Shown here: positions 1 to 64,000 of the stretch, piece by piece
Layout of the letters: each line of letters begins with the position of its first letter
How positions within the stretch are numbered: the stretch's first letter is position 1
Program-made: the position numbers and the translations under genes
Notes under the pieces: generated by a model
The model's database searches: none
What the model was told of the DNA's origin: nothing
The model's input: the letters and a program-made list of their open reading frames with translations, nothing else
Source: Chloroflexota bacterium
Lineage (GTDB): Bacteria; Vulcanimicrobiota; JAMCWD01
Length of the DNA stretch: 64,000 nucleotides
Assembly: GCA_023475345.1 (NCBI GenBank)
Contig: JAMCWD010000034.1
Location: forward strand, 7,691 to 71,690
Reading direction: 5' to 3'

Positions 1-1
1 A

Positions 2-1540
2 GTTACCGATTTCGGAATAGCATGGGTCGAGACGTCGCATACGATAACCCAGCCGGGTGAAATACTGGGCAGCTTTTATTACTTCAGCCCGGAGCAGGCG
101 CGCGGAGAAAAAGTTGACCGCCGGGCCGACATATACAGCCTCGGCATCATGCTTTACGAAATGCTGTCCGGCTCGGTACCTTTCAAGGCCGAAAACCCGG
201 CGGCATTGATCCAACTCCACCTCAACGAAGCTCCCGCACCGGTTTCTTCAAAGGCCCTGAATATCCCGAAAAAAATTGACAGGGCGATACTGAAAGCCTT
301 GAAAAAACCACCGGAAGACCGCTTTCAGACTGTCCAGGAATTCATAAAAGACCTTTCCATCGAAGAAATCCCCGCGGACCTTTACAAGACCAACATCTCC
401 CCATCGGAGGCGTCGCTTCACAATATACTCGGCAATAATTATTACAAGCAGGGCAAACTCGACCTTGCAATCCTGGAATGGGAGAAAGCCACCGGTCTCG
501 ACCCGTATAACGCATTGACGCACAATAACCTCGGCACCGCGTACGACGGCGTGGGTCACCTGGACAACGCCATCATCGAATACCAGAAGGCCGTTATGCT
601 CAACCCGAACAATTTCGTCGCCCATTATAACCTCGGCTCGGCTTATTACCGCCAGAATATGCTGGATCAATCGATAGAGGAATACCGGAAAGTTACAGTG
701 CTCAATGCCAAGTTCGCCCCGGCATATTACAACCTCGGCAACGGCCTTTTCAAACAGGACAAGATCGACCAGGCCATCGAAGAATGGCAGAAGGCGCTCA
801 TACTCAACCCCCAGTTTGCAGAAGTTTTATATAACCTTGGAAACGCTTATTACCAGAAAGGCAAGAAGGATGAGGCCGCGTCATACTGGCAGAAAGCCTC
901 CGAAATAGATCCCCAGTTTGCAATAGCTCACTTCAACCTGGGCACTCTCGCCCTGGAGCGGGGCGATATGGATGAAGCTCAGGCGCTATGGGGCCAGGCG
1001 CTTGATATAAACCCGGAATTCGCCGAAGCCCACTACAACATCGGCAATATATATTACGAAAACGACGATACAGAAAAAGCCATCCAGGAATGGGAAAAGG
1101 CCGCAAATGCAAAATTCGGGTTCTGGCAGGCCCACCACAACCTTGGAAACGCTTATTACCAGAAAGGCATGATAGACGAGGCTATTTCACAGTGGCAGAA
1201 AACCATCCAGTTCAACGGTAACTACTGGCCCGCACACTGGAACCTTGCTAACTGTTTTTATTTCGACAAGCTCGAAATCCAACAGGCGATACTGGAATGG
1301 CAAAAAGTTACACAGATAGATCACTATAACTGGCAGGCCTTTTATAACCTGGGCGAAGCTTACCTGAAAATGGGCGATCTCGATACGGCGGCATTACACT
1401 GGGAAAAAGTAGTCCAGCTCAACCCGAAATTCTGGCATGTTTACCACAACCTGGGATCGCTGTATTACCAGAAGAAAAAAATGGATATCGCCATCGCTTA
1501 CTGGGCGAAGGCCGTAGCCCTCATGCTTTTTTCCTGGTAG
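2..1540 (+). CDS. Ser/Thr protein kinase (end of catalytic domain) fused to a long TPR-repeat region; the 5' end lies outside the window
   Basis: The frame stays open upstream of the listed ATG at 149. Translation from nt 2 reads VTDFGIA...GSFYYFSPEQ, which are the DFG and APE-type Hanks kinase motifs. More than 10 TPR-like 34-aa units follow, with the pattern NLG.AYY..G..D.AI..W.KA...NP. Confidence 0.85.
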   Translation, partial: VTDFGIAWVETSHTITQPGEILGSFYYFSPEQARGEKVDRRADIYSLGIMLYEMLSGSVPFKAENPAALIQLHLNEAPAPVSSKALNIPKKIDRAILKALKKPPEDRFQTVQEFIKDLSIEEIPADLYKTNISPSEASLHNILGNNYYKQGKLDLAILEWEKATGLDPYNALTHNNLGTAYDGVGHLDNAIIEYQKAVMLNPNNFVAHYNLGSAYYRQNMLDQSIEEYRKVTVLNAKFAPAYYNLGNGLFKQDKIDQAIEEWQKALILNPQFAEVLYNLGNAYYQKGKKDEAASYWQKASEIDPQFAIAHFNLGTLALERGDMDEAQALWGQALDINPEFAEAHYNIGNIYYENDDTEKAIQEWEKAANAKFGFWQAHHNLGNAYYQKGMIDEAISQWQKTIQFNGNYWPAHWNLANCFYFDKLEIQQAILEWQKVTQIDHYNWQAFYNLGEAYLKMGDLDTAALHWEKVVQLNPKFWHVYHNLGSLYYQKKKMDIAIAYWAKAVALMLFSW

Positions 1541-1578
1541 TTTTTTTCCGCCGGTCTTTCAACAGGGGGAAGAATTCT

Positions 1579-2172
1579 ATGAAATGTCCGAGATGCGGCT
1601 CCGGGATGAAAACCGCTGCCGTCAGGAATGTTGAGTTGGATATGTGCCCTGCCTGCGAGGGCGTATGGTTCGATGAAGGCGAGTTGAACAGGATAATAGA
1701 GATGGGCGAAAAGGCCGTCAGGGACTCGGCCCTGGCCCCAACCCTGAAATCCGAGATAGAATGCGATGAGCGCCCTTCACTTTCCGAGCTGCCCTGCCCC
1801 CGCTGCTCCCGGCCGATGATGAGGTATTACTACGATTGTATTCCGGGAATAGTGCTAGACGGTTGTAATTACGGATGCGGCATATTTCTGGATGACGGCG
1901 AGCTTCACAAGATATTCGTCCATATTTCCGGCGGGGATGAAAAACTCCCTCCTGAAGAGGAAGCAGCGATGCAGGAACTGATGAAAGAGATAACCGAAGA
2001 TAACATCGTTAAAGATGATGAATTGGCGGAAAAGCCGGAGCCAAAAAAATCCACGCTGGAAGCACTGTCCGAAATTGAAGATAAAGTCCCCGGAGCAAAA
2101 AGCCCGGGAAAGGTGCTGGATTTCTTAACGGGGCTTCTGCTCGAATCAGGCATACTGCGCTATAAGGATTAA
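1579..2172 (+). CDS. Double zinc-ribbon (zf-TFIIB-like) protein with an acidic C-terminal tail
   Basis: Two copies of CPRC...(M/L)..C..C.G.(W/F)(F/L)D.GEL (MKCPRCGSGM...CPACEGVWFDEGELNRI and CPRCSRPM...GCGIFLDDGELHKI). An RBS-like GGGGGAAG lies upstream. Confidence 0.6.
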   Translation: MKCPRCGSGMKTAAVRNVELDMCPACEGVWFDEGELNRIIEMGEKAVRDSALAPTLKSEIECDERPSLSELPCPRCSRPMMRYYYDCIPGIVLDGCNYGCGIFLDDGELHKIFVHISGGDEKLPPEEEAAMQELMKEITEDNIVKDDELAEKPEPKKSTLEALSEIEDKVPGAKSPGKVLDFLTGLLLESGILRYKD

Positions 2173-2256
2173 AGTCCGCCCCCACGCCTGGTTTTTAGAC
2201 AGCTTCCTTCAAGGGGAAAAAGTAAATTCTTCATCCCGGTGAAAACAGCCCCAGTT

Positions 2257-2280
2257 GTCATTCCAGCGAAGGCTGGAATC
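2257..2280. repeat. REP-like hairpin unit gtcaTTCCAGCgaagGCTGGAAtc
   Basis: A 7-bp stem (2261-2267 / 2272-2278) with a GAAG loop in the intergenic gap. An inverted copy sits at 3585-3608. Confidence 0.6.
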
Positions 2281-2344
2281 TATTCCAGTAATGTGAGTTT
2301 CAGCCCCAAACCTGCAAGGTTCTAAAACAAATTCCCTCCGCCGA

Positions 2345-3349
2345 TTATTCTACCGGGCGGATACCGGGTTCTCCTGAACCGGCAGGAGCTTTTTCATCTA
2401 CCGGCCTTATACCTGTCCTGAAGTGATGTCTTATCTCTTCCAGTTTAGGCTCAAGGATCTTTAACGCCTCCCGTGCGGCGGCTTTTACTTCACCTGAAGG
2501 TTCATCAGAAATCAATTTGCTCATGGATTTAAGTTTCTGGATTGCGGCTGTGAAATGACTGTAGTGTTCTATTTCGAATTTTGTCGGGATGATATTTTCC
2601 CCAATCCGCCTCAGTGCCTCTGCCACTGCACTGCGTACAATGAAGTCTCCATCCCCCAGGGCATTAACCAGGGGACCAACTGCACGGAGATCTCCCAACC
2701 GCTCCAGCGCCTCTGCTGCAGCCTTGCGTACAACGAAGTCTCGATCCCCCAGGACATTAACCAGGGGTTCAACGGCACGAAGATCTCCCAACCGCTCCAG
2801 CGCCTCTGCCGCGGCCTTGCGTACAACGAAGTCTCCATCCTCCAGGACATTAACCAGTGGTTCAACGGCACGGAGATCTCCCAACCGCCCCAATGCCTCT
2901 GCCGCAGCATGGCGTGTACCGGGGTATTCATTCCCCAGAGCCTCGATCAGTGGTTCAACGGCACGGAGATCTCCCAACCGCTCCAGCGCCTCTGCTGCAG
3001 CCTTGCGTACAACGAAGTCTCCATCTCCCAGGGCATTAACCAGTGGTTCAACGGCACGGGGATCTCCCAACCGCCCCAATGCCTCTGCCACAGCCTTGCG
3101 TACAACGAAGTCTCCATCTCCCAGAGCCTTAATCAGTGGTTCAACGGCACGGGGATCTCCCAACCGCTCCAGCGCCTCTGCCGCAGCACTGCGTACATAC
3201 TTGCTCCTATCCCCCAAGGCCTTAATCAGGAGATCCACGGCACTGGGATCTCCTAACCGTCCCAGTGCCCCTGCCGCCGCCCAGCGCTCTCTCCAGTCCG
3301 ACGATCCGATATCTTCTCCGAGTTCTTCTATCAGGTTTTCCAGGCTCAT
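2345..3349 (-). CDS. HEAT-repeat (PBS-lyase HEAT-like) protein
   Basis: About nine consecutive 31-aa units VRKAAAEALERLGD.RAVEPL(I/V)(K/N)ALGD.DF. The start is placed at MSLENL (ATG 3347-3349), preceded by GAGAGG. The ORF track extends to 3373. Confidence 0.8.
   Translation of the reverse strand: MSLENLIEELGEDIGSSDWRERWAAAGALGRLGDPSAVDLLIKALGDRSKYVRSAAAEALERLGDPRAVEPLIKALGDGDFVVRKAVAEALGRLGDPRAVEPLVNALGDGDFVVRKAAAEALERLGDLRAVEPLIEALGNEYPGTRHAAAEALGRLGDLRAVEPLVNVLEDGDFVVRKAAAEALERLGDLRAVEPLVNVLGDRDFVVRKAAAEALERLGDLRAVGPLVNALGDGDFIVRSAVAEALRRIGENIIPTKFEIEHYSHFTAAIQKLKSMSKLISDEPSGEVKAAAREALKILEPKLEEIRHHFRTGIRPVDEKAPAGSGEPGIRPVE
2600..3250. repeat. Seven tandem 93-bp units (coding repeats of the HEAT gene)
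   Basis: The unit boundary motif tcccaacc recurs at 2693, 2786, 2879, 2972, 3065 and 3158, an exact 93-nt period. The units starting at 2693 and 2972 differ at about 6 of 93 positions by eye. Confidence 0.85.
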
Positions 3350-3450
3350 GATCCTCTCACATCTTCCCGGCAATTATCTCGTCCGGGAACAATATTACAT
3401 TATACATTCGATTATTCCTCCGTGGGTCAGGAGGCAAAAACCCTGGATCG

Positions 3451-3608
3451 GGCGCGATTCATCGCGCCTTATTATGGGCTGAAGCCCGCATTACTGCACG
3501 ACCAAATTCCCCTCCGCCGGAGGGGTGGCCTTGAGCACAGTCGAAAGGCCGGGGTGGGTCAATCTGCATATAGTCAGTACAATGGATCCCAGCCTTCGCT
3601 GGGATGAC
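3451..3608. repeat. Cluster of five different short GC-rich palindromes (REP/BIME-like)
   Basis: The five hairpins are GGCGCGAT-tc-ATCGCGCC (3451-3468), GGGCT-ga-AGCCC (3476-3487), CCCCTCCG-c-CGGAGGGG (3509-3525), GGCCTT-11nt-AAGGCC (3527-3550) and gaTCCCAGCcttcGCTGGGAtgac (3585-3608). Confidence 0.6.
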
Positions 3609-3743
3609 GATCCTCATTGTTTCATGCTGAAGTTTAGGTGATATCAGCCTCGCTTACAGGGGAATTTCGGCGTTACGGTTCTACGGTTCGTTGCGGCTAA
3701 AGTTCAATGGGGATTTCGTCTTATCGGCTTGGAGGTTTGAGGC

Positions 3744-3781
3744 AACAAAAAAACGGCCGGGAATTCCAGCCGTTTTTTTTA
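3744..3781. terminator. Bidirectional rho-independent terminator
   Basis: An A7 run, then the stem ACGGCcGG / CCaGCCGT with loop GAATT, then a T8 run. It lies immediately downstream of the minus-strand gene ending at 3797. Confidence 0.7.
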
Positions 3782-3796
3782 ACCAAATTTCCCAAA

Positions 3797-4363
3797 TTAA
3801 TCGTAAATCTTGCCGTAATTAGGTCCCGGGTCGAGCACTACAAGGCCCCCGTTATCATGGGAGCTTCCCGACGGGGTATGATGTGTCCAGTGGAATATGC
3901 CGTCCAAGCTTTCGTTTTTCATCAGACCCGCGAAAGGATCGAAGGAAATGCCCATCGATTGTAATTCTTCCGGGCTTTTATTTTTAAGCGCTCCCTGCCT
4001 GATAAATTCTCCCTTCATACCAATCCGCATCCCCGGCTTGATATATTTTATCGAAGGAGCAAGGTCGGTGTTGTGGGCGACTTTTACATACGCGCCGTCA
4101 TCCGTCTTAACGATGAACAACTGGTGCTTGAGGCCGTTATTATCATCGGGCAGTACCCTTGTAACGCGGCCGAAATCAATGGACTCCACGTTGCTTTTGC
4201 CCTGGTCGAGAAGCATTTTTACGGTCGGATAGACTTTGCCGGGCTTGTTCAGCCCGTTATTGACAGTTTGAATTTCTTTTGGCGTTGCCTTGTAGCCGGC
4301 GCCGGGCTGGGAGGATATTCCCCCGGTTCCCATTGCTCCGATATGCTCCATACATTCCTCCAT
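3797..4363 (-). CDS. DUF3465-like protein
   Basis: RVTRVLPDDNNGLKHQLFIVK...VAHNTDLAP and GIFHWTHH match my recollection of the DUF3465 signature. A better RBS (GGAGGA) precedes the fifth codon (ATG ending at 4351). Confidence 0.55.
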   Translation of the reverse strand: MEECMEHIGAMGTGGISSQPGAGYKATPKEIQTVNNGLNKPGKVYPTVKMLLDQGKSNVESIDFGRVTRVLPDDNNGLKHQLFIVKTDDGAYVKVAHNTDLAPSIKYIKPGMRIGMKGEFIRQGALKNKSPEELQSMGISFDPFAGLMKNESLDGIFHWTHHTPSGSSHDNGGLVVLDPGPNYGKIYD

Positions 4364-4472
4364 ACAAAATATTTGCTTCCGGTTCTTATTATACTATTAT
4401 CAAGCGGCCCGCCGCAACCCCGGAATTGTTAAAGAGTTGTTAATTTTTCCGATTTTGGGGCGAAATGTTTTA

Positions 4473-4501
4473 TTGAGCCGTAAATACAATTCTGATATAA
4501 T
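4473..4501 (+). promoter_or_regulatory. Sigma-70-type promoter
   Basis: TTGAGC (4473-4478), a 17-nt spacer, then TATAAT (4496-4501). It lies 25 nt upstream of the ATG at 4526. Confidence 0.6.
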
Positions 4502-4525
4502 TGGAATCGCACGAAAGGAGATTTT

Positions 4526-5809
4526 ATGGAAGCGCAATTACCCGTAGGTGATCTGCATATCGCGGTTTCATTGATATTGATGGGTGTCTGCCTGCTTGCA
4601 GTTGCTTTTTTTTCCTCCTCGGAGGCGGCGCTTCTGTCGGTCAAGCCCCTTTTCATAAGGAACCTGGCGCGAAAAGGCGACAAGCGGGCCCGCGCCATCG
4701 AAAGGCTTCGCAAAAGATACGACAGGCTTTTCGGCACGATCCTCGCCACGGAAAACCTGTTCATAATACTTGCTACATCGATCGGCACCGCCATCGCAAT
4801 ATCGGTATTCGGTCATAACGGGGTTCTCCTGGCAACAGTGATTATGACATTGCTGGTGGTTATCCTGGGAGAGATAACTCCGAAAACTCTGGGTGCTACT
4901 TTCCCCGAACAGCTTGCTTTAGGCGTGTCGCATATACTCGAATTGATAGTAACCCTGCTTTCCCCGGTCATCGCAGTTCTATCCGCCCCGGTCAACCTTC
5001 TTATGAGAATTCTTGGCATAGAGAAGAAAAAAGGCATGGGGTATTCACAGGAAGAGCTTAGAACCGCCATTTACGAATCTGAAAAAGAAGGCATTATCGC
5101 TCCAGATGAAAGAGAATTTCTCGAAGGCGTTTTCGATTTCGCAATGACCAGCGCAAGAGAAATAATGATCCCGAGGGTGAAGATGACATGCCTCCCGGTG
5201 GATGCAGGCGTTGAAGAAATGAGGACTGTCATAGAAAAGACAGGCCATACCAGGTTCCCTGTCTATAAGGACGACATGGACAACATCCTGGGCGTTATCA
5301 ATGTTAAGGACATGTTTTTATCACTGGATAAAAAAGGAGTTATAAAAGCCGGAGACCTTGTCAGGCCGTGTCATTTCGCGCCCGGGTCACAGAAAATAAT
5401 TTCGCTGCTGGAAGACATGAAGCGCATGAGAGTGAGCATGGCCATAGTGCTGGACGAATACGGCGGTACGGCCGGCCTTGTAACCGTCGAGACTCTGCTT
5501 GAAGAAATAGTAGGCGAAATCGAGGATGAATACGACGTTTTAAAATCCGGCTGGCTCCCCCAAAAAGACGGCGCCATCCTGGCGAACGCTCACTTCCCCA
5601 TAGATGAAGCCGCTAAACGGCTCCATATCCCCGAGCCTGATTGTGTCAACAATACGCTGGGCGGATACCTCCTGACAAAACTTGGCAGGATCCCGGAGGT
5701 GGGCGATTCGATACAACTGGATAAATACACGCTCCGCGTGGAATTAATGGAAAGATACAAACTGAAAGAGGTCAAAATAATCCCGCCGGGGACAGAACAG
5801 GAAAAATAA
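4526..5809 (+). CDS. Hemolysin/CNNM family protein (DUF21 membrane domain + CBS pair + CorC_HlyC)
   Basis: Four N-terminal TM segments, then REIMIPR...RFPVY (CBS region), then a C-terminal LGGYLL..LGRIP..GD transporter-associated motif. Confidence 0.8.
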
Positions 5810-5845
5810 AAAAGCCCGCAAAGGAGCGGGCCCTTTAAAAAAAAG
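5806..5845. terminator. Hairpin terminator between convergent genes
   Basis: GCCCGC (5814-5819), loop aaagga, GCGGGC (5826-5831), flanked by A-runs on both sides. A T-run follows it on the minus strand. Confidence 0.65.
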
Positions 5846-5851
5846 CAAAAC

Positions 5852-6850
5852 TTACGCGGTAGGATTTTCCAGCGCCTTTTTCATGTACTTCGGAAGCGAG
5901 AACAGACGCTGGTCGGCAAGGCCGTCATAATAACGAAGCCCGGTAACCCCGCGTTCTTCCAGCCTCCTGTCTATTTCATCCTTGTTTATCGAAGTGGGTG
6001 AAAATGTCCTGGAGCCTATGACAAAGCCGAAAAGCGCATGATGGCTCGTCAGGTACTCCAGGAAGCTGTATGTCCTGGGGAACAGCTTCGACATCATATC
6101 ATAAACCAGCTTATGCCCCGGATTTTCATTCAGGGGATGATATATGGGGCAGGTGGATATAACCATAATCCCCAGCTTCTTCATCTTCGACTCGACCTGT
6201 TTTAACGAGTCAAGGTTAAAATGCTCATACCCGGGCTGTTCCGGGGAAGGCTCATTGATATCAAAAATAACCACATCGAAGGTGTCTTCGGTAGCGGCAA
6301 GGTAAACGAGTGCGTCTTCCTCGGTAATAAGTGTAACCCTTGGGTCTGCAAGCGATTCTTCCAGTTTCAGGAACGGCAGTTCTTCCTTGCATAGATCCAC
6401 AAGCGCCTTATCCCTTTCGAGCATCACGACTTTTTCAACGATGCGGTGACGGAGAATTTCCCGCAAAGCTCCCCCGCCTCCCCCGCCGATAAGGAGAACC
6501 GAAGCGGGCCTGGGATGGAGGCACATTACGGGGTGAACCAGCGTCTCATAAAAAACGAATTCATCCACTTCTGCAAGTTTCAGCCTGTTATTGATAAGTA
6601 GGCATTTGCCAAGGTGTGCGGCTTCGAGCAAATCTACACGGAAAAGCCCGGTCTGGACCCTTTTTAAAAACGAGGTAACATGGAATTGGGCGATATCGCC
6701 ATAGCGATATTCCAGCCTTAAAAACTCCGGTTTTGCCTCAAGAGCTTCTACTGCTTCTTCTTTTGCCTCTTCCATAACAGGATCTTCCGGCTCGATGACT
6801 TTTTCTTTCTCGCTTGCTTCCTGATTGAGGTTTAATTGCTTGTCTTTCAT
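5852..6850 (-). CDS. Spermidine synthase-family (aminopropyltransferase-like) protein with an acidic N-terminal extension
   Basis: DEFVFYETLVHP...VLLIGGGGGGALREILRH...VVMLERD...DVVIFDINEP follows the SpeE fold pattern. GGGDGG is replaced by GGGGGG, and D(S/C)TDP by DINEP. Confidence 0.6.
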   Translation of the reverse strand: MKDKQLNLNQEASEKEKVIEPEDPVMEEAKEEAVEALEAKPEFLRLEYRYGDIAQFHVTSFLKRVQTGLFRVDLLEAAHLGKCLLINNRLKLAEVDEFVFYETLVHPVMCLHPRPASVLLIGGGGGGALREILRHRIVEKVVMLERDKALVDLCKEELPFLKLEESLADPRVTLITEEDALVYLAATEDTFDVVIFDINEPSPEQPGYEHFNLDSLKQVESKMKKLGIMVISTCPIYHPLNENPGHKLVYDMMSKLFPRTYSFLEYLTSHHALFGFVIGSRTFSPTSINKDEIDRRLEERGVTGLRYYDGLADQRLFSLPKYMKKALENPTA

Positions 6851-6928
6851 ACCCTTTCTTTCTCAACAAGAGGAAAAAAATCCTGCAAAAAGAATTGAAA
6901 AGAAAAATATAATAGATGGAGCAAAAAT

Positions 6929-8137
6929 ATGGAAGAACTGTTCAAAGAATTACTGACCGAGCAGGATACGAAGATGATATTGCTGGTAATCGACGGCCTG
7001 GGAGGTCTTCCCGACCCTTCGTCCGGCCTTACCGAGCTTGAAACGGCTGAAACGCCCAATCTTGACTCTCTTGCCCGCACATCGACCTGCGGCCTGAGCG
7101 TCCCTATAGGTCCCGGCATAACGCCGGGGAGCGGCCCAGCCCACCTTTCGCTGTTCGGATACAACCCTGTAAGACATATTGTCGGCCGCGGCGTGCTCTC
7201 GGCGCTGGGCGTGGATTTCCCGCTCAAAGAAAACGATGTGGCAGCAAGGATTAATTTTGCAACCGTAGATAACGGCATTATCACGGACCGCCGGGCGGGC
7301 AGGATCCCCGATAAGTATGCTTCGAAATTATGTGAACTCCTTAATAAAATCGAGATCCCTGGTGTAGAGGTTTTTGTCCGCCACGAAAAGGAACACCGCG
7401 GGGTGGTGATCTTCAGGGGTGAAGGGCTTTCGGACAGGCTGGAAGATATGGATCCCCAGAAAACCGGAGTCCCTCCCCTCCCTGCAAAAGCCGTCGTTCC
7501 CGAAGCTCAAAAGACCGCATCGATAGCGGACGAATTCGTTGAAGCCGCCGCAAAGATCCTTTCAAAAAACCACCCTGCAGAATACAGGGCGAATTATGTC
7601 ATGCTCAGGGGATTCGCCTCACACCCGGGCCTTGAGCTTTTCAATGACCGGTACCTTTTAAAGGCCGCCGCCATTGCCGAATACCCGATGTACCGCGGCC
7701 TGGCAAGGCTGCTCGGAATGGAAGTCCTGGAAAAGCCCGACGGGCTGGAAGATGAAGTCAGGCAGCTTAAAGAAAATTATAATAATTACGACTTCTTCTT
7801 TTTCCATGTTAAAAAGACCGATTCAACAGGCGAAGACGGCGATTTCGCCGCGAAGGTCAAAGCCATTGAAGCGGTGGACAAACTGGTCCCGGCGATAGTT
7901 GAATTAAAACCGGACTGCCTCGTCATAACCGGAGACCATTCCACCCCGTCAATCTTGAAATCACACAGTTGGCACCCTGTCCCTTATATGCTATATTCGA
8001 AATACGCCCGCCATGACAAAATAAGCGGCTTTTCCGAAACCGAATGCGGGAGAGCGAGCCTGGGGCGCTTCCCGGCAATAGATAATATGGTGCTTATGCT
8101 GGCCCACGCCCTGAGGCTGAAAAAATTCGGAGCATAG
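6929..8137 (+). CDS. apgM: Cofactor-independent phosphoglycerate mutase, archaeal-type
   Basis: MILLVIDGLGGLP...TELETAETPNLDSLA at the N-terminus, ITGDHSTP near the C-terminus, about 400 aa. Confidence 0.8.
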   Translation: MEELFKELLTEQDTKMILLVIDGLGGLPDPSSGLTELETAETPNLDSLARTSTCGLSVPIGPGITPGSGPAHLSLFGYNPVRHIVGRGVLSALGVDFPLKENDVAARINFATVDNGIITDRRAGRIPDKYASKLCELLNKIEIPGVEVFVRHEKEHRGVVIFRGEGLSDRLEDMDPQKTGVPPLPAKAVVPEAQKTASIADEFVEAAAKILSKNHPAEYRANYVMLRGFASHPGLELFNDRYLLKAAAIAEYPMYRGLARLLGMEVLEKPDGLEDEVRQLKENYNNYDFFFFHVKKTDSTGEDGDFAAKVKAIEAVDKLVPAIVELKPDCLVITGDHSTPSILKSHSWHPVPYMLYSKYARHDKISGFSETECGRASLGRFPAIDNMVLMLAHALRLKKFGA

Positions 8138-8146
8138 GGGGAATTT

Positions 8147-8668
8147 ATGCCTGGAAATATTGACCGGCTGACAAGACTCCGTACTGAAGATTTCCTGGAC
8201 GAATCGCTCCCGTTCGAAATCGAACGTTGTGAGCGCTATGGCAGGCCCGTCAGCTTCCTCCTCGTGGAGCCGCGGATCGACGACAGAGAAAGCACCGACG
8301 TGCTATACCCGATTTTAAAAAAAATCGCCGCATACATCAGGAACCATACCAGGTTCATGGATATATCCGTTCGAATAGGAAGACAGGTACTGCTTGTAAT
8401 GACGGAAACGAGCCTTGAATCCGCCGCCGTCGTTGAAAAGAAAATTAAGAATATTGTCGAGTCTGAACCTTACGAGGTCAGCCCTTCCTTCCCGCATATA
8501 AATGTTCAATTGAGAACCGCACTTGGCGCATACCCTGAAGCGGGCAGGGAAGCAACGACGATCCTTAAAACCTTAAGGGACCGGTTGTACGGTTTTGACA
8601 AGTCCCCCGGCGAGGAACCCTGGAAAGAATCATCTCCTGGTTCATGTGAGGAACCAAGCGCCGATTAG
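8147..8668 (+). CDS. Degenerate GGDEF-like domain protein (no GGDEF signature)
   Basis: DRLTRL....F...L..EIERCERYGRPVSFLLVEP and RFMDISVRIGRQVLLVM follow the GGDEF-domain pattern. The GG(D/E)EF site reads GRQVL. Confidence 0.4.
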   Translation: MPGNIDRLTRLRTEDFLDESLPFEIERCERYGRPVSFLLVEPRIDDRESTDVLYPILKKIAAYIRNHTRFMDISVRIGRQVLLVMTETSLESAAVVEKKIKNIVESEPYEVSPSFPHINVQLRTALGAYPEAGREATTILKTLRDRLYGFDKSPGEEPWKESSPGSCEEPSAD

Positions 8669-8736
8669 ATCCGGACAGTTGAATAAAACATGAAATATAC
8701 CGTGCCGTTATAAGCCGGGCCGGTTATTTTCTGGAG

Positions 8737-9465
8737 CTAGTTCCTGGGGTAAACTATCCTCTGGGTGGCTATGGTCGTTTCTTCCTGTCCCCCGGACTTG
8801 GTAAGCTTCAGGCTCACTATAAAATAAGGGACTTCGTCATAAGAATACATGGTTAAAACCTCGAACTGGGAAACGTTATGTGCTATTATTTTATAATTGC
8901 CTGAAAGGCTGCTTATTTCACTCAGCGGTATTGTCCAGGGGATAGGGTCGGGGGGGAAACTTCCGCTGACAATTTTCCTGACAAGCTGGTTTCCGATGCC
9001 GTCAGGCTCCGGATAAAGGTAATATATAATCCATTTCTGCCACATAGGAAAACCTGTCCCGGGGTCTGTAACGAAATTGTTTGCTGTGTCCCGGGCCGAA
9101 GGCAGCGCAAGGGCATGAGGCGCTTTAACATAAGTTACGGGTGCTTCATCGGCCTGGGCGGTGGAAGCTTCCACCTCGATAATGCTCAGATCATCGGGAT
9201 CCGACGAGAGGGTTCCATGTACGGCAACTTCGGGCGCTTCTACAGTATAATTGGTAATCCATTCCGCCTTGCTTTCGGCCATGTCATTTATAAATACGCT
9301 TTCGGCCACTATTATCTGGTTTTGTAAATCTGCAAGCTTATCACCTGCATTGAAATGATGCAATACCGGGTTCATAAGCTGAAACGACAGGACGAGCACC
9401 GTCGTGAATATGGCAAATGCAATAAGCAATTCAATTATTGTAACGCCGCGCATTTTAACTTTCAC
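8737..9465 (-). CDS. Prepilin-type N-terminal cleavage/methylation domain protein (pseudopilin)
   Basis: N-terminus MRGVTIIELLIAFAIFTTVLV, a class III signal peptide with the conserved E. Confidence 0.75.
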   Translation of the reverse strand: MKVKMRGVTIIELLIAFAIFTTVLVLSFQLMNPVLHHFNAGDKLADLQNQIIVAESVFINDMAESKAEWITNYTVEAPEVAVHGTLSSDPDDLSIIEVEASTAQADEAPVTYVKAPHALALPSARDTANNFVTDPGTGFPMWQKWIIYYLYPEPDGIGNQLVRKIVSGSFPPDPIPWTIPLSEISSLSGNYKIIAHNVSQFEVLTMYSYDEVPYFIVSLKLTKSGGQEETTIATQRIVYPRN

Positions 9466-9968
9466 TGCTGCTGCCTCACAAGCGTCTGAAACGTTAAAGT
9501 CCTCGGGGTGCCCTTAGACCCTGTCAGCATGCGTTCCCATGAAACCTGAACGGTCAACTGCTTAACATCTAACGCCGTATCACCGTCCCGATCTACAAAA
9601 GGCTCAACGCCTACGTAGAAATTATACCTGATGACATGCGTCTTCCCGTCGATAGTGGTTGACTTGATAACATAAGGATACGGCTCCGGGGGAAAAGCCA
9701 TCGGCGTCGAAGGAGAAGCCTGGGGTGTAGGCACCGACCCGTCATAAGCGCCGACGACTACATCATGTTGATCCATGACGCGGATATTTTCAATCAGGCG
9801 GTCTCCCAGGTCAACTGCTATCATATCATCGGCGGTGCCTTTTATTCTGAAGAAAGAATCCGGCACAAGGGCACCGATGCTGAGTATCATGAGAAACAAA
9901 AACGATATCGATATCATGATCTCAAGGAGGGTGAAACCCGGCGAAATACCTCTTCTTATTCCCTTCAC
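9462..9968 (-). CDS. Prepilin-type N-terminal cleavage/methylation domain protein (pseudopilin)
   Basis: N-terminus GFTLLEIMISISFLFLMILS. Its stop overlaps the next pseudopilin start by 4 nt. Confidence 0.75.
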   Translation of the reverse strand: MKGIRRGISPGFTLLEIMISISFLFLMILSIGALVPDSFFRIKGTADDMIAVDLGDRLIENIRVMDQHDVVVGAYDGSVPTPQASPSTPMAFPPEPYPYVIKSTTIDGKTHVIRYNFYVGVEPFVDRDGDTALDVKQLTVQVSWERMLTGSKGTPRTLTFQTLVRQQQ

Positions 9969-10139
9969 AACTTAATAATAAATACTATTTGGTTTTTCCG
10001 CAATACCCCGGATCTCGATTTTTTTCCCGATCCCCTTGGTTTCCATATATTTCACCCCCGCGAAGGAGGCTTCTCTCTAAAATTCATTCCCCTCATCCGA
10101 GGGTTATCTCTAGCGTGTTGGATCAAACATGTCCCCAAA

Positions 10140-10163
10140 AGAAAAAAGGCCTTGGGGCCTTTA
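10140..10163 (-). terminator. Rho-independent terminator downstream of the sigma factor gene
   Basis: On the minus strand: AAGGCC-ccaa-GGCCTT followed by a T-run. Confidence 0.65.
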
Positions 10164-10187
10164 ATGCAGACTTTCAAAAAGGTTCTT

Positions 10188-11225
10188 TTACAGCCACTGC
10201 GTCTGGATCATGACCTCACGAAGTTTTCTGAGCGCATCTTCTTCTTTCTGTCTTATTCTTTCTTTACTGATCCCGAATTCCTGGCTGATTTCCTGGAGCG
10301 TATGCTGTGCGCCGTCAACGAGGCCGAACCTCAACGCAATGATTTTCTTTTCTCTATCGGTAAGCGTGTTGAACAACTCACCCAGTTCCGTGCTTAAAAT
10401 AGGCGGCTCGTCACGCCCTTCGGAAGGTATAAGATCGCCGATGCAGGCTTCCTCATCGCCTATAGGGGCTTCAAGGGACACCGGCTCCTGGGCCACGGTT
10501 AAAATCGACCTGAGCCTTTTCAGCGCTTCATCTTCCTGTTCTTTTATCTTTTCTTTTACGCGTTCATCGTCGATATCTATATTTTTCTTCATGCTGCGAG
10601 AAATTTTGCGCCGAATTTTTTCGTCCGAAACAGGGAAAAGCTGTTCGCTGATCTCTTTTAAAGAAGGGGGGCATCCTTCATTTTGAGTCCCTTTGACGCA
10701 AATCTGGACAAACCTCTGGAAAACTTCCTCGATATGAACCGGGAGCCTTATCGTGCGTCCCTGGTTGGCTATGCCGCGGATTATGGACTGCCTTATCCAC
10801 CATGTGGCATAAGTAGCGAACCGGCAGCCGCGGTCCGGATCGAATTTTTCTACGGCTTCCATGAGGCCCATGTTCCCTTCCTGGATAAGATCCTGAAGAG
10901 GGAGACCCAGTCCCATAAATTTTTTCGCAATGCTGATAACCAGCCTCAGGTTTGCTTCGATGAGCTGGCGCCTTGCCTCTTCCTCATTTTTTGCAATCCT
11001 TCTGGCAAGCTCTTTCTCTTCATCGGCGGTCAAAAGGTTGATCTTACAAACGTCTCTGAAGTAAAAATTAAGACTTGAATTATCACTTTCCCTCAGCACA
11101 TGTGTGCCTCCGGCCTTGCGCTTGCGAGGACTGGCCGTCTTACCTTTGGCCGGGGGCCTTCTCGTTTTCAGCCCCTTGCCGTTACCCGGTCTCCTGAGTC
11201 TTTTTGTTTCTTCTACTGCTAACAT
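10188..11225 (-). CDS. RNA polymerase sigma-70 family factor (RpoD/SigA-like)
   Basis: [59 protein letters not shown], and region 4 [17 protein letters not shown]. It has a basic N-terminal tail and an insertion of about 35 aa before AQEPVSLE. Confidence 0.9.
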
Positions 11226-11330
11226 TTCTTTTACCCCCTTCTATAATAAAGTACATAGAGTAAACAACGCATCATCCCCCGGAATGATTTGCTCATTTCC
11301 CGAATCATACGAGGGTATAATAATCTAAAA

Positions 11331-11362
11331 GAAAAAATCCGGACCTTTCCGGCCCGGATTTT
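11331..11362 (-). terminator. Rho-independent terminator downstream of the radical SAM gene
   Basis: On the minus strand: AATCCGGGCC-ggaaa-GGTCCGGATT (10 bp including one G-U pair) followed by TTTTTT. Confidence 0.75.
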
Positions 11363-11462
11363 GAAAGTTTTTTTCCCGGTCATACAAGAAAACGTAACTT
11401 GATTACAACACCGCCCGATAAAACAATGTTTTCTATCGGGCAGCAGCGTGTAAAAATAAAGC

Positions 11463-12602
11463 CTAACTTGCCCAGAGCAAAAGCTGGAACCCGGCCTGTT
11501 CGTCCATGAAAGCTTTCCCGTTCAGAAGAATATAAGGTCTTGCTCTCCCGACGATTACACCCATTTTTTTCAAATCTTCCAGGCGGTGGATGCGTCCCTC
11601 TTCCCGTTCTTTCAATATCCGCAAAGCTGAAACCGGGCCTATACCAGGGACGCGGAGCAGATCGCTTTTTTCAGCCTTATTTATTTCCACGGGGAACCTG
11701 GCCGGGTTTGCATCGGCCCAGGTCTGCTTGGGGTCGGACTCAAGTGTAAGGTTGTTTTCGGGCGCAAAAAGCAGCTCTTCAAATTTGAACCCGTATTTTC
11801 TAAAAAGGAAATCCGCCTGGTAAAGCCTGTGTTCCCTTATGAGAGGTACCCCTGTCATCCCCTCCCAGAGCCTGCCGGACGGAGGCTGAAAAGCACTGAA
11901 ATATACCCGGCTCAAATTTGCTTCCCTGTAAAGCTGCCACGTGCGGCCCAGGATCTGCCTGTCTGTCTCGCCTGCCGCTCCCACCACGAACTGTGTCGTC
12001 TGATCGCATGACGGCGTTTCGATTTTATCCTGAAGGTTCTTCACCCATGCTATGGGACGGAGTATCTGGGAAAGGAGATCTTTTTCCCCGGCGACCCTGG
12101 CAAGCGTCTCCGACGTAGGACACTCGACATTTATCGAAACCCTCGTTGCAAGCGACACGGCACGCTCAACAAGATCAAAAGGGACGCCCGGAAGGATCTT
12201 GAGATGGATGTAGCCTCTATATTTATGGCGCAGCCGCAAAAATTCGACGGCCTTCAACATCCTCTCCATCGTCTTTGGAGCGGTATCGGGGATTGCAGAC
12301 GTCAGAAAAAGCCCGGAGACAAGACCCCTGTTTTTGAGATCGAGAAATACCCGCACGAGCTCTTCGGGCGTAAAGCTATAGCGGGGCCTTTTGTTGCTCC
12401 GCCTGTTGATGCAGTAGATACAATCGCGGGAGCAGGCATCGGTCAGCAGGACTTTGAAAAGAAAAACACTCTTTCCCGAAGGCAGGGCCGCCGGGTAAAT
12501 CCAGCGGTACGGGCTTTCTTTCGTTCGGTTGGTCCCGGGACCGCAAGCGCACGAAAGGTCGAACCGCGCACCCTCGGTTAATATGTTCAGCCTTTTCTCC
12601 AT
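11463..12602 (-). CDS. Putative DNA modification/repair radical SAM protein with a C-terminal helix-hairpin-helix
   Basis: CSRDCIYC (a CX3CX2C cluster motif) and C-terminal LLRVPGIGPVSALRILKER (HhH). Confidence 0.7.
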   Translation of the reverse strand: MEKRLNILTEGARFDLSCACGPGTNRTKESPYRWIYPAALPSGKSVFLFKVLLTDACSRDCIYCINRRSNKRPRYSFTPEELVRVFLDLKNRGLVSGLFLTSAIPDTAPKTMERMLKAVEFLRLRHKYRGYIHLKILPGVPFDLVERAVSLATRVSINVECPTSETLARVAGEKDLLSQILRPIAWVKNLQDKIETPSCDQTTQFVVGAAGETDRQILGRTWQLYREANLSRVYFSAFQPPSGRLWEGMTGVPLIREHRLYQADFLFRKYGFKFEELLFAPENNLTLESDPKQTWADANPARFPVEINKAEKSDLLRVPGIGPVSALRILKEREEGRIHRLEDLKKMGVIVGRARPYILLNGKAFMDEQAGFQLLLWAS

Positions 12603-12803
12603 AACTTAAATGTTACAATTAAGCCCATCCGCCGTCAAGGAATGAAGGCCGTTTTGTTATTCGTACGTTCTGCCTGTAATGATTGGAAAGCAATTCTTTC
12701 CATGTAACATTTTCTCGGATTAATTAAGGAGAACAATATCACAGACGGATAGCAGGGTTCGATTAGCGTCATGTAAGCAAAAAGCGGTGCCGGCGCGGCA
12801 GTA

Positions 12804-13817
12804 TCAGGGGGCGGCATTTTTCCCGCTGTAACGGGCGGAAAGAACCCTGCATGCACTTGAAAGATTTTTTACCGGTATCAATTTCATCCCGTAGGTCTTA
12901 TCTTTATATTCCTTATACTGCCCCTCGGGTATAAGAAATATTTTTGCGCCCACATTCCTTGCCCCTTTTAATTTCAAATCTATGCCTTCCACTTCCCCTA
13001 CGTTCCCCTGCGCGTCTATAGTGCCGCTCCCGGCAATTTTCTCATCCTTGAATTTTACACCTTTTAGCTGCCTTATGATCTCAAGACTGAAAATCAGCCC
13101 CGCCGAACTCCCGTTGATAAAATGCGTCTTTATATCTATTTTTACAGGCAATTTATCGACTTCAACATAATTCAGCGGACGAAAGCCTATAATTTTTCGC
13201 CCGTGATAATTTATAAGCTCTATGTGACGCTTAAACGCCGATTTCTCACGCTCGAAAATTACAGGGATTTTTTTATCTTCGGGCCAATCTTTTAAAATAG
13301 AAGCCAGACCTTCGGAAGAATGCACTTTTTTTCCACCGGCAAAAATTACCAGGTCGCCCCGTTGTATTATGCCTTTCGACTTGCTTTCGGGCAAAAGTGA
13401 CATGACAATGACGCCTTCTCTTTTTATCGGGATCTTATATCCGGAATATTTAAGGGCGGCAATCGAGGCCATTATCTTGCTTTCCGCCATCTGCTCTTTC
13501 ATTTCTCTGTCATAGGTGGATAAGCATTTGCCCCCGGTTTTGCTTTGGGGTACAAGCTCCCAATCGGGGAAAACGGATGCTCCCAGGGTCAATAAAACAT
13601 TGGCCTGCTGCTGAAAAATGGTCGTCAGGTAAAACTTGCCGGGCGCGGATTTGTCCCCGCCTTCGACGGCTACAATATTATCGGCCTCAACCGCTTCCCC
13701 GGGGGCTCTCAAGCAATATGGCGTCGGTATGAACCATAAAATTATCAACGCTATGACAAAAACAAGAAGAGCTTTTAAAATTCTTTTCAAAGACAAGCTT
13801 CTTCTGCTTGCAGACAT
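12804..13817 (-). CDS. Membrane-anchored PDZ + Lon-protease-like (S16) serine protease, YlbL/SepM-like
   Basis: An N-terminal TM segment, a central PDZ-like region (IIQRGDLVIFAGGKKV), and a C-terminal GSSAGLIFSLEI...GSGTIDAQGNVGEVEGIDLKLKGA. Confidence 0.7.
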   Translation of the reverse strand: MSASRRSLSLKRILKALLVFVIALIILWFIPTPYCLRAPGEAVEADNIVAVEGGDKSAPGKFYLTTIFQQQANVLLTLGASVFPDWELVPQSKTGGKCLSTYDREMKEQMAESKIMASIAALKYSGYKIPIKREGVIVMSLLPESKSKGIIQRGDLVIFAGGKKVHSSEGLASILKDWPEDKKIPVIFEREKSAFKRHIELINYHGRKIIGFRPLNYVEVDKLPVKIDIKTHFINGSSAGLIFSLEIIRQLKGVKFKDEKIAGSGTIDAQGNVGEVEGIDLKLKGARNVGAKIFLIPEGQYKEYKDKTYGMKLIPVKNLSSACRVLSARYSGKNAAP

Positions 13818-13908
13818 CGCTATATGCCTCGGCCTCCCGTATTCGAAACGGTCTCATGACAGGCTGTCCGCCGACAGCCTGCCGGGGTGATGATTGTAAT
13901 ATATCCGC

Positions 13909-14505
13909 TTATTCGGCCAATTTTTTCTGGGGCAATATCTGCTGGCGTGCAGCTTTGACCGCCTCGTGAATGCGGCCGGTCTCGGTTTCCATGCCCATAA
14001 ATATTTTTCTTAAATAATCTTCGGCGGCCTTTGTAGTGGCTTCGGCACCGGCTTCCGCCTCGGAGGTAACTTTTCTGCTGTACTGGTCGGCACGCTGGAG
14101 CATATCTTCGGCTTTCCTGTCGGCTGCGTTGATCGTATCCTGCGCTTTCTTATCCGCTTCTTTCAGCATGTCCTCGGCTTTCTCACGCGCCCTCAGGACG
14201 ATCTCGTGCTCGGAAGTGAGCCGTGCCCCTTCTTCGGTCGAGGCTTTGAGGATCTCTTTCGAGCGGGCCTGGGCTTCGGCGATAATTTTATCGGATTTTT
14301 CCTGGGCCTCCTTCAGGATCCTCTGGCTCTCCTTGGAAACCCAGCGGGCCTGTTTTATCTCGTCGGGCACACTGGCCTTTATTTTCGTTATCTGGTCAAG
14401 CATCTTGTCTTTTTCCACCAGTACCGTATCCTTCCAGGGCCACGGCAATTTCGATGCGCTTGCTATCGTAGTTTCCATCCTGTCAAGTGCGCGGAATATA
14501 CTCAT
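13909..14505 (-). CDS. Coiled-coil protein (ATP synthase b/E-like low-complexity helices); function unknown
   Basis: Long K/E/A-rich heptad-like sequence (KEAQEKSDKIIAEAQARSKEIL...). Sits between coaD and the ylbL-like gene. Confidence 0.35.
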   Translation of the reverse strand: MSIFRALDRMETTIASASKLPWPWKDTVLVEKDKMLDQITKIKASVPDEIKQARWVSKESQRILKEAQEKSDKIIAEAQARSKEILKASTEEGARLTSEHEIVLRAREKAEDMLKEADKKAQDTINAADRKAEDMLQRADQYSRKVTSEAEAGAEATTKAAEDYLRKIFMGMETETGRIHEAVKAARQQILPQKKLAE

Positions 14506-14508
14506 TTT

Positions 14509-15015
14509 CTATTCCTCCTCCTGCTGCTGATTCTGGAGATTTGCATACTTCGCCTGAAGGCGCTCACTCACATACGGCGGAACCAGGCAATCGGCTTTTC
14601 CGCCAAGCCTGTATATATCCTTCACCATGCTGGAGCTTAAAAAAGCATATTTATCCGATGTCATCAGAAATATCGTTTCCTGGCTTTCGGCCAGTTTCCT
14701 GTTCATCAGGGCCATCTGGAACTCGATATCAAAATCCGACAGCGCCCTCAGCCCTTTAACGACTATACGGGCGCCCATCTCACTGACGAAATTAACGAGG
14801 AGGCCGGAAAAACGCTCCACCCTCACATTGGGAATATCGGCCGTAACCTTTCTTAATATATCCACCCTCTCTTCCAGTGTGAAAAGCGGGGACTTTGAAG
14901 GATTGACAAGCACCCCGACAATAAGCTCGTCCACAAGGGTGGATGCCCTTTTTATAATATCAAGATGCCCGTAGGTTACCGGGTCGAAACTTCCGGGATA
15001 TACCGCTCTCTTCAC
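14509..15015 (-). CDS. coaD: Phosphopantetheine adenylyltransferase
   Basis: AVYPGSFDPVTYGHLDII and ISSSMV-type C-terminal motifs, 168 aa. Confidence 0.92.
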   Translation of the reverse strand: MKRAVYPGSFDPVTYGHLDIIKRASTLVDELIVGVLVNPSKSPLFTLEERVDILRKVTADIPNVRVERFSGLLVNFVSEMGARIVVKGLRALSDFDIEFQMALMNRKLAESQETIFLMTSDKYAFLSSSMVKDIYRLGGKADCLVPPYVSERLQAKYANLQNQQQEEE

Positions 15016-15081
15016 TTTTTCCTTCTTTCAATTCATAAGGCGGCCACCGTCCGCCTCTTATTCAGGGGATAATCTTCTATT

Positions 15082-15591
15082 CTACGACTTGGAATCCTCC
15101 CGGATGATCCTGAAAAAGGAAAGCCTTGTTTCTCCGTAAGATTTCTGTTTAAAAAGTTCCACGTTTTCAGGATATGCGGGGCTGTTTTTATGATGATGCT
15201 CAACAACCGCCCGGCCGCCGGGAGCAAGAAGATTTTTTTCGGCAATTAAGAAGATCGCCTTCTCTCCGAGGTCGCTGTCATAAGGCGGATCGATAAAAAT
15301 AATATCGAACTCCTGTTTCAGCTTTTTCAATACCGAAAGCGCATCCCCCCTGAAAACCTTCGCCCTTTCAGCAAAACCGGCTTCCTTTACCATGCTTCGA
15401 ATCCTCGATGCCATCATGCCCAGCTTCTCGCAAAAAACCACCAGGGACGCCCCGCTTTCCAGCGCTTCAAGCCCTATGGCGCCGCTCCCGGCAAAAAGAT
15501 CCAGGAACCTTGAACCCCTGACTTCTTCACCGAGTATGGAAAACAAAGCTTCCGTTACCTTCGAAGTGGTGGGTCTTACTTTCGGCTTCAT
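15082..15591 (-). CDS. rsmD: 16S rRNA (guanine966-N2)-methyltransferase
   Basis: RPTTSKV.EALF..L, LDLFAGSGA.GLEALS.GA, IIFIDPPY. Confidence 0.85.
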   Translation of the reverse strand: MKPKVRPTTSKVTEALFSILGEEVRGSRFLDLFAGSGAIGLEALESGASLVVFCEKLGMMASRIRSMVKEAGFAERAKVFRGDALSVLKKLKQEFDIIFIDPPYDSDLGEKAIFLIAEKNLLAPGGRAVVEHHHKNSPAYPENVELFKQKSYGETRLSFFRIIREDSKS

Positions 15592-15614
15592 CCAGTCTCC
15601 TCGGATTAGATTGA

Positions 15615-18044
15615 TCAGTGCAGTCTCGAAAGGCGGCGGCCGTAATGCCTGAAAAGCTTTTCCCGGAGCGGCCCGTACTCCTCCTTTTCCAGTTCGCCCG
15701 AATCCACCAGCAGCCTGGCTTCCTTACGTGCGCTGTCCAGGAGGGGGAGGTCCATTATTATATCGGCCATTTTCAAATCCGTTATCCCGTGCTGCCTGGT
15801 ACCGGCAAATTCGCCCGGGCCTCTCAATTTAAGATCTTCCTCTGCAACTTTAAAGCCGTCCGTATATTTTGTTATGACCTCGAGGCGGCTTTTCCCTATG
15901 TCGGTCTTCGGCTCCGAAATAAGGATACAATATGACTGCTGCTTACTCCTCCCCACGCGGCCCCTCAACTGGTGGAGCTGGGAAAGGCCGAAGCGTTCGG
16001 CATTCTCTATAAGCATGACTGCCGCGCCGGGCACGTCAACTCCCACCTCGACTACGGTCGTTGATATCAGGACATCGGTCCCGCCCGTCCTGAACCTCTC
16101 CATTATCTCGTCTTTTTCTTTTCCTTTCATGCGCCCGTGGAGGAGATCTACTTTCAAATCCGGGAAAACAATGTTCTTGAGACGTCCGGCCTCCTCTATG
16201 GCCGATTGGACCTCAAGCCTGTCGCTTTCCTCGATGACGGGGCATATAATAAAAGTCTGGAGACCCTTCCCCGCCGCCTTGCGTATGAAATCGAAGATCT
16301 TCTCTTCCTTATCCCTTCCTACATGAACTGTCCTGACAGGCAGGCGGCCGGGAGGCATCTCGTCAATAACCGAGATGTCGAGATCCCCGTAAAGAGTCAG
16401 GGCAAGAGTCCGCGGGATTGGAGTTGCGGTCATGACGAGAATATCGGGATTCCTGCCTTTTTCCAGCAGGCTCGCCCTCTGTAATACCCCGAACCTGTGC
16501 TGCTCGTCGATAACCGCAAGCGCCAGGTTTTTGAATCCCACGTCTTCCTGGATTATCGCATGCGTCCCGACAATGACTTTAATCTCGCCGCTTGCCAGCC
16601 CTTCGAGAATTTTCTCCCGCTTTTTCCCTTTAACATCCGAAGTCAGGCATTCGACCTCAATCCCCAGCGGGTTTAGATATTCCCCGAATTTCCTGAGGTG
16701 CTGGAAAGCCAGGATCTCCGTAGGCGCCATGACCGCAGCCTGGTAGCCCGATTTTACCGCGGCGTAAACCCCGAGCGCCGACACCGCGGTTTTCCCGGAA
16801 CCGACATCGCCCTGGAGGAGCCTGCTCATGGGCTTTTCCGAATCAAGGTCTTCAAGGATCTCGTTCATCACCCGCGCCTGTGCCGCGGTGAGCTTGAACG
16901 GGAGAGCGCCCGCAAACGAACCGAGGAAACCATCCGGAATATCGTAACGCCTCTGCCTTAAAACGCTTGCCCTCCCCTTGCGCATTAGCGCGACCTGCAG
17001 TTGTAGCAGCAGCAGTTCTTCGAACGCAAGCCTTGTCCTGGCCCTGTCGCGGCGGCTCTCGCCGGACGGGAAGTGGATCTCCCTCAACGCTTCGGGATAG
17101 CCCATAAGGTTGAGCCTATTTTTTAATTCGGGCGGGATGGCATCGACGAGTTCTTCTTCCAGCGATTCAAATGCGGTCTTCACTATTTTCCTGAGGTAAC
17201 GCTGGCCGATGCCCTCGGTCGCAGGATATACCGGTACTATCCTCCCGGTATGGATAGGGTCGGAATCCGTAAGGGTCTCTATCTCCGGCGAGATCATCTC
17301 TCTGCCGCTCGGAAAATGCCTGACTTTTCCGTAAGCTATTATCCTGTTTCCTATTTTCAGAGATCTTGCAAGGTAAGGCTGGTTAAAAAAAGTAATGATG
17401 ATGGCGTCGCTGTCATCTTCCACAAGGATCTTGTTGATATTCAGTCCTCTCCTGGCCATCCTGCGCGAAGCGTCTATTATATTCCCGGATATCACCGCCC
17501 ACTCGTCGTCATGGACATCTTTTATCCGCCTGAAGTTGGTCCTGTCCTCGTGCCTTCTCGGGAAGTGAAATAACAAATCCTCCACTGTTTTTATGCCCAG
17601 CCGTTCCAGCTTCCCTGCCATCTTGGGCCCGACGCCCTTTAAATATTGGATGGAAGAATTTAATATTACATGTTGTTTGCCGGGAGAATTTTTTCGGACC
17701 TTATCGCCCGCTGAGGTTTTATCTTCTTTAATGACGACCGGATTCTTACGGACAGGATCTTTCCATTTTATTTTCTCAAGATCTTTGATGACGGGTATTG
17801 CCTGAGCCAGGACTTTACGCCTTTCGGGGATTGTGTCTCTGTTGTAGTCGGCAAAAATGCCGTCCAAAAACTTCAACTTTTCAAGGGCGTCTTTCCGGTC
17901 TGTTCTTTCGCTCAACCGGGTCGTAACTGATTTTATGTAAGACGCTACACCGCCTGCTACGGCCTTATCCCGCGCCCCATCCGATCTTTCCTTCCGGAGC
18001 GCTTCTCGGGCATTGTCCAGAATATCTCCGGCAGAGGTATCCAA
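15615..18044 (-). CDS. recG: ATP-dependent DNA helicase RecG with an N-terminal extension of about 128 aa
   Basis: IQYLKGVGPK...FHFPRRHEDR (wedge region), GDVGSGKT, DEQHRFG, QLHQLRGRVGR. Confidence 0.92.
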   Translation of the reverse strand: MDTSAGDILDNAREALRKERSDGARDKAVAGGVASYIKSVTTRLSERTDRKDALEKLKFLDGIFADYNRDTIPERRKVLAQAIPVIKDLEKIKWKDPVRKNPVVIKEDKTSAGDKVRKNSPGKQHVILNSSIQYLKGVGPKMAGKLERLGIKTVEDLLFHFPRRHEDRTNFRRIKDVHDDEWAVISGNIIDASRRMARRGLNINKILVEDDSDAIIITFFNQPYLARSLKIGNRIIAYGKVRHFPSGREMISPEIETLTDSDPIHTGRIVPVYPATEGIGQRYLRKIVKTAFESLEEELVDAIPPELKNRLNLMGYPEALREIHFPSGESRRDRARTRLAFEELLLLQLQVALMRKGRASVLRQRRYDIPDGFLGSFAGALPFKLTAAQARVMNEILEDLDSEKPMSRLLQGDVGSGKTAVSALGVYAAVKSGYQAAVMAPTEILAFQHLRKFGEYLNPLGIEVECLTSDVKGKKREKILEGLASGEIKVIVGTHAIIQEDVGFKNLALAVIDEQHRFGVLQRASLLEKGRNPDILVMTATPIPRTLALTLYGDLDISVIDEMPPGRLPVRTVHVGRDKEEKIFDFIRKAAGKGLQTFIICPVIEESDRLEVQSAIEEAGRLKNIVFPDLKVDLLHGRMKGKEKDEIMERFRTGGTDVLISTTVVEVGVDVPGAAVMLIENAERFGLSQLHQLRGRVGRSKQQSYCILISEPKTDIGKSRLEVITKYTDGFKVAEEDLKLRGPGEFAGTRQHGITDLKMADIIMDLPLLDSARKEARLLVDSGELEKEEYGPLREKLFRHYGRRLSRLH

Positions 18045-18077
18045 TTTCCCTCCAAAAAGCAGCGGTGGAAAAGCCTG

Positions 18078-19088
18078 TTACCTGTGGATTGCTACAGGCG
18101 TGGAAAAACTGTGTGAAATAATACCTACAACATCATTCCGGGCACACTGGCGCGCAAGCTTTACTGCGTTGTATATGGTCCTGGCTTCCGCGCTTCCATG
18201 CGACTTGATACAAACGCCGTTGATCCCGAGAAACGTTGCGCCCCCATATTCGCTGTGGTCAAGCCTGCCTTTCAGCTTTGTGAACGAGGGCTTCAAAATA
18301 ACACCCGCCGCCTTGTTAAAAAGGCTGCTCATCAAGACCTCTTTTACGAGCTTGAAAAAATAAGAAGCCGTGGCCTCGGCGGTTTTCAGCACCATGTTGC
18401 CGGTGAAGCCGTCACAAACGGCGACATCGGCGGCGCCGCCCAGAAAATCCCTGGGTTCGATGTTGCCAGTGAAATTCAAACCTGCATCTTTAAGCATCAT
18501 GTAAGCTTCATTGGTAAGGGCGTTCCCCTTGCCCTCTTCGTGCCCGATATTAATAAGCGCAACCCGCGGGTTCGGCCTTTCCATCACCTTTTCCGCGTAA
18601 ATAGCGCCCATGTGCGCGAACTGGACAAGGTACTCCGGCTTACACTCGGCATTCGCCCCGGCATCGAGCATCAGGGTGGGTTGGTTCCGGGTAGGCCATA
18701 AAGTGCCCAGCGCCGGCCTTCTTACCCCCTTGATACGGCCGATATGCAGAAGCGCCGATTCCAGCAACGCGCCCGTATTTCCCGCGCATACCATTCCCGA
18801 AGCCTTACCTTCCCTGACGGCATCGGCGGCAAGAAGCATGGAGGCCCTTTTTTTCTTTTTCAAAGCCTGGGACGGGTTCTCGTCCATTGTAACATACTCA
18901 TCGGTATGTAAAATCTCCATGTTTTCAGGATAGCCGCCACGGCACAGGGGCTTTATCTTCTCCTCGTCCCCTACCAGGAGGATACTGGCTATATTATCTA
19001 CGGCGGCCTTCAGCGCTCCCCTGACTATCTCGTCAGGGGCATGATCGCCGCCCATAGCATCGACTGCAATTATTATATTATCTTCCAT
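18078..19088 (-). CDS. plsX: Phosphate acyltransferase
   Basis: IIIAVDAMGGDHAP. The start is placed at the ATG (19086-19088). The ORF track begins at an upstream GTG (19127). Confidence 0.9.
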   Translation of the reverse strand: MEDNIIIAVDAMGGDHAPDEIVRGALKAAVDNIASILLVGDEEKIKPLCRGGYPENMEILHTDEYVTMDENPSQALKKKKRASMLLAADAVREGKASGMVCAGNTGALLESALLHIGRIKGVRRPALGTLWPTRNQPTLMLDAGANAECKPEYLVQFAHMGAIYAEKVMERPNPRVALINIGHEEGKGNALTNEAYMMLKDAGLNFTGNIEPRDFLGGAADVAVCDGFTGNMVLKTAEATASYFFKLVKEVLMSSLFNKAAGVILKPSFTKLKGRLDHSEYGGATFLGINGVCIKSHGSAEARTIYNAVKLARQCARNDVVGIISHSFSTPVAIHR

Positions 19089-19182
19089 ATATTTAAAAAC
19101 CCGAATATTTAATAATCCCGGCCCCACAAATACCTGTTTATGTTTTTTCCCGGGCTATGATTTTCCTTCTTTAATTCCAAAT

Positions 19183-19209
19183 AAAAAGGAGCCCACGGGT
19201 ACGGGCTCC
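19183..19209 (-). terminator. Rho-independent terminator of rpmB
   Basis: On the minus strand: GGAGCCC-gtacccgt-GGGCTCC followed by TTTTT. Confidence 0.75.
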
Positions 19210-19226
19210 CGATACTGCGTGGCATA

Positions 19227-19418
19227 CTACTTCGATAAACTCGACTTGTAACTCCTCATACAACGGGTACAAACCCTCAGCGTAATTTTTCCGCCGGGCT
19301 GTTGGACCGTCATCTTCTGTAAGTTAGGCAGCCAGCGCCTTTTGGTTCTCCGGTTGGAATGGCTGACCATATTTCCGGTAGTAGGACCTTTTCCACATAT
19401 CTGACATTCCCTGGACAT
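19227..19418 (-). CDS. rpmB: 50S ribosomal protein L28
   Basis: [34 protein letters not shown]. Confidence 0.93.
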
Positions 19419-19579
19419 TTCGACTCCTCCTTAATCATGCGCGGATATTTTATCACAAGCTGTCAACATAGCGCAAGGATCTTTGGAAAAATTTCTAATT
19501 TTATTTCATTGCCGACAATAAGATATTATAATGTGAGCCGGGTTTCGAAAGCAGCCCGTATGTATTATGGCATATTCTG

Positions 19580-19608
19580 TTGACAAGCCATAGATATGAG
19601 GATATAAT
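19580..19608 (+). promoter_or_regulatory. Consensus sigma-70 promoter for the yceD-rpmF-fab operon
   Basis: TTGACA (19580-19585), a 17-nt spacer, then TATAAT (19603-19608). Confidence 0.75.
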
Positions 19609-19664
19609 GACTTAGATTTTGCCGAAAAACCGGGGCGGCGGAGCTTTTCCGCCCCATGTGAATT

Positions 19665-20144
19665 ATGAAAATAAATATTAATGAAATAACGAAACAACTC
19701 GGGCTTTCCCGCGATTTTGAATATTACGGGCCTTTTTCGATCAGAGAGATAGATGTCGATCTACTCGTCGATTTTAAGGCACACCTGACGCATACGGGAA
19801 AAGGGATTATCCTTGAAGGCACGATTGATACCTCAATCGACCTGGAATGTGCGAGATGCCTGGAAATTTTTTCTCTTCCGGTTCATATCGATGTTTTTGA
19901 AGAATTCATGGAAAAAGACAGGAATATTCCTACGGATGAAAAAGAACCGGATTCCGGGGATGTCTATTATTATTACGGGGACGATATAGATGTTAAGGAC
20001 GCCATAAGGCAAAATATCCTGGCGAGCCTGCCTATGAATCCGATCTGTAGTGAAGATTGCCGGGGCATCTGTCCCCAATGCGGCGGCAATTTGAACCTGG
20101 AACCATGTTCCTGCGGTGCAGGTTTCAATTTAAAGGAGGAATAG
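19665..20144 (+). CDS. yceD: YceD/DUF177 family protein
   Basis: An acidic protein ending in the Cys-rich CSEDCRGICPQCGGNLN..PCSC motif, immediately upstream of rpmF. Confidence 0.8.
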   Translation: MKININEITKQLGLSRDFEYYGPFSIREIDVDLLVDFKAHLTHTGKGIILEGTIDTSIDLECARCLEIFSLPVHIDVFEEFMEKDRNIPTDEKEPDSGDVYYYYGDDIDVKDAIRQNILASLPMNPICSEDCRGICPQCGGNLNLEPCSCGAGFNLKEE

Positions 20145-20146
20145 CA

Positions 20147-20335
20147 ATGGCCAATCCTAAGTACAAAACTTCCAAATCCAAGACGAGAAGGCGCAGGGCG
20201 AATATAAGGCTGAAACAGCCCCCCATCATGGAGTGCTCCCAATGCCACGCAATGAAGCTCCGTCATCATGTCTGCAACTCGTGCGGGTTTTATGACGGCC
20301 GTGAAGTAATTAAAATAGAAGAAACCAAGGAGTAA
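20147..20335 (+). CDS. rpmF: 50S ribosomal protein L32
   Basis: MANPKYKTSKSKTRRRRA and the C..C...HH.C..CG zinc ribbon. The start is the ATG at 20147, inside the longer listed ORF. Confidence 0.9.
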   Translation: MANPKYKTSKSKTRRRRANIRLKQPPIMECSQCHAMKLRHHVCNSCGFYDGREVIKIEETKE

Positions 20336-20381
20336 TCCCCCCTAGAAGTTCTAGATATTTTAGTTTCCTGTGAGGTGAATT

Positions 20382-21410
20382 ATGCTGAATGGGATACCTG
20401 TAGGGATAGTAGGGCTGGGTTCCTATGTCCCGGATAAAATCCTTACAAACGCGGATCTGGAAAAGATTGTAGATACGACGGACGAATGGATAAAGACGCG
20501 TACCGGCATTTCCGAAAGGCATATAGTGGAAGAGGGTATGAGTTCTTCCGACCTGGCCATAGGGGCTTCCAAAAGAGCGCTTGAAGATGCCGGGATCACC
20601 GCCGACAAGATAGATTTGATTATTTGTTCGACGGCCACCCCGGACATGATGTTCCCTGCCACCTCGTGTATCGTGCAGGATGCTATAGGCGCTCACAACG
20701 CGGGTGCTTTCGACATGGAAGTAGGTTGCTCCGGTTTCATTTATGCCCTGACTGTAGGTACCCAGTTCATAAAGTCCGGTATGTACCGGACGGTGCTTGT
20801 CGTAGGCGCCGAGTGCCTTACAAGGGTAACCGACTGGGCCGACCGCAGCACCTGTGTGCTTTTCGGGGACGGTGCGGGAGCCGCCATCCTCCAGCCTTTG
20901 AAAAAAGGAAGAGGTTTTATGGGGTTCGAACTCGGCTCCAGGGGGAGCGGGGCGAATCTTTTAACCCTTCCTGCGGGCGGCAGTAAAAAGCCTGCTTCGC
21001 ATGAGACCGTTAACAACCGTGAACATTATATCCGCATGGACGGTAACGAGGTTTACAAGTTCGCGGTGGTCATCATGGGAGAAGCATCGTTAAAAGCCCT
21101 TGAAAAAGCCGGTGTAAATCCGGAAGATGTGAGTTATTTCATTCCCCACCAGGCCAATATAAGGATCATCAACGCCGCCGCCAGAAGGCTCAAGCTCGAT
21201 ATGGACAGGGTTATCGTCAATGTTGACAGGTTCGGGAATACATCGTGCGCCTCTGTACCGCTTGCCCTGGATGAGGCATACAGGGCCGGAAGGATTAAAG
21301 AAGGCGATATACTCGTTTTCGTAGCTTTCGGCGCGGGTCTTTCCTGGGGCGCTGCGGTGCTTGAATGGGGCGGCGAACCCCTGGAAGAAGGAGAATCGAT
21401 ATGTCAATAA
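20382..21410 (+). CDS. fabH: 3-oxoacyl-ACP synthase III
   Basis: AFDMEVGCSGFIYAL (active-site Cys), HQANIRII, GNTSCASVPLAL. Confidence 0.92.
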   Translation: MLNGIPVGIVGLGSYVPDKILTNADLEKIVDTTDEWIKTRTGISERHIVEEGMSSSDLAIGASKRALEDAGITADKIDLIICSTATPDMMFPATSCIVQDAIGAHNAGAFDMEVGCSGFIYALTVGTQFIKSGMYRTVLVVGAECLTRVTDWADRSTCVLFGDGAGAAILQPLKKGRGFMGFELGSRGSGANLLTLPAGGSKKPASHETVNNREHYIRMDGNEVYKFAVVIMGEASLKALEKAGVNPEDVSYFIPHQANIRIINAAARRLKLDMDRVIVNVDRFGNTSCASVPLALDEAYRAGRIKEGDILVFVAFGAGLSWGAAVLEWGGEPLEEGESICQ

Positions 21411-22345
21411 ACAACAGCGCTTTCATGTTCCCCGGGCAGGGGGCCCAGTTTGTCGGGATGGGCAAAGATCTTGCCGAAACCTTTCCCGAAGCCATGAATG
21501 TTTTCGATACGGCCGACCGGGTAATGGGTGAGAGCCTGAAAAAAATATGCTGGGAAGGGCCGGAAGACACCCTCCGCCAGACCGTATATACACAGCCGGC
21601 GATAGTAACGCACAGCCTTGCGGGATATAAGATCCTGGAAAAAATGGGGTTGACGCCCTCGGTGGTTGCCGGGCACAGCATCGGTGAATACTCGGCTCTT
21701 TTCGCCGCAGGGGTCCTAAGCCTGGAAGATACCATGATGCTGGTAAGGGAGAGAGGGAAGCTGATGCAGGAAGCCGGTGACCGCTGGCCGGGAACCATGT
21801 CCGCAATTATCGGCCTCCCGTATGAAGAGGTAGAGAATATCTGTAACGCCGTCGACGGCGTCGTGGTGATAGCCAACCTTAATTCGGATTCCCAGGTGGT
21901 TATATCGGGTGAGGTTAAGGCGGTAGAGGCGGCGAACGAGCTTGCAAAGGAAAAAAAGGCCAAGAGGGTGATGCCGCTTACAGTCAGCGCCGCTTTTCAT
22001 TCGCCCCTGATGGAAGAAGCAGCGGAACTTTTTTCGGAGTTCATAGATAAAGCCGTATTTTCGGATGCCCGCATCCCGGTTGTCATGAACGTTACCGGGG
22101 AATACGAGACTTCGGCGGGCCGGATCAAAGACCTCATGAAAAAGCAGATAAGAAGCCGTGTCAGGTGGCTCGATATCATGAAGTCGATGAAAGACGGCGG
22201 GGTTAAGTTATACTGCGAGGTAGGGCCGGGCAAAGTCCTGTCCGGACTTGTCAAACGCTTCGATAAGGACGCGGTCGTTTACGATCTCGGCTCAGCCGAA
22301 GGGATTCAGAAGTTTGACGCTGAAATGAAGGTTTCCAAATCTTAG
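21401..22345 (+). CDS. fabD: Malonyl CoA-ACP transacylase
   Basis: FMFPGQGAQ, GHSIGEYSAL, AFHSPLM. The ATG at 21401 overlaps the fabH stop. Confidence 0.92.
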   Translation: MSINNSAFMFPGQGAQFVGMGKDLAETFPEAMNVFDTADRVMGESLKKICWEGPEDTLRQTVYTQPAIVTHSLAGYKILEKMGLTPSVVAGHSIGEYSALFAAGVLSLEDTMMLVRERGKLMQEAGDRWPGTMSAIIGLPYEEVENICNAVDGVVVIANLNSDSQVVISGEVKAVEAANELAKEKKAKRVMPLTVSAAFHSPLMEEAAELFSEFIDKAVFSDARIPVVMNVTGEYETSAGRIKDLMKKQIRSRVRWLDIMKSMKDGGVKLYCEVGPGKVLSGLVKRFDKDAVVYDLGSAEGIQKFDAEMKVSKS

Positions 22346-22407
22346 AAAAAAATCCCGGCTGAAGGAATTTTCGGATAAAAGGAAAATACAGGTAAACTTA
22401 TTCGGAG

Positions 22408-23157
22408 GTGAATATGAGCCTGGAAGGTAAGGTCGCACTTGTTACCGGTTCGGGACGGGGGATAGGCCGCGAGATAGCTCTCCTCCTTGCCGGTCGTGGC
22501 GTAGACCTTGTTATTACCGATATAGACGAAGCCAGCGCGGTAAAGGCCGCCGAAGAGGTTAAGGAAAAAGGGCGTAAAGCAATCGCCGTAAAATCCGATG
22601 TTTCCAATGCCGCAGATGTCGAAGCTCTGTTCAAAAAGGCGGTTGATGAATTCGGTCGCCTGGACATACTTGTCAATAATGCAGGCATAACCCGCGACAC
22701 GCTGCTTGTCCGTATGAAGGAAGAGGATTGGGACGCGGTGCTTGCGGTGAATTTGAAAGGCGCGTTCCTTTGCACGCGGGCGGCGGCAAAGATAATGATG
22801 CGCCAGAGAAGCGGCCGGATCATAAATATTTCTTCGGTAATCGGGCTTATGGGCAATGTCGGCCAGGCCAATTACTCGGCTTCTAAAGCCGGTCTTCTGG
22901 GACTGACAAAATCCGCGGCAAGGGAGCTTGCTCCCAGGGGGGTAACGGTCAACGCGGTAACCCCCGGGTTTATACAAACCGACATGACCGCCAACCTGCC
23001 CGAAGAAGTTAAAACGAGTCTGATGAACGCCGTTCCCATGAAAAAACTGGGCGAACCCCGTGACGTCGCCGAACTTATAGCGTTCCTGGCCGGTAATGGT
23101 GCGGATTATATAACAGGCCAGGTCATAGGTGTTGACGGCGGAATGGTAATGTCATAA
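22408..23157 (+). CDS. fabG: 3-oxoacyl-ACP reductase
   Basis: ALVTGSGRGIGREIA, NNAGITRD, YSASKAG. Confidence 0.92.
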   Translation: MNMSLEGKVALVTGSGRGIGREIALLLAGRGVDLVITDIDEASAVKAAEEVKEKGRKAIAVKSDVSNAADVEALFKKAVDEFGRLDILVNNAGITRDTLLVRMKEEDWDAVLAVNLKGAFLCTRAAAKIMMRQRSGRIINISSVIGLMGNVGQANYSASKAGLLGLTKSAARELAPRGVTVNAVTPGFIQTDMTANLPEEVKTSLMNAVPMKKLGEPRDVAELIAFLAGNGADYITGQVIGVDGGMVMS

Positions 23158-23192
23158 AAAAATAAAAGCAGATCGACGAAGGGAGGAAAAAA

Positions 23193-23432
23193 ATGTCAGC
23201 TGTTTTCGAAAGAATGAAAAAAATCGTTGTTGAGCAACTCGGGGTGGAAGAAGAACAGGTTACTGAAAACGCTTCTTTTACCGATGATCTGGGTGCAGAT
23301 TCGCTTGACCAGGTGGAGTTAATCATGGCCCTGGAGCAGGAATTTAATGCAGAAATACCTGATGAAGAGGCTGAAAAACTCGCCACCGTCGGCGATGCGG
23401 TAAAGTTCATCGAAGCCAATACGGAAAACTGA
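23193..23432 (+). CDS. acpP: Acyl carrier protein
   Basis: [17 protein letters not shown] (phosphopantetheine-attachment Ser), 79 aa. Confidence 0.93.
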
Positions 23433-23457
23433 TTTTTCCCCACAGGGAATTCAAATC

Positions 23458-23950
23458 GTGGAAATAGATACCGGGAGGCTGGCCGGGCTGCTTTCATCGG
23501 CGCCGCCTTAGACTTGCGGCTGCTGAATCATGCACGGGTGGGTTTATTTCCGGTACTATAACCGACCGGCCCGGAAGTTCCGAGTATTTCCTGGGGGGAG
23601 TCGTAGCCTATTCCAATGAGATCAAGCATTCCATGCTCGGGGTGCCTGAAATATTATTGGAGAAGCACGGTGCCGTAAGCCGGCAGGTCGCCGAAGCCAT
23701 GGCCGAAGGGGCCAGGGCACGGTTTAATGCGGACTTTACCGTTTCGGCAACCGGGATAGCGGGGCCGTCGGGCGGTTCTCCTGAAAAGCCTGTAGGGCTG
23801 GTTTATATCGGCATAGCAGGCCCGGGAAACACTATTTCCAGGAAATTCCTCTTTAAGGGCGGAAGAAAAAAAATCAGGGAAAATGCCTGCAGGGAAGCAA
23901 TAAACTTGTTAACCGAGCAAATTACACTGTGGATTGATGCCGGAGGATAA
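23458..23950 (+). pseudogene. pncC: CinA C-terminal domain / nicotinamide-nucleotide amidohydrolase PncC-like gene, split by an apparent frameshift
   Basis: One frame runs from GTG 23458 (VEIDTGRLAGLLSS...) and stops at TAG 23509-23511. A second frame is open from 23468 and reads RRRLRLAAAESCTGGFISGTITDRPGSSEYFLGGVVAYSNE...TGIAGPSGG..EKPVGLVYIG through to 23950. The listed ATG at 23633 is internal to the conserved domain. Confidence 0.65.
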
Positions 23951-23952
23951 AT

Positions 23953-24288
23953 ATGGTTGAAAAAAGAGCCTCGATATGTGGATTGATAAACAGGACACTG
24001 GAAGGCGCTTCTCAGCCTCTTTCGGTGGAAGAGATTACAGTGAACGCCACCCAGTCATGGGGACGCCCGTTTCCCGCCAACCAGTACGAGCCCCCATGCC
24101 TGGTGTATAAGCTGGCCGTGGAATTCTGCGATGCCAGGATTGCAGGGGAAAGCGAGCAGATCCTGCTTGATACGGGATCGGATGATGATAAGATCATATT
24201 CCTGTCCCCCGGCCTTTCGGCCTATGTTTTGAACAAAGCGGTCGAACAGATAAAACAGCTTAAGTTGTACAAAAATAAAGAAGAATGA
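23953..24288 (+). CDS. Hypothetical protein
   Basis: An ORF tightly packed between the cinA-like gene and thpR. No motif recognised. Confidence 0.4.
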   Translation: MVEKRASICGLINRTLEGASQPLSVEEITVNATQSWGRPFPANQYEPPCLVYKLAVEFCDARIAGESEQILLDTGSDDDKIIFLSPGLSAYVLNKAVEQIKQLKLYKNKEE

Positions 24289-24851
24289 GATTATTCGTCG
24301 CCGTTCAATTAGATGACCATGTTCGGCGGCACCTGGAGCAGTTACAGGAAAAGCTCCGCCCGGGTTGTTCTTTCGTAAGGTGGGTAAGGCCCGAATCCAT
24401 TCACCTTACACTTAAATTCCTGGGCGAAGCGGAAGAAGAAAAACTGAAATCTATTCTAAATGCGTTGGCTCCCTTAAAAGATAACCATTCTCCTTTTACT
24501 CTGGAATTTGAAAATACAGGCGCCTTTCCCTCTATTTCCAGGCCCAGTGTCATATGGTTCGGTGTAAAGAATAAACCCGAACTTATCAGGCTGCAGCAGG
24601 AAGTGGATAAAAGGCTGGAGAAAATAGGCTTTCCCAGGGAGGATCGTAAATTTAAGCCTCACCTGACACTGGGGCGGCTGAAAGATCCGAAAAGCCCCGG
24701 CTCTTTGCCAGGTCTTATCGGAGAAGCATGTGACTATCCCGGAATTTCCCAGGAGATAGGTTCTTTTGCCCTGATGCAAAGCAATATCATGCCCGGAGGG
24801 GCCAGGTACACCTGCCTGGAAAAATATATTTTGGAAGAGAGGGAGACCTGA
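24285..24851 (+). CDS. thpR: RNA 2',3'-cyclic phosphodiesterase (2H family, LigT/ThpR)
   Basis: Two HxT motifs: [10 protein letters not shown] and PHLTLGRL. Confidence 0.85.
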
Positions 24852-25915
24852 TGGATAAGAAAAAAGCCCTTGATATGGCGATAGCCCAGATCGAAAAGCA
24901 GTTCGGTAAGGGCTCGATAATGAAGCTTGGAGAGGCCGGAGCGAAGATGGACATCCCGACAATACCCACCGGCTCTTTATCGCTGGATATGGCGCTGGGT
25001 ATCGGCGGGATCCCCAGAGGCAGGGTAACCGAGGTGTTCGGCCCGGAGGCTTCCGGCAAGACAACGCTTGCATTACAGATCCTGGCCGAGGCGCAGAAAA
25101 AGGGCGGCATAGCGGCGTTCATCGATGTCGAACATGCGCTTGACCCGGCTTATGCAGCGGCGCTGGGTGTGGATATTGAAAACCTGTATATATCACAGCC
25201 GGATACGGGAGAGCAGGCCCTGGAGATCCTCGAATCGATGGTCCGCAGCAACGCGATAGATATAGCCGTGGTCGATTCAGTCGCCGCGCTCGTCCCGCGC
25301 GCCGAGATAGAAGGCGATATGGGAGACGCCCACATGGGGCTCCAGGCAAGGCTGATGAGTCAGGCGCTCAGGAAGCTTACCGCGATTATCAGCAAGTCGA
25401 AAACCTCCGCGCTTTTCATAAACCAGGTCCGCAACAAGATAGGCGTCATGTTCGGCAATCCCGAAGTTACGCCGGGCGGCCGGGCGCTGAAATTTTACTC
25501 TACAATACGCCTCGAGGTGAGAAAAGCCGATTCCATTAAATCAGGCAGCGAGATAATCGGGACCAGGGTCCGGGTCAAGGTCGTAAAGAACAAGCTTGCC
25601 GCGCCTTTCCGCCAGGCCGAATTCGATATCATCTTCGGCAAGGGGATTTCCAGCGAGGGCGATGTCCTTGACCTCGCGGTCACTGCCGGGCTTGTTACAA
25701 AGAGCGGTACATGGTTTATTTATGGCGAAACAAAGCTCGGTCAGGGAAGAGAAAACGCCCGCAAGTTCCTCGAAGATAACCCGAAAGTTATGGATGAGTT
25801 GGAGACAAAACTTCGCGAATCGCACGGCGGCTTTATGCTCCCGACAAAATTAGAGACGGAAGAAGAAACTGAAGAAGAGGGAGCCGAAGGAGAACTGGAG
25901 CTCCAGCTGGAATAA
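24851..25915 (+). CDS. recA: Recombinase RecA
   Basis: [47 protein letters not shown]. Confidence 0.97.
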
Positions 25916-25944
25916 ACGATAAATACGGCACAAATAAAATTGTA

Positions 25945-25988
25945 AAGGGACATGGCTGGATGCTATCCGGAACCTGTCCCTTTTTTTA
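25945..25988 (+). terminator. Rho-independent terminator after recA
   Basis: AAGGGACA (25945-25952) pairs with TGTCCCTT (25975-25982). There is an inner GGAT/ATCC stem, and a T-run follows. Confidence 0.65.
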
Positions 25989-26016
25989 GGCATAAATCAC
26001 AAGGAGACGGTTAGCG

Positions 26017-26511
26017 TTGAACAGCCAGCCGGAAGACCGCGAATATAAAAAAGCCCTGTCTTATGCGTATGCGGCGCTTGCACGCAGGGCGTTGAGCGTT
26101 AATGAACTGAGGGAAAAGCTGAAAAGGAAAAAGGTTCCCGTGTCCCTCAGGGAGAAGGTATTGAATTACCTTGTCGAGCGCGGCTTCCTTAACGATTCCG
26201 ATTATGCCGCACGTTATACAGGCGAGCGGCACCGCAGCGGACATGGAAAAATAAAAATCAAATTCGAATTAAAAAGAAGGGGCATATCCGACAACATTAT
26301 AGAAGATGCGCTGGAGTCGCTAAACGACGAAAGCCAGGAGCAGAAGGCTTACGCCCTGGCATTGAGGAAAAAAGATCTTGGCAAAAACTACGTCCAGGTA
26401 ATGCGGTTCCTGCTGGGCAGGGGTTTTTCGCCCGGTATTTCCAGGAAAGTCCTGGCCGCAGTATTCACAAAGGATGATGATAACAATTTTTCGTCAGGAG
26501 GCATAACATGA
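26017..26511 (+). CDS. recX: Recombination regulator RecX
   Basis: Sits after recA. Three-helix repeats of the type ...YLV.RGFLNDSDYA..Y. TTG start. Confidence 0.75.
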   Translation: MNSQPEDREYKKALSYAYAALARRALSVNELREKLKRKKVPVSLREKVLNYLVERGFLNDSDYAARYTGERHRSGHGKIKIKFELKRRGISDNIIEDALESLNDESQEQKAYALALRKKDLGKNYVQVMRFLLGRGFSPGISRKVLAAVFTKDDDNNFSSGGIT

Positions 26512-27425
26512 AAGATCTTGGCGCCGTAATTACAGCCATGGTTACGCCGTTCAAAGAGAATGGCGAGGTCAACTACGAAATGGCCGGGAAGCTTGCGAAA
26601 CGGCTTCTTAGCAACGGCAGCGACGGGGTCCTTGTTGCCGGAACTACCGGCGAATCCCCTACGCTTTCATCTGAGGAAAAGCTGGAACTTTTCAGCACCG
26701 TCCGCGAAGCCATCGGCAGCAGAGGCACCATGATCGCCGGCGTGGGAACAAACGATACGAAGAAAACCGTGGAGTTCGCAAAACTCGCGCAGGATAAAGG
26801 CCCGGACGCGCTCCTCGTGGTTTCGCCTTACTACAACAAGCCCCCCCAGGAGGCGTTATACCGCCATTTCCGCCACGTCGCCGAATCGGTTTCGCTCCCT
26901 GTGATCATATACAACATTCCCGGCCGTACAGGGGTTAATATCCTCCCCGAAACCCTGGGGAGGCTGATGGAAATCCCCAATATAAAAGCTGTTAAAGATT
27001 GTACCTGTGACCTGGGGCAGGTAAGCGAGTTTGCGATCCTTGCCCGCGAAAAGAACAGGGCGCGGGACGACGATTTTGTAATTTACAGCGGGGAAGACGG
27101 ACTGGTGCTGCCTATACTCAGTGTCGGCGGCCACGGCGTAATCAGCGTGGTGTCACATGTCGCCGGGCCGAAGATGCAGAGGATGATACAGGCGTACCGG
27201 GAGGGCAATATCGAGGAAGCAAAAGAAATCCACCTTTCCATGAGGCCGCTTGTCCAGGCGTTGTTTGAAACTACAAACCCCATACTGGCAAAGGCCGCGA
27301 TGAACCTCATGGGGTTTGACGTAGGAGGATTGCGCCTCCCGCTCATTCCGGCAGCCGATGAGCAGGTAAAAAAGCTGGAATCGGTGATGATACAACAGGG
27401 TATTTTGAGAACACAAAATGCCTGA
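26508..27425 (+). CDS. dapA: 4-hydroxy-tetrahydrodipicolinate synthase
   Basis: TAMVTPF, GTTGESPTLS.EE, YNIPGRTG. Confidence 0.9.
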   Translation: MKDLGAVITAMVTPFKENGEVNYEMAGKLAKRLLSNGSDGVLVAGTTGESPTLSSEEKLELFSTVREAIGSRGTMIAGVGTNDTKKTVEFAKLAQDKGPDALLVVSPYYNKPPQEALYRHFRHVAESVSLPVIIYNIPGRTGVNILPETLGRLMEIPNIKAVKDCTCDLGQVSEFAILAREKNRARDDDFVIYSGEDGLVLPILSVGGHGVISVVSHVAGPKMQRMIQAYREGNIEEAKEIHLSMRPLVQALFETTNPILAKAAMNLMGFDVGGLRLPLIPAADEQVKKLESVMIQQGILRTQNA

Positions 27426-27981
27426 CAAGCTTGACAGCCTGGCAAAAAAAATCAAAGTATGCACACTGTGCGATCTTCATAAAACCCGGACTAATGCGGT
27501 CCCCGGTTCGGGAAGCTGTGCATCCGGCATAATGTTTGTCGGGGAAGGCCCCGGCAAAAACGAAGACGAGCAGGGGGTCCCTTTTGTCGGCATGGCCGGG
27601 AAGTTTCTGGATGAATTGCTCCGCGGCATCGGTGTACAGAGAAGCGAAGTTTTCATAACCAACATCGTTAAATGCAGACCTCCCGGCAACCGCGATCCCG
27701 TGCCGGAAGAAATCGAGACCTGCCTGCCGTACCTGCGCGAACAGGTCCTACTGCTGAAGCCGGGAGCAATAGTAACTCTCGGAAGGATCGCGTTGATGAG
27801 GCTTGTTGACCCGGCCCTTTCAATATCGCTTGCCCACGGCCGGGTGTTCAAAAAAGGCAGGATCAATTTTTTTGCGAGCTACCACCCGGCGGCTGCGTTG
27901 TACAACAAAAAGCTTGAGTCTGTGATGCGTGAGGATTTCGCCGCTTTAAGCAGGTTCTTGAAAAAAACGGGACGATCCTGA
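27418..27981 (+). CDS. Uracil-DNA glycosylase, family 4
   Basis: CTLC.L...RTN.VPG.G, MFVGEGPG..ED..G.PFVG.AG, NIVKCRPP.NRDP, SYHPAA. Confidence 0.85.
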   Translation: MPDKLDSLAKKIKVCTLCDLHKTRTNAVPGSGSCASGIMFVGEGPGKNEDEQGVPFVGMAGKFLDELLRGIGVQRSEVFITNIVKCRPPGNRDPVPEEIETCLPYLREQVLLLKPGAIVTLGRIALMRLVDPALSISLAHGRVFKKGRINFFASYHPAAALYNKKLESVMREDFAALSRFLKKTGRS

Positions 27982-28089
27982 AATCTTCCGTATTAATTCT
28001 TCAGATTAATAAGTGCACAGGCAGGAGCGCAAGCTCTCCGGGGGAAATTATACTATTGAATTTTATGTGCCGGTTATTGAAAGGAGTGG

Positions 28090-28584
28090 TTGATCCTGGC
28101 GGATGTTCGAATAGGCCTGGGATATGACAGGCACCGGCTTGAAGAAGGCAGGAAGCTGGTTATCGGCGGGGTCGATATCCCACATCACAAGGGCCTCCGG
28201 GGCCACTCCGACGGGGACCTCCTGTGCCATGTCATTATGGATGCGCTTCTGGGCGCGGCGGATCTGGGCGAGATAGGCCTCCTGTTCCCGGACACAAACC
28301 CCGAATATAAAGATGCCGACAGCCTGAAACTCCTTGAAGACGTCGGGGGAAGGCTGAAAGCAAACGGTTGTAAAGTCGTCAATATCGATTGTGTGATCAT
28401 CGCCCAGGAGCCGAAGCTGTCGTCTTATTACGACGAAATGAAAAGGAAAGTCAGTTCCGCCCTGGAAATATTACCCCGGCAGGTAAGGCTCAAGGCCAAG
28501 ACCGGCGAAAATCTGGGGTGGGTAGGCAGCGGTGAAGGCATGGAAGCCTTTTGTACCGCCCTGGTTGAAGTATCCGGCGGTTGA
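28090..28584 (+). CDS. ispF: 2-C-methyl-D-erythritol 2,4-cyclodiphosphate synthase
   Basis: RIGLGYDRHRL, GHSDGD, IIAQEPKL. TTG start. Confidence 0.9.
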   Translation: MILADVRIGLGYDRHRLEEGRKLVIGGVDIPHHKGLRGHSDGDLLCHVIMDALLGAADLGEIGLLFPDTNPEYKDADSLKLLEDVGGRLKANGCKVVNIDCVIIAQEPKLSSYYDEMKRKVSSALEILPRQVRLKAKTGENLGWVGSGEGMEAFCTALVEVSGG

Positions 28585-28609
28585 CATTTAATCCGTCTCA
28601 GGAGGGTCG

Positions 28610-30010
28610 ATGGGAAGAATTTTTATAAAGAACGCGGATTTTATTATAACGATGGATGACGCCGGGAGCGTCCTGAAAAATGAAAGCATACTTATCGACG
28701 GCAATAAAATAGCCGATACAGGCGCATCCCTCAAGTCTTCACCCGGTGATGAGGTGATCGATGCCGCCGGTTGTGTAGTCATGCCGGGGATGGTGAACAC
28801 GCACCATCACCTGTATCAGACGATGAACAGGAACGTGCCGCGCGTTGCGGATTACGAGCTTTTCGACTGGCTTACCACGCTTTACGAGATCTGGAGAGAG
28901 TTGGATCCCGAATGGGTCAGGATAAGCACCCTTGTCGGGCTGGGAGAACTCCTCTTGACCGGTTGTACCCTTTCAACGGATATGTTTTATGTTTTCCCCA
29001 GGTCTGCGCCGCCTGATATTTTCGATTACGAAGTAGAGGCAGGCAAAAAGATAGGCATAAGGTTCCATCCCTGCAGGGGGAGCATGTCCAGGGGGAAGAG
29101 CCAGGGCGGCCTCCCGCCTGATGACGTGGTCCAGACAGAGGAAGAGATCTTTTCAGACTGCGAAAGGGTCATAAAAAAATACCACGACCCCTCCCCTTTC
29201 TCGATGTGCAGGATAGCGCTGGGGCCGTGTTCCCCGTTTTCGGTAACCGCCGAATTGATAAGGGAGACGGTGCGGTTCGCAAGGAAACATGGGGTTCTTT
29301 CCCATACCCACCTTGCCGAGACGAAAGACGAAGAAGAATACTGCCTGAAAGTTTATAAGAATCGGCCGTTCCATTTCATGCGTGACCTGGAGTGGGAAGG
29401 CGAAGATGTCTGGCTTGCCCATTGCATTTATCTCGACGAAGAAGAAATCCGGCTTATGGGGGAAACGCGCACAGGAGTTGCTCACTGCCCGGTATCGAAT
29501 ATGAGGCTCGGTTCCGGAGTGGCCCCTGTCCCCCAATTGATAAAGGCCGGGGCAAAAGTCAGCCTGGCGGTTGACGGGTCGGCGAGCAACGATTCTTCCG
29601 ACATGTGGGGAGAGGCCAGGAACTGCCTCCTGGTCCATCGCCTGAAAGGCGGGGCAAAAGCCATAACATCGGAACAGGTGCTGCGCCTTGCTACAAGAGG
29701 CGGGGCCGAAGTCCTGGGCTGGGACGAAATCGGCACACTTGAAAAAGGGAAGGCTGCGGATCTCGTGGTTATCGACTTGAAGAAGATCGGGTTTGCAGGC
29801 GGTCTTTTCGAGCCGGTGGGAGCGCTTCTTTTGACCGGCGATTCTCATATCGTCGATTATAATATCGTTAACGGCAATATCGTCGTCAGGAACGGGAAGC
29901 TGGTTAATGTAAACGAGGAAGAGCTGGTTGAACAGGCGAAAGAGCTTTCTTTTAAAAAGCTGGAAAAGGCCGGGAGAAAAACCGGCATCAATTATTTCCG
30001 TAAGGGATGA
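28610..30010 (+). CDS. Amidohydrolase superfamily deaminase (8-oxoguanine deaminase / AtzB-like subgroup)
   Basis: MPGMVNTHHHLYQT metal-binding motif, HLAET, VAHCP.SNMRLGSG, LAVDGSASND. Confidence 0.6.
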   Translation: MGRIFIKNADFIITMDDAGSVLKNESILIDGNKIADTGASLKSSPGDEVIDAAGCVVMPGMVNTHHHLYQTMNRNVPRVADYELFDWLTTLYEIWRELDPEWVRISTLVGLGELLLTGCTLSTDMFYVFPRSAPPDIFDYEVEAGKKIGIRFHPCRGSMSRGKSQGGLPPDDVVQTEEEIFSDCERVIKKYHDPSPFSMCRIALGPCSPFSVTAELIRETVRFARKHGVLSHTHLAETKDEEEYCLKVYKNRPFHFMRDLEWEGEDVWLAHCIYLDEEEIRLMGETRTGVAHCPVSNMRLGSGVAPVPQLIKAGAKVSLAVDGSASNDSSDMWGEARNCLLVHRLKGGAKAITSEQVLRLATRGGAEVLGWDEIGTLEKGKAADLVVIDLKKIGFAGGLFEPVGALLLTGDSHIVDYNIVNGNIVVRNGKLVNVNEEELVEQAKELSFKKLEKAGRKTGINYFRKG

Positions 30011-30016
30011 AAAGAA

Positions 30017-30400
30017 ATGAAAGAAGAAAACGCATTCGAACAGGCCCTGAAAATTCTGCATAACCAGGTCAACAAGATGTCGCCTTTTGAAAAAGCGGCG
30101 TTGTTGCTGGGCTCGCTGCCGCCGGAGATCATGATAGAAGCTTCCATGGAATTTTCAGAGATAGATATAAAGATGATCCTGCCGGAGATAGCCAGGGTTT
30201 TCGATAATTTTTCAATTGAAGTGGATGCGGTAATCGACGAGTTTCTCAGGCTCCACGGCCTCTGGCCGATGATGGAGCAGAAAGGCATGGAGACCGAGCT
30301 TCTCAGCGCCCGTTTTACATACTGGGCGAGAAGAAACCCACGCAGGCTGGGGTGCCTGCTGAAAGCCTCATGGCTTATGGAATACAGGGACAATGATTGA
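30017..30400 (+). CDS. Small protein resembling a FliG N-terminal / MgtE_N-type helical domain
   Basis: SPFEKAALLLGSLPPEIMIEASMEFSEIDIKMILPEIARV.......VDAVIDEFLRL follows the KAA.LL..L.PE....v...l...E......EIA........V..EF pattern of FliG_N. Confidence 0.4.
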   Translation: MKEENAFEQALKILHNQVNKMSPFEKAALLLGSLPPEIMIEASMEFSEIDIKMILPEIARVFDNFSIEVDAVIDEFLRLHGLWPMMEQKGMETELLSARFTYWARRNPRRLGCLLKASWLMEYRDND

Positions 30401-32132
30401 GAGGAGAAAAGAGATTATGGACGAGAAGACGCTTGCCGAACTCATCAGGGTAGCAAAAGGCGACGAGCCCGCGGAGATTGTTTTGAAGGGCGGCAAGGTG
30501 GCCGACCTTGCAGGAATGAGGTTCGTCGAGGGCGACGTGGCAATACACCGGGGCTTGATCATGGGCATCGGCGACTATAAAGGCATAGAGGAAGTCGATG
30601 TTTCGGGCAAGGTGATAACTCCCGGCTTCATGGATTCCCATGTCCACATAGAAAGCAGCATGGTAAGCCCGATCCAGTTTGCAAAGGCCGTAGTCCCGCT
30701 GGGCACGACGACGGTCGTTGCCGACCCGCACGAGATAACCAATGTCTGCGGCCTTAACGGGTTCCGCTACATGCTTTCCGCAGGCGGCGCCGTACCTCTC
30801 GATATAAATTTAATGGTGCCTTCATGCGTCCCGGCGACACACATGGAAACTTCCGGCGCAGACCTTGAAGCGTCCGATCTTCTTTCCGTAAAGAACGATA
30901 AGGGAGTGCTCGGCCTTGCGGAGATGATGAACTATCCCGGCGTGCTGTTCCAGGATCCCGGGGTGCTGAACAAGCTCCTCGATTTTTACGACAGGCCGAT
31001 TGACGGCCATGCGCCGATGCTTTCCGGCAATGACTTGAACGCTTACAGGCTGGCAGGCCCGTCGTCCGAGCATGAAAGCACAACCGCCGAAGAAGCCCTG
31101 GCAAAACTGAAAGCGGGCATGCAGATATTCGTCCGGGAAGGCTCCGTAACAAGGGACCTGGAGTCTCTGCTTCCGGCCATAAACCTGCTCAATTTCAGGT
31201 TCTTCTCCTTCGCAACGGATGACCGCGAGCCGGTGGATCTCATAGAAGAAGGTCATATCAATTTCCTCCTGAGAAAGGCCGTCAGGCTTGGGCTTGATCC
31301 CATAGTCGCAATTTCTATGGCATGCTACAACTCGATCCCGCATTACCGGTTCATAAGGCGGGGCCTGATAGCGCCGGGGTTCCGGGCGGATGTGGTCGTA
31401 CTCAATGACACTGTGGATTTCATCCCGTACCAGGTTTACGTGGAAGGAAAGCTTGTAGCGCAAAATGGGCAGGCACTGTTCACGCCCGGCTCCATTGACG
31501 ATTCGAAAGTTTTGAACACGGTAAATATCGGCGATATCTCGCCCGACAAATTGAAAGTGAAATCCGACGGCGGGGATATCCGCGTCATGGAGATAATACC
31601 GAACCAGATAGTAACGAAAGCTTTAACTCTTGCCCCGAAGGTGGTTGACGGTGAAGCCGTATCCGATACGGAGCGCGATATTTTGAAGGTTGCCGTTGTC
31701 GAGAGGCACAAGGCGACCGGTAATGTAGGCGTGGGTTTCGTCCGCGGCTTCGGCTTGAAGAAAGGCGCGGTGTCGTCAACCGTGGCGCACGACTCGCATA
31801 ACCTCATCATTATCGGCACTAACGACGATGATATGATGACGCTGATCAAGCATACAGTTCAGATGCAGGGGGGACAGGCGGTAGCCTGCAACGGCAAGGT
31901 CCTGGCGGATCTGCCCCTTGCAATCGGGGGGCTGATGTCAACCGAGCCCCTGCCCGCAGTCAAAGACAGGCTGGAAAAGATGTTCGCCGCAGCAGGAGAA
32001 CTCGGCTCGGCGCTTCACAGCCCGTTTATGGCGATGGCTTTCCTGGCGCTTCCGGTGGTCCCGGAATTGAAAATCACCGACGAGGGATATGTTGACGTTA
32101 CGAAGTTTGAGCGCGTTCCTGTCGGTGTATAA
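30393..32132 (+). CDS. ade: Adenine deaminase
   Basis: PGFMDSHVHIESSM, DPHEI.NV, TDDR, AHDSHNLI. An alternative start is MDEK at 30417. Confidence 0.85.
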   Translation: MIERRKEIMDEKTLAELIRVAKGDEPAEIVLKGGKVADLAGMRFVEGDVAIHRGLIMGIGDYKGIEEVDVSGKVITPGFMDSHVHIESSMVSPIQFAKAVVPLGTTTVVADPHEITNVCGLNGFRYMLSAGGAVPLDINLMVPSCVPATHMETSGADLEASDLLSVKNDKGVLGLAEMMNYPGVLFQDPGVLNKLLDFYDRPIDGHAPMLSGNDLNAYRLAGPSSEHESTTAEEALAKLKAGMQIFVREGSVTRDLESLLPAINLLNFRFFSFATDDREPVDLIEEGHINFLLRKAVRLGLDPIVAISMACYNSIPHYRFIRRGLIAPGFRADVVVLNDTVDFIPYQVYVEGKLVAQNGQALFTPGSIDDSKVLNTVNIGDISPDKLKVKSDGGDIRVMEIIPNQIVTKALTLAPKVVDGEAVSDTERDILKVAVVERHKATGNVGVGFVRGFGLKKGAVSSTVAHDSHNLIIIGTNDDDMMTLIKHTVQMQGGQAVACNGKVLADLPLAIGGLMSTEPLPAVKDRLEKMFAAAGELGSALHSPFMAMAFLALPVVPELKITDEGYVDVTKFERVPVGV

Positions 32133-32151
32133 ATTATGGAGGTGGGGTTAT

Positions 32152-33228
32152 ATGAATAAGAAGAAGTTTACGCTGATCGCCGGGGTTCTTATTTTGGCGG
32201 TTTTGATCGCAGCGGCCGGTTGTGCGGTTTCTCCCCAGCAGGCTATTAATAAAACCAAGAAGGCCATGCTGGATATCGAAAGCATGCACATGAACGGCAA
32301 AGCAAGCACAACGACGAAATACAAAGGCCAGGATATAAACGCGGGGCTGACCTTCGACGGCGATTTTACCGGGCTGAATACAATGGACAAGGGCAACTTC
32401 AGCATGGAAAACGAGCTGACTATCGGCATGGGCGGCATAAGCCTGCTGTTCGGTATCGACATGCGGATGATTGGCGATACCCTCTATATCCAGGCCAGCA
32501 AGCTCCCCGGCGCGATCCCGTTTTTAAAAGGTAAGTTCGCCGAAATCATGACGGCCATTCAAGGCAAATGGCTGAAGCTGGACATGACAAGCCTCAGGCA
32601 GCAAAGCAAAATGGATGAAAAAGCGCTGGCGGATCTGAAATCCAGGATCACCGACGAGTACATGAAATCCACACTGTATAACGACATCAAGGTGCTTGAA
32701 AAAGAAAAAATAGATGATGCACCATGTTACCATTACATGGTAACGATCGATAAAGGGAAGCTGTCAAGCTTCCTTGAAAAAGTCAACAACATCAAGATCG
32801 AGTGGATGAAGAAAAATTCGGGCGATCCCGAAGAGATCGAGAAGCTGGAAGAAGATGCGGATAAAATAAAAAACAGGCTGACCAAAACGGGTGATATTGT
32901 AATGGAGTTGTGGATCGACGAGAAAGATTTCTACCTGAGGAAACTGAAGACTGTTATAACTCTGGCGCCCAGCCCCGCTATGGAACCGATGAAAGTCCCC
33001 GTCGAATTGACGTTCGCCAATTTCAACAAGCCGGTAACGCTGGTCGAGCCTGGAGATGCAAAAACATTACCGGAATTTATTGCCGACGTTGTTAAAGCGA
33101 CAGGCGGCAAGATGCCTTCCATCCACTTTCCTTTCCCCAAAGATAAAATGCCTTTCGATATCGACAACGCGCCTATACCTGACAACTTTTTCCAGGCACC
33201 CGATAAACAGGGGCAGACAGCGCTCTGA
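32152..33228 (+). CDS. Lipoprotein, function unknown
   Basis: MNKKKFTLIAGVLILAVLIAAAGC (signal peptide plus lipobox). GGAGG RBS before the ATG at 32152. Confidence 0.6.
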   Translation: MNKKKFTLIAGVLILAVLIAAAGCAVSPQQAINKTKKAMLDIESMHMNGKASTTTKYKGQDINAGLTFDGDFTGLNTMDKGNFSMENELTIGMGGISLLFGIDMRMIGDTLYIQASKLPGAIPFLKGKFAEIMTAIQGKWLKLDMTSLRQQSKMDEKALADLKSRITDEYMKSTLYNDIKVLEKEKIDDAPCYHYMVTIDKGKLSSFLEKVNNIKIEWMKKNSGDPEEIEKLEEDADKIKNRLTKTGDIVMELWIDEKDFYLRKLKTVITLAPSPAMEPMKVPVELTFANFNKPVTLVEPGDAKTLPEFIADVVKATGGKMPSIHFPFPKDKMPFDIDNAPIPDNFFQAPDKQGQTAL

Positions 33229-33279
33229 AATTCAACAACCGGGCGGCATAATACGGGCTGATAAATTAACAGGTGTACC

Positions 33280-33301
33280 GGGGCACGGTTTTCCGTGCCC
33301 C
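33280..33301 (+). terminator. Strong GC hairpin after the lipoprotein gene (no U-run)
   Basis: GGGGCACGG-tttt-CCGTGCCCC, a 9-bp stem. It overlaps the upstream GTG given for the tsaE ORF in the track. Confidence 0.45.
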
Positions 33302-33327
33302 CTGACTTTAAGAAGAACTGCGGCAAA

Positions 33328-33771
33328 ATGAGCGAGAAAAAATTCAATACGCAAAGCGCGGAAGAAACGGAAAAACTGGGCGAGATGCTGGCTTCATATT
33401 TGAAAGAAGGCATGACGCTTGCATTTTACGGGAATCTAGGCGCGGGCAAAACCACCCTAATAAGAGGCATTTGTAAAGGCATGGGAATTGCGCACGGCGT
33501 CAAAAGCCCGAGCTTTGTCATAGTCATCCCCTACAAGGGAGGCAGGCTCCCCGTTTACCATATAGATGCATACAGGCTCGACTCGCATGAAGATCTCGTC
33601 GCGCTGGGACCGGAGGATTTCTTCACGGCTGACGGCGTGGCGCTCGTCGAGTGGGCGGAAAGAGTGGAGCCAGTACTTCCCCCGGACAGCGTCGTTATAA
33701 AGATGAGAGCAATTGCCGATGAGCCCGACAGCAGGGCGATAATTATCGATCCTCTGCCTGAAGAATGGTAG
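33328..33771 (+). CDS. tsaE: tRNA threonylcarbamoyladenosine biosynthesis ATPase TsaE
   Basis: GNLGAGKTTLIRGI..G, SPSF, HIDAYRL. The start is placed at the ATG at 33328. Confidence 0.85.
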   Translation: MSEKKFNTQSAEETEKLGEMLASYLKEGMTLAFYGNLGAGKTTLIRGICKGMGIAHGVKSPSFVIVIPYKGGRLPVYHIDAYRLDSHEDLVALGPEDFFTADGVALVEWAERVEPVLPPDSVVIKMRAIADEPDSRAIIIDPLPEEW

Positions 33772-33854
33772 AAAGCGGCTCCTGACATATTTTGCCGCGC
33801 AGCCTGCCCTATCTCTGGCACCCCTCAAAAGGAAAAAAATTAAATTCGGAGCGG

Positions 33855-35911
<2,057 letters not shown>

Positions 35912-35912
35912 G

Positions 35913-37232
35913 TTAAATCCACACCCTCAGCCATACCAGGTGATTAAAGTAAGCTTTGCTTATCGGGAGCCCTGTAAGCAGAGGATACCACAACGCCAGC
36001 ATTATTATGGCGCAGGCGATAAAAGTGTACCTGAGAAAGCGTCCCCCGGGGCCGGGCAGGTAACGGTAAAGCCATACCGCGACCCACAGGCTCATCCAGG
36101 GCACCGACTGTATCATGTAATAAAAGAAACATCCCTTGTAGCCGACGGCCCACGGGAGCCACTGGGAAAAATACCCCATAGCGACAAGAAAATCAGCCCG
36201 GATTTTTCTTTTCCATGCGGATACCGCCAGGAAAGGCAGCATCAAGAGGAAGCTCCACCAGAAAAGCGGGCTTCCTGTTGCGATTACACCGAAGATTTTT
36301 TTGCCTTCTTCCTGGTAATAGTACCATATCGGCCTTATGAGAGTCGGCCATTGCCAGAAATATGAAAGGTAGTGATGCTCGAATTTTTCCTTGTAGCGGA
36401 AATGGAGCATCCGCTCATGGTACTTGAAAATATCGACAATGGAAGTTCCTTTAAGAAGCCATGAGACATACGACAGGAGGTAAACGAGAAATATTATTAC
36501 CAGGAAAGGGACGGCTTCTTTTAAAGTACGGCTCAGGAATCCGCGTTTTTTATCGACGGGTATAAGGTAAATCGCGGCCAGCACGCCGAACGCTCCGAAC
36601 GCCCCTGACCACTTGCAGGCGGCGGCGATGCCGAAGAATATAGCGGAGAGCCATAGAAACACCGGCCTGCTCGAAGCCGCCCCGGCGGGGGCTTCGCCGG
36701 AGTTTTGTCCGGTATCGCAGGCATCGGGATTTTCAACAGGTCCGGCCGATACGGGATCTATTTCGTCTTTTCGATTTTTCGGGAAGAAGTAATATGCTCC
36801 GAAAAGGAACCCGATAAGCGAAAATGACGAAACGAAAATATCCAGTGTAGCTATCCTGCTCTGGACTATGTGGAGGAAATCGGCGGCCAGGAAAAGCGCG
36901 CCGGTCAGCGCCACAGCGTCGTGCCTGTAAATCCTGCGGCCGATCATGAAAAGCAGGGGGATCATAATGACGCCGAAAAGCAGGCTTGCCGATCTCCAGC
37001 TTACGAACTTATTGAGCGATGAAGCCGCCATGATCCCAAGCGCTATTATTTGCTTGGCAAGAGGCGGGTGATACAGGTTGGTATCCTTATCGCCGTGTAT
37101 GTATTCCTGGGCCGATTTGACATAATAAACTTCATCGAACATCATCTCAGGCGGGAAGCCGAGCCTGTACACCCGAAGACCCAGGCCGAAAAGGATGATT
37201 AATATAATTCCGATTAATATCCAGTTACGCAT
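35913..37232 (-). CDS. GT-C fold glycosyltransferase, family 39 (PMT-like, phospholipid carrier-dependent)
   Basis: A polytopic membrane protein with the loop-1 motif MMFDEVYYVKSAQEY (the DE motif of PMT/GT39 enzymes). Confidence 0.7.
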   Translation of the reverse strand: MRNWILIGIILIILFGLGLRVYRLGFPPEMMFDEVYYVKSAQEYIHGDKDTNLYHPPLAKQIIALGIMAASSLNKFVSWRSASLLFGVIMIPLLFMIGRRIYRHDAVALTGALFLAADFLHIVQSRIATLDIFVSSFSLIGFLFGAYYFFPKNRKDEIDPVSAGPVENPDACDTGQNSGEAPAGAASSRPVFLWLSAIFFGIAAACKWSGAFGAFGVLAAIYLIPVDKKRGFLSRTLKEAVPFLVIIFLVYLLSYVSWLLKGTSIVDIFKYHERMLHFRYKEKFEHHYLSYFWQWPTLIRPIWYYYQEEGKKIFGVIATGSPLFWWSFLLMLPFLAVSAWKRKIRADFLVAMGYFSQWLPWAVGYKGCFFYYMIQSVPWMSLWVAVWLYRYLPGPGGRFLRYTFIACAIIMLALWYPLLTGLPISKAYFNHLVWLRVWI

Positions 37233-37234
37233 GA

Positions 37235-37990
37235 TCAGGGCTTATTCGTTTTTGCCGCTTTATTCCTGCCGATTATAAGGATGGGGATAAAAATAATAAG
37301 CATTATTATGCAGGCCGCCTGTGCCTGGCTTATTCCTGAAAAAACATTATAGCTGTCCCGGAAAATCTCGACGATGAAGCGGGCGATGGAATATAAAATA
37401 ATCCCCATAACGATCAGTTCGCCCTGGAATTTTTGTTTTTTCTCCCAGAGGAGGAGCAGGGCTACGATTAAAAGATCCATGATTAACTCGTAAATCTGTG
37501 CCGGGTGCCTCGGCTCTGTAAGCTCTGCGCTTTTAAATACACAGGCCCAGGGGAGAGAAGAAATTTTCCCATAGCAGCACCCGTTAAGAAAACATCCGAT
37601 CCTGCCTATGGCAAGTCCCAGGAACGATGAGGGGATCGCCAGATCAAGCAGTTTTAAAAAAGGGATCCTGGTCCTGCGTGAATAGATCCATGCGGCGAGT
37701 ATGCCGCCCGCCATGCCCCCGTGCCATGAGAGCCCTCCCTGGCGCAGCATGATGATCTCAAGGAGATGATGCAAATAATATACGGGGTTCAGGAAAACAT
37801 AAACAAGCCGCGCGCCTATTATCCCACCGATTATTAAATATAAGGATAAATCGACGGCGGTATCTGCCGGCAGGCCTGCTTTATCGGTCCGCCATTTAAG
37901 AAGAAGCAGACCGAAGATAAAACCGACAACAAGCATTACTGCATAAGAATAAATCTGGAAGCCGAATATATCGAACATCACGCGGTGCAT
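37235..37990 (-). CDS. lgt: Prolipoprotein diacylglyceryl transferase
   Basis: GGLSWHGG, GRIGCFLNGCCYG, HPAQIYE. Confidence 0.9.
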   Translation of the reverse strand: MHRVMFDIFGFQIYSYAVMLVVGFIFGLLLLKWRTDKAGLPADTAVDLSLYLIIGGIIGARLVYVFLNPVYYLHHLLEIIMLRQGGLSWHGGMAGGILAAWIYSRRTRIPFLKLLDLAIPSSFLGLAIGRIGCFLNGCCYGKISSLPWACVFKSAELTEPRHPAQIYELIMDLLIVALLLLWEKKQKFQGELIVMGIILYSIARFIVEIFRDSYNVFSGISQAQAACIIMLIIFIPILIIGRNKAAKTNKP

Positions 37991-37991
37991 G

Positions 37992-38444
37992 TCAGTCTTC
38001 CTCCCGCCTTTTATCAGTCAGGAACAGGTAGGCCAGGATAAGAACACCGATTGTTATGTAAGAATCCGCCAGGTTGAATACAGGCCAGAATTTCAGGTCT
38101 ATGAAATCGATGACGTACCCCATCTTCAAGCGGTCTATGAGATTGCCGACGGCGCCGCCCCCGACTAAAGCAAGCCCCACCTGGTATATGTAAGGCAGCC
38201 TGGTGATTTTTTTGATAAAAATCACCATAACAAGGAAGACCAGCGCCCCTGCTATAGTGAAGAATGAGGGCGAAGCCGGGAGTATGCCGAAAGCCCCGCC
38301 AGTATTGGAAGTCAGGTTGAGCATAACAGCGCCGCCGAAAAGGGGTATCTGCCCCGATTTCAGGGTGCCTGCCGCCCAGTATTTCGCAGCCTGATCGGTG
38401 ATAATACACAGGGCTAACAGTATGGGGAAGAGCCAGCGTTTCAT
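37992..38444 (-). CDS. lspA: Lipoprotein signal peptidase II
   Basis: NTGGAFG, GGAVGNLIDR, FNLADSYITIG. Confidence 0.9.
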   Translation of the reverse strand: MKRWLFPILLALCIITDQAAKYWAAGTLKSGQIPLFGGAVMLNLTSNTGGAFGILPASPSFFTIAGALVFLVMVIFIKKITRLPYIYQVGLALVGGGAVGNLIDRLKMGYVIDFIDLKFWPVFNLADSYITIGVLILAYLFLTDKRREED

Positions 38445-41260
38445 TTAACTACTGCGGCCTCAACTACATCAAGGCAGCGCGGGCACAACTCGGGATGCTC
38501 GGCGGAGCCGGACAATTTTTCATAAGTTATCCAGCACCGGGAACACTTCTCGCCCGCTGCTTTTTCTATCAGGCATTTCCCCTTTATCTCGCCCGCCATA
38601 TCAGATGCGCCGCCGGGCGCATCGCTTAAATCTTTAATATCAAGCTGGGAAACGATCAGGAGCGTCCTCAGAAGATCCTGGTTTTCCAAAGCGACCTTAA
38701 GATCGCCGCCTTCGAGGTATAATGACAGTTTCGAATCCAGAGGCTGTGATATGACTTTCTCTGCCCGTTTCTTTTCCATCTCCTGGTAAACGGCTTCCCT
38801 GAGACCCAGGAAAAACTTCCAGCGCCCGGATTCCTCTTCGGAAAGCAGGCTTTCCGGGAAACCGGGCCAGTCGGCAAGGTGGACGGAGATAGTTTCTTCT
38901 TTTCTTCCCGGTATCTCCTGCCATATCTCCTCGGCGGTGAAGCTGACTATCGGGAACAAAACAACAGCCAGCGCGCTCACGATATGATAAATCGCCGTCT
39001 GGGCCGACCTCCGCTCCGGCGATCCGGCAGGCGCGGTGTACAACCGGTCTTTCAAAGGATCCAGATATAACGATGAAAGATCGATGATGCAGAGGTTGTG
39101 CGTGAGCGTGTACACCAGGTGGAAGTTATAGCTGCTATATGCAGATTTGATTTTATCGATCACTTCTCTTGTGCGGGATAATGCCCAGCGGTCGTATTCC
39201 AGCATTGCGTCGAACGGGACGAAGTCTTCAGCCGGGTTGAAATCGTAAAGGTTCCCGAGCAGGAACCTGGCGGTGTTCCGGATTTTCCTGTAAACTTCGG
39301 AAGTATGTTTTACGCCGTCCGGGTACACCCTGATGTCGGAGGTGTAATCAAGGGAAGAGAGGTAAAGGCGTAATATGTCGGCGCCGAACTGGTTGACGAG
39401 GTCCATCGGGTCGATAACGTTCCCGAGGGACTTGTGCATGGTCTTCCCTTTTTCATCGAGCACCCAGCCATGCGTTAAAACAGTGTGATACGGGGCTTTG
39501 CCCCTGACTGCAACCGCAGGCAGGAGTGAAAGCTGGAACCAGCCGCGGTGCTGGTCGCTCCCTTCAAGATACAGGTCGGGCGGCCATCTCAATTCTTCCC
39601 TGACCGCGCAAACGGCTTCCTGGCTTGATCCAGATTCGAACCATACGTCGAAAATGTCCGAGCCTTTTTCGATATCGCTCCCGCTACAATGGGGGCAGGC
39701 ATAGCCGCCGGGCAGGAGCTCCTTAGCGGAATACATGAACCAACTGTTGCTGCCTTCTTTTCTGAACCTTTCCTCTATTGCTTTTATGGCTGCGGGATCA
39801 AGGATGGTCTTCCCGCAATCTTTGCATACGAAAGTCGGTATCGGGACTCCCCAGATCCTCTGGCGGGAAATACACCAGTCCGGGCGCGTTTCCAGCATCC
39901 CCCGGAACCTGTCTTCGCCCCATGCCGGGACCCACTGGACGTCCTTGATGGCTTCCAGGGCGGCTTTCCGGAGTCCGCCTTCTTCCATGCTGACGAACGA
40001 CTGCTCGGTGGCTCTGAAGATAACGGGTTTCCGGCATCTCCAGCAATGCGGGTATGAATGGAATTTATCGCCCAACCCCAGCAGGTGACCGGTTTTTTTC
40101 AGATGGTCGATGATGGCATCGTTGGCCTCGGTATATTTAAGACCTTTGAATTCGCCTGCTTCTTCGGTCATGCGTCCCATGTCGTCAACCGGCACGAGCA
40201 CGGGGAGATCATACTGCTGGCCTGCATAGAAATCTTCGGCCCCGTGTCCCGGCGCGGTATGAACCAGGCCTGTCCCGCCGGTTTCAGGATCCATTGTTAC
40301 ATAATTCTGCGTTATCAGGAGCGACTTACGGGGCAGGAACGGGTGGAGCGCATTCAGCCTTTCAACTTCTGCCCCCTTGAACTTGCCGATAATTTTATAA
40401 TCCGATACGCCGATGTTTTTAAATACTTCGGCGAGCAGGGGCTCCGCTATGATGAGCGCGCCTTTTTCAGTTTCGACAAGCACATACTCCGCTTCGGGAT
40501 GGAGGGCTATCGCCAGGTTCCCGGGGAGAGTCCACGGGGTGGTAGTCCAGATAAGAGCGGAGAAATCTTTATCGTATCCGAATTTTTCTTTTGCGAATTC
40601 TTTCAGGTCTTCATCCGCATCGAACTTGACGTATATTGAAGGACTGGTTTTATCATGGTATTCGATCTCGGCCTCGGCAAGCGCCGTCTCACAATGGGAG
40701 CACCAGTAAATCGGCCTTTTGCCCCGGTAAACCATGCCCTTTTCCACCATGATCCTGAAAACCTTTATGATGGCGGCTTCGTATGAGTGATGGAGCGTCA
40801 GGTACGGATGTTCCCAGTCGCCTGTAATTCCAAGCCTTATGAACTGGTCTTTCTGGACTTCGACGAAATGGAGAGCGGACTCCGCACACTTTTCCCTCAG
40901 TTCAAGCGGCTCTATTTCTTTACGGTTTATTTTGAAGGTCTTGATGGTCTGCATCTCGTTCGGGAGGCCGTGAGTATCCCATCCCGGGATGTAAGGGGAA
41001 TAATGCCCCACAAGGTTATGATACTTGACTATGATGTCCTTGAGGATCTTGTTGAGCGCCTGTCCCAGGTGGATAGGGCCGTTGGAGTAAGGAGGGCCGT
41101 CATGGAGGATAAATACCGGCGAATTCCGGGTCTTGTCCTGGACTTTTTTATATACATCGTATTCCCGCCATATCGTGAGCATTTCAGGCTCCCTGGAAGG
41201 AAGGTTGGCCTTCATGGGAAAATCGGTCTGGGGCAGGTTGAGAGTTTTCCTGTATTCCAA
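38441..41260 (-). CDS. ileS: Isoleucine-tRNA ligase
   Basis: PPYSNGPIHLGQ (HIGH region), KMHKSLGN (KMSKS), and a C-terminal zinc-binding CSRCW...CPRC. Confidence 0.96.
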   Translation of the reverse strand: MEYRKTLNLPQTDFPMKANLPSREPEMLTIWREYDVYKKVQDKTRNSPVFILHDGPPYSNGPIHLGQALNKILKDIIVKYHNLVGHYSPYIPGWDTHGLPNEMQTIKTFKINRKEIEPLELREKCAESALHFVEVQKDQFIRLGITGDWEHPYLTLHHSYEAAIIKVFRIMVEKGMVYRGKRPIYWCSHCETALAEAEIEYHDKTSPSIYVKFDADEDLKEFAKEKFGYDKDFSALIWTTTPWTLPGNLAIALHPEAEYVLVETEKGALIIAEPLLAEVFKNIGVSDYKIIGKFKGAEVERLNALHPFLPRKSLLITQNYVTMDPETGGTGLVHTAPGHGAEDFYAGQQYDLPVLVPVDDMGRMTEEAGEFKGLKYTEANDAIIDHLKKTGHLLGLGDKFHSYPHCWRCRKPVIFRATEQSFVSMEEGGLRKAALEAIKDVQWVPAWGEDRFRGMLETRPDWCISRQRIWGVPIPTFVCKDCGKTILDPAAIKAIEERFRKEGSNSWFMYSAKELLPGGYACPHCSGSDIEKGSDIFDVWFESGSSQEAVCAVREELRWPPDLYLEGSDQHRGWFQLSLLPAVAVRGKAPYHTVLTHGWVLDEKGKTMHKSLGNVIDPMDLVNQFGADILRLYLSSLDYTSDIRVYPDGVKHTSEVYRKIRNTARFLLGNLYDFNPAEDFVPFDAMLEYDRWALSRTREVIDKIKSAYSSYNFHLVYTLTHNLCIIDLSSLYLDPLKDRLYTAPAGSPERRSAQTAIYHIVSALAVVLFPIVSFTAEEIWQEIPGRKEETISVHLADWPGFPESLLSEEESGRWKFFLGLREAVYQEMEKKRAEKVISQPLDSKLSLYLEGGDLKVALENQDLLRTLLIVSQLDIKDLSDAPGGASDMAGEIKGKCLIEKAAGEKCSRCWITYEKLSGSAEHPELCPRCLDVVEAAVVK

Positions 41261-41332
41261 CTGGGTACCTCCTTATTTAATGAAAGACGCCGGCCACGGT
41301 AATGGCCGGCGTATGCAATGCTAGACGCTGCA

Positions 41333-42178
41333 TCATTTTGCCGTTGTATGGGCCGTATAAAGCTCCATCGCTTCCTTTTCTTCTTCGAGATAAGTGCCGA
41401 GACGTTTCATCAACAGGCCGAAATCGACTTTGTGCCCGTCGAACTCGGGGCCGTCAACACAGGAAAAACGGGTTTCCCCTCCGACCTCACAGCGGCATGC
41501 GCCGCACATGCCCGTCCCGTCAACCATGATGGCATTGAGGCTCACCATAGTTTTTACTCCGTAAGGTTCGGTAGTACCGGCGACGAATTTCATCATGATA
41601 GCCGGGCCTATGGCGAACACAAGGTCTGGTTTGGCGTTTTCCAGTATATCTTTCAGGGGGACGGTAACGACCCCTTTTATCCCGCGGCAGCCGTCATCGG
41701 TGCAGAGCTTGAATTCATCGGAAAGTTTTTCGAAGCGGTCTTCCCAAAAAAGAAGGTTGCCTGTCCTGGCTCCCATGATCGTTATTACTTTGTTCCCGGC
41801 TTTTTTTAGCTCCCGCGCTATTGGATAAATCGGCGCTATTCCAAGGCCGCCCGCCACCATCACGACCGTGCCGTATTTTTCGATCTCGGTGGGCTTGCCC
41901 AGCGGGCCGACGAGATCCTGGATCTCGTTCCCCGGCTCAAGTGTTCCGAGCTGGGTGGAAGATTTGCCTACTTCCTGAAATACCAGCGTTATGGTGCCTT
42001 TTTCGGCGTCCCAGTCGGCGAGGGTAAGCGGGATGCGCTCGCCGTGCTCGTCTATCCTCAATATGATAAATTGACCGGCCTTTGCCTTGCCTGCGATAAG
42101 AGGTGCTTCCACCTCCATGAGCTTGGTTACGGGACCGAGTACTTCTTTATGAACAATCTTATAAGGCATAATCAACAC
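41333..42178 (-). CDS. Sulfide/dihydroorotate dehydrogenase-like FAD/NAD-binding protein (NfnA/SudB/PyrK-like small subunit)
   Basis: GQFIILRI...ERIPLT (FAD motif), MVAGGLGIAP (NAD motif), and a C-terminal 2Fe-2S motif GTGMCGACRC...FSCVDGPEF. Confidence 0.8.
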   Translation of the reverse strand: MLIMPYKIVHKEVLGPVTKLMEVEAPLIAGKAKAGQFIILRIDEHGERIPLTLADWDAEKGTITLVFQEVGKSSTQLGTLEPGNEIQDLVGPLGKPTEIEKYGTVVMVAGGLGIAPIYPIARELKKAGNKVITIMGARTGNLLFWEDRFEKLSDEFKLCTDDGCRGIKGVVTVPLKDILENAKPDLVFAIGPAIMMKFVAGTTEPYGVKTMVSLNAIMVDGTGMCGACRCEVGGETRFSCVDGPEFDGHKVDFGLLMKRLGTYLEEEKEAMELYTAHTTAK

Positions 42179-42252
42179 CTCGTCAAAACTAAGCAGGAAA
42201 ATAAAAGATTAAGGCTTATTCTCTTTGTCCTCTGTATTTCCTACCGGTTATA

Positions 42253-42492
42253 TTATTCCGACGCCCACTTTTTAACCTGTGATTTAAGAGCGGCGGACAC
42301 CTGTTCCTTGATATAATCCTTTTTCTCTTCGCTCAATTGCTCGAATATGTAAAACATTATTCCTGCAATAAGCCCGCCTAAAAGAGACACTAGGAAAACT
42401 TTCCCTGCGCCGGCACAACATTCACTGACAGTTTTTTCTTCAATTTCATCAGGTTTTGCAACGATGGATTTCTTTTCAATCTCTTCCGTCAT
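42253..42492 (-). CDS. Small single-pass membrane protein (YtxH-like architecture)
   Basis: One central TM segment (FLVSLLGGLIAGIMFYIF) flanked by K/E-rich helices. Confidence 0.35.
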   Translation of the reverse strand: MTEEIEKKSIVAKPDEIEEKTVSECCAGAGKVFLVSLLGGLIAGIMFYIFEQLSEEKKDYIKEQVSAALKSQVKKWASE

Positions 42493-42830
42493 AATAAAGG
42501 TCTCCTTCCATCAAATTTATATTTAAGCCTGTCCGGGTAAGATTCACGAAGGTTTTCCAGGCCGTAAAATAATGACTTTAAAATGGGAATAGCCGATATT
42601 TCCTGCTCCGGCGTCAGCTTGCGTTTCAATTTTAATTTAATATTGCCCGGCCGGATATCGAGGCTGGAAATGCAATTCAACTTTTCCAGGGAAAGAGCTG
42701 CATTTTGAATTAGAACAGATGCGGCTGCGCAGGCCAGATCTTTTCCATGAGGAGCGGTTCCCAGATGCCCGCGGGCTTCTATAGATAATAACCTTCTCCT
42801 GGCATTACTCCTCAGTCTGAGGTTCAGCAT
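42489..42830 (-). CDS. prp: Ribosomal-processing cysteine protease Prp
   Basis: GH...AP.GKDLACAAASVL (His/Cys dyad pattern). Sits directly after rplU. Confidence 0.75.
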   Translation of the reverse strand: MLNLRLRSNARRRLLSIEARGHLGTAPHGKDLACAAASVLIQNAALSLEKLNCISSLDIRPGNIKLKLKRKLTPEQEISAIPILKSLFYGLENLRESYPDRLKYKFDGRRPLL

Positions 42831-43413
42831 CTTTCTTTTTCGCTTTTGCTTTCGGAGCGTCCTTCACGGCTTTTTCTTTCTTGACTTTTGCCGCTGCGGG
42901 TTTTTTCGTTTTTGCAGTCGTCTTCTTTTCCGCCGCAGGTTTCGCCTTGGCTTTTGCCGTCCCGGCCTTGCCCGCTGTTTTTTTAGCGGCTCCGGATTTG
43001 CCGGCCTTTTCAGGTTCGGCACCGGTTTCAGCGGCTGCTTTTTTCTCCACCTTCGGTTTTTCAATCTTTTCTCTTACAGGCTTGACGCCTTTGATGCCGC
43101 TTGCCTCTATCGACTCGATCTCAACGAGAGTATAGGGCTGGCGATGGCCGCGCTTGACATGGTAACGCTTGCGGCGCTTGTATTTGAATACGGTAACTTT
43201 GCGCTCCCTGCTTTGAGAAAGTATCGTAGCTTTGACTTGTGCATCCTGGATGTAAGGCGCGCCGGGCTTCAACTCCTGGTTGTCGCCCACTACCATGAGA
43301 ACACGGTTCAGAATTACTTCGTCGCCTTTTTTGCCTTCTACTTTTTCAATCTTTACTTGATCTCCGGGGCTTACTTTATACTGTTTTCCCCCAGTTTCCA
43401 TAACAGCGTACAT
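42805..43413 (-). CDS. rplU: 50S ribosomal protein L21 with a lysine/alanine-rich C-terminal extension of about 100 aa
   Basis: MYAVMETGGKQYKV..GD...EK. A GGAGG RBS precedes the ATG at 43411-43413. Residues 104-202 are KA-rich. Confidence 0.9.
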   Translation of the reverse strand: MYAVMETGGKQYKVSPGDQVKIEKVEGKKGDEVILNRVLMVVGDNQELKPGAPYIQDAQVKATILSQSRERKVTVFKYKRRKRYHVKRGHRQPYTLVEIESIEASGIKGVKPVREKIEKPKVEKKAAAETGAEPEKAGKSGAAKKTAGKAGTAKAKAKPAAEKKTTAKTKKPAAAKVKKEKAVKDAPKAKAKKKDAEPQTEE

Positions 43414-43509
43414 GGGAGTTCCCTCCTTATAAGATAACAAGGAACATAATATCAAAACGCCCGTTCCTTTGTCAAGAAAATATTGACGCTCTTTTATTTA
43501 TTTATGCTA

Positions 43510-43538
43510 TTGCCTTGGATGCCGGGGCATGGTATAAT
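43510..43538 (+). promoter_or_regulatory. Sigma-70 promoter with extended -10, upstream of rpsT
   Basis: TTGCCT (43510-43515), a 17-nt spacer ending in TGg, then TATAAT (43533-43538). Confidence 0.65.
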
Positions 43539-43570
43539 ATCCACGCTTTTTCGAAAAAGGAGGAATTGTC

Positions 43571-43852
43571 TTGAAAAAAGGTATCCAGGCAGAAAAAAGA
43601 ATCCGCCAGAACATTAAAAGGCGGGAGAGAAATAACGCTTATAAGTCCCTTGTAAAGGGCACTTTTAAACATGCAACGAGGGCGCTGGAAGGCGAAAAGC
43701 CTGAAGCTGAAACTGCGGAGCTTATAAAGACCGCCGTTAAAGCGGTTGATAAGGCCGCCCAGAAAGGCGTCGTCCACAAAAAGACCGCAGCTCGCAAAAA
43801 GTCCCGGCTGATGAAGAAATATAACAGGCTTACCAAAAAAGAAGAAGCCTGA
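43571..43852 (+). CDS. rpsT: 30S ribosomal protein S20
   Basis: AEKRIRQNIKRRERNNAYKS...K, AAQKGVVHKKTAARKKSRL. TTG start after a GGAGG RBS. Confidence 0.88.
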   Translation: MKKGIQAEKRIRQNIKRRERNNAYKSLVKGTFKHATRALEGEKPEAETAELIKTAVKAVDKAAQKGVVHKKTAARKKSRLMKKYNRLTKKEEA

Positions 43853-43859
43853 ACGAATT

Positions 43860-43922
43860 AAATACCCGGCGCCTGTTTTATTTTAATACGCTTCGCTTTT
43901 AAAATTGCCGGGTATTTTATTT
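43860..43922 (+). terminator. Putative terminator after rpsT (long-loop hairpin)
   Basis: AATACCCGGC (43861-43870) pairs with GCCGGGTATT (43907-43916), followed by a T-rich run. The loop is 36 nt. Confidence 0.45.
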
Positions 43923-44094
43923 CGGCAATTACCCCGGAGAAGCATAAGCTTCTCTTTTTTTATCAGGATATTTTTCAAGCAGTATTTTCACGAATTGTTT
44001 ATATTGAACGGAAAACTTGAGCATAATTCTTGCATTTGAACCCGTATTGTTTTATATTTAAAAGAGAATTTTTCCTTATACTATTTTCAAGGGA

Positions 44095-45114
44095 GTGGGT
44101 ATGATAATGAAACTTCATCAATATTTAAAAATTGTTATAATTTTTGCAGTTCTGGCTGCGGCTATTTTTTTCGTCATTCCCGCAGTTTCAAAAACTGAAG
44201 ATAAGAGTGTTCATGTGTGGGATTGGAGGAGCGGGAAGTGTATTTACAAATTGGACCGGACAGGCAAACAGGCTGACGCGGTTGCTTTCTCTTCGAATGG
44301 CAAATTGCTGGCCGCCGGGTTGTACGGGGGAGATATCAATATTTACGATGCGAATTCCGGCAGGCTGAAATCTGTTTGTAAGGGGCACCAGGGACCTGTA
44401 AATACCGTGGCTTTTTCCCCGGATGGCAGTTTAATAGCATCCGGTTCCGCAGATAAGACTATATGTTTCTGGAACATGGACGGGAAGCTGCTCAAGGTAT
44501 TTAAAAAGCTTGCCAATCCTTTAACATGGGTGATATTCCTGCCGGATGGAAAAAGTCTTCTTGTCAGTTCGTGCGAAAATATCGCCAGGTTATACGATGT
44601 TAATGACGGAAAACTCCTGGCTTCTTTCCCCGGATCCAGTTGCGATGTGAGTTCTCTTGCCGTTTCCCCCGACGGAAATAAAATAGCCGCCGGTTCCAGG
44701 GACAGTACGGTTAACGTATGGGATATCAGCGGAAAACTTTTATATACGCTAGCAGGGCACCGTCATGGTGTGAGCGCCGTAGCATTCTCGCCCGACGGGG
44801 AAATTCTGGCTACCGGCGCCGGAGATAAGCAGTTGCGGATCTGGGATGCGAAAAACGGAAACCTGGAAAGAACCATCAACGCAAACACTTCCAGGATATA
44901 CAACTTAACCTATTCTCCTGACGGTTCGCTTATTGCCGGAGCCTGCATCGATAAAGCCGTAAGAGTCTGGAATATGAAGAGCGGTAAGCTTGTAGAGATA
45001 TATAGAGGGCATGACGACCAGGTCGTAAGGCTGGCATTTTCCCCGGACGGGAGATATATAGCCTCGGTGCCGGGCACCGGCAACCTTAAAAAGCAAAAAC
45101 CGGGCCAGGATTAA
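44095..45114 (+). CDS. Membrane-anchored WD40-repeat protein
   Basis: An N-terminal TM segment (IVIIFAVLAAAIFFVIPAV), then seven units of the type GH...V..VAFSPDG..(I/L)A(S/T)G..D..(I/V)..W. Confidence 0.8.
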   Translation: MGMIMKLHQYLKIVIIFAVLAAAIFFVIPAVSKTEDKSVHVWDWRSGKCIYKLDRTGKQADAVAFSSNGKLLAAGLYGGDINIYDANSGRLKSVCKGHQGPVNTVAFSPDGSLIASGSADKTICFWNMDGKLLKVFKKLANPLTWVIFLPDGKSLLVSSCENIARLYDVNDGKLLASFPGSSCDVSSLAVSPDGNKIAAGSRDSTVNVWDISGKLLYTLAGHRHGVSAVAFSPDGEILATGAGDKQLRIWDAKNGNLERTINANTSRIYNLTYSPDGSLIAGACIDKAVRVWNMKSGKLVEIYRGHDDQVVRLAFSPDGRYIASVPGTGNLKKQKPGQD

Positions 45115-45160
45115 TTTCGGATGCTCCGGCGCAGCCCGGTGCCTGCTTTGAATGTGAACT

Positions 45161-45664
45161 CTACTTGTGCTTGACGGGAAAAACGAAGATGCTTTTTATG
45201 GTGTCCTTTTGGACCAGGAAGCCTATGCCGTCTTTTTCGAAGGCAACATAACGCATTTCCTGCCGGGCGAAATTTTGAAATTTATAATTTGAGCCGAATT
45301 GCAATATAACAACTCTGAAATCGGTTCCCGGCTTGATACCGTCTTTAGTTGAATAAACATCAATAGTGGTAAATATCATATCGGCGCCTGACTTATCGAA
45401 CTGGATGAAGAAATCGGAATTCTTTCCGTATTCCCACTGGATCTTTTTTTCAACCGGGTTTTGCGCTACGGTTGTCGGCTTCCCGAGCAGGGCTTCAATC
45501 TGCTCGGGTTTGCTTCCCAGTTTTAGCGGGCCTATGCGCTCCCCCGGCACTATCAGGTTGTCCTCGGGAGGAGCCTGCTGTTCCTCGCCTCCAAGCGCGG
45601 GCAGCGCCTGACATCCAAGTATGACGATCAATAAAATCAAAATTGTTTTAAAAATTTCTTTCAT
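45161..45664 (-). CDS. Putative lipoprotein, function unknown
   Basis: MKEIFKTILILLIVILGC (signal peptide plus lipobox-like LGC). Confidence 0.45.
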   Translation of the reverse strand: MKEIFKTILILLIVILGCQALPALGGEEQQAPPEDNLIVPGERIGPLKLGSKPEQIEALLGKPTTVAQNPVEKKIQWEYGKNSDFFIQFDKSGADMIFTTIDVYSTKDGIKPGTDFRVVILQFGSNYKFQNFARQEMRYVAFEKDGIGFLVQKDTIKSIFVFPVKHK

Positions 45665-45821
45665 AATCTCTTAATTTTACTACAACGAGTTTTTATTTTC
45701 CTTTTCAAAATAATTTTTCATGAAAAATTCTATTTCGAAGCGATACGAATTTATCAGGTTCAAACAGGACACGCAGGTCAGGCGTAGAAGGAAAAAAGAG
45801 ATACAGGCCGGGAGGATCGTT

Positions 45822-47288
45822 ATGAAAACAAGGGTTACGGCATTGATACTGGCGATCTTGATATCACTTGCATGTGTAGTTTTCGCCGAAGACAAAAAGC
45901 CCCAGGAAATCAAGCCTGATGCGGTTAAAGCGGTGCCGGGCAAACAGGTAACCCTCAAATTTATCTATCCTGCCGGTTCGGGCTACCAGCCGGATGTTAT
46001 CAAAAATGAGATATCGGGATTCGAAAAACTTCATCCGAACATTAAAGTCGAAGCCGATTTTCCCAATTATGACGAAACTTATCCGAAGATCGTACAGGCG
46101 GCACCATCGGGCTACGACGTGATTACGATGGATTGTATCTGGACTGCGGAGTTCGCTGCTAAGGGCTACGTCATGCCTGCGGATAAGGAGATTGGCCCGG
46201 AAGCTCGGAAGGATTTAACGCCCGCCGTGCTTTCGGCATTCGACTACGGGGGGCATCTATGGGGGATGCCGTTCCTGGCGAATTTCCAGCTTTTGTTTTA
46301 CAACCGTTATCACCTTGAAAGGGCGGGATATAAGCGGCCTCCCATAACGCTCGAAGAGATGGAAGATATGATGAAGACCATAAAGGAAAAGAAGGTTGTC
46401 GATTTTCCTTTTATGGATGCGTGGAATAAAAGGGAAGGGCTTGTCTGCGAATATGTATGGATGACGGGCGCTTATGGTGGCGAGCTTTTTGATGATAAGG
46501 GGAACCCGGTTTTCAACAGGGGGCCGGGGCTTACTGCGCTTGAGACCATGGTGCGCTGGAAAAAAGAAGGCCTTGTTGACCCGGAGGCTATTAATCCTAA
46601 AAATCCCGATGCCGATGAGCGTCTGGTTAAGGACAAGTTTCTCAGCGGCAGTTGTTCGTTCTGTACCAACTGGACTTTCCAGTATGCCCTGATGAAAGAC
46701 TCCAAGGTGTCGAAGGTTTCCTATTATGCCGATATGGCGCTGATACCGCTTTCAAAAAGCTGCTATCGCAAAAAGGTTATCAAGACAAGCACCGTGAGCG
46801 GCTTCCAGGCGCTTGCCGTCATGGCCGGATCGGCCCATCCCGATGAAGCATGGGAATTTATAAAATATATAACGCGGCCTGAATTCACGGCGGCAAATTT
46901 GAGCGAGACGCCTGTATGGCTTTCGGTACAGAAGTCGGCCGATGCAGGCATGAAAGACCCCTGCTTGAAAATAAAATCGATAGAGATGTCAGGCGCACAT
47001 CACCGCCCGAAAGTCCCCGGTTACAGGGAAGTCTCCGGGATCCTCCAGAAGTATCTGACCGAGGCGCTCAATGAAGAAAGATCCCCTACGGATGCTCTGA
47101 ACCGGGCGGCGCTGGAAATTGAGGCGCTGACCAACCCGGCCAAAAAAGAACAGCTTGAAAAGACCCGGGAAGCAATAGAAAAACAAAAACAGGAGCAGAA
47201 GAAGAATACAATCCAGCCCGAAAAAAAGACTGACCGGGAAACGACAAATACCGTAGAAAAAGTGCAGAAACAGGACGAGAAAAAGTAA
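45822..47288 (+). CDS. ABC transporter substrate-binding protein (family 1, sugar-type) with a K/E/Q-rich C-terminal tail
   Basis: MKTRVTALILAILISLACVVFA signal peptide after a GGGAGG RBS. SBP_bac_1-like body (LKFIY...GYDVITMDCIW...). Confidence 0.7.
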   Translation: MKTRVTALILAILISLACVVFAEDKKPQEIKPDAVKAVPGKQVTLKFIYPAGSGYQPDVIKNEISGFEKLHPNIKVEADFPNYDETYPKIVQAAPSGYDVITMDCIWTAEFAAKGYVMPADKEIGPEARKDLTPAVLSAFDYGGHLWGMPFLANFQLLFYNRYHLERAGYKRPPITLEEMEDMMKTIKEKKVVDFPFMDAWNKREGLVCEYVWMTGAYGGELFDDKGNPVFNRGPGLTALETMVRWKKEGLVDPEAINPKNPDADERLVKDKFLSGSCSFCTNWTFQYALMKDSKVSKVSYYADMALIPLSKSCYRKKVIKTSTVSGFQALAVMAGSAHPDEAWEFIKYITRPEFTAANLSETPVWLSVQKSADAGMKDPCLKIKSIEMSGAHHRPKVPGYREVSGILQKYLTEALNEERSPTDALNRAALEIEALTNPAKKEQLEKTREAIEKQKQEQKKNTIQPEKKTDRETTNTVEKVQKQDEKK

Positions 47289-47302
47289 TAATTAAACAGC
47301 AG

Positions 47303-47356
47303 TGTCCGATAAAAAGATCAGGCGTATTAAATTTTATCCCGGTTTTTTATCGGACA
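47303..47356. terminator. Bidirectional hairpin between convergent genes
   Basis: TGTCCGATAAAAA (47303-47315) is the exact reverse complement of TTTTTATCGGACA (47344-47356). Confidence 0.55.
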
Positions 47357-47415
47357 GCTTTTAACATGAGCATTCGCCGGGTTAGTACTCATGCCTTACC
47401 GCCCGACTCCAGGAG

Positions 47416-48141
47416 TTATTCCTTGATCTCCTCAAGTTTCGGCTCAAGGATCTTCAATGCTTCCCAGGCGGCTTTCCGTACCTTATTCGACTGTTCGTCC
47501 GATGAAACCGGCGTAAGAGTTTTAAGCTTCTCGATCGCAGATTCAATATTCTTTAGCTGCTCCGGCTCAAATACCGGGGGATAGATCCTCTTCCCTATCT
47601 TTCCCAGCGCTATTGCCGAAGCCTTGCGAACCCAGGGAGCCTCGTCATCGAGCGCGTTAACAAGCGCTTCGATTATCCCCGGGTCGCCTATCCTGCCCAG
47701 GGCATCTACGGCATCGCGTCTTATTCCGAAATATTTATCATTAAGGGCGTCCAGCAAAGGCCCGAGAGCACGGGTATCACGCAGCCTCCCCAATGCGTCT
47801 ATGGCAGTGCTTCGAAAGTTGTATTCGCCCCGGTCCATGGCATGTATCAGGATAGGCACGACCCGCGGATCGTTTAGCGCCGCCAGATTTTTCAGGGAAT
47901 CGTCCTCCCCTTCGAAAAGATCGAAGACCGCTCTTGCTATATCGCATTCCCCGAGCGGGTCGAGTGCTTCGGCGGCGGCCCTCCTGACTTCGGCGTTCTC
48001 GTCGCCCAGCGTAATTATCAGGGGATCAACCGTCGCCGGGTCGCATAATTCTCCCAGCTTTTCTGCGGCGGCCTTTCTTATTTTATAGTCGGGCGAGTCC
48101 AGGTGAAGGATCAATTTCTCAACGCTTATATCCATAATCAA
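47416..48141 (-). CDS. HEAT-repeat protein, paralog of the gene at 2345-3349
   Basis: IRKAAAEKLGELCDPATVDPLI..LGDE...VRRAAAEAL units. The C-terminal IEKLK....SDE....V.KAAWEALKILEPKLEEI is shared with the other HEAT protein. Confidence 0.8.
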   Translation of the reverse strand: MIMDISVEKLILHLDSPDYKIRKAAAEKLGELCDPATVDPLIITLGDENAEVRRAAAEALDPLGECDIARAVFDLFEGEDDSLKNLAALNDPRVVPILIHAMDRGEYNFRSTAIDALGRLRDTRALGPLLDALNDKYFGIRRDAVDALGRIGDPGIIEALVNALDDEAPWVRKASAIALGKIGKRIYPPVFEPEQLKNIESAIEKLKTLTPVSSDEQSNKVRKAAWEALKILEPKLEEIKE

Positions 48142-48214
48142 CCTCCTGCGAGATCTTCGATATCGATCTCTGATTTAATTTTACCCGGATTAATGAACCG
48201 CAAACATCGACAGA

Positions 48215-48961
48215 CTACCGGCCGAATTCTTTCATGAACCTCGATGCGGAAAAAGGACGGCCTATGATCCCGGCCAGATAAGATGAAAGTATTTCATCGA
48301 GATTTTCCATGTTCTCCCGTTCCATGGATTCGCCCGTCATAGAGCCGGAGCCGGCTTTTAAAAACCTGTTATAAAGCGATCTTGCGCCTGCCGTAAAATG
48401 CTCCATGTTTTTTTCCCGGATTGAGCACATATCGCAAACCGCACCGCCGAGCCTCGATGAAAAATTCTCCGATGTCTCCACGGAGCCTTCACAAACCACA
48501 CAATGCCCAAGCTCCGGCTGGTAGCCCGAAACCCAGATCAGCTTTATCTCACAACCCCTGCATACTATTTCAGGATCAACTCCCCGTTGAATTGCGGCAA
48601 GGCCTTTGCGGAGCAGGTTATACTGAGAGGCCGAGTTTTCCTGGAACGGCGTGAACGCTTCGAAAAGCTCGAGGAGATAAGCCGACGCGAACAGGCTCTT
48701 GAGATCGCGCCTTATGTGAGGAAAGAATTCGATCACCTGGACCTGTGTCAATATATCCAGGTTTTTGCCGCGTGCCACAAGGCCCCTGATCCTGGTGGAC
48801 GGCTCGAGTTTGCCCATGAAAGAGCTTTTGAGCCTGCGGGAACCTCTTGCGACGGCATGGATACGGCCGATATCGGGAGAAAGCAAAGTAATAATCTTAT
48901 CAAACTCGCCGAGAGGACGAGTACGAAGAATTATACCTTCCGCCTTGTAAAGGGCGGGCAT
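48215..48961 (-). CDS. recO: DNA repair protein RecO
   Basis: An N-terminal OB-fold pattern (AEGIILRTRPLGEFDKIITLLS...G...AVARG) and the zinc motif C..C......FS...GG..C..C. Confidence 0.8.
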   Translation of the reverse strand: MPALYKAEGIILRTRPLGEFDKIITLLSPDIGRIHAVARGSRRLKSSFMGKLEPSTRIRGLVARGKNLDILTQVQVIEFFPHIRRDLKSLFASAYLLELFEAFTPFQENSASQYNLLRKGLAAIQRGVDPEIVCRGCEIKLIWVSGYQPELGHCVVCEGSVETSENFSSRLGGAVCDMCSIREKNMEHFTAGARSLYNRFLKAGSGSMTGESMERENMENLDEILSSYLAGIIGRPFSASRFMKEFGR

Positions 48962-48962
48962 A

Positions 48963-50327
48963 TCAATAGGCGGAGGTTCCCGCCTCTCCTTTCACTATCG
49001 CAACGCTTGCGGATGCGCCTATCCTGGTTGCCCCGGCTTTAATCATCTGCTGTGCGGTTTCGAAATCCCGGATCCCGCCGGAGGCCTTGACTCCCATGTA
49101 TTTGCCGACGGTCTTTCTCATCAGGGCTATATCATGGACTGTAGCGCCGCCGCCGCCGAAACCCGTCGATGTCTTGACGAAATCCGCGCCGGCCTGCTTG
49201 GAAAGCTCACAACCTTTTATTTTTTCTTCGTCTGTTAAAAGTGAAGTCTCGAGTATGACCTTCAGGATCTTACCCCTGCACGCATCGCGGACAGCTTTTA
49301 TATCTTCCAGGGCCAGGTCGTAATTGCCGGCCTTGAGAGCGCCGACATTAATAACCATGTCTATTTCTTCAGCACCGTTGGCTATAGCGTCGCGGGTTTC
49401 CATCGCCTTCGCTACGGATGTAGTCGCGCCCAGCGGGAAGCCGATAACAGTGCAGACTTTGACCACGGTGCCTTTCAGCGCATCGGCGCAAAGCTTAACA
49501 TAGCCGGGATTGATACAGACCGAGGCGAATTTATATTTCCTTGCCTCCTCGCAGAGCTTCAATACCTGTTCCCTTGTAGCATCAGGCTTGAGGAGGGTGT
49601 GGTCGATAGTCCCGGCGATTTTCGCAGCGCTTTCGCCCCCGCCAAGTGTTGCGGAAAGCCTGTCTGCGCCTGCATCTATGACGGCGTCAACTTTCTCCGT
49701 CGCAAGGTAAGTACAATGGCCGCATCCCAGGCATTCGCCCCCGCTTGCCAGGCTGCAGACCCCGCCTTCGGAAGCTGCGGCAGGCTTGCCGTATTTTGGC
49801 TCTGCGACAAGATCCTTAAACAATATGCAGAGAGCCGAAAGCTCCTTTACAAGGGCCTCTTCCTTTTTCTTGAGCGCGCCGGATTTGACGTTGTAGCATT
49901 TAACGGCCATCACGGAGAACCCGCGGTCAAGCGCCTCGATAAGATAGGCCATAATCCTGGCGTCCCCCAGGAGGTTGGCCAGCCTCGACAGGCCGCCGAT
50001 GCACATCACGGGATAATAGATCTCCGTTCCGGGAGCAAGCACGCTCAGCCCGCCTGCAAGGTTGGGGTGTACGGCTTCAAATCCCGGAGGCAGCGAAACG
50101 TCTGCGATGGTGATCACTTTGCCGGTACAACCCTGTGACGAAAGCCAGTCGAAAACCGAAGCGGCGGTTCCCGGCGATTCATCCAGGAGAACGATCACAT
50201 TTTTCAGTTTGCCGGGTGCAGGCGATGAGCCTGTTCCTGCCGCCGATGCCTGGGCCGGGAGGCTCTTCGAATTCATGCCTTCGATAACTTCCCGGGTTAC
50301 TTTTTCGATAAGTTCTTGTAATTCCAC
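48963..50327 (-). CDS. deoC: Deoxyribose-phosphate aldolase fused to an N-terminal encapsulation-peptide-like helix, a PduM-like domain and a four-Cys motif
   Basis: C-terminal 220 aa: [18 protein letters not shown], and KVILETS...[10 protein letters not shown] (Schiff-base Lys region), which is DeoC. N-terminus: [18 protein letters not shown]. Residues 40-175 parallel the protein at 52603-53352. C191-X7-C-X2-C-X2-C205. GTG start after an AGAGGTGG RBS. Confidence 0.85.
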
Positions 50328-50353
50328 AGGGATCCACCTCTTATTCAGGTACT

Positions 50354-50806
50354 TTATTTTTTGAGATATTTTTCCTCAATCTGGATAATTTTATTGACGC
50401 GCCGGGAGTGCCTCCCCCCGGCGAAGCTGGTTCCAAGCCATTTCTTGGCTATTTCTTTTGCCAGCCCCGGCCCGGTTATCATGCTCCCCAGGGTCAAAAC
50501 ATTCGCATCGTTATGTTCCCGGCTGTTGCCCGCGGCATAGGTATCGTAACATGCCGCGGCCCGTATCCCCGGGACCTTGTTTGCCGCCATCGCAGACCCC
50601 ATGCCTGCGCCGTCGATTACTATCCCGACAAAATCGCCGTCTTCGCTGACCTTCTGGGCGACAAGGAGGGCTATATCGGGATAATCTACGGCATCTTTCG
50701 AATAAGTGCCATAATCGAGCACGTTGTGCCCTTCGCCTTCAAGGAAGGCTTTTAATATTTCCTTGAGATCAAATCCGCCGTGATCGCTTCCGATTACGAT
50801 ATTCAT
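50354..50806 (-). CDS. rpiB: Ribose-5-phosphate isomerase B / sugar-phosphate isomerase (RpiB/LacAB family)
   Basis: [45 protein letters not shown]. The start is the ATG at 50804-50806 after a GGGAGA RBS. Confidence 0.88.
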
Positions 50807-50821
50807 AATCAATCTCCCGGT

Positions 50822-51121
50822 TTAACTGTCATACCTGCTGTATGGTTCCCCGTTTTTAGGAAACAATTTTTCGATATCGGGATGAGGCCTGGGTATAATA
50901 TGAGCGGCTATCAATTCACCGATAACCCGTGCCCTTTCAGCGCCCGCTTCGACTGCGGCGCTCACCGCGCCTACATCTCCCCTGACGAAAATAGTAACGT
51001 AAGCCGCGCCTATTTTTTCTTCACCTATACAAACAACCTGTGCCGTCTTGACCATGGCATCGGCCGCTTCTATTGCGGCACTCTGTCCGAGAGTTTCAAT
51101 CATTCCGAGGGCTTCTTCCAC
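50822..51121 (-). CDS. BMC-H shell protein (Pfam00936-type hexamer subunit)
   Basis: [25 protein letters not shown]......[25 protein letters not shown]...A.....[10 protein letters not shown]. Confidence 0.9.
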
Positions 51122-51153
51122 GATCCCGCCTCCTTCGATCTTTATTTATTTGC

Positions 51154-52575
51154 CTATATTATCCTGAAATAATCTACAAGAACACAACGCCTGCTCCTTG
51201 TAAAGGAGCGCGCGGACGTAAGACCTTCGCCCGTCGGGCTTGCGATTGTAAGTGTGGTATAACCTTCTCCGCCATAGCCCAGACCCGCGACTGAAGGCCC
51301 GTTCTTCACGAATATCGACGTCTTAATCCGTTGGGCCATGCGGCTGAGACTTTCTACATTCTTCGAATGCATCATCGCCGAATGATAATTGCCGTGCTCC
51401 ACCCTGACCGCCATATCGATGGCTTCGTTGACATCCCTGACCCGCACCATCGGCAGAACCGGCATAAGCTGCTCCAGTTGGACAAGCGGGTGATCCTCGC
51501 TCACCTCGCAGAAGAGAAGGCGGATATCCGAGGGAAGATCCAGCCCTATAGCTTTTGCAAGCACCTGTGCCGTGCGCCCGATATAATCCTTGTTCATCGA
51601 AGCTGAACAGCCCGGGCCGCCTGGCTTTACCACTACCCTGACAAGCTCTTCCACCTGGTGTGAGGTCAACTCGTAAGCGCCGGATATCTTCATAAATCTT
51701 CTCAGTTCGTTTATGACGCTTTCCACCACTATAAGAATTTTCTCGGCGGTACAGAGGACGTTGTTATCGAATGACGCTCCGAAAATAATATCCGAGGCGG
51801 CTTTTTTAATATCGGCGGTCTCGTCCACCACCACCGGGGGATTGCCCGGCCCTGCGGCGATGACTTTCTTGCCCGATCTCATGGCAAGATGAACGACCTC
51901 TTCGCCGCCGGTAACGACAAGGATCCTTATGCCGGGGTGTTTCATGATATACTGGCCGCTCTGGAGCGTCGGCTTTGCAAGGCTTGTAAGCAGGTTCGGG
52001 GGGCCTCCCGCCTTCATAATACCTTCATTGATAATTTCAACAGCCCTGTTGGATACCTGTGCGGCCGTGGGATGAGGATGGAAGACGACGGCATTGCCTG
52101 CGGATACCATGCCTATGGAGTTGTTAATAACGGTGGCCGCAGGGTTTGTCGAAGGAGTGATTGAGCCGATGACGCCGTAAGGGGCCATCTCGACGAGAGT
52201 CAGGCCGCGGTCGCCTGTAAAGACCACAGAATCAAGGTCTTCAACGCCGGGGGTTTTCTGGGCCGCCAGGATATTTTTCTGGAGCTTATCGGAGGCTCTC
52301 CCCATGCCGGTTTCTGCGACTCCCAGGTCGGCAAGCTCCTGTGCATGAGAAAGCGCCGCTTCCCTCATGGCCTGAACCAGTTCTTTCCGCTTCTCAAGCG
52401 AAAGCGCGCTTAAAGTTTCATGCGCCGCTTTTGCCGCATCTACCGCGGAATCAAGGTCCTGGTAAATGCCGAGCTTCGGCGACTGCAACTCCAGCGTTTC
52501 CAGAGCGGAGCTTCTCACGAACTTCTTCACCACTTCTTCAACTATACTTGCAACTCTGGTCCTGTCAATTTCCAT
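51154..52575 (-). CDS. CoA-acylating aldehyde dehydrogenase (PduP/EutE-like) with an N-terminal encapsulation-peptide-like helix
   Basis: ALDH-family body with the catalytic region FDNNVLCTAEK. N-terminus: MEIDRTRVASIVEEVVKKFV. Confidence 0.85.
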   Translation of the reverse strand: MEIDRTRVASIVEEVVKKFVRSSALETLELQSPKLGIYQDLDSAVDAAKAAHETLSALSLEKRKELVQAMREAALSHAQELADLGVAETGMGRASDKLQKNILAAQKTPGVEDLDSVVFTGDRGLTLVEMAPYGVIGSITPSTNPAATVINNSIGMVSAGNAVVFHPHPTAAQVSNRAVEIINEGIMKAGGPPNLLTSLAKPTLQSGQYIMKHPGIRILVVTGGEEVVHLAMRSGKKVIAAGPGNPPVVVDETADIKKAASDIIFGASFDNNVLCTAEKILIVVESVINELRRFMKISGAYELTSHQVEELVRVVVKPGGPGCSASMNKDYIGRTAQVLAKAIGLDLPSDIRLLFCEVSEDHPLVQLEQLMPVLPMVRVRDVNEAIDMAVRVEHGNYHSAMMHSKNVESLSRMAQRIKTSIFVKNGPSVAGLGYGGEGYTTLTIASPTGEGLTSARSFTRSRRCVLVDYFRII

Positions 52576-52602
52576 CTAATACCCCTTTCCGGGTAATCCC
52601 CA

Positions 52603-53352
52603 TCAATAAAAAATCAATGCTATCCCGTTTTCGTCACACAGGTCGCGGGCAAGAGGAGTAATTATGCTCCCCATCGGCATCCTGATATCTTTGCCGCCCG
52701 CATCCATTAATTTCAGGACATCCTCCCGCGTCAATACACTTCTTCCGGCGGAAGCGTTTACGGCTCCCGCACCGCCTTTCAACTGTTCCGAAAGCGAGTT
52801 TACTTCCAGCGGGATAACCTTGAACGAAGCAAGCGTCCTGAGGTGTCCGGCCACCGTTTCCAGGAAACCCCTGGGAAGGTAAGCCGAAAGCCTGTTCATA
52901 TCGCTCAGTTCCGCAAGATCTACCAGGAGCGGCTTCTGTTTCCTGAGTCCCATTAAAAGCGCATCGCTTACCCGGTCGCCCCCGGTGAGAGTCGCAGCCC
53001 TTGCCAGGCACTCCAGTGTGAAAAACGGGAAAAGCAAAAAATCACCGCTTTCCACGAGGGGGGCAAGAGGCGTTTCCGGATCATGGGCTCGGAATGGAAC
53101 TCCCGGCAGAAACCTTGCCAGATCCTGCTTCTGGGCGGGATGAGATACCAGGAAATTATGTTGTATCCCATCAAGTGTGCCCAGGCTTTTCCAGAAAGGA
53201 GCCTCCTCCTGCATTTCGTGCGGGAGGAGGATTACCGTGCTTTTCTGCTTTTTGGAAGGATCCGGGGGTTCTCCGGCCGGGGTGCTATCCAGGGCGGACA
53301 GACGTTCCATCACTTCCCTGGTGATCACCTCCACCAGAGGCTCCAAATTCAT
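52603..53352 (-). CDS. PduM-like microcompartment-associated protein
   Basis: N-terminus MNLEPLVEVITREVMERL. The C-terminal VLTREDVLKLMDAGGKDIRMPMGSIITPLARDLCDENGI resembles the PduM C-terminus (...V..A.ARD.A....I) as I recall it. Confidence 0.5.
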   Translation of the reverse strand: MNLEPLVEVITREVMERLSALDSTPAGEPPDPSKKQKSTVILLPHEMQEEAPFWKSLGTLDGIQHNFLVSHPAQKQDLARFLPGVPFRAHDPETPLAPLVESGDFLLFPFFTLECLARAATLTGGDRVSDALLMGLRKQKPLLVDLAELSDMNRLSAYLPRGFLETVAGHLRTLASFKVIPLEVNSLSEQLKGGAGAVNASAGRSVLTREDVLKLMDAGGKDIRMPMGSIITPLARDLCDENGIALIFY

Positions 53353-53377
53353 AATATCGCCTTCCAGACTTTAAACG

Positions 53378-53677
53378 TTACTTCTTTTCCTTGGGCGCAG
53401 CGATGGGAAGAACCTCGTCAAGGTCTCTGTGAGGTCTCGGTATAACGTGGACCGCTACAAGTTCTCCCACTTTGCGGGCCGCAGCAGCGCCTGCGTCGGT
53501 GGCGGCGCGGACAGCGGCTACATCGCCGCGGACCAGTGATGTTACATAACCCGCGCCGATTTTCTCGTAACCGATCATTTTTACGTTGGCAGCCTTGACC
53601 ATAGCATCCGATGCTTCGATCATAGCCACCAGGCCCTTGGTTTCTATCATGCCCAGGGCTTCATAGGTACTTATCAT
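53378..53677 (-). CDS. BMC-H shell protein (PduA/EutM-like)
   Basis: [56 protein letters not shown]...[16 protein letters not shown]. Confidence 0.92.
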
Positions 53678-53746
53678 TCCTTTTCTCCTCCTGTATTAAT
53701 TCCTGGTATTATTCGCATGACTCAAAAGTTTTCCTTCCCCGGCTCA

Positions 53747-54415
53747 TTATATTATCAATTCGCCCGTCATGCCGGGTTTGAGAGCGCATGCGTTGGCCTC
53801 GTCAAAATCAATGTGCATCTCAAGCCTGAAACCCTCGTGTACCCTTACAAGCACTTCCTCGAATATTACTCCTCTATCCCCGCCGATTCTTACTTTAACC
53901 ACCTGGCGATCCTTTACGCCGAATTTCTCCGCATCGCCGGGCGTCATGTGAACATGCCTCCTGGCAATAACCAGCCCGTCCGGCAGAATTACCGTCCCAC
54001 CGGGACCTACAATTGTAATACCGGCGGTTCCTTCAAGATCGCCGGATTCACGCACCGGCGGCACATCAATCCCCAGGGCATGGCAATCGGTAACGGATAC
54101 TTCCACCTGGCTCTTTTTGCGGACAGGCCCCAGGACACGGACATCATTCAAAGCGCCGCCTTTCCCTGCGACAGTTACCGTCTCTACACAGGCAAACTGC
54201 CCGGGCTGGCTCAAATCTTTCATCGGGGTCAGGTTATATCCTGCCCCGAATAAGGCTTCCAGGTCGGCCCGGCTCAGATGAATATGGCAGTTGGATGCCG
54301 CGATCGGTATCCCGCCTTTCGAGCTTTCACAGTGCGTCATGCCGCCCTGTGTCTCGCGGCCAAGCCGGGACAGCACTTCCCTTACAATTTCTTTAACTAT
54401 TTCCGTATTTTCCAT
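53747..54415 (-). CDS. pduL: PduL-type phosphate acyltransferase with an N-terminal encapsulation-peptide-like helix
   Basis: Two PduL repeats (IPIAASNCHIHLSRADLEALFG... and RRHVHMTPGDAEKFG...). N-terminus: MENTEIVKEIVREVLSRL. Confidence 0.85.
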   Translation of the reverse strand: MENTEIVKEIVREVLSRLGRETQGGMTHCESSKGGIPIAASNCHIHLSRADLEALFGAGYNLTPMKDLSQPGQFACVETVTVAGKGGALNDVRVLGPVRKKSQVEVSVTDCHALGIDVPPVRESGDLEGTAGITIVGPGGTVILPDGLVIARRHVHMTPGDAEKFGVKDRQVVKVRIGGDRGVIFEEVLVRVHEGFRLEMHIDFDEANACALKPGMTGELII

Positions 54416-54552
54416 CGACGACTCCGGGAAATAATAACCAGCTTTTCGACGGTTTGCCCGTCATTCCTTTTGGGTAAAAAACCCGGCTTTCCGGTATGTT
54501 ACAGGATGCCCGTTTTACGATTGATTCAATACCCGGTATCCAACCTGTAAAA

Positions 54553-55866
54553 TCAGCTTTTCTTAGGCCCGACAAGCCATTTCGGCGCCAGACCAACACT
54601 CATGCGGCTTATGCCCCTCATGATCAGGTACGTATCGACTTCGATGAATATCTTTCCGCCCCGGACAGGGAATTTTGTTTTTTTCCTGCCCGATATTTCC
54701 CCTACAAGCTCGATCCCTTCAGGCAAAGTCCCGTCCAACGCCAGTACCACTTTCTCCGGATTTTCCCCGAAGTTTATAAGCACCAGGAGCCACTCTTCCT
54801 CCGTCCTCCTGATAAAGCCGTAGATATTGGGATTATCGACAGGGAGTACCTGGCTCTCGCCATACATCAATAAAGGAGATGAGCGTTTTTCAAGAAAATG
54901 CCGGTACAACGCTTCAACTTCACTGCTGCCTTTATCCCATTCGAGGGTAACGGGGTCGAAGAGAGAGGGAGTTTCTTCAAGCCCGGATTCCTGGCCGTTA
55001 TATACGAGAACAGCGCCTCTCATCATGGTGTACATGGCGACGAGTTTTTCAAGCGTCCTCATATCGCCTGCAAGGGCGGCGGCCCTTACCCTGTCATGAT
55101 TTTCTATAAACCTCATTTTTGCCGAAGACTTGGGGAAGCCGTTCATTTGATCGTGCATCTCGGCAACGAGTGCAAAAGCATTTTTCTTGCCTTTCAGGAT
55201 ATCGCGTAATATCTTGTAAACCACACCGTCGTAAGTGAGATGAAACGCAGGATGAAGGAACGCTTCGTCTCCTTCGGCAAGCCATAAAAGGCCCATCTTC
55301 AGCTTGTTGACCCTGGGTATGGCTTCCTCCCAGAAATCGATGGGCAAAAGCCCTGCCACATCACAACGGTAACCGTCGATATTGAATTCTCTCACCCAGT
55401 ATTCGAGCATATTGCTCATGTATTCGCGGGTGCCGGGGTTGCCGTAATCGAGATCGTAAACATCTGTCCATTCAGGGTTAACCGTCATGAATTTGCCTTT
55501 TTTGTCGCGCTTGAAATATTCGGGATATTCTTTAAGAAGGACGCTGTCGCAGGAAGTGTGGTTACAGACGGCGTCCATGATAATTTTCATGCCCCGCCTG
55601 TGGACCGCCTGGACAAGGCTCTTGAAATCATCGGGAGTCCCCAGGGCCGGGTCTATGGCGAAATAATCTTTTATGGAATAAGGAGAACCGAGCGAGCCTT
55701 TCCTTTTAACTTCGCCTGTGGGGTGTATCGGCATGAGCCAGATAGTATTTACGCCTAAAGACTGGACCCTTTCCAATCCCACTTCCACTTCTGCGAAAGA
55801 GCCTTCCGGGCCGTAAGCCCTTACAAATACTTCATAAATTACTGCTTCAAGCCCCGGGTTGGGCAT
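54553..55866 (-). CDS. GH13 alpha-amylase-family glycoside hydrolase
   Basis: VIYEVFVR.Y, GVNTIWLMPIHP, DAVCNHTS, GYRCDVAG, WLAEG, FIENHD (GH13 conserved regions I-IV). Confidence 0.8.
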   Translation of the reverse strand: MPNPGLEAVIYEVFVRAYGPEGSFAEVEVGLERVQSLGVNTIWLMPIHPTGEVKRKGSLGSPYSIKDYFAIDPALGTPDDFKSLVQAVHRRGMKIIMDAVCNHTSCDSVLLKEYPEYFKRDKKGKFMTVNPEWTDVYDLDYGNPGTREYMSNMLEYWVREFNIDGYRCDVAGLLPIDFWEEAIPRVNKLKMGLLWLAEGDEAFLHPAFHLTYDGVVYKILRDILKGKKNAFALVAEMHDQMNGFPKSSAKMRFIENHDRVRAAALAGDMRTLEKLVAMYTMMRGAVLVYNGQESGLEETPSLFDPVTLEWDKGSSEVEALYRHFLEKRSSPLLMYGESQVLPVDNPNIYGFIRRTEEEWLLVLINFGENPEKVVLALDGTLPEGIELVGEISGRKKTKFPVRGGKIFIEVDTYLIMRGISRMSVGLAPKWLVGPKKS

Positions 55867-56803
55867 CGGTTACGTCCTCCTGCATAGCCTTGTTCCTGAT
55901 GTATTTCAAAACTCTGAGGTTAACCTTATCCATATTCACCCCCAGGCGGGATTTCTCCTTGGGAGTTTCCAACAAAAAAGGAAGATTTAAAAATTTGGGC
56001 CTTTGCATCAGCAGATAAAACGTATGACAACCCAGGTAACCCCGGCCTATATGGGCATGCCTGTCGATATGCGAACCGATTTCTCTCTTGCTGTCGTTTA
56101 CATGGACGGCGCGGAGCTTATCTATGCCGAACTCTGCTTTTATCTCACCCGTCATGTCTTCGATCCCCTGTTCGGTCGTGATATCATACCCTGCGGAATA
56201 AAGATGACATGTATCCAGGCAGATGCCGATCTTTTCGGGATGCTTACAATGGGAGAGGATGGAATTGAAATGGGACATTTTTCCACCCAGTGTATCGCCG
56301 TGACCGGCGGTCGTTTCCAGGGTTATAAAAGTGCCGCCCTCCGGCACCTGCTCCAGGACTTCATCCAGAGCGAGCGCGGCAAGCCTGATGCCCTCCTTTT
56401 CTCCTTTCCCCCTGTGGCTTCCGGGATGGAGGATGAGATCATCCAGGCCGAGCCTGTAAGCGCGGTCACATTCTTTTAAAAGAGCGTCAATGGTTTTCTT
56501 CCTCAAAGATTTATCGGAGGCGGCTATATTCGGAAGATAAACAGCATGCGCAACAATAGGATGAATGCCGTATTTTTTCACATAGGACCTGAACTGCAAA
56601 ATCTCTTCGCCGCTCAATTGCCGGGAATCCCATATCCTGGGGGACTGGGTGAAAATCTGGAGGCATTCGGCGCCGACATCCAGGCATCTCACTACAGCCT
56701 GCGAAACTCCACCTTTTACCGAAAGATGAGCCCCGACCCTCGGCAGCTTAATGCTGCGGCTATCGAAATTTTTGCCCGGCTTCCTGTCTTTTTTCGAGGA
56801 CAT
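55847..56803 (-). CDS. nfo: Endonuclease IV (AP endonuclease) with a basic N-terminal extension
   Basis: VGAHLS..GG, HAVYLPNIA, HPGSH, LETTAG, CLDTCHLYSAGYD, HVNDSK. Confidence 0.85.
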   Translation of the reverse strand: MSSKKDRKPGKNFDSRSIKLPRVGAHLSVKGGVSQAVVRCLDVGAECLQIFTQSPRIWDSRQLSGEEILQFRSYVKKYGIHPIVAHAVYLPNIAASDKSLRKKTIDALLKECDRAYRLGLDDLILHPGSHRGKGEKEGIRLAALALDEVLEQVPEGGTFITLETTAGHGDTLGGKMSHFNSILSHCKHPEKIGICLDTCHLYSAGYDITTEQGIEDMTGEIKAEFGIDKLRAVHVNDSKREIGSHIDRHAHIGRGYLGCHTFYLLMQRPKFLNLPFLLETPKEKSRLGVNMDKVNLRVLKYIRNKAMQEDVTDAQPGA

Positions 56804-57046
56804 GCTGCTATGTTATCAGAATGAAATTATCTTCACAATAAGATTCGAGCATTATATTTATAAATTTACAAATTATTTCTTGGATTAGTATATTTATACT
56901 TAATATTTTATATTATAACTAATTTGTTATAGTATTATGCATGATGACTATACGGAAACTTTCAATACTATAGCTGAATATATATTGACTGGCGTAAAAA
57001 AAAAGATTATTATTTAATTGTGGTTGGAAAGGGGGAGTGGGCCTGT
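56804..57046. promoter_or_regulatory. AT-rich divergent control region between nfo (minus) and spoVS (plus)
   Basis: A run of about 200 nt visibly far more AT-rich than all surrounding sequence. Palindrome AGTATAttTATACT (56887-56900). Inverted repeat TATAGTATT (56928-56936) / AATACTATA (56964-56972). Candidate promoter TTGACT (56985-56990), 17 nt, TATTAT (57008-57013). Confidence 0.55.
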
Positions 57047-57307
57047 ATGGATATATTAAAAGTTTCAGCAAAGTCAAATCCCAATTCGGTAGCAGGTGCC
57101 CTAGCAGGAGTTTTAAGAGAGAAAGGATCAGCCGAAATGCAGGCCATCGGGGCAGGCGCCATTAATCAGGCTGTTAAGGCGATTGCTATCGCAAGGGGGT
57201 TTGTAGCACCGAGCGGAATGGATCTTATATGCGTGCCCGCATTCACCGAAATAATTATTGACGGGGAAGAGCGAACTGCGATAAGATTACTGGTGGAACC
57301 GCGATAA
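57047..57307 (+). CDS. spoVS: SpoVS-family protein
   Basis: MDILKVSAKSNPNSVAGALAGVLREKGSAEMQAIGAGAINQAVKAIAIARGFVAPSG.DLICVPAFTEI.IDGEERTAI.L.VEPR is near-identical in pattern to SpoVS. The ATG at 57047 follows a GGGGGAG RBS. Confidence 0.9.
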   Translation: MDILKVSAKSNPNSVAGALAGVLREKGSAEMQAIGAGAINQAVKAIAIARGFVAPSGMDLICVPAFTEIIIDGEERTAIRLLVEPR

Positions 57308-57322
57308 AAAAATAAATACGGA

Positions 57323-57370
57323 GGAATAGAAATAAAGTTGAGAAGGAAGTATTTCTATTTCCTTTTTTTC
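57323..57370 (+). terminator. Rho-independent terminator after spoVS
   Basis: GGAATAGAAATA (57323-57334) pairs with TATTTCTAT(T)TCC (57350-57362, one bulged T), followed by T7. Confidence 0.7.
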
Positions 57371-57390
57371 TTTTAAAGTAAGTTAGTACG

Positions 57391-58233
57391 ATGAATGTAG
57401 ATTTGCATTGCCATACGATTTTTTCCGACGGGATTCTTTCGCCCGAGGAAGTTGTTAAGGTCGCCGTGAACAAAGGCTTGCGCGTCCTTTCCATAACCGA
57501 CCATGACTGCCTCGGCGGAGTCATACCGGCACAGAACGCCGCGAAAGGCACACCCCTTTCGATAATCACGGGCATTGAGCTCAATTCCGAAAACACACAT
57601 TCCGAGGTACACATCCTGGGATACGGGATAGACCCGAACGACCCGGTGCTTAATGAAAAGCTGCAAGAGATCCGGCAGAGGCGTGTTATACGCATCAGGC
57701 AGATCCTGAAAAAGCTCAACAAGCTCGGGATGGACGTGTCTTTTGAAAAGGTGCTGGAAAATGCGCAGGGCGAATCATTATGCAGGCCGCATATCGGCAG
57801 GGTCATGGTCAAGTTGGGCTATGTGAAGAATTACCAGGAATCTTTTGACAAATACCTGGCAAGGGGTATGCCCGCTTATGTCCCGCGTAAAAAGTTCACC
57901 CCTGAAATAGCGGTGGAGATAATTAAGGAAGCAGGCGGCGTCCCGGTGCTGGCCCACCCGGGCCTTGTAGCAGAAGATGTGGAAGCATTGATTATACGGC
58001 TTCTGCCGTTGGGGCTCGAGGGAATAGAAGCCTATTACCCCCATCACAACGGGGAAAAAACCCGGTACTTTGCCGAGCTTGCAGGCAGATATAACCTGCT
58101 GACGACTGGCGGCTCCGATTATCACGGGGAAGGTGTAAGGAATTCCACCGGGCTTGGCGAAACATTATATCCCTGGGAAGAGTTCCAGAAGCTGACAGTA
58201 CGGCTTGCCGGGCTGAAGCAGGATAAAAAATGA
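57391..58233 (+). CDS. PHP-domain phosphoesterase (TrpH/YciV-like)
   Basis: VDLHCHTIFSDG, ITDHD, LAHPG, GGSDYHG. Confidence 0.85.
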   Translation: MNVDLHCHTIFSDGILSPEEVVKVAVNKGLRVLSITDHDCLGGVIPAQNAAKGTPLSIITGIELNSENTHSEVHILGYGIDPNDPVLNEKLQEIRQRRVIRIRQILKKLNKLGMDVSFEKVLENAQGESLCRPHIGRVMVKLGYVKNYQESFDKYLARGMPAYVPRKKFTPEIAVEIIKEAGGVPVLAHPGLVAEDVEALIIRLLPLGLEGIEAYYPHHNGEKTRYFAELAGRYNLLTTGGSDYHGEGVRNSTGLGETLYPWEEFQKLTVRLAGLKQDKK

Positions 58234-58574
58234 TTGATAAGAACGACATAAAAAAGATAATATGTCCCCCCGAAAATCTTCTTTTCCAGGCTGGCCAGAT
58301 GAAGGAAGGCGGCGCGGAGTTCCTTTTCATGGAATGCCGCAGGGAAGCCGAAGACGAAATAACCCTGGATTATACTTTCAACTTTAACGGCGTCATAACG
58401 ACTGTTTCAACTCATACTCAGCAGCGGGACATAAGCTCGCTTTATTCGATATATCCCGGTTCGGATTACCCGGAACGCGAAGCCGCCGGGCTTTTCCAGG
58501 TAAAATTCATAGGCAACCCGAACCTTGCGGCCGCCGGGCTTCCTGAGGCCGGTCATGGAGAGAAAAAATCCTGA
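58230..58574 (+). CDS. Small protein resembling the NuoC / complex I 30-kDa subunit domain
   Basis: ITLDYTFNF.......S..SIYPGSDYPEREAAGLFQVKFIGNP follows the ...Y.l....S....Y..A.W.ERE..D.FG..F.GHP pattern. ATGA overlap with the PHP gene. Confidence 0.4.
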   Translation: MIDKNDIKKIICPPENLLFQAGQMKEGGAEFLFMECRREAEDEITLDYTFNFNGVITTVSTHTQQRDISSLYSIYPGSDYPEREAAGLFQVKFIGNPNLAAAGLPEAGHGEKKS

Positions 58575-59722
58575 TGAATAAAAAAGCCGCATTAACATGT
58601 GCGGTTTTGCTGTTATTGAGCATTTTTGCTTTTAATGCCGCCTGTGCTGACGAACTGAAATCCCCTGAAGCGGAGAAGCACTGTAAAATCGGCTTGAGCC
58701 TGATGCTTGCCGGGAAATGGCCCCAGGCCGAAACCGAGTTCAAGAAAACGCTGGAGATTGATCAGAAGTACCTCGATGCAAGGTATTACCTGGCCCTGTG
58801 CCTGATACAACAGAGAAAAATCGACGAGGCAAAAGAAAACCTGGAAACGCTATTGAAATATGGGCCTAAGTACGAGCCTGCATACCTGGGCCTTGCGGAC
58901 ATTTACAGGTACAAAAAAGATTTCAAAAAAGCCAGGGAGACCCTTGAACAGCTTAAATCCAATGTTCAGAACCCGGCTTCTGCCGATTTCGGGCTGGGCA
59001 TTGTGGATTATTACGAAGGCAAGTTGGACGAAGCAATATCGATGTGGCTGAAGGCGGTGGATTCCAACTCCAAACTAGCATCGGCTTATTTCAACTTGGG
59101 GATAGCTTATTTCAACAAGAACGATTTCGGGAAAGCTGCAGGCTATATCAGGGAAGCGGTCAGGATAGAGCCTGACAACGCCGAAAATTATTTTCACCTG
59201 GGATGGTTCTGCTATCTTTCCGGCATCAAGGATAAAGCCGATTCCGCATTCCTCCAGATGAAGATCAACGCCCCCGGCACCAAATGGGACCTGGTCGTAC
59301 AGGCTATAAAAGATATCGACGGCAAGAATTATGTAAGAGCCGGCTCGCTCCTTGAAAAACTCCTGAAAGAAAATACCGGCATGTCGCCTGCTAAATACCT
59401 GGAGGCGGTAATTTTTGAACAGACGGACAAAAAGCCCGATGCTTTGAAAATTTATAAAGATCTCCTGGAAGAAGATCCCAACGACCGCATCGTCCGGGGA
59501 GCAATCGAAAGACTGGAAAAAGAAGGCGTCAAACCAGCCGAAATCAAGCCGGAAGAAAAAACGAAAGACGATAGCGCCGGAAAACCCGGGCAGGAACCGG
59601 CTGTCGAAAACGGCGGGAATAAGACCACGCCTGAAGCCGGACCTGCCTCCCCTGCCCCCGTCTCCCCGTCCGGCGGACAACAACCGCCTGAAGACAATAA
59701 CAGCGTGGCTCCGGGAAAATAA
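58574..59722 (+). CDS. Secreted TPR-repeat protein with a Pro/Glu-rich C-terminal tail
   Basis: Signal peptide MNKKAALTCAVLLLLSIFAFNAACA, several TPR units, and the tail KPEEKTKDDSAGKPGQEP...PAPVSPSGGQQPPEDN. Confidence 0.7.
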   Translation: MNKKAALTCAVLLLLSIFAFNAACADELKSPEAEKHCKIGLSLMLAGKWPQAETEFKKTLEIDQKYLDARYYLALCLIQQRKIDEAKENLETLLKYGPKYEPAYLGLADIYRYKKDFKKARETLEQLKSNVQNPASADFGLGIVDYYEGKLDEAISMWLKAVDSNSKLASAYFNLGIAYFNKNDFGKAAGYIREAVRIEPDNAENYFHLGWFCYLSGIKDKADSAFLQMKINAPGTKWDLVVQAIKDIDGKNYVRAGSLLEKLLKENTGMSPAKYLEAVIFEQTDKKPDALKIYKDLLEEDPNDRIVRGAIERLEKEGVKPAEIKPEEKTKDDSAGKPGQEPAVENGGNKTTPEAGPASPAPVSPSGGQQPPEDNNSVAPGK

Positions 59723-59723
59723 T

Positions 59724-60992
59724 ATGTTTGCCGGAAGAGTTAAAAATTTCTGCCTGCTGATCCTTGCCTCGTTATTGATCATCATCGCCGGAGGGTGCGC
59801 AAGCCGTGCGAACACTGATAAGATCAGGCTGGAATTCTGGACTATATCGCTGAAGCCGACATATAACGATTATATGAATGGCCTCATAGGGCGCTATGAA
59901 AAGCTCCATCCCGACGTCGAGCTTGAATGGATCGACCTGCCGATAAATGTAGTGATGCAGAAGCTGATGGCGTCCATCGCAGGCGGTGCTTCTCCCGACG
60001 TCGTCAACCTGAATACCGACTACGCCCTAATCCTGGCTCAGAACAACGCCCTCGTCAGCATGGACAAAATGGTACCGGCGGACATCCGGGCCGGTTATTT
60101 CGAAAACCTCTGGGAGGCATCCCGCTGGAAAGGCGAATCTTACGCCGTTCCCTGGTATGTCAGCACACAGTTGATCATGTATAACAAAAAAATATTTAAA
60201 GAAGCAGGTCTGCCGGAGGCCGCCCCGGCGACATGGGACGAAGTCGTTGCCGTATCGAAAGCCGTCCGGAAAAAGACCGGCTTTTACGGCTTCATGCCCG
60301 CGGTCAAGTTGATAAACGACTGGAGGATGAACGGTGTCCCGGTGCTTGATGAATCGAAGAAACATGCGCTTTTCGACAGGCCGGAGGCCGTCGCGTACCT
60401 CGAATGGTATGTCAACCTCAGGAAACAGGACCTCATCCCGGCGGAAACGCTGGTGCTGGGATACCAGGGCGCGCTTGACCGCTACCAGGCGGGAAGCCTG
60501 GGGATGCTCATAACAGGCCCCCAGTTCCTGCTCCGCATTGCAAAAAATGCGCCTGATGTTTATGCCGCTACAGCCGTCGGGCCTTATCCCCCGGGCAGGG
60601 CGGGAATAGTGCCTGTCGCCACGATGAACTTCGTCGTGCCCAGGGCTTCGAAAAACCGGGGAAAGGCCGTTGACCTGGCCCTGTTTTTAACAGGCGATGA
60701 AAACCAGCTCGAATTCTGCAAGCTGGTGCCCCTCCTCCCCTCAAGGAAAAAAGCCGCTTCCGATGAATTTTTCGAGAAGGGAAAAGGCTCGCCCCTGGAA
60801 GATGACGCCATACGCATATCGGTGAAGCAGCTTTCGTACGGGCGCGACCTGAGCCTGGGAGTAAAAGACAGTAACAACCTTGTAAGGATCCTGAACCAGG
60901 CCGTGGAATCGGCCTTCTACGGGCGGCAGGAACCGGCCGCGGTACTACGCGAAGCCGCAAAGCAATGGGATGAAATCCTCGGAGGAAATTAA
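59724..60992 (+). CDS. ABC transporter substrate-binding protein (sugar-type, family 1), lipoprotein
   Basis: LLIIIAGGC lipobox. IRLEFWT...PDVVNLN...AVPWYVSTQLIMYNK is typical of SBP_bac_1. Confidence 0.8.
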   Translation: MFAGRVKNFCLLILASLLIIIAGGCASRANTDKIRLEFWTISLKPTYNDYMNGLIGRYEKLHPDVELEWIDLPINVVMQKLMASIAGGASPDVVNLNTDYALILAQNNALVSMDKMVPADIRAGYFENLWEASRWKGESYAVPWYVSTQLIMYNKKIFKEAGLPEAAPATWDEVVAVSKAVRKKTGFYGFMPAVKLINDWRMNGVPVLDESKKHALFDRPEAVAYLEWYVNLRKQDLIPAETLVLGYQGALDRYQAGSLGMLITGPQFLLRIAKNAPDVYAATAVGPYPPGRAGIVPVATMNFVVPRASKNRGKAVDLALFLTGDENQLEFCKLVPLLPSRKKAASDEFFEKGKGSPLEDDAIRISVKQLSYGRDLSLGVKDSNNLVRILNQAVESAFYGRQEPAAVLREAAKQWDEILGGN

Positions 60993-61003
60993 AACAGCAG
61001 ACA

Positions 61004-61909
61004 ATGAAAAAGATTTTTAAAAATACACTCGCCGCCTACCTGTTCCTTCTACCCGCCCTTGTTTTGCTCGTTGTCTTCACGTTGTACCCGATGATCAGGG
61101 GCATAACCCTCAGCTTTTACCACTTCAACATGATCCAGACCACCGACGCCGGACTCCCCGCGCCGCCTGTATTCATAGGGCTGGATAACTACAAAGGAAT
61201 TTTCGGCGACCCCCTGTTTTTTATGGCGCTCCGGAATTCGTTGTTGTATCTTCTGATAGTGCCCGTTATCCAGATCGGGGCGCTGGTGATAGCGGTGCTC
61301 CTGAACAGGAAGGCTCCCGGCGTATATTTCATGAGGACCGCCATGTACCTGCCCGTCATAACGTCCATAGTCATAGTGGGCATCGCGTGGAAATGGCTTT
61401 TCGTATCAGACGGGCTTTTGAATTTCTTCCTGGTCGATAAGCTCCACCTGCTCTCTGAACCCGTAGGGTGGCTCACCGACCGCAGGATTGCGCTCTTTTC
61501 GGTGATGCTGGTTACACTATGGCAGGGCCTCGGATATTACATGGTGTTGTATCTTTCGGGACTCCAGGCCATATCGCCCGAACACCTCGACGCCGCGAAA
61601 ATCGACGGCGCAAACCATTTCGATATCTTTACAAAAATAATGATCCCTCTCATCAGACCCACGATTATGCTGTGCGTTATCATCTCGTGCCTGGGCGCTC
61701 TCAAAGTTTTCGGCGAGATCTACGTCATGACGGGAGGCGGCCCCGAAAACAGCACCCTGACTATGGTTTATTACATCTTCGTCAAGGGCTTCAACGATTT
61801 CCAGATGGGATACGCCTCGGCCCTCGGCGTGGTTTTCGCTTTCATCCTGGGCATTGTCTCTTATATTAATTTCAAGTTCTTCCGTGAGGGAGGACTCCAA
61901 TACTACTGA
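61004..61909 (+). CDS. Sugar ABC transporter permease (MalF/UgpA-like)
   Basis: Six TM segments with the EAA loop DAAKIDGANHFDIFTKIMIPLIRP. Confidence 0.85.
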   Translation: MKKIFKNTLAAYLFLLPALVLLVVFTLYPMIRGITLSFYHFNMIQTTDAGLPAPPVFIGLDNYKGIFGDPLFFMALRNSLLYLLIVPVIQIGALVIAVLLNRKAPGVYFMRTAMYLPVITSIVIVGIAWKWLFVSDGLLNFFLVDKLHLLSEPVGWLTDRRIALFSVMLVTLWQGLGYYMVLYLSGLQAISPEHLDAAKIDGANHFDIFTKIMIPLIRPTIMLCVIISCLGALKVFGEIYVMTGGGPENSTLTMVYYIFVKGFNDFQMGYASALGVVFAFILGIVSYINFKFFREGGLQYY

Positions 61910-62750
61910 TGATACGGAGGTAAGGAAAATCAGGTACGCCTGGAAAATATTGTTTTACCTGGCGCTTGCGGTAATCGGCGTATTTGCGCTGGTGCCTTTT
62001 GTATGGCTTCTTTCCACTTCTTTGAAAAGCGCGGGCAATGTTTTCCGCCTCGAAAGCCTGACCGACCTTATCCCTAAACCTCTGACTTTAAGCAACTACA
62101 TCCAGATATGGAAGCAGATCCCCATGATGACAAGGTTCTTCCTCAACAGTTTCATCATCTGCTTTTTCGGCGTATTCTTCCAGGTTCTCATCTCCGCTCT
62201 TGCCGGGTATCCTCTTGCGCGGATGGAGTTCCCCGGAAAAAAATTGATCATGGTAACGATGGTTGCCACGCTTCTGCTGCCTGTGGAGGCCAACCTCGTG
62301 GTCAACTTCATAACGATAAGGGCCATGCACCTGTACAACACTTACGCCGCGGTACTGCTGCCGGGGCTGGTGTCGGTATTCGGTATCTTTTTAATGCGGC
62401 AGTCGTTCCTGGTGATTCCTAAAGATCTCGATGACGCCGCGCGCATAGACGGGGCAAGCGAATGGGCCATCTGGCGCCATGTCCTGATGCCTTTATGCGG
62501 CCCTTCCACCGCCGTGCTTACGATATTCTCGTTCGTGGCTTTCTGGAATACGTTCATGTGGCCCCTCATCGTCCTGAAGAACGAATCGATGTACCCTCTG
62601 ACTGTGGGGCTGAGCTACATGGCGAACATGTTCAGCTCCGATTTCCGCCTTGTCGCCGCAGGCTGCCTGCTGGCGATGATCCCTGTCGTGATACTGTTCC
62701 TGTTCAACCAGAGATATTTCGTCCAGGGGATCCAGGGGATCGGGAAATAA
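61854..62750 (+). CDS. Sugar ABC transporter permease (MalG/UgpE-like)
   Basis: EAA loop DAARIDGASEWAIWRHVLMPL. The true start is uncertain (a possible GTG at 61884). Confidence 0.8.
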   Translation: MSLILISSSSVREDSNTTDDTEVRKIRYAWKILFYLALAVIGVFALVPFVWLLSTSLKSAGNVFRLESLTDLIPKPLTLSNYIQIWKQIPMMTRFFLNSFIICFFGVFFQVLISALAGYPLARMEFPGKKLIMVTMVATLLLPVEANLVVNFITIRAMHLYNTYAAVLLPGLVSVFGIFLMRQSFLVIPKDLDDAARIDGASEWAIWRHVLMPLCGPSTAVLTIFSFVAFWNTFMWPLIVLKNESMYPLTVGLSYMANMFSSDFRLVAAGCLLAMIPVVILFLFNQRYFVQGIQGIGK

Positions 62751-62804
62751 GAAGGTGAATCCCGCCCCGCCGTCAAATTCCATGCCCTCCGGGAGGCTTT
62801 AACA

Positions 62805-64000
62805 ATGTCGCAATCTTTAAGAGACAGGCTGGGACAGCTTTTAATCATAGGTATGCCGGGAACGAAACCTGATGAAGAAACCCTCCGCCTTTTGAAAATG
62901 GGTATCGGCGGTATAATTTTATTTATAAAGAACCTGGAGGACGCCGGTCAAACCAGGAAACTGATCCTCGGCCTCCAGAACGAAGCGGAGCATTTTCCTT
63001 TGTTCATCGCAGTTGACCAGGAAGGCGGCATGACCGCGCCCGTCCGTTACGCGGAAACAATTTCACCGGGGAACATGGCGATAGGAGCGGCAGGGAACGA
63101 GGATTATGCAAGACAGGCCGCAAGGCTCTCCGGGCTTGAGATGAAAGAGCTGGGGTTCAATTTCGTGCTTGCCCCCGTGCTGGACATAAATAACAACCCT
63201 GAAAATCCCGTAATCGGGACACGATCTTTCGGAGGAGATCCAACGCTCGTTTCCTGCATGGGGAGGGCTGCCCTCAATGGTTACAGGGACGCCGCCATAC
63301 TCCCATGCGCAAAACATTTCCCCGGTCACGGGGATACAACGGTTGACTCCCACCTCGATTTACCTGTAGTCCTAAATTCCCGCGAGCACCTGCTTGACGT
63401 AGAGCTTGCCCCGTTTAAAGATGCGGTACAAGACGGCCTGGAATGCCTGATGACCGCCCATGTAATTTATACCGGGCTTGACCCGGAGAACCCGGCGACA
63501 TTATCACATAAGATACTCACCGGTATTTTAAGGGAAAAGATGAATTACCGGGGGCTTATTATCACCGACGCGCTTGAGATGAGCGCCATCGCCGGAAATA
63601 TCCCGCCCGGAGAAGCCGCGGTCAGGGCGTTCCTTGCGGGTGCGGATATCCTGCTCGTCTGTGAGCCGAAACTCGCAGGTGAAGTTTTTTCGCATTTGCT
63701 GACGGCTTATGACGAAGGACGCCTGCCCGAAAACAGGCTCGCCGAATCTCTTGAACGGATCGAAAAAGCAAAAAAACTCTGTTGTGCCTGTCCCGAACAT
63801 GACGGGGAAGTCAATCCCGGAGAGCTTTTCGATAATATCGCACGGGATGCCGTTACGGTGTTGAAAAATGAAAAAGGCATACTGCCGTTCGACCCCGGAA
63901 AATCGGGAGAAAACATTTTGCTGATATATCCCGATTCACCTTTAAAGGACGTCCCTGATATAGCCGTTGTATTCAAGCGGTCATGGCCGGGCTTGAACTG
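62805..64000 (+). CDS. nagZ: GH3 beta-N-acetylhexosaminidase (NagZ-like); the 3' end lies outside the window
   Basis: Not in the ORF track because it has no stop in the window. My own translation from the ATG at 62805 gives MSQSLRDRLGQLLIIGMPG...FIAVDQEGG...VLAPVLDIN.NP.NPVIG.RSFG...KHFPGHGDTTVDSHLDLPVV. Confidence 0.8.
   Translation, partial: MSQSLRDRLGQLLIIGMPGTKPDEETLRLLKMGIGGIILFIKNLEDAGQTRKLILGLQNEAEHFPLFIAVDQEGGMTAPVRYAETISPGNMAIGAAGNEDYARQAARLSGLEMKELGFNFVLAPVLDINNNPENPVIGTRSFGGDPTLVSCMGRAALNGYRDAAILPCAKHFPGHGDTTVDSHLDLPVVLNSREHLLDVELAPFKDAVQDGLECLMTAHVIYTGLDPENPATLSHKILTGILREKMNYRGLIITDALEMSAIAGNIPPGEAAVRAFLAGADILLVCEPKLAGEVFSHLLTAYDEGRLPENRLAESLERIEKAKKLCCACPEHDGEVNPGELFDNIARDAVTVLKNEKGILPFDPGKSGENILLIYPDSPLKDVPDIAVVFKRSWPGLN

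Follow-up and report, generated by a model that had tools for sequence, protein, structure and literature searches.

The window, the whole stretch of 64,000 nucleotides that was analysed, carries seven intact ORFs on the minus strand between positions 54415 and 48963, as read from the sequence. The intergenic gaps, counted from PduL to the DERA fusion, are 69, 25, 27, 32, 9 (or 15) and 26 nt, and all ORFs of the tightly packed seven-gene cluster described in the first-pass annotation were found again, with its gap range of 9-69 nt. The locus is surrounded by housekeeping genes and its G+C content is ordinary. The features are the following:

53747..54415, minus strand: PduL-type phosphotransacylase (PTAC), 222 aa (PF06130, E 1.9e-76; NF011652, 264 bits; GenBank MCL5037023.1)
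53378..53677, minus strand: BMC-H1, shell hexamer protein, 99 aa (PF00936, E 5e-29)
52603..53352, minus strand: P3, accessory protein resembling eut_hyp (TIGR02536), 249 aa
51154..52575, minus strand: CoA-acylating aldehyde dehydrogenase (AldDH) of the EutE/PduP type, 473 aa (NF011927, 672 bits)
50822..51121, minus strand: BMC-H2, shell hexamer protein, 99 aa (PF00936, E 9e-26)
50354..50806 (ATG start) or to 50812 (TTG start), minus strand: RpiB-family protein, 150 aa (PF02502, E 3e-53)
48963..50327, minus strand: DeoC (DERA) fusion, 454 aa (TIGR00126, E 5.6e-88)
49622..50327, minus strand: DERA fusion, N-terminal part (235 aa)
48963..49621, minus strand: catalytic TIM barrel of the DERA fusion, aa 236-454, with the stop codon
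48215..48961, minus strand: recO (PF11967 and PF02565), which starts 1 nt past the DERA stop

PduL covers the complete PF06130 profile (positions 1-176 of 176; 256 bits, cut-off 25), and the sequence at its N-terminus, MENTEIVKEIVREVLSRL, resembles an encapsulation peptide (EP). The 473-aa protein had been taken for an acylating AldDH with the motif NNVLCTAEK, and this assignment stands: it scores 672 bits against the EutE-type model NF011927 (cut-off 403), the runner-up models (AdhE N-terminus, TIGR02518) likewise all describe acylating enzymes, non-acylating families reach at most 95 bits, and the motif lies within FDNNVLCTAEK. The AldDH N-terminus is EP-like as well (MEIDRTRVASIVEEVVKKF). 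The N-termini of PduL, P3, AldDH and the DERA fusion have a (L/I)(V/I)E..(T/V)REV-like motif in common, and all four were modelled as helices that are followed by disordered linkers.

Both 99-aa proteins match a single BMC domain once and over their full length, in agreement with their earlier designation as BMC-H. Against the EutM model BMC-H1 scores 146 bits (cut-off 133), and it is 94% identical to the BMC-H1 of the nearest relative. Across the related loci described below BMC-H1 is 88-96% identical to its orthologues, whereas P3 is only 25-60% identical across the same loci, which points to purifying selection on the shell.

In the DERA fusion the TIGR00126 match is limited to aa 238-445. 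The catalytic residues are conserved, with D102, K167 and K201 of the E. coli enzyme aligning with D323, K385 and K414, and the DERA domain is 70-79% identical to those of the closest SPU-type loci (L001-L013, L088, L089). The N-terminal part begins with an EP helix (aa 3-20, nt 50268-50321) and a disordered linker in the AF2 model, continues with a domain that has a flavoprotein fold like that of P3 (aa 42-172, nt 49812-50204) and a C191-x7-C199-x2-C202-x2-C205 motif (nt 49713-49757), and closes with a short helix-strand segment. The four cysteines are 95-100% conserved in 66 sequences and probably bind a metal or an Fe-S cluster. Conservation is high in EP, cysteine motif and DERA domain but low in the flavoprotein-like domain, where the mean top-residue frequency is 0.32-0.35. 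No conserved Gly-rich loop was found in this domain, and flavin binding is putative.

P3 is built in a similar way: its EP helix spans aa 4-22 (nt 53287-53343), the alpha/beta domain with the flavoprotein fold aa 37-192 (nt 52777-53244), and a small, conserved domain at the C-terminus aa 205-248 (nt 52609-52740). The protein gives no Pfam match, PF02441 included, but the top Foldseek matches of its AF2 model (pLDDT 89.8) are UbiX/HFCD flavoproteins (E 5e-5, TM ~0.5). P3 reaches TIGR02536 with E 3.9e-4 and 20 bits, far under the cut-off of 152.6. The P3 family comprises 73 representatives, and of the 48 aligned members that were tested against profiles 46 match TIGR02536, likewise below its cut-off (best E 8e-18), and five match PF02441. 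The models and profiles together suggest that P3 is a TIGR02536/eut_hyp-like protein with a predicted UbiX/HFCD flavoprotein fold and an EP. When the P3 family was compared with the N-termini of long DERAs by hhalign, a probability of 99.6% was obtained (E 1e-24), so that P3 and the DERA N-terminal domain are paralogues by this profile comparison. The DERA N-terminus of the window does not match PF02441 either, but several long-form DERAs do, the one of L005 at E 2.8e-9.

The 249-aa protein had been called PduM-like at first. This name had to be given up: PF15953 is unmatched even at E<=10, while a genuine PduM gave E 1e-47 in the same search, and hhalign against PduM aligns 39 C-terminal columns alone (a motif of ~40 aa) with a probability of 15%. 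TIGR04493 (PduM) is weakly matched by 7/48 P3-family members.

The RpiB-family protein, whose gene is separated from the upstream gene by 9-15 nt, has no N-terminal EP. C66 of the E. coli enzyme aligns with D65 and H99 with H98, and Thr68 is replaced by Ala. Asp occupies the Cys66 position in 19/19 BMC-linked RpiBs of the loci compared, and this exchange is common to all SPU RPIs (Dwyer 2024, PMC11585597). When DERA and RPI of an SPU6 locus were purified and assayed, DERA was active on 2-deoxyribose-5-phosphate (dR5P) and RPI had negligible R5P isomerase activity (PMC11585597); the two proteins form a complex (Dwyer 2024, PMC11585597). Complex formation and RPI inactivity were demonstrated for this one SPU6 pair, whose RPI has its own EP. 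The exchange of Cys66 for Asp makes a non-catalytic partner of DERA likelier than a supplier of its substrate, and RpiB probably plays the former role. The earlier proposal that RpiB makes a pentose phosphate is therefore not upheld. That RpiB works as an isomerase and supplies the aldolase with its substrate inside the shell, in a compartment handling another sugar phosphate besides or instead of dR5P, is in our view improbable: H98, R132, R136 and the D8/H9 pair are retained, RpiB and DERA are conserved as a pair, the RpiB family is broad in specificity and the M. tuberculosis RpiB uses a carboxylate base (PMC11585597), but the catalytic Cys66 and Thr68 are both exchanged, the SPU6 RPI with the same Asp is nearly inactive on R5P, and R5P/Ru5P reach DERA only via transketolase (PMC11585597).

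The architecture PduL-H-P3-Ald-(PduS-T)-H-RpiB-DERA-RecO recurs in five related loci, which derive from Eremiobacterota-like MAGs and metagenome contigs (L001, L004, L088, L098 and the P0077 contig). In all of these except L088, PduS and BMC-T lie between AldDH and BMC-H2, where the window has 32 nt. The window copy is thus without the PduS/BMC-T electron-export pair. L001 and L098 carry a tandem BMC-T of 182-186 aa, and L088 and L085 represent a second lineage that is independently without PduS/T and has kept the rest of the operon. The recO gene is conserved flanking context outside the compartment gene set; it directly follows DERA in L001-L004, L098 and the P0077 contig and is found ~2.5 kb downstream in L088. 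In the 64-kb window no BMC-T was detected, since a tblastn search with PduA recovers the two 99-aa BMC genes alone. Neither TPI (PF00121) nor PduS nor an alcohol dehydrogenase is present among the seven genes or in their immediate flanks, and the operon encodes no route for NAD+ regeneration.

Vertex proteins (BMC-P, PF03319) were absent as well. In the 64-kb window none was found by tblastn, nor at E<10 by a profile of 35 BMC-P sequences taken from SPU-type loci, which scores positive controls at E<=1e-20. The five related loci contain none within ~10 kb. All SPU loci are said to carry a BMC-P triplet (Sutter 2021; Dwyer 2024, PMC11585597), but distal BMC-P genes have precedent in FRAG7 and SPU7 (Sutter et al. 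2021). By analogy with these two, the vertex genes most likely lie at another genomic site. From the genes of the 64-kb window alone the compartment is not callable complete. The first-pass annotation had been silent on the missing pentamer and BMC-T genes.

A compartment that truly has no pentamers would need BMC-H-only shells, which could be open at the vertices, tubular or irregular, or an oligomer of P3 or the DERA N-domain in a structural role of BMC-P such as core nucleation or vertex plugging. Some observations are in line with this. BMC-P occurs within ~10 kb in 0/6 loci of the window architecture, while the SPU1-type loci compared have three each; P3, between BMC-H and AldDH, takes the BMC-P slot of SPU1 loci, and the DERA N-domain, between RpiB and the DERA domain, takes the slot of two further BMC-P genes; and the DNA examined contains zero BMC-P in all loci whose DERA is long-form or in which a P3-family match is full-length. 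However, all catalogued BMC types have BMC-P genes at some site of the genome, and FRAG7, with the same gene set including a PF02441 protein, keeps its triplet at a second site. The pentamer search covered ~10 kb of flank around the related loci and, for the window, 64 kb of its 82-kb contig. The fold of P3 is Rossmann-like and not OB-like as in BMC-P, and an eut_hyp protein coexists with the BMC-P triplet in SPU4 loci. We give this alternative a slim chance. Equally speculative is its extension to the Eremiobacterota-like lineage as a whole, in which the SPU organelle would be pentamer-free, the duplicated flavoprotein-fold module (P3 and its DERA-fused copy) would organise core or vertices from the BMC-P slots, and the four-Cys site would bind metal or Fe-S. 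That the locus is a decaying remnant which lost PduS, BMC-T and BMC-P and forms no compartment, its enzymes, if working, serving a cytosolic deoxyribose-phosphate pathway, is very improbable: PduS and BMC-T do persist in L001, L004, L098 and the P0077 contig, but here all seven ORFs are intact including the targeting helices, BMC-H1 has hardly diverged from its nearest relative, gene spacing is tight and operon-like, and L088 and L085 maintain the remaining operon without PduS/T. Vertex genes at a distant site remain the preferred explanation.

Few metabolosomes are as widespread as the SPU compartments, of which to our knowledge none has been isolated from its native host. The locus fits none of the seven published SPU subtypes exactly, and a comparison with the published catalogues, which the first-pass annotation had recommended, returned no described SPU subtype of identical gene content. 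The resemblance is greatest to SPU4 (Sutter et al. 2021, Supplementary Data 2; mostly Bacillales/Clostridiales), which likewise has PTAC, AldDH with N-terminal EP, RPI, DERA and two similar BMC-H, and whose eut_hyp (TIGR02536)/flavoprotein-related protein with N-terminal EP is the probable counterpart of P3. In SPU4 BMC-T is inconsistent and the PduS/T pair is present in only some loci, the window having neither. In contrast to the window, SPU4 loci carry a BMC-P triplet and TPI, their DERA is without the extra flavoprotein-fold domain, and their hosts are Firmicutes, whereas the window host is Eremiobacterota-like by RecA.

FRAG7 of Candidatus Hydrogenedentes (Sutter et al. 2021) combines BMC-H, PduS-T, AldDH, PTAC and a PF02441 flavoprotein at one site, which resembles the upstream half of L001, L004 and L098, and has its BMC-P triplet at a separate site. 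As described it is without DERA or RPI, and the window copy is without PduS-T. The closest short-extension DERA relatives, with ~70-72% identity in the catalytic domain, are found in SPU1 (Elusimicrobia). Gene order is akin (PduL, BMC-H, then AldDH, RpiB, DERA) and both have two BMC-H paralogues, but SPU1 has BMC-P genes at the slots of P3 and the DERA N-domain, TPI and two BMC-T, which are absent here, and a DERA extension of ~110 aa.

The view that no SPU locus had been characterised has been overtaken. The SPU6 enzyme pair of Chloroflexi bacterium GWB2_54_36, the sole SPU pair assayed, was studied in 2024 (Dwyer, Sutter and Kerfeld 2024), and shells of the Hodarchaeales SPU-type were reportedly reconstituted (2025 preprint, PMC12747264). 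SPU6 agrees with the window in the catalytic D/K/K and an N-terminal extension of DERA and in the Cys66 to Asp exchange of RPI. It differs in a C-terminal EP on AldDH (EP-like N-terminus here), an RPI with its own EP and linker, no PTAC, a shell with BMC-Tdp and three BMC-P, and a DERA extension of ~70 aa instead of 235 aa. The Hodarchaeales operons have PTAC, AldDH and a comparable fusion of DERA to a flavoprotein domain, which their authors term 'uncommon in BMC' (PMC12747264), but in contrast to the window they also have three pentamer genes, BMC-Ts with MNdh, and citrate synthase. The SPU type as such is already described and partly characterised, and the version found here stands out by the lack of nearby vertex genes and by an unusual extra domain on DERA.

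Taken with the profile matches to PF00936, the acylating AldDH, PduL, DERA and RpiB, which bear out the metabolosome core and SPU pair proposed at first, we consider it likely that the seven genes form the core of an SPU-type metabolosome closest to SPU4, working as follows. The substrate, assigned by homology, would be dR5P from DNA breakdown, which enters a shell tiled by both BMC-H proteins. There DERA would split it into glyceraldehyde-3-phosphate, which leaves the shell, and acetaldehyde, which the EutE-type dehydrogenase would capture as acetyl-CoA with reduction of NAD+ to NADH; acetyl-CoA would then be converted to acetyl-phosphate. This corresponds to the published SPU model, in which dR5P yields acetaldehyde and G3P, and acetaldehyde is converted via acetyl-CoA to acetyl-P (PMC11585597, PMC8217296), and the same route had been predicted in the first-pass annotation, in keeping with the conserved DERA residues. 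The alike amphipathic N-terminal helices of PduL, P3, AldDH and DERA may recruit the cargo, and RpiB, with Asp for the catalytic Cys and no targeting peptide of its own, would most likely be present as a non-catalytic protein bound to DERA. A scaffold role is most likely for P3 and the DERA N-domain, whose flavoprotein fold belongs to a family forming trimers and dodecamers: by oligomerising they would nucleate the enzyme core, with the four-cysteine motif as a probable metal or Fe-S site.

Within 5.5 kb the locus encodes the signature enzyme together with AldDH, PTAC and two hexamers. As roughly the smallest SPU cassette seen with a complete enzyme set, it is a convenient candidate for reconstitution in a heterologous host. 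The variant bears on the need for vertex proteins, on the roles of the flavoprotein fold and the four cysteines on DERA, and on NAD+ regeneration without PduS/BMC-T. As a 'main locus' in the catalogues is one in which BMC-H and BMC-P occur together, loci of this kind would be filed as satellites or fragments.

The seven-gene minus-strand BMC operon claimed in the first-pass annotation is real and had been placed correctly. All seven ORFs are intact, and six of the proteins are unambiguous by Pfam and NCBIfam:

54415-48963, minus strand: the operon, with intergenic spacers of 69, 25, 27, 32, 9-15 and 26 nt in operon order
first gene, minus strand: PduL (PF06130, E 1.9e-76)
within the operon, minus strand: two copies of the shell hexamer protein BMC-H, 99 aa each (PF00936, E 5e-29 and 9e-26)
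52603-53352, minus strand: P3, a protein of 249 aa
within the operon, minus strand: EutE-type, CoA-acylating aldehyde dehydrogenase, AldDH (NF011927, 672 bits against a cut-off of 403)
within the operon, minus strand: RpiB (PF02502, E 3e-53)
last gene, minus strand, GTG start at 50327: fusion protein of the DeoC aldolase (DERA), 454 aa (TIGR00126, E 5.6e-88, on residues 238-445)

The HMM check suggested earlier for the two 99-aa proteins thus gave the expected shell family, and the acylating type assigned to AldDH is borne out as well, as the remaining strong models are all acylating and non-acylating ALDH models reach at most 95 bits. The DERA stop codon and the recO start are one base apart. 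No convincing promoter or terminator candidate was found bounding the operon, and no Rfam families or tRNAs are present in the window. The GenBank operon proteins carry PGAP names such as EutM and EutE. Compared with MCL5037018-23, five of our proteins are exact, as are RecA and RecO of the window (MCL5036991.1 and MCL5037016), BMC-H2 differs in that MCL5037019.1 has 100 aa, one N-terminal residue more than our call, and the 454-aa form of DERA from the GTG is not a database protein entry. Evidently the GenBank DERA entry uses another start, which would remove the encapsulation helix (50268-50327). In favour of the GTG start, the N-terminal helix that it restores has homologous counterparts in related DERAs; the same start-annotation problem was described for SPU (sugar-phosphate-utilising) DERAs (Dwyer 2024, PMC11585597).

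P3 is the protein without any Pfam match. It had been labeled PduM-like, which was not upheld: PF15953 is absent even at E<=10, whereas genuine Salmonella PduM scored E 1e-47 as positive control in the same search, and in a profile comparison with PduM only about 40 C-terminal residues aligned, at a probability of 15%. The family is small, with 73 representatives among 1.8 billion proteins in an exhaustive HMMER search. TIGR02536 'eut_hyp' is matched, below its cut-off, by 46 of 48 aligned members, PF02441 Flavoprotein by five and the PduM models, weakly, by seven. The AlphaFold model (pLDDT 89.8) predicts a helix at the N-terminus (aa 4-22), then a domain of Rossmann-like fold (37-192) and, last, a small alpha/beta domain (205-248), and its best Foldseek matches are dodecameric UbiX/HFCD flavoproteins (E ~5e-5, TM ~0.5).

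The same module occurs a second time in the operon, as residues 1-235 of DERA are a P3 paralogue (hhalign probability 99.6%, E 1e-24, 231 columns). In a word-indexed search the N-terminal 240 aa of DERA apparently had no homologues; this was a sensitivity artefact, since the full-length query retrieved at least 65 long-form relatives. Such long-form DERAs, of 430-540 aa, are numerous in metagenomes. The structure modeled with database homologues predicts an encapsulation peptide helix (3-20), a disordered linker and a P3-like alpha/beta domain (42-172), followed by a Cys-rich stretch, itself modeled poorly, and the TIM barrel, in which D323, K385 and K414 align with D102, K167 and K201 of the E. 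coli enzyme. Across 66 long-form DERAs the flavoprotein-like domain shows weak conservation, and a Gly-rich cofactor loop is not among its conserved parts. At least one long-form flavoprotein-DERA fusion stands alone: at 10001-11419 of L097, a 7.6-Mb ENA contig, it lies among uncharacterised genes, and the 10 kb around it contain neither a shell gene nor an AldDH gene.

The Cys-rich stretch contains the motif C-x7-C-x2-C-x2-C (aa 191-205, window 49713-49757). C191, C199 and C205 occur in every one of the 66 long-form DERAs and C202 in 95% of them. At least two Cys are found in the extensions of 46/53 short and 9/9 long BMC-type DERAs, and in 0/16 unextended DERAs. Cys-rich segments are a common property of the extensions of BMC-type DERAs in general, and we suspect a metal or an Fe-S cluster at the four-Cys motif. 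The SPU characterisation study does not take up the motif in its main text (Dwyer 2024, PMC11585597).

In RpiB, Asp65 aligns with the catalytic Cys66 of the E. coli enzyme, and Asp occupies this position in all 19 of the 19 BMC-linked RpiBs of the fetched loci. The exchange was reported for all SPU RPIs (RpiB-family proteins), and the SPU6 RPI is essentially inactive on R5P, yet complexed with DERA (Dwyer 2024, PMC11585597). At its N-terminus RpiB has no space for a targeting peptide. The N-termini of PduL MENTEIVKEIVREVLSRL, P3 MNLEPLVEVITREVMERL and AldDH MEIDRTRVASIVEEVVKKF and the 18 N-terminal residues of DERA are amphipathic and alike.

The best-supported reading of the operon is the published SPU pathway. 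DERA would split dR5P into G3P and acetaldehyde, AldDH would convert the acetaldehyde to acetyl-CoA, and PduL would form acetyl-phosphate with recycling of CoA, all enclosed in a BMC-H shell. The four N-terminal helices of PduL, P3, AldDH and DERA would recruit the cargo, and RpiB would serve as a non-catalytic partner of DERA. P3 and the DERA N-domain would probably form an oligomerising scaffold; this is supported by the trimers and dodecamers known for the fold family, by the weak conservation of the domain and by the absence of a conserved cofactor loop. The four-Cys motif would hold the putative metal or Fe-S cluster.

According to both SPU papers a BMC-P (PF03319 pentamer) triplet is the minimum for all SPU loci (Sutter 2021; Dwyer 2024), and at least one tandem BMC-domain protein, BMC-T(s), is encoded in each SPU subtype (Dwyer 2024, PMC11585597). 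In the 64-kb window, tblastn with EutN, CcmL and PduN detected no pentamer gene, and a BMC-P profile built from 35 sequences of SPU-type loci gave nothing at E<10, with positive controls at E<=1e-20. The idea that P3 or the DERA N-domain is a cryptic BMC-P was rejected, as this profile was negative at E<10 in the six-frame translation of the window, both of their reading frames included, and the fold is Rossmann-like. With PduA as tblastn query no BMC-domain genes beyond the two BMC-H were found, therefore no BMC-T is present in the window. PduS, TPI and alcohol dehydrogenase are absent from the operon and its immediate flanks.

Relatives were sought in genomes, metagenomes and a contig index, and the same architecture recurs at least five times outside the window: in L001 ('Bacillota' MAG), L004 (Vulcanimicrobiota MAG), L098 (GCA_029216075.1), the contig carrying P0077, and L088 (189-kb JGI contig). 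Fragments with partial architecture are L002, L003 and L081-L087. The shared gene order is PduL, BMC-H, P3, AldDH, [PduS, BMC-T], BMC-H, RpiB, long DERA, recO-ruvX-mltG. PduS/BMC-T are present in the first four loci and absent from L088, as from the window operon. In L088 (8115-9182) and in the fragment L085 (3619-5013) a gene for a PMT_2-family membrane protein directly follows AldDH, where other related loci have PduS/BMC-T. The PMT_2 family comprises dolichyl-phosphate-mannose mannosyltransferase-like proteins. Across the related loci BMC-H1 is 88-96% identical and P3 25-60%, a contrast that speaks for strong selection to keep the shell functional.

None of the five loci has a BMC-P within ~10 kb; the same scans recovered three BMC-P in each of the SPU1-type Elusimicrobia loci. 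An organelle truly without pentamers could be read from this, but is improbable in our estimate, and most probably the vertex proteins are encoded elsewhere. The window covers 64 kb of an 82,184-bp contig. A satellite location holds two of the three SPU7 BMC-P genes (Sutter 2021, Supplementary Data 2), and FRAG7 is split, with BMC-H, PduS-T, AldDH, PTAC (PduL) and a PF02441 protein together and its BMC-P triplet at a separate site (Sutter 2021).

The SPU class goes back to Axen 2014 and comprises seven subtypes since its expansion in Sutter 2021. That no such compartment had been characterised experimentally, as the first-pass annotation held, is outdated, as SPU6 DERA and RPI were purified and assayed and the DERA is active on dR5P (Dwyer 2024, PMC11585597). 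The closest published description, which already accounts for P3, is SPU4, with PTAC, AldDH, DERA, RPI, TPI and an eut_hyp/PF02441-related protein with N-terminal encapsulation peptide, and a shell of two similar BMC-H and a BMC-P triplet, the PduS/T pair being only occasional (Sutter 2021, Supplementary Data 2). In difference to SPU4, the window locus lacks a nearby BMC-P triplet and TPI. DERA-flavoprotein fusions were called 'uncommon in BMC' (Hodarchaeales 2025 preprint, PMC12747264). Each unusual feature has a precedent, but the combination of no nearby BMC-P, no TPI, two copies of the flavoprotein module and an Eremiobacterota-like host fits no described subtype; content identical to a characterised type, considered earlier, was not found. 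In the pipeline of Sutter 2021 a main locus is defined by BMC-H plus BMC-P, so that it would class loci like this one as satellites or fragments. The operon is a real BMC of the known SPU kind and a new locus variant, not a new system. Its interest is moderate and lies mainly in its compactness, which makes it a candidate for reconstitution, and in the questions raised by the missing pentamers and the flavoprotein/Cys module.

The G+C content of the operon equals that of the rest of the window, and its neighbours are housekeeping genes (recA, recG, plsX, fabH/D, dapA, tgt, ileS, rplU) and sugar ABC transporters. An origin by horizontal transfer or on a mobile element was rejected in view of the normal G+C, the housekeeping flanks and the conserved recO adjacency. 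In L001 the operon lies between era (2388-3290) and recO (11429-12172), two genes usually adjacent in bacteria, which suggests insertion into a conserved housekeeping cluster in that lineage. The best non-self match of the window RecA (24851-25915) is from a 'Candidatus Eremiobacteraeota bacterium' (89%), followed by Vulcanimicrobiota, Xenobium and 'Armatimonadetes' MAGs (72-75%). From these relationships the host is most likely a member of an Eremiobacterota-like lineage; the label 'Chloroflexi bacterium' that the MAG carries at NCBI is probably wrong.

Adjoining amidohydrolase and adenine deaminase genes (28610-32132) lie at a distance of ~17-20 kb from the operon; a role in the salvage or breakdown of nucleobases is possible and would be consistent with a DNA-scavenging lifestyle. 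At 42253-43455, rplU (L21), with a long Lys/Ala-rich C-terminal tail, is followed by a Prp protease gene and then by an ORF for a small membrane-like protein, not L27. A SpoVS-family gene (57020-57307), assigned to PF04232 in the matching Logan contig L099, adjoins a PHP-domain gene. Repeat proteins of the HEAT, TPR and WD40 types are common throughout the window.

Follow-up and report, generated by a model that had tools for sequence, protein, structure and literature searches.

The window, the whole 64,000-nucleotide stretch of DNA that was analysed, carries a seven-gene microcompartment locus of the sugar-phosphate-utilising (SPU) type, and the gene for a class I deoxyribose-5-phosphate aldolase (DERA) sits in it. 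Two BMC-H genes, Aldedh, LacAB_rpiB and PTAC lie on one strand within 5.5 kb, which is the gene context of an SPU signature DERA (Table 1), and the gene order of the locus is kept in the relatives L002, L003 and L004. BMC-P and BMC-T genes were looked for in the 64-kb window and not found, so that the shell gene set here is incomplete, and neither an alcohol dehydrogenase nor PduS was found in the locus. The DERA open reading frame occupies positions 48963..50327 of the minus strand and encodes 454 amino acids from a GTG start, with a GAGGTG ribosome-binding site 6-7 nt 5' of the GTG. An earlier, sequence-only reading of this DNA gave no strand; its residue and nucleotide numbering for the DERA is correct on the minus strand.

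Table 1. Features of the DERA gene and of the surrounding SPU-type locus
Feature	Residues	Position	Strand	Basis
Class I deoxyribose-5-phosphate aldolase TIM barrel	236-454 + stop	48963..49622	-	deoC equivalog, solved DERAs
Helix and 'V..VV.aGA.R.sa..G' segment	206-235	49623..49712	-	conservation
C-X7-C-X2-C-X2-C motif, putative Fe-S or Zn site	191-205	49713..49757	-	conservation
Second linker, disordered	176-190	49758..49802	-	pLDDT, alignment
Alpha/beta domain, UbiX/EpiD (PF02441, HFCD) fold	40-175	49803..50210	-	AF2, Foldseek, hhalign
First linker, low-complexity, poorly conserved	21-39	50211..50267	-	pLDDT, alignment
Amphipathic helix of encapsulation-peptide type	1-20	50268..50327	-	AF2 models, hydrophobic moment
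RpiB-like protein without extension		50354..50812	-	Pfam LacAB_rpiB, E 2.8e-53
Rest of SPU locus		50822..54415	-	Pfam BMC, Aldedh, PTAC matches
BMC-H		50822-51121	-	Pfam BMC
Acylating aldehyde dehydrogenase		51154-52575	-	Pfam Aldedh
249-aa stand-alone paralog: helix, flavoprotein-fold domain, C-terminal 'ITPLARD' module		52603..53352	-	hhalign, family search
BMC-H (second)		53378-53677	-	Pfam BMC
PduL phosphotransacylase		53747-54415	-	Pfam PTAC

The RpiB-like protein has an Asp at the position of the catalytic Cys (IVIDGAGMG), and its gene starts 9 nt past the BMC-H stop, which therefore leaves no space for an extension. The Cys-to-Asp change is found in all SPU RPIs (PMC11585597), and the RpiB-like protein is the expected partner of the DERA; encapsulation in a shell and a DERA-RPI complex have been shown for the Chloroflexi SPU6 pair only (PMC11585597).

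The aldolase domain had been placed at about residues 236-454 only, and Pfam, NCBIfam and solved structures agree. Pfam DeoC (PF01791) covers residues 241-439 (E 8.6e-20) and the NCBIfam deoC equivalog (TIGR00126) residues 238-445 (E 5.6e-88; 294 bits against a cut-off of 117), while solved DERAs align only from residue 236 on (best match E 6e-86). DERA homologs show no variation at D323, K385 and K414 and next to none at the C-terminal Tyr; we take these residues to correspond to D102, K167, K201 and Y259 of the E. coli enzyme. On these residues and matches, the domain is a DERA with its catalytic residues intact.

Upstream of the barrel, residues 3-20 were helical in both AF2 models (pLDDT about 85 in the full-length model). 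The hydrophobic moment of the helix is 0.56, a value reached by 0.56% of shuffles, so that model and moment test agree with the amphipathic helix proposed earlier for residues 1-18. Its LVEkITrEV motif is kept across homologs, the helix is common to the DERA and the 249-aa protein, and the N-termini of PduL and the aldehyde dehydrogenase of the same locus form similar I-V-x-E-[IV]-V helices. The first linker falls below a pLDDT of 50 at residues 22-38 and corresponds to hypervariable, gappy alignment columns; the second does so at residues 177-188, and its length and sequence vary among homologs. The pTM of the full-length model is 0.57, which leaves the mutual arrangement of the domains undefined.

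Residues 40-175, modelled with a pLDDT of 77-97, are best described as a UbiX/EpiD/HFCD flavoprotein fold. In a Foldseek search of the PDB, all 26 best matches were UbiX/Pad1-type flavoproteins, with DpaB and DmrB of the same family lower down; E-values went down to 1.6e-5, at modest TM-scores of about 0.45. Family-level sequence comparison matched EpiD (8e-4) and UbiX (5.5e-3), and weak NCBIfam matches included AfpA and dihydromethanopterin reductase, which are redox-active relatives. The window DERA has no PF02441 match at E <= 0.1, and 14 of 103 DERA homologs pass this model (best E 1e-10). UbiX, Pad1, EpiD, CoaC and DpaB have the same Rossmann-like fold, but in the window DERA the domain is joined to an encapsulation helix and an aldolase, and the FMN-contacting motifs are replaced. 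The FMN motifs used for comparison, in part taken from an EpiD alignment, are the loop G-[GS]-[ST] that follows strand 1 and P-A-[ST]-x-N-T-x-x-K-x-A-x-G-x-x-D-N. Both are degenerate in the window DERA, which reads LLDESPG at one of them and has neither a catalytic His/Asn nor a PAMN-type motif. Near-canonical flavoprotein motifs occur in homologs such as P0083 and P0107, and some DERA fusions carry near-canonical 'P-x-L-T-L-N-[GT]-x-x-K-I-A-x-L-x-x-D' and 'G-G-D / T-G-S' motifs. We infer that FMN binding has been lost in the window DERA.

The parallel drawn by the sequence-only reading between residues 40-175 and the 249-aa neighbour was borne out by profile comparison. BLASTP aligned the region with the 249-aa protein over 150 aa at 27% identity (E 2e-5). 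The DERA N-terminus and the 249-aa family matched in hhalign at 99.8% (E 1.2e-28), and still at 99.5% (E 3.8e-22) when the shared helix was removed, a clear homology in which exactly the three stretches singled out earlier are paired. Each family HMM also retrieves the other's ORF among the 833 ORFs of the window (E 6e-11 and 1.7e-6), and in a library of 1.8 billion proteins the 249-aa family HMM directly found the DERA fusion P0182 (E 2.2e-6). The proposal that a scaffold or shell-binding module had been duplicated onto the enzyme stands in so far as a neighbour-related module has been added. A recent duplication from the neighbour was rejected, given an identity of only 27% and two separate, widespread families; the paralogy is old. 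A resemblance between 'IDHTLLKP' at the start of the DERA barrel and 'IITPLARD' at the end of the 249-aa protein was too short to be taken as homology.

The 249-aa protein itself has no Pfam match, and a word-indexed search with it returned only itself and one relative. An exhaustive HMM search yielded 109 representative relatives, and a counterpart lies in the same position at each of L002, L003, L004 and L011. Among 60 family members, PF02441 was matched by 15, E3_binding by 9 and PDU_like, weakly, by 5. Against real PduM sequences the family aligned over the full length (hhalign 96.4%, E 1.3e-9), and the 249-aa protein is predicted to be an extended relative of PduM. The DERA N-domain gave 16-29% and no significant similarity when compared with five real PduM sequences. 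The "PduM-like domain" of the sequence-only reading thus applies to the 249-aa family; the DERA domain is linked to PduM only transitively. The family members P0123 (8e-18) and P0173 (3e-13) match TIGR02536, and the window protein does so weakly and at its C-terminus only (E 3.9e-4), all under the NCBI cut-off of 152.6 bits.

PduM (PF15953 / TIGR04493) is a BMC-specific, low-abundance structural protein, described as linking core and shell and as having a signal sequence at its N-terminus (PMC12108088). Like the DERA extension it starts with a signal helix, and it shares with the window domain the 'l-P-l-l-x-x-L-A ... A-l-x-x-G-x-x-V' half of the alpha/beta domain; it has 159-163 aa, lacks the first half of the domain, and ends in ITxxARD, which the DERA extension lacks. 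This PduM C-terminal module (V-x-[ST]-x-x-D-V ... I-[IV]-T-A/P-[LM]-A-R-[DE]) is present in the 249-aa neighbour, and the DERA extension has the Cys module in its place. The same flavoprotein-like domain and C-terminal ITPLARD module occur in BMC-locus proteins of about 200-260 aa, the TIGR02536 'ethanolamine utilization protein' and the EUT2B/2D and GRM3 'flavoprotein' (Axen et al. 2014, PMC4207490); TIGR02536/GRM3 proteins are stand-alone, unfused to a signature enzyme.

The four-Cys motif maps to residues 191-205 (nt 49713-49757), as had been read from the sequence, and its cysteines are conserved. All of 103 homologs, at about 50% overall identity, keep C191, C199 and C205, and about 90% keep C202 and G203, within an otherwise hypervariable linker. 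The motif was modelled at a pLDDT of about 84 in the full-length model and of about 60 in the isolated N-terminal model. A profile of the Cys module gave PsaC and ferredoxins at CxxCxxC as its best PDB matches, weakly (E 0.005). The window Cys module has no significant match to Fer4 families, and 4 of 27 Cys modules match Fer4 weakly (E about 1e-3). As in ferredoxin-type motifs, the window DERA pairs a C-x-G-C-G-x-C core with a nearby fourth Cys, but it has no beta-alpha-beta-beta-alpha-beta fold, and the fourth ligand would be upstream: in place of the ferredoxin CxxCxxCxxxCP, it has CxxCxxC without CP, and a Cys 7 residues upstream. The consensus of the clade is E-C-x-G-C-G-x-C, and short forms such as P0087 carry the canonical CxxCxxCxxxCP. 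The variable C202 is the second Cys of CxxCxxC, presumably the one absent in 3Fe-4S ferredoxins. Compact Cys4 Fe-S sites occur in EndoIII (Cx6Cx2Cx5C) and Dre2 (Cx8Cx2CxC).

In the segment that follows, G220, A221 and R223 are invariant among homologs. This GA.R segment was present in 46 of 50 extension-bearing DERA ORFs from a genome scan and contig loci and missing from 4; no other element of SPU DERA extensions is as widespread. Residues 206-235 resemble the DERA's own C-terminal helix-strand at residues 423-448 (hhalign 82%, E 1e-5), and matched DERAs in the PDB as well. The Cys-module HMM also matched housekeeping DERAs, through the likeness of its second half to the DERA C-terminus, and extensions were therefore read directly.

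Residues 1-236 by themselves gave no match in a word-indexed search, as the region is too divergent for shared 5-mers; homologs were obtained from a full-length search and an exhaustive HMM search. The long architecture was found in at least 90 of the best 120 homolog clusters, which come from independent assemblies. DERA extensions go with nearby shell genes (28/46 against 2/34, p = 3e-7), and Bacillota DERAs begin at the barrel. The exact C-X7-C-X2-C-X2-C spacing is specific to the clade of the window DERA; at this place other SPU lineages have Cx3Cx4Cx3C, Cx2Cx3Cx3C or Cx2Cx2Cx2C, and in about 15% of the DERAs with an extension there are 0-1 Cys. Since the spacing varies and some lack the cysteines, the site is not universally required, and the metal could differ by lineage. 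This variation argues for a dispensable structural or regulatory metal site over an obligatory redox centre. PduS was found within 10 kb in 1 of 27 shell-linked loci, a count from single-query detection that may be too strict, and an obligatory PduS relay is given no support by it; among loci with a Cys-bearing DERA, 17 are without PduS within 10 kb and 1 has it.

Two parts of this architecture have already been reported: a DERA extension in 2024 and an archaeal flavoprotein-DERA fusion in a 2025 preprint. The Chloroflexi SPU6 DERA (Dwyer, Sutter & Kerfeld 2024, PMC11585597) is likewise a DeoC-family SPU signature enzyme, with an adjacent RPI carrying Asp for the catalytic Cys, and its extension, absent from housekeeping DERAs, opens with an amphipathic helix as in the window DERA. 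The SPU6 extension has about 70 residues, 'a helix and two beta strands' (PMC11585597), whereas that of the window DERA has 235, with a whole flavoprotein-fold domain inserted between helix and Cys module. Cysteines on DERA are not discussed in the main text of that paper; in the genome scan, Anaerolineae-type DERAs showed Cx3Cx4Cx3C as against the Cx7Cx2Cx2C of the window DERA. The Hodarchaeales 'Flav+DERA' (bioRxiv 2025, PMC12747264), here compared by its description, is likewise a flavoprotein domain fused to an SPU-type DERA; it is recruited to shells, and an encapsulation peptide is predicted for it. It is archaeal and was called 'uncommon in BMC', whereas most of the 120 clusters closest to the window DERA, from bacterial metagenomes, are of the long form. 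The preprint proposes no function for Flav+DERA and mentions no Cys site or PduM link, and PduM was said in a 2025 study to have no homologs outside Pdu. No published description of a DERA Cys site or of a PduM-flavoprotein link was found.

Residues 1-235 probably extend an intact SPU signature DERA with modules for packaging and assembly, among them a metal-binding knuckle. The helix of residues 1-20 would target the enzyme to the cargo core or the shell. Solved UbiX/EpiD-fold members are trimer-based dodecamers, and for this reason the domain of residues 40-175, its flavin chemistry presumably lost, may now be an oligomerisation or docking hub, which would multimerise the aldolase and tie it to the 249-aa paralog. 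The roughly 45 residues from 191 to 235, a four-Cys knuckle and then a helix-strand, appear to be docked on the barrel of the aldolase. For the knuckle, metal binding is most likely, with Fe-S favoured over zinc, and the knuckle's role is probably structural or regulatory and not that of an obligatory electron relay; it could, for example, make folding and packaging depend on anoxia and ample iron. The RpiB-like protein, which has no extension, probably enters through binding to the aldolase. An SPU6 DERA without its extension is soluble, active and dimeric and still binds RPI (PMC11585597), so that the extension is unneeded for catalysis.

That the long N-terminus is a wrong start or a fused upstream gene, with similarities due to chance, is effectively refuted: a GTG start codon would fit this, as would the frequent disagreement of automated BMC enzyme annotations on starts (PMC11585597), but no stop interrupts the ORF, a strong ribosome-binding site accompanies the GTG, the architecture recurs throughout the homolog clusters, profile E-values run from 1e-22 to 1e-28 and the cysteines are invariant. 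It is possible, though we think it unlikely, that the four Cys form a zinc knuckle, holding a structural Zn2+ (or nothing in vivo) and stapling the linker to the barrel, in which case the extension would be purely architectural and redox-insensitive. Four Cys within 15 residues and a lineage-specific spacing would suit it, such plasticity being common in small structural metal sites, and so would the loss of the site in some lineages that retain the GA.R segment and the lack of a significant Fer4 match for the window module. The spacing, however, is unlike the usual pair of CxxC knuckles, and both the clade consensus and the P0087-type motif match ferredoxins. Also against zinc, three invariant Cys with a variable middle one mirror 4Fe/3Fe ferredoxins, compact Cys4 Fe-S motifs are known from EndoIII and Dre2, and most hosts are believed to be anaerobes.

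A working redox module was also weighed, in which an FMN domain and an Fe-S-bearing Cys4 site, maybe with the 249-aa paralog, form an electron path that would re-oxidise NADH from the aldehyde dehydrogenase inside the compartment or feed a shell Fe-S protein, replacing the alcohol dehydrogenase and PduS missing from the locus. Besides this absence, the PF02441 homology with its weak matches to redox-active enzymes is consistent with such a path, as is the ferredoxin-like CxxCGxC directly downstream of the flavoprotein-fold domain; the near-canonical motifs of some DERA fusions make a catalytic or redox role possible for the family. The relative L003 has PduS together with a BMC-T that reads PICAGKY, which we take to resemble the Fe-S-ligand motif of PduT. 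Against this, both flavin motifs are degenerate in the window DERA, which fails the Pfam PF02441 model, no UbiX/EpiD-fold member is known to oxidise NADH, the Cys site is missing or differently spaced in many SPU DERAs, and loci with the site mostly lack PduS nearby. Electron export through a PduS(MNdh)/BMC-T pair is established elsewhere (PMC12747264), flavin-related Pfam families are frequent in BMC loci (PMC4207490) and NAD+ recycling in SPU compartments is an open issue (PMC11585597), but the SPU6 enzyme is active without its extension (PMC11585597), and on balance we regard the electron path as improbable. A broader idea is that the helix, flavoprotein fold and Cys4 site are the remnant of an internal redox device of SPU compartments, or its working form in lineages whose motifs are intact, and that PduM and TIGR02536 are degenerate descendants of the same flavoprotein; this is speculative and the chances appear slim. 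The same low expectation attaches to the device itself, FMN and Fe-S tethered to the signature enzyme and sensing or relaying the reducing power of the aldehyde dehydrogenase. If true, a redox enzyme would be the ancestor of the metabolosome core-shell linkers, and in some systems these may bind cofactors to this day.

With the packaging and assembly extension as the preferred reading, the homologies form a bridge from the UbiX/EpiD flavoprotein fold through an SPU/Eut accessory family to PduM. SPU cargo proteins share shuffled modules, namely the helix, the flavoprotein-like domain, the Cys knuckle and the ITPLARD module, which are candidate docking parts for encapsulation engineering. A redox-active Cys site would make this extension the first one with a cofactor among class I aldolases. 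Few BMC types are as widespread as the SPU compartments, which have hardly been characterised. The architecture bears on the nucleation of their cargo core and on NAD+ recycling in the absence of an alcohol dehydrogenase; for these questions, the conserved four-Cys site on the signature enzyme offers a testable handle.

The 235-residue N-terminal extension of the window's deoxyribose-phosphate aldolase (DERA) is modular, widely conserved, linked to microcompartments, homologous to a neighbouring protein and equipped with an invariant cysteine site. The DERA ORF, whose GTG start has a GAGGTG ribosome-binding site 5' of it, closes a tight, Pfam-annotated same-strand cluster with RecO downstream and an alpha-amylase-like gene upstream. 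A sugar-phosphate-utilising (SPU) locus is defined by DERA, an RpiB-family partner (RPI), aldehyde dehydrogenase and shell genes (PMC4207490, PMC8217296, PMC11585597). The gene order recurs in L002, L003 and L004, the contigs of the closest homologs, where RecO again lies downstream and the 249-aa protein has a homolog of 245-264 aa. No BMC-P (EutN/CcmL) or BMC-T gene was found in the 64-kb window (phmmer, E <= 10, 833 stop-to-stop ORFs), and the two closest relatives, L002 and L003, have none in their 10-kb flanks; 2-4 BMC-P genes lie nearby in most other SPU loci fetched. The window clade must have its vertex genes elsewhere, in a satellite locus. The L003 locus additionally carries a PduS/MNdh-type gene and a tandem-BMC protein whose HPICAGKY stretch appears similar to the PduT motif with the 4Fe-4S ligand cysteine. 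The sequences suggest that the shell electron-export pair, missing from the window locus, is present in some members of the window clade.

Coordinates of features in the window and in DERA loci of other genomes
Feature	Sequence	Positions	Strand	Remark
PduL phosphotransacylase	window	53747-54415	-	starts MENTEIVKEIVREVLSRL
BMC-H	window	53378-53677	-	
249-aa protein	window	52603-53352	-	no Pfam match
ITPLARD module, ~45 residues	window	52603-52740	-	C-terminus of 249-aa protein; V-T-x-E-D-V ... G-x-I-[IV]-T-P-L-A-x-D-x-A...G-I
Acylating aldehyde dehydrogenase	window	51154-52575	-	starts RVASIVEEVVKKFV
BMC-H	window	50822-51121	-	
RpiB-family protein	window	50354-50812	-	
DERA	window	48963-50327	-	454 aa
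Four-Cys motif	window	49713-49757	-	DERA residues 191-205
GA.R-side segment	window	49620-49697		DERA residues 211-236
Aldolase C-terminal helix-strand	window	48984-49061		DERA residues 423-448
ITPLARD module	L018	6181-6948		
ITPLARD module	L024	644-1411		
ITPLARD module	L042	9127-9840		
ITPLARD module	L063	2230-2883		
ITPLARD module	L065	476-1198		
ITPLARD module	L066	9312-9950		
ITPLARD module	L089	743-1555		
ITPLARD module	L049	9173-10822		
Long-form DERA	L010	9734-11221		second four-Cys cluster
Long-form DERA	L012	9956-11512		second four-Cys cluster
PduS/MNdh-type gene and tandem-BMC protein	L003	8258-8818 and 6824-8143		

The aldolase domain had been assigned to about residues 236-454 only, and Pfam (241-439), the NCBIfam deoC equivalog (238-445, 294 bits) and solved DERAs, which align from residue 236 with none spanning the first 235 residues, all agree. 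D323, K385 and K414 are invariant in the homolog alignment and the C-terminal Tyr nearly so; these correspond to E. coli D102, K167, K201 and Y259, and so the window DERA should be active. An AlphaFold2 model built on a 103-sequence alignment (mean pLDDT 86) showed a confident helix at residues 3-20, disordered linkers at 22-38 and 177-188, and between them a well-defined alpha/beta domain (residues 40-175, pLDDT 77-97). The amphipathic character noted for the N-terminal helix is borne out by a hydrophobic moment equalled by just 0.56% of shuffles. Its motif, L-[IV]-E-k-[IV]-T-r-E-V, is kept in DERA homologs and common to the 249-aa protein. Similar N-terminal I-V-x-E-[IV]-V helices are present on the locus's PduL and aldehyde dehydrogenase, and therefore four of the five non-shell locus proteins carry an N-terminal encapsulation-type helix. 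The starts of both enzymes (table) resemble the DERA and 249-aa helices.

Profile comparison was used to relate the alpha/beta domain to the stand-alone 249-aa protein, with which the sequence-only reading had paired three stretches. BLASTP between the two gave E 2e-5, and hhalign between a profile built from 95 DERA N-termini and one of 60 sequences of the 249-aa family gave 99.8% probability (E 1.2e-28), or 99.5% (E 3.8e-22) without the common helix, aligning exactly those pairs. An exhaustive HMM search from the 249-aa protein directly matched the DERA fusion P0182 (E 2.2e-6) among 1.84 billion proteins, and within the window each of the two family HMMs matches only the other's ORF. By these comparisons residues 40-175 are homologous to the neighbour. 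When the N-terminal-only model was searched against PDB structures with Foldseek, the 26 best matches were UbiX/Pad1-type flavoproteins (best E 1.6e-5, TM ~0.45); DpaB and DmrB, also of the PF02441/HFCD family, ranked lower. The 249-aa family profile matches EpiD (8e-4) and UbiX (5.5e-3) by sequence. Pfam PF02441 was passed by 14/103 DERA fusions and 15/60 stand-alone relatives, and by neither window protein. Flavin-contact motifs are graded across the alignment, near-canonical in some homologs ('...LTGG...' and 'PTLTLNTASKVASLTADN', for example); the window DERA reads LLDESPG at the flavin-contact loop and the second motif position is likewise replaced, from which we infer that the window lineage lost FMN binding.

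The extension had also been called PduM-like. A 2025 study describes PduM as a protein without homologs beyond Pdu systems. Five annotated pduM genes (Salmonella, Klebsiella, Escherichia, Enterobacter, Kosakonia), found with a Salmonella sequence used as probe only, were aligned and compared with both families. The 249-aa family matched end to end (96.4%, E 1.3e-9), helix on helix, PduM 25-85 on the latter half of the alpha/beta domain, and C-terminus on the C-terminal V-T-x-E-D-V...I-I-T-P-L-A-R-D module; the neighbour is thus a PduM relative in extended form. The DERA domain itself reached just 16-29%, not significant, although the same L-x-x-L-A ... A-L-x-x-G-x-x-V motif was aligned, and it is without PduM's C-terminal module; the earlier claim thus holds for the DERA domain only via the neighbour. 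The 249-aa family overlaps TIGR02536 'ethanolamine utilization protein' (P0123 8e-18, P0173 3e-13, all below the NCBIfam cut-off), and its C-terminal module weakly matches the EutQ N-terminus and E3_binding/PSBD.

Full-length 249-aa-type proteins were seen in the window clade and in the Vulcanimicrobiota MAG L011, which has a short-form DERA; elsewhere in the surveyed loci only the ITPLARD module was seen. In SPU RPIs it separates the encapsulation helix from the RPI domain, and it also occurs in an RPI-DERA chimera and in small proteins of 64-135 aa. The '75-residue linker' published for SPU RPIs therefore holds a conserved domain. The window RpiB, which starts 9 nt past the BMC-H stop, is without an N-terminal extension and probably relies on binding to DERA for entry into the compartment. 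It has Asp at the catalytic-Cys position of E. coli RpiB (IVIDGAGMG), a substitution reported for every SPU RPI (PMC11585597).

Translation coordinates confirmed the position given for the C-X7-C-X2-C-X2-C motif. C191, C199, C205, G220, A221 and R223 are invariant in 103 homologs whose N-terminal region is just 20-30% identical; C202 and G203 are ~90% conserved, and one subclade ('ECGGLGxC') has L, S, V or K in place of C202. C202 is the second Cys of the CxxCxxC triad, the one missing from 3Fe-4S ferredoxins. PsaC and small ferredoxins were the best PDB matches of the module profile, aligned on CxxCxxC (E 0.005); a few members gave Fer4-family matches near E 1e-3, and some short-form homologs have the full CxxCxxCxxxCP (P0087, 'CPATGAECIACGLCVVKCP'). 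An Fe-S cluster at the four-Cys site has about an even chance; zinc is possible and less expected, and a metal-free site is unlikely. The module's pLDDT was ~80-84 in the full-length model versus ~60 in isolation, which suggests that it packs on the barrel. Residues 211-236 resemble the aldolase C-terminal helix-strand 423-448 (hhalign 82%, E 1e-5), and the Cys-module profile also matches the C-termini of solved DERAs (PDB); duplication of part of the enzyme within itself, or structural mimicry, could account for the likeness.

DERA loci were surveyed with local HMMs and direct reading of extensions, at one genome per species (80 loci). Housekeeping DERAs (Bacillota and others) begin at the barrel, and DERAs with extensions of at least 40 residues had shell genes in the flanks retrieved more often than the rest (28/46 versus 2/34, Fisher p = 3e-7). 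Among 50 extension-bearing DERA ORFs, contig loci L002 and L003 included, the helix is followed in 46 by a Cys-rich stretch, 'V..VV.aGA.R' and the barrel; the GA.R segment is absent from L052, L053, L056 and L057. A Cys-rich stretch is thus widespread at this place in other microcompartment loci, as the sequence-only reading had proposed to check, but the same motif is not: spacing differs by lineage (Anaerolineae have Cx3Cx4Cx3C, Acidobacteriota and Acidimicrobiia Cx2Cx3Cx3C(P), two loci Cx2Cx2Cx2C, and the window clade shares Cx7Cx2Cx2C with a Sumerlaeota MAG), and the 46 GA.R extensions hold at least four Cys in 27 cases, three in 2, two in 8 and 0-1 in 7. In front of this unit stands nothing (short forms, ~290-350 aa), a flavoprotein-fold domain (window clade, Ca. 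Ozemobacter and relatives) or an RPI domain (chimeras L020 and L049). In Ca. Ozemobacter sibiricus and a related MAG, the long-form DERA has a second four-Cys cluster, CTTCIGAGGCTSC, which lies upstream of the usual cluster and brings the total to eight Cys in ~70 residues.

The extension is probably a three-part packaging and assembly device. The helix would serve targeting, the degenerate flavoprotein-fold domain would be an oligomerisation or docking hub common to DERA and its PduM-like paralog, and the Cys4 site, as a predicted metal knuckle, would steady or conditionally control docking of the extension on the barrel. Published SPU6 experiments show that the extension causes aggregation and that catalysis, dimerisation and RPI binding do not depend on it (PMC11585597). 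It is quite improbable that the flavoprotein-fold domain and Cys site together form an electron-transfer device, a reading favoured by the flavin motifs kept in some homologs, by electron-transfer flavoproteins of the same fold (weak AfpA and DmrB-type NCBIfam matches) and by the absence of both alcohol dehydrogenase and PduS from the window locus. An obligatory electron relay is argued against because the spacing varies, the site is lost in some lineages and linkage to PduS is lacking (within 10 kb it was detected only in L003 among surveyed loci); a redox-sensing role is compatible with the same facts.

A 2024 paper presented the SPU DERA extension, ~70 residues in SPU6, as a putative encapsulation peptide made of 'a helix and two beta strands' (PMC11585597); a 2025 preprint described a flavoprotein-DERA fusion in Hodarchaeales operons, termed uncommon in BMCs (PMC12747264), and BMC-associated PF02441 'flavoproteins' were listed in 2014 with no role given (PMC4207490). 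The searchable literature yielded no conserved Cys site on DERA, no homology chain from flavoprotein fold through the SPU/Eut accessory family to PduM, nothing joining PduM, microcompartment and flavoprotein, no recurrent ITPLARD module on SPU RPIs and no long-form prevalence among the window protein's bacterial relatives. The long form occurs in at least 90 of the 120 clusters closest to the window DERA. This DERA therefore belongs to a large family that has already been sampled. For that family, the vague items 'extension' and 'PduM has no homologs' have become specific, quickly testable hypotheses.
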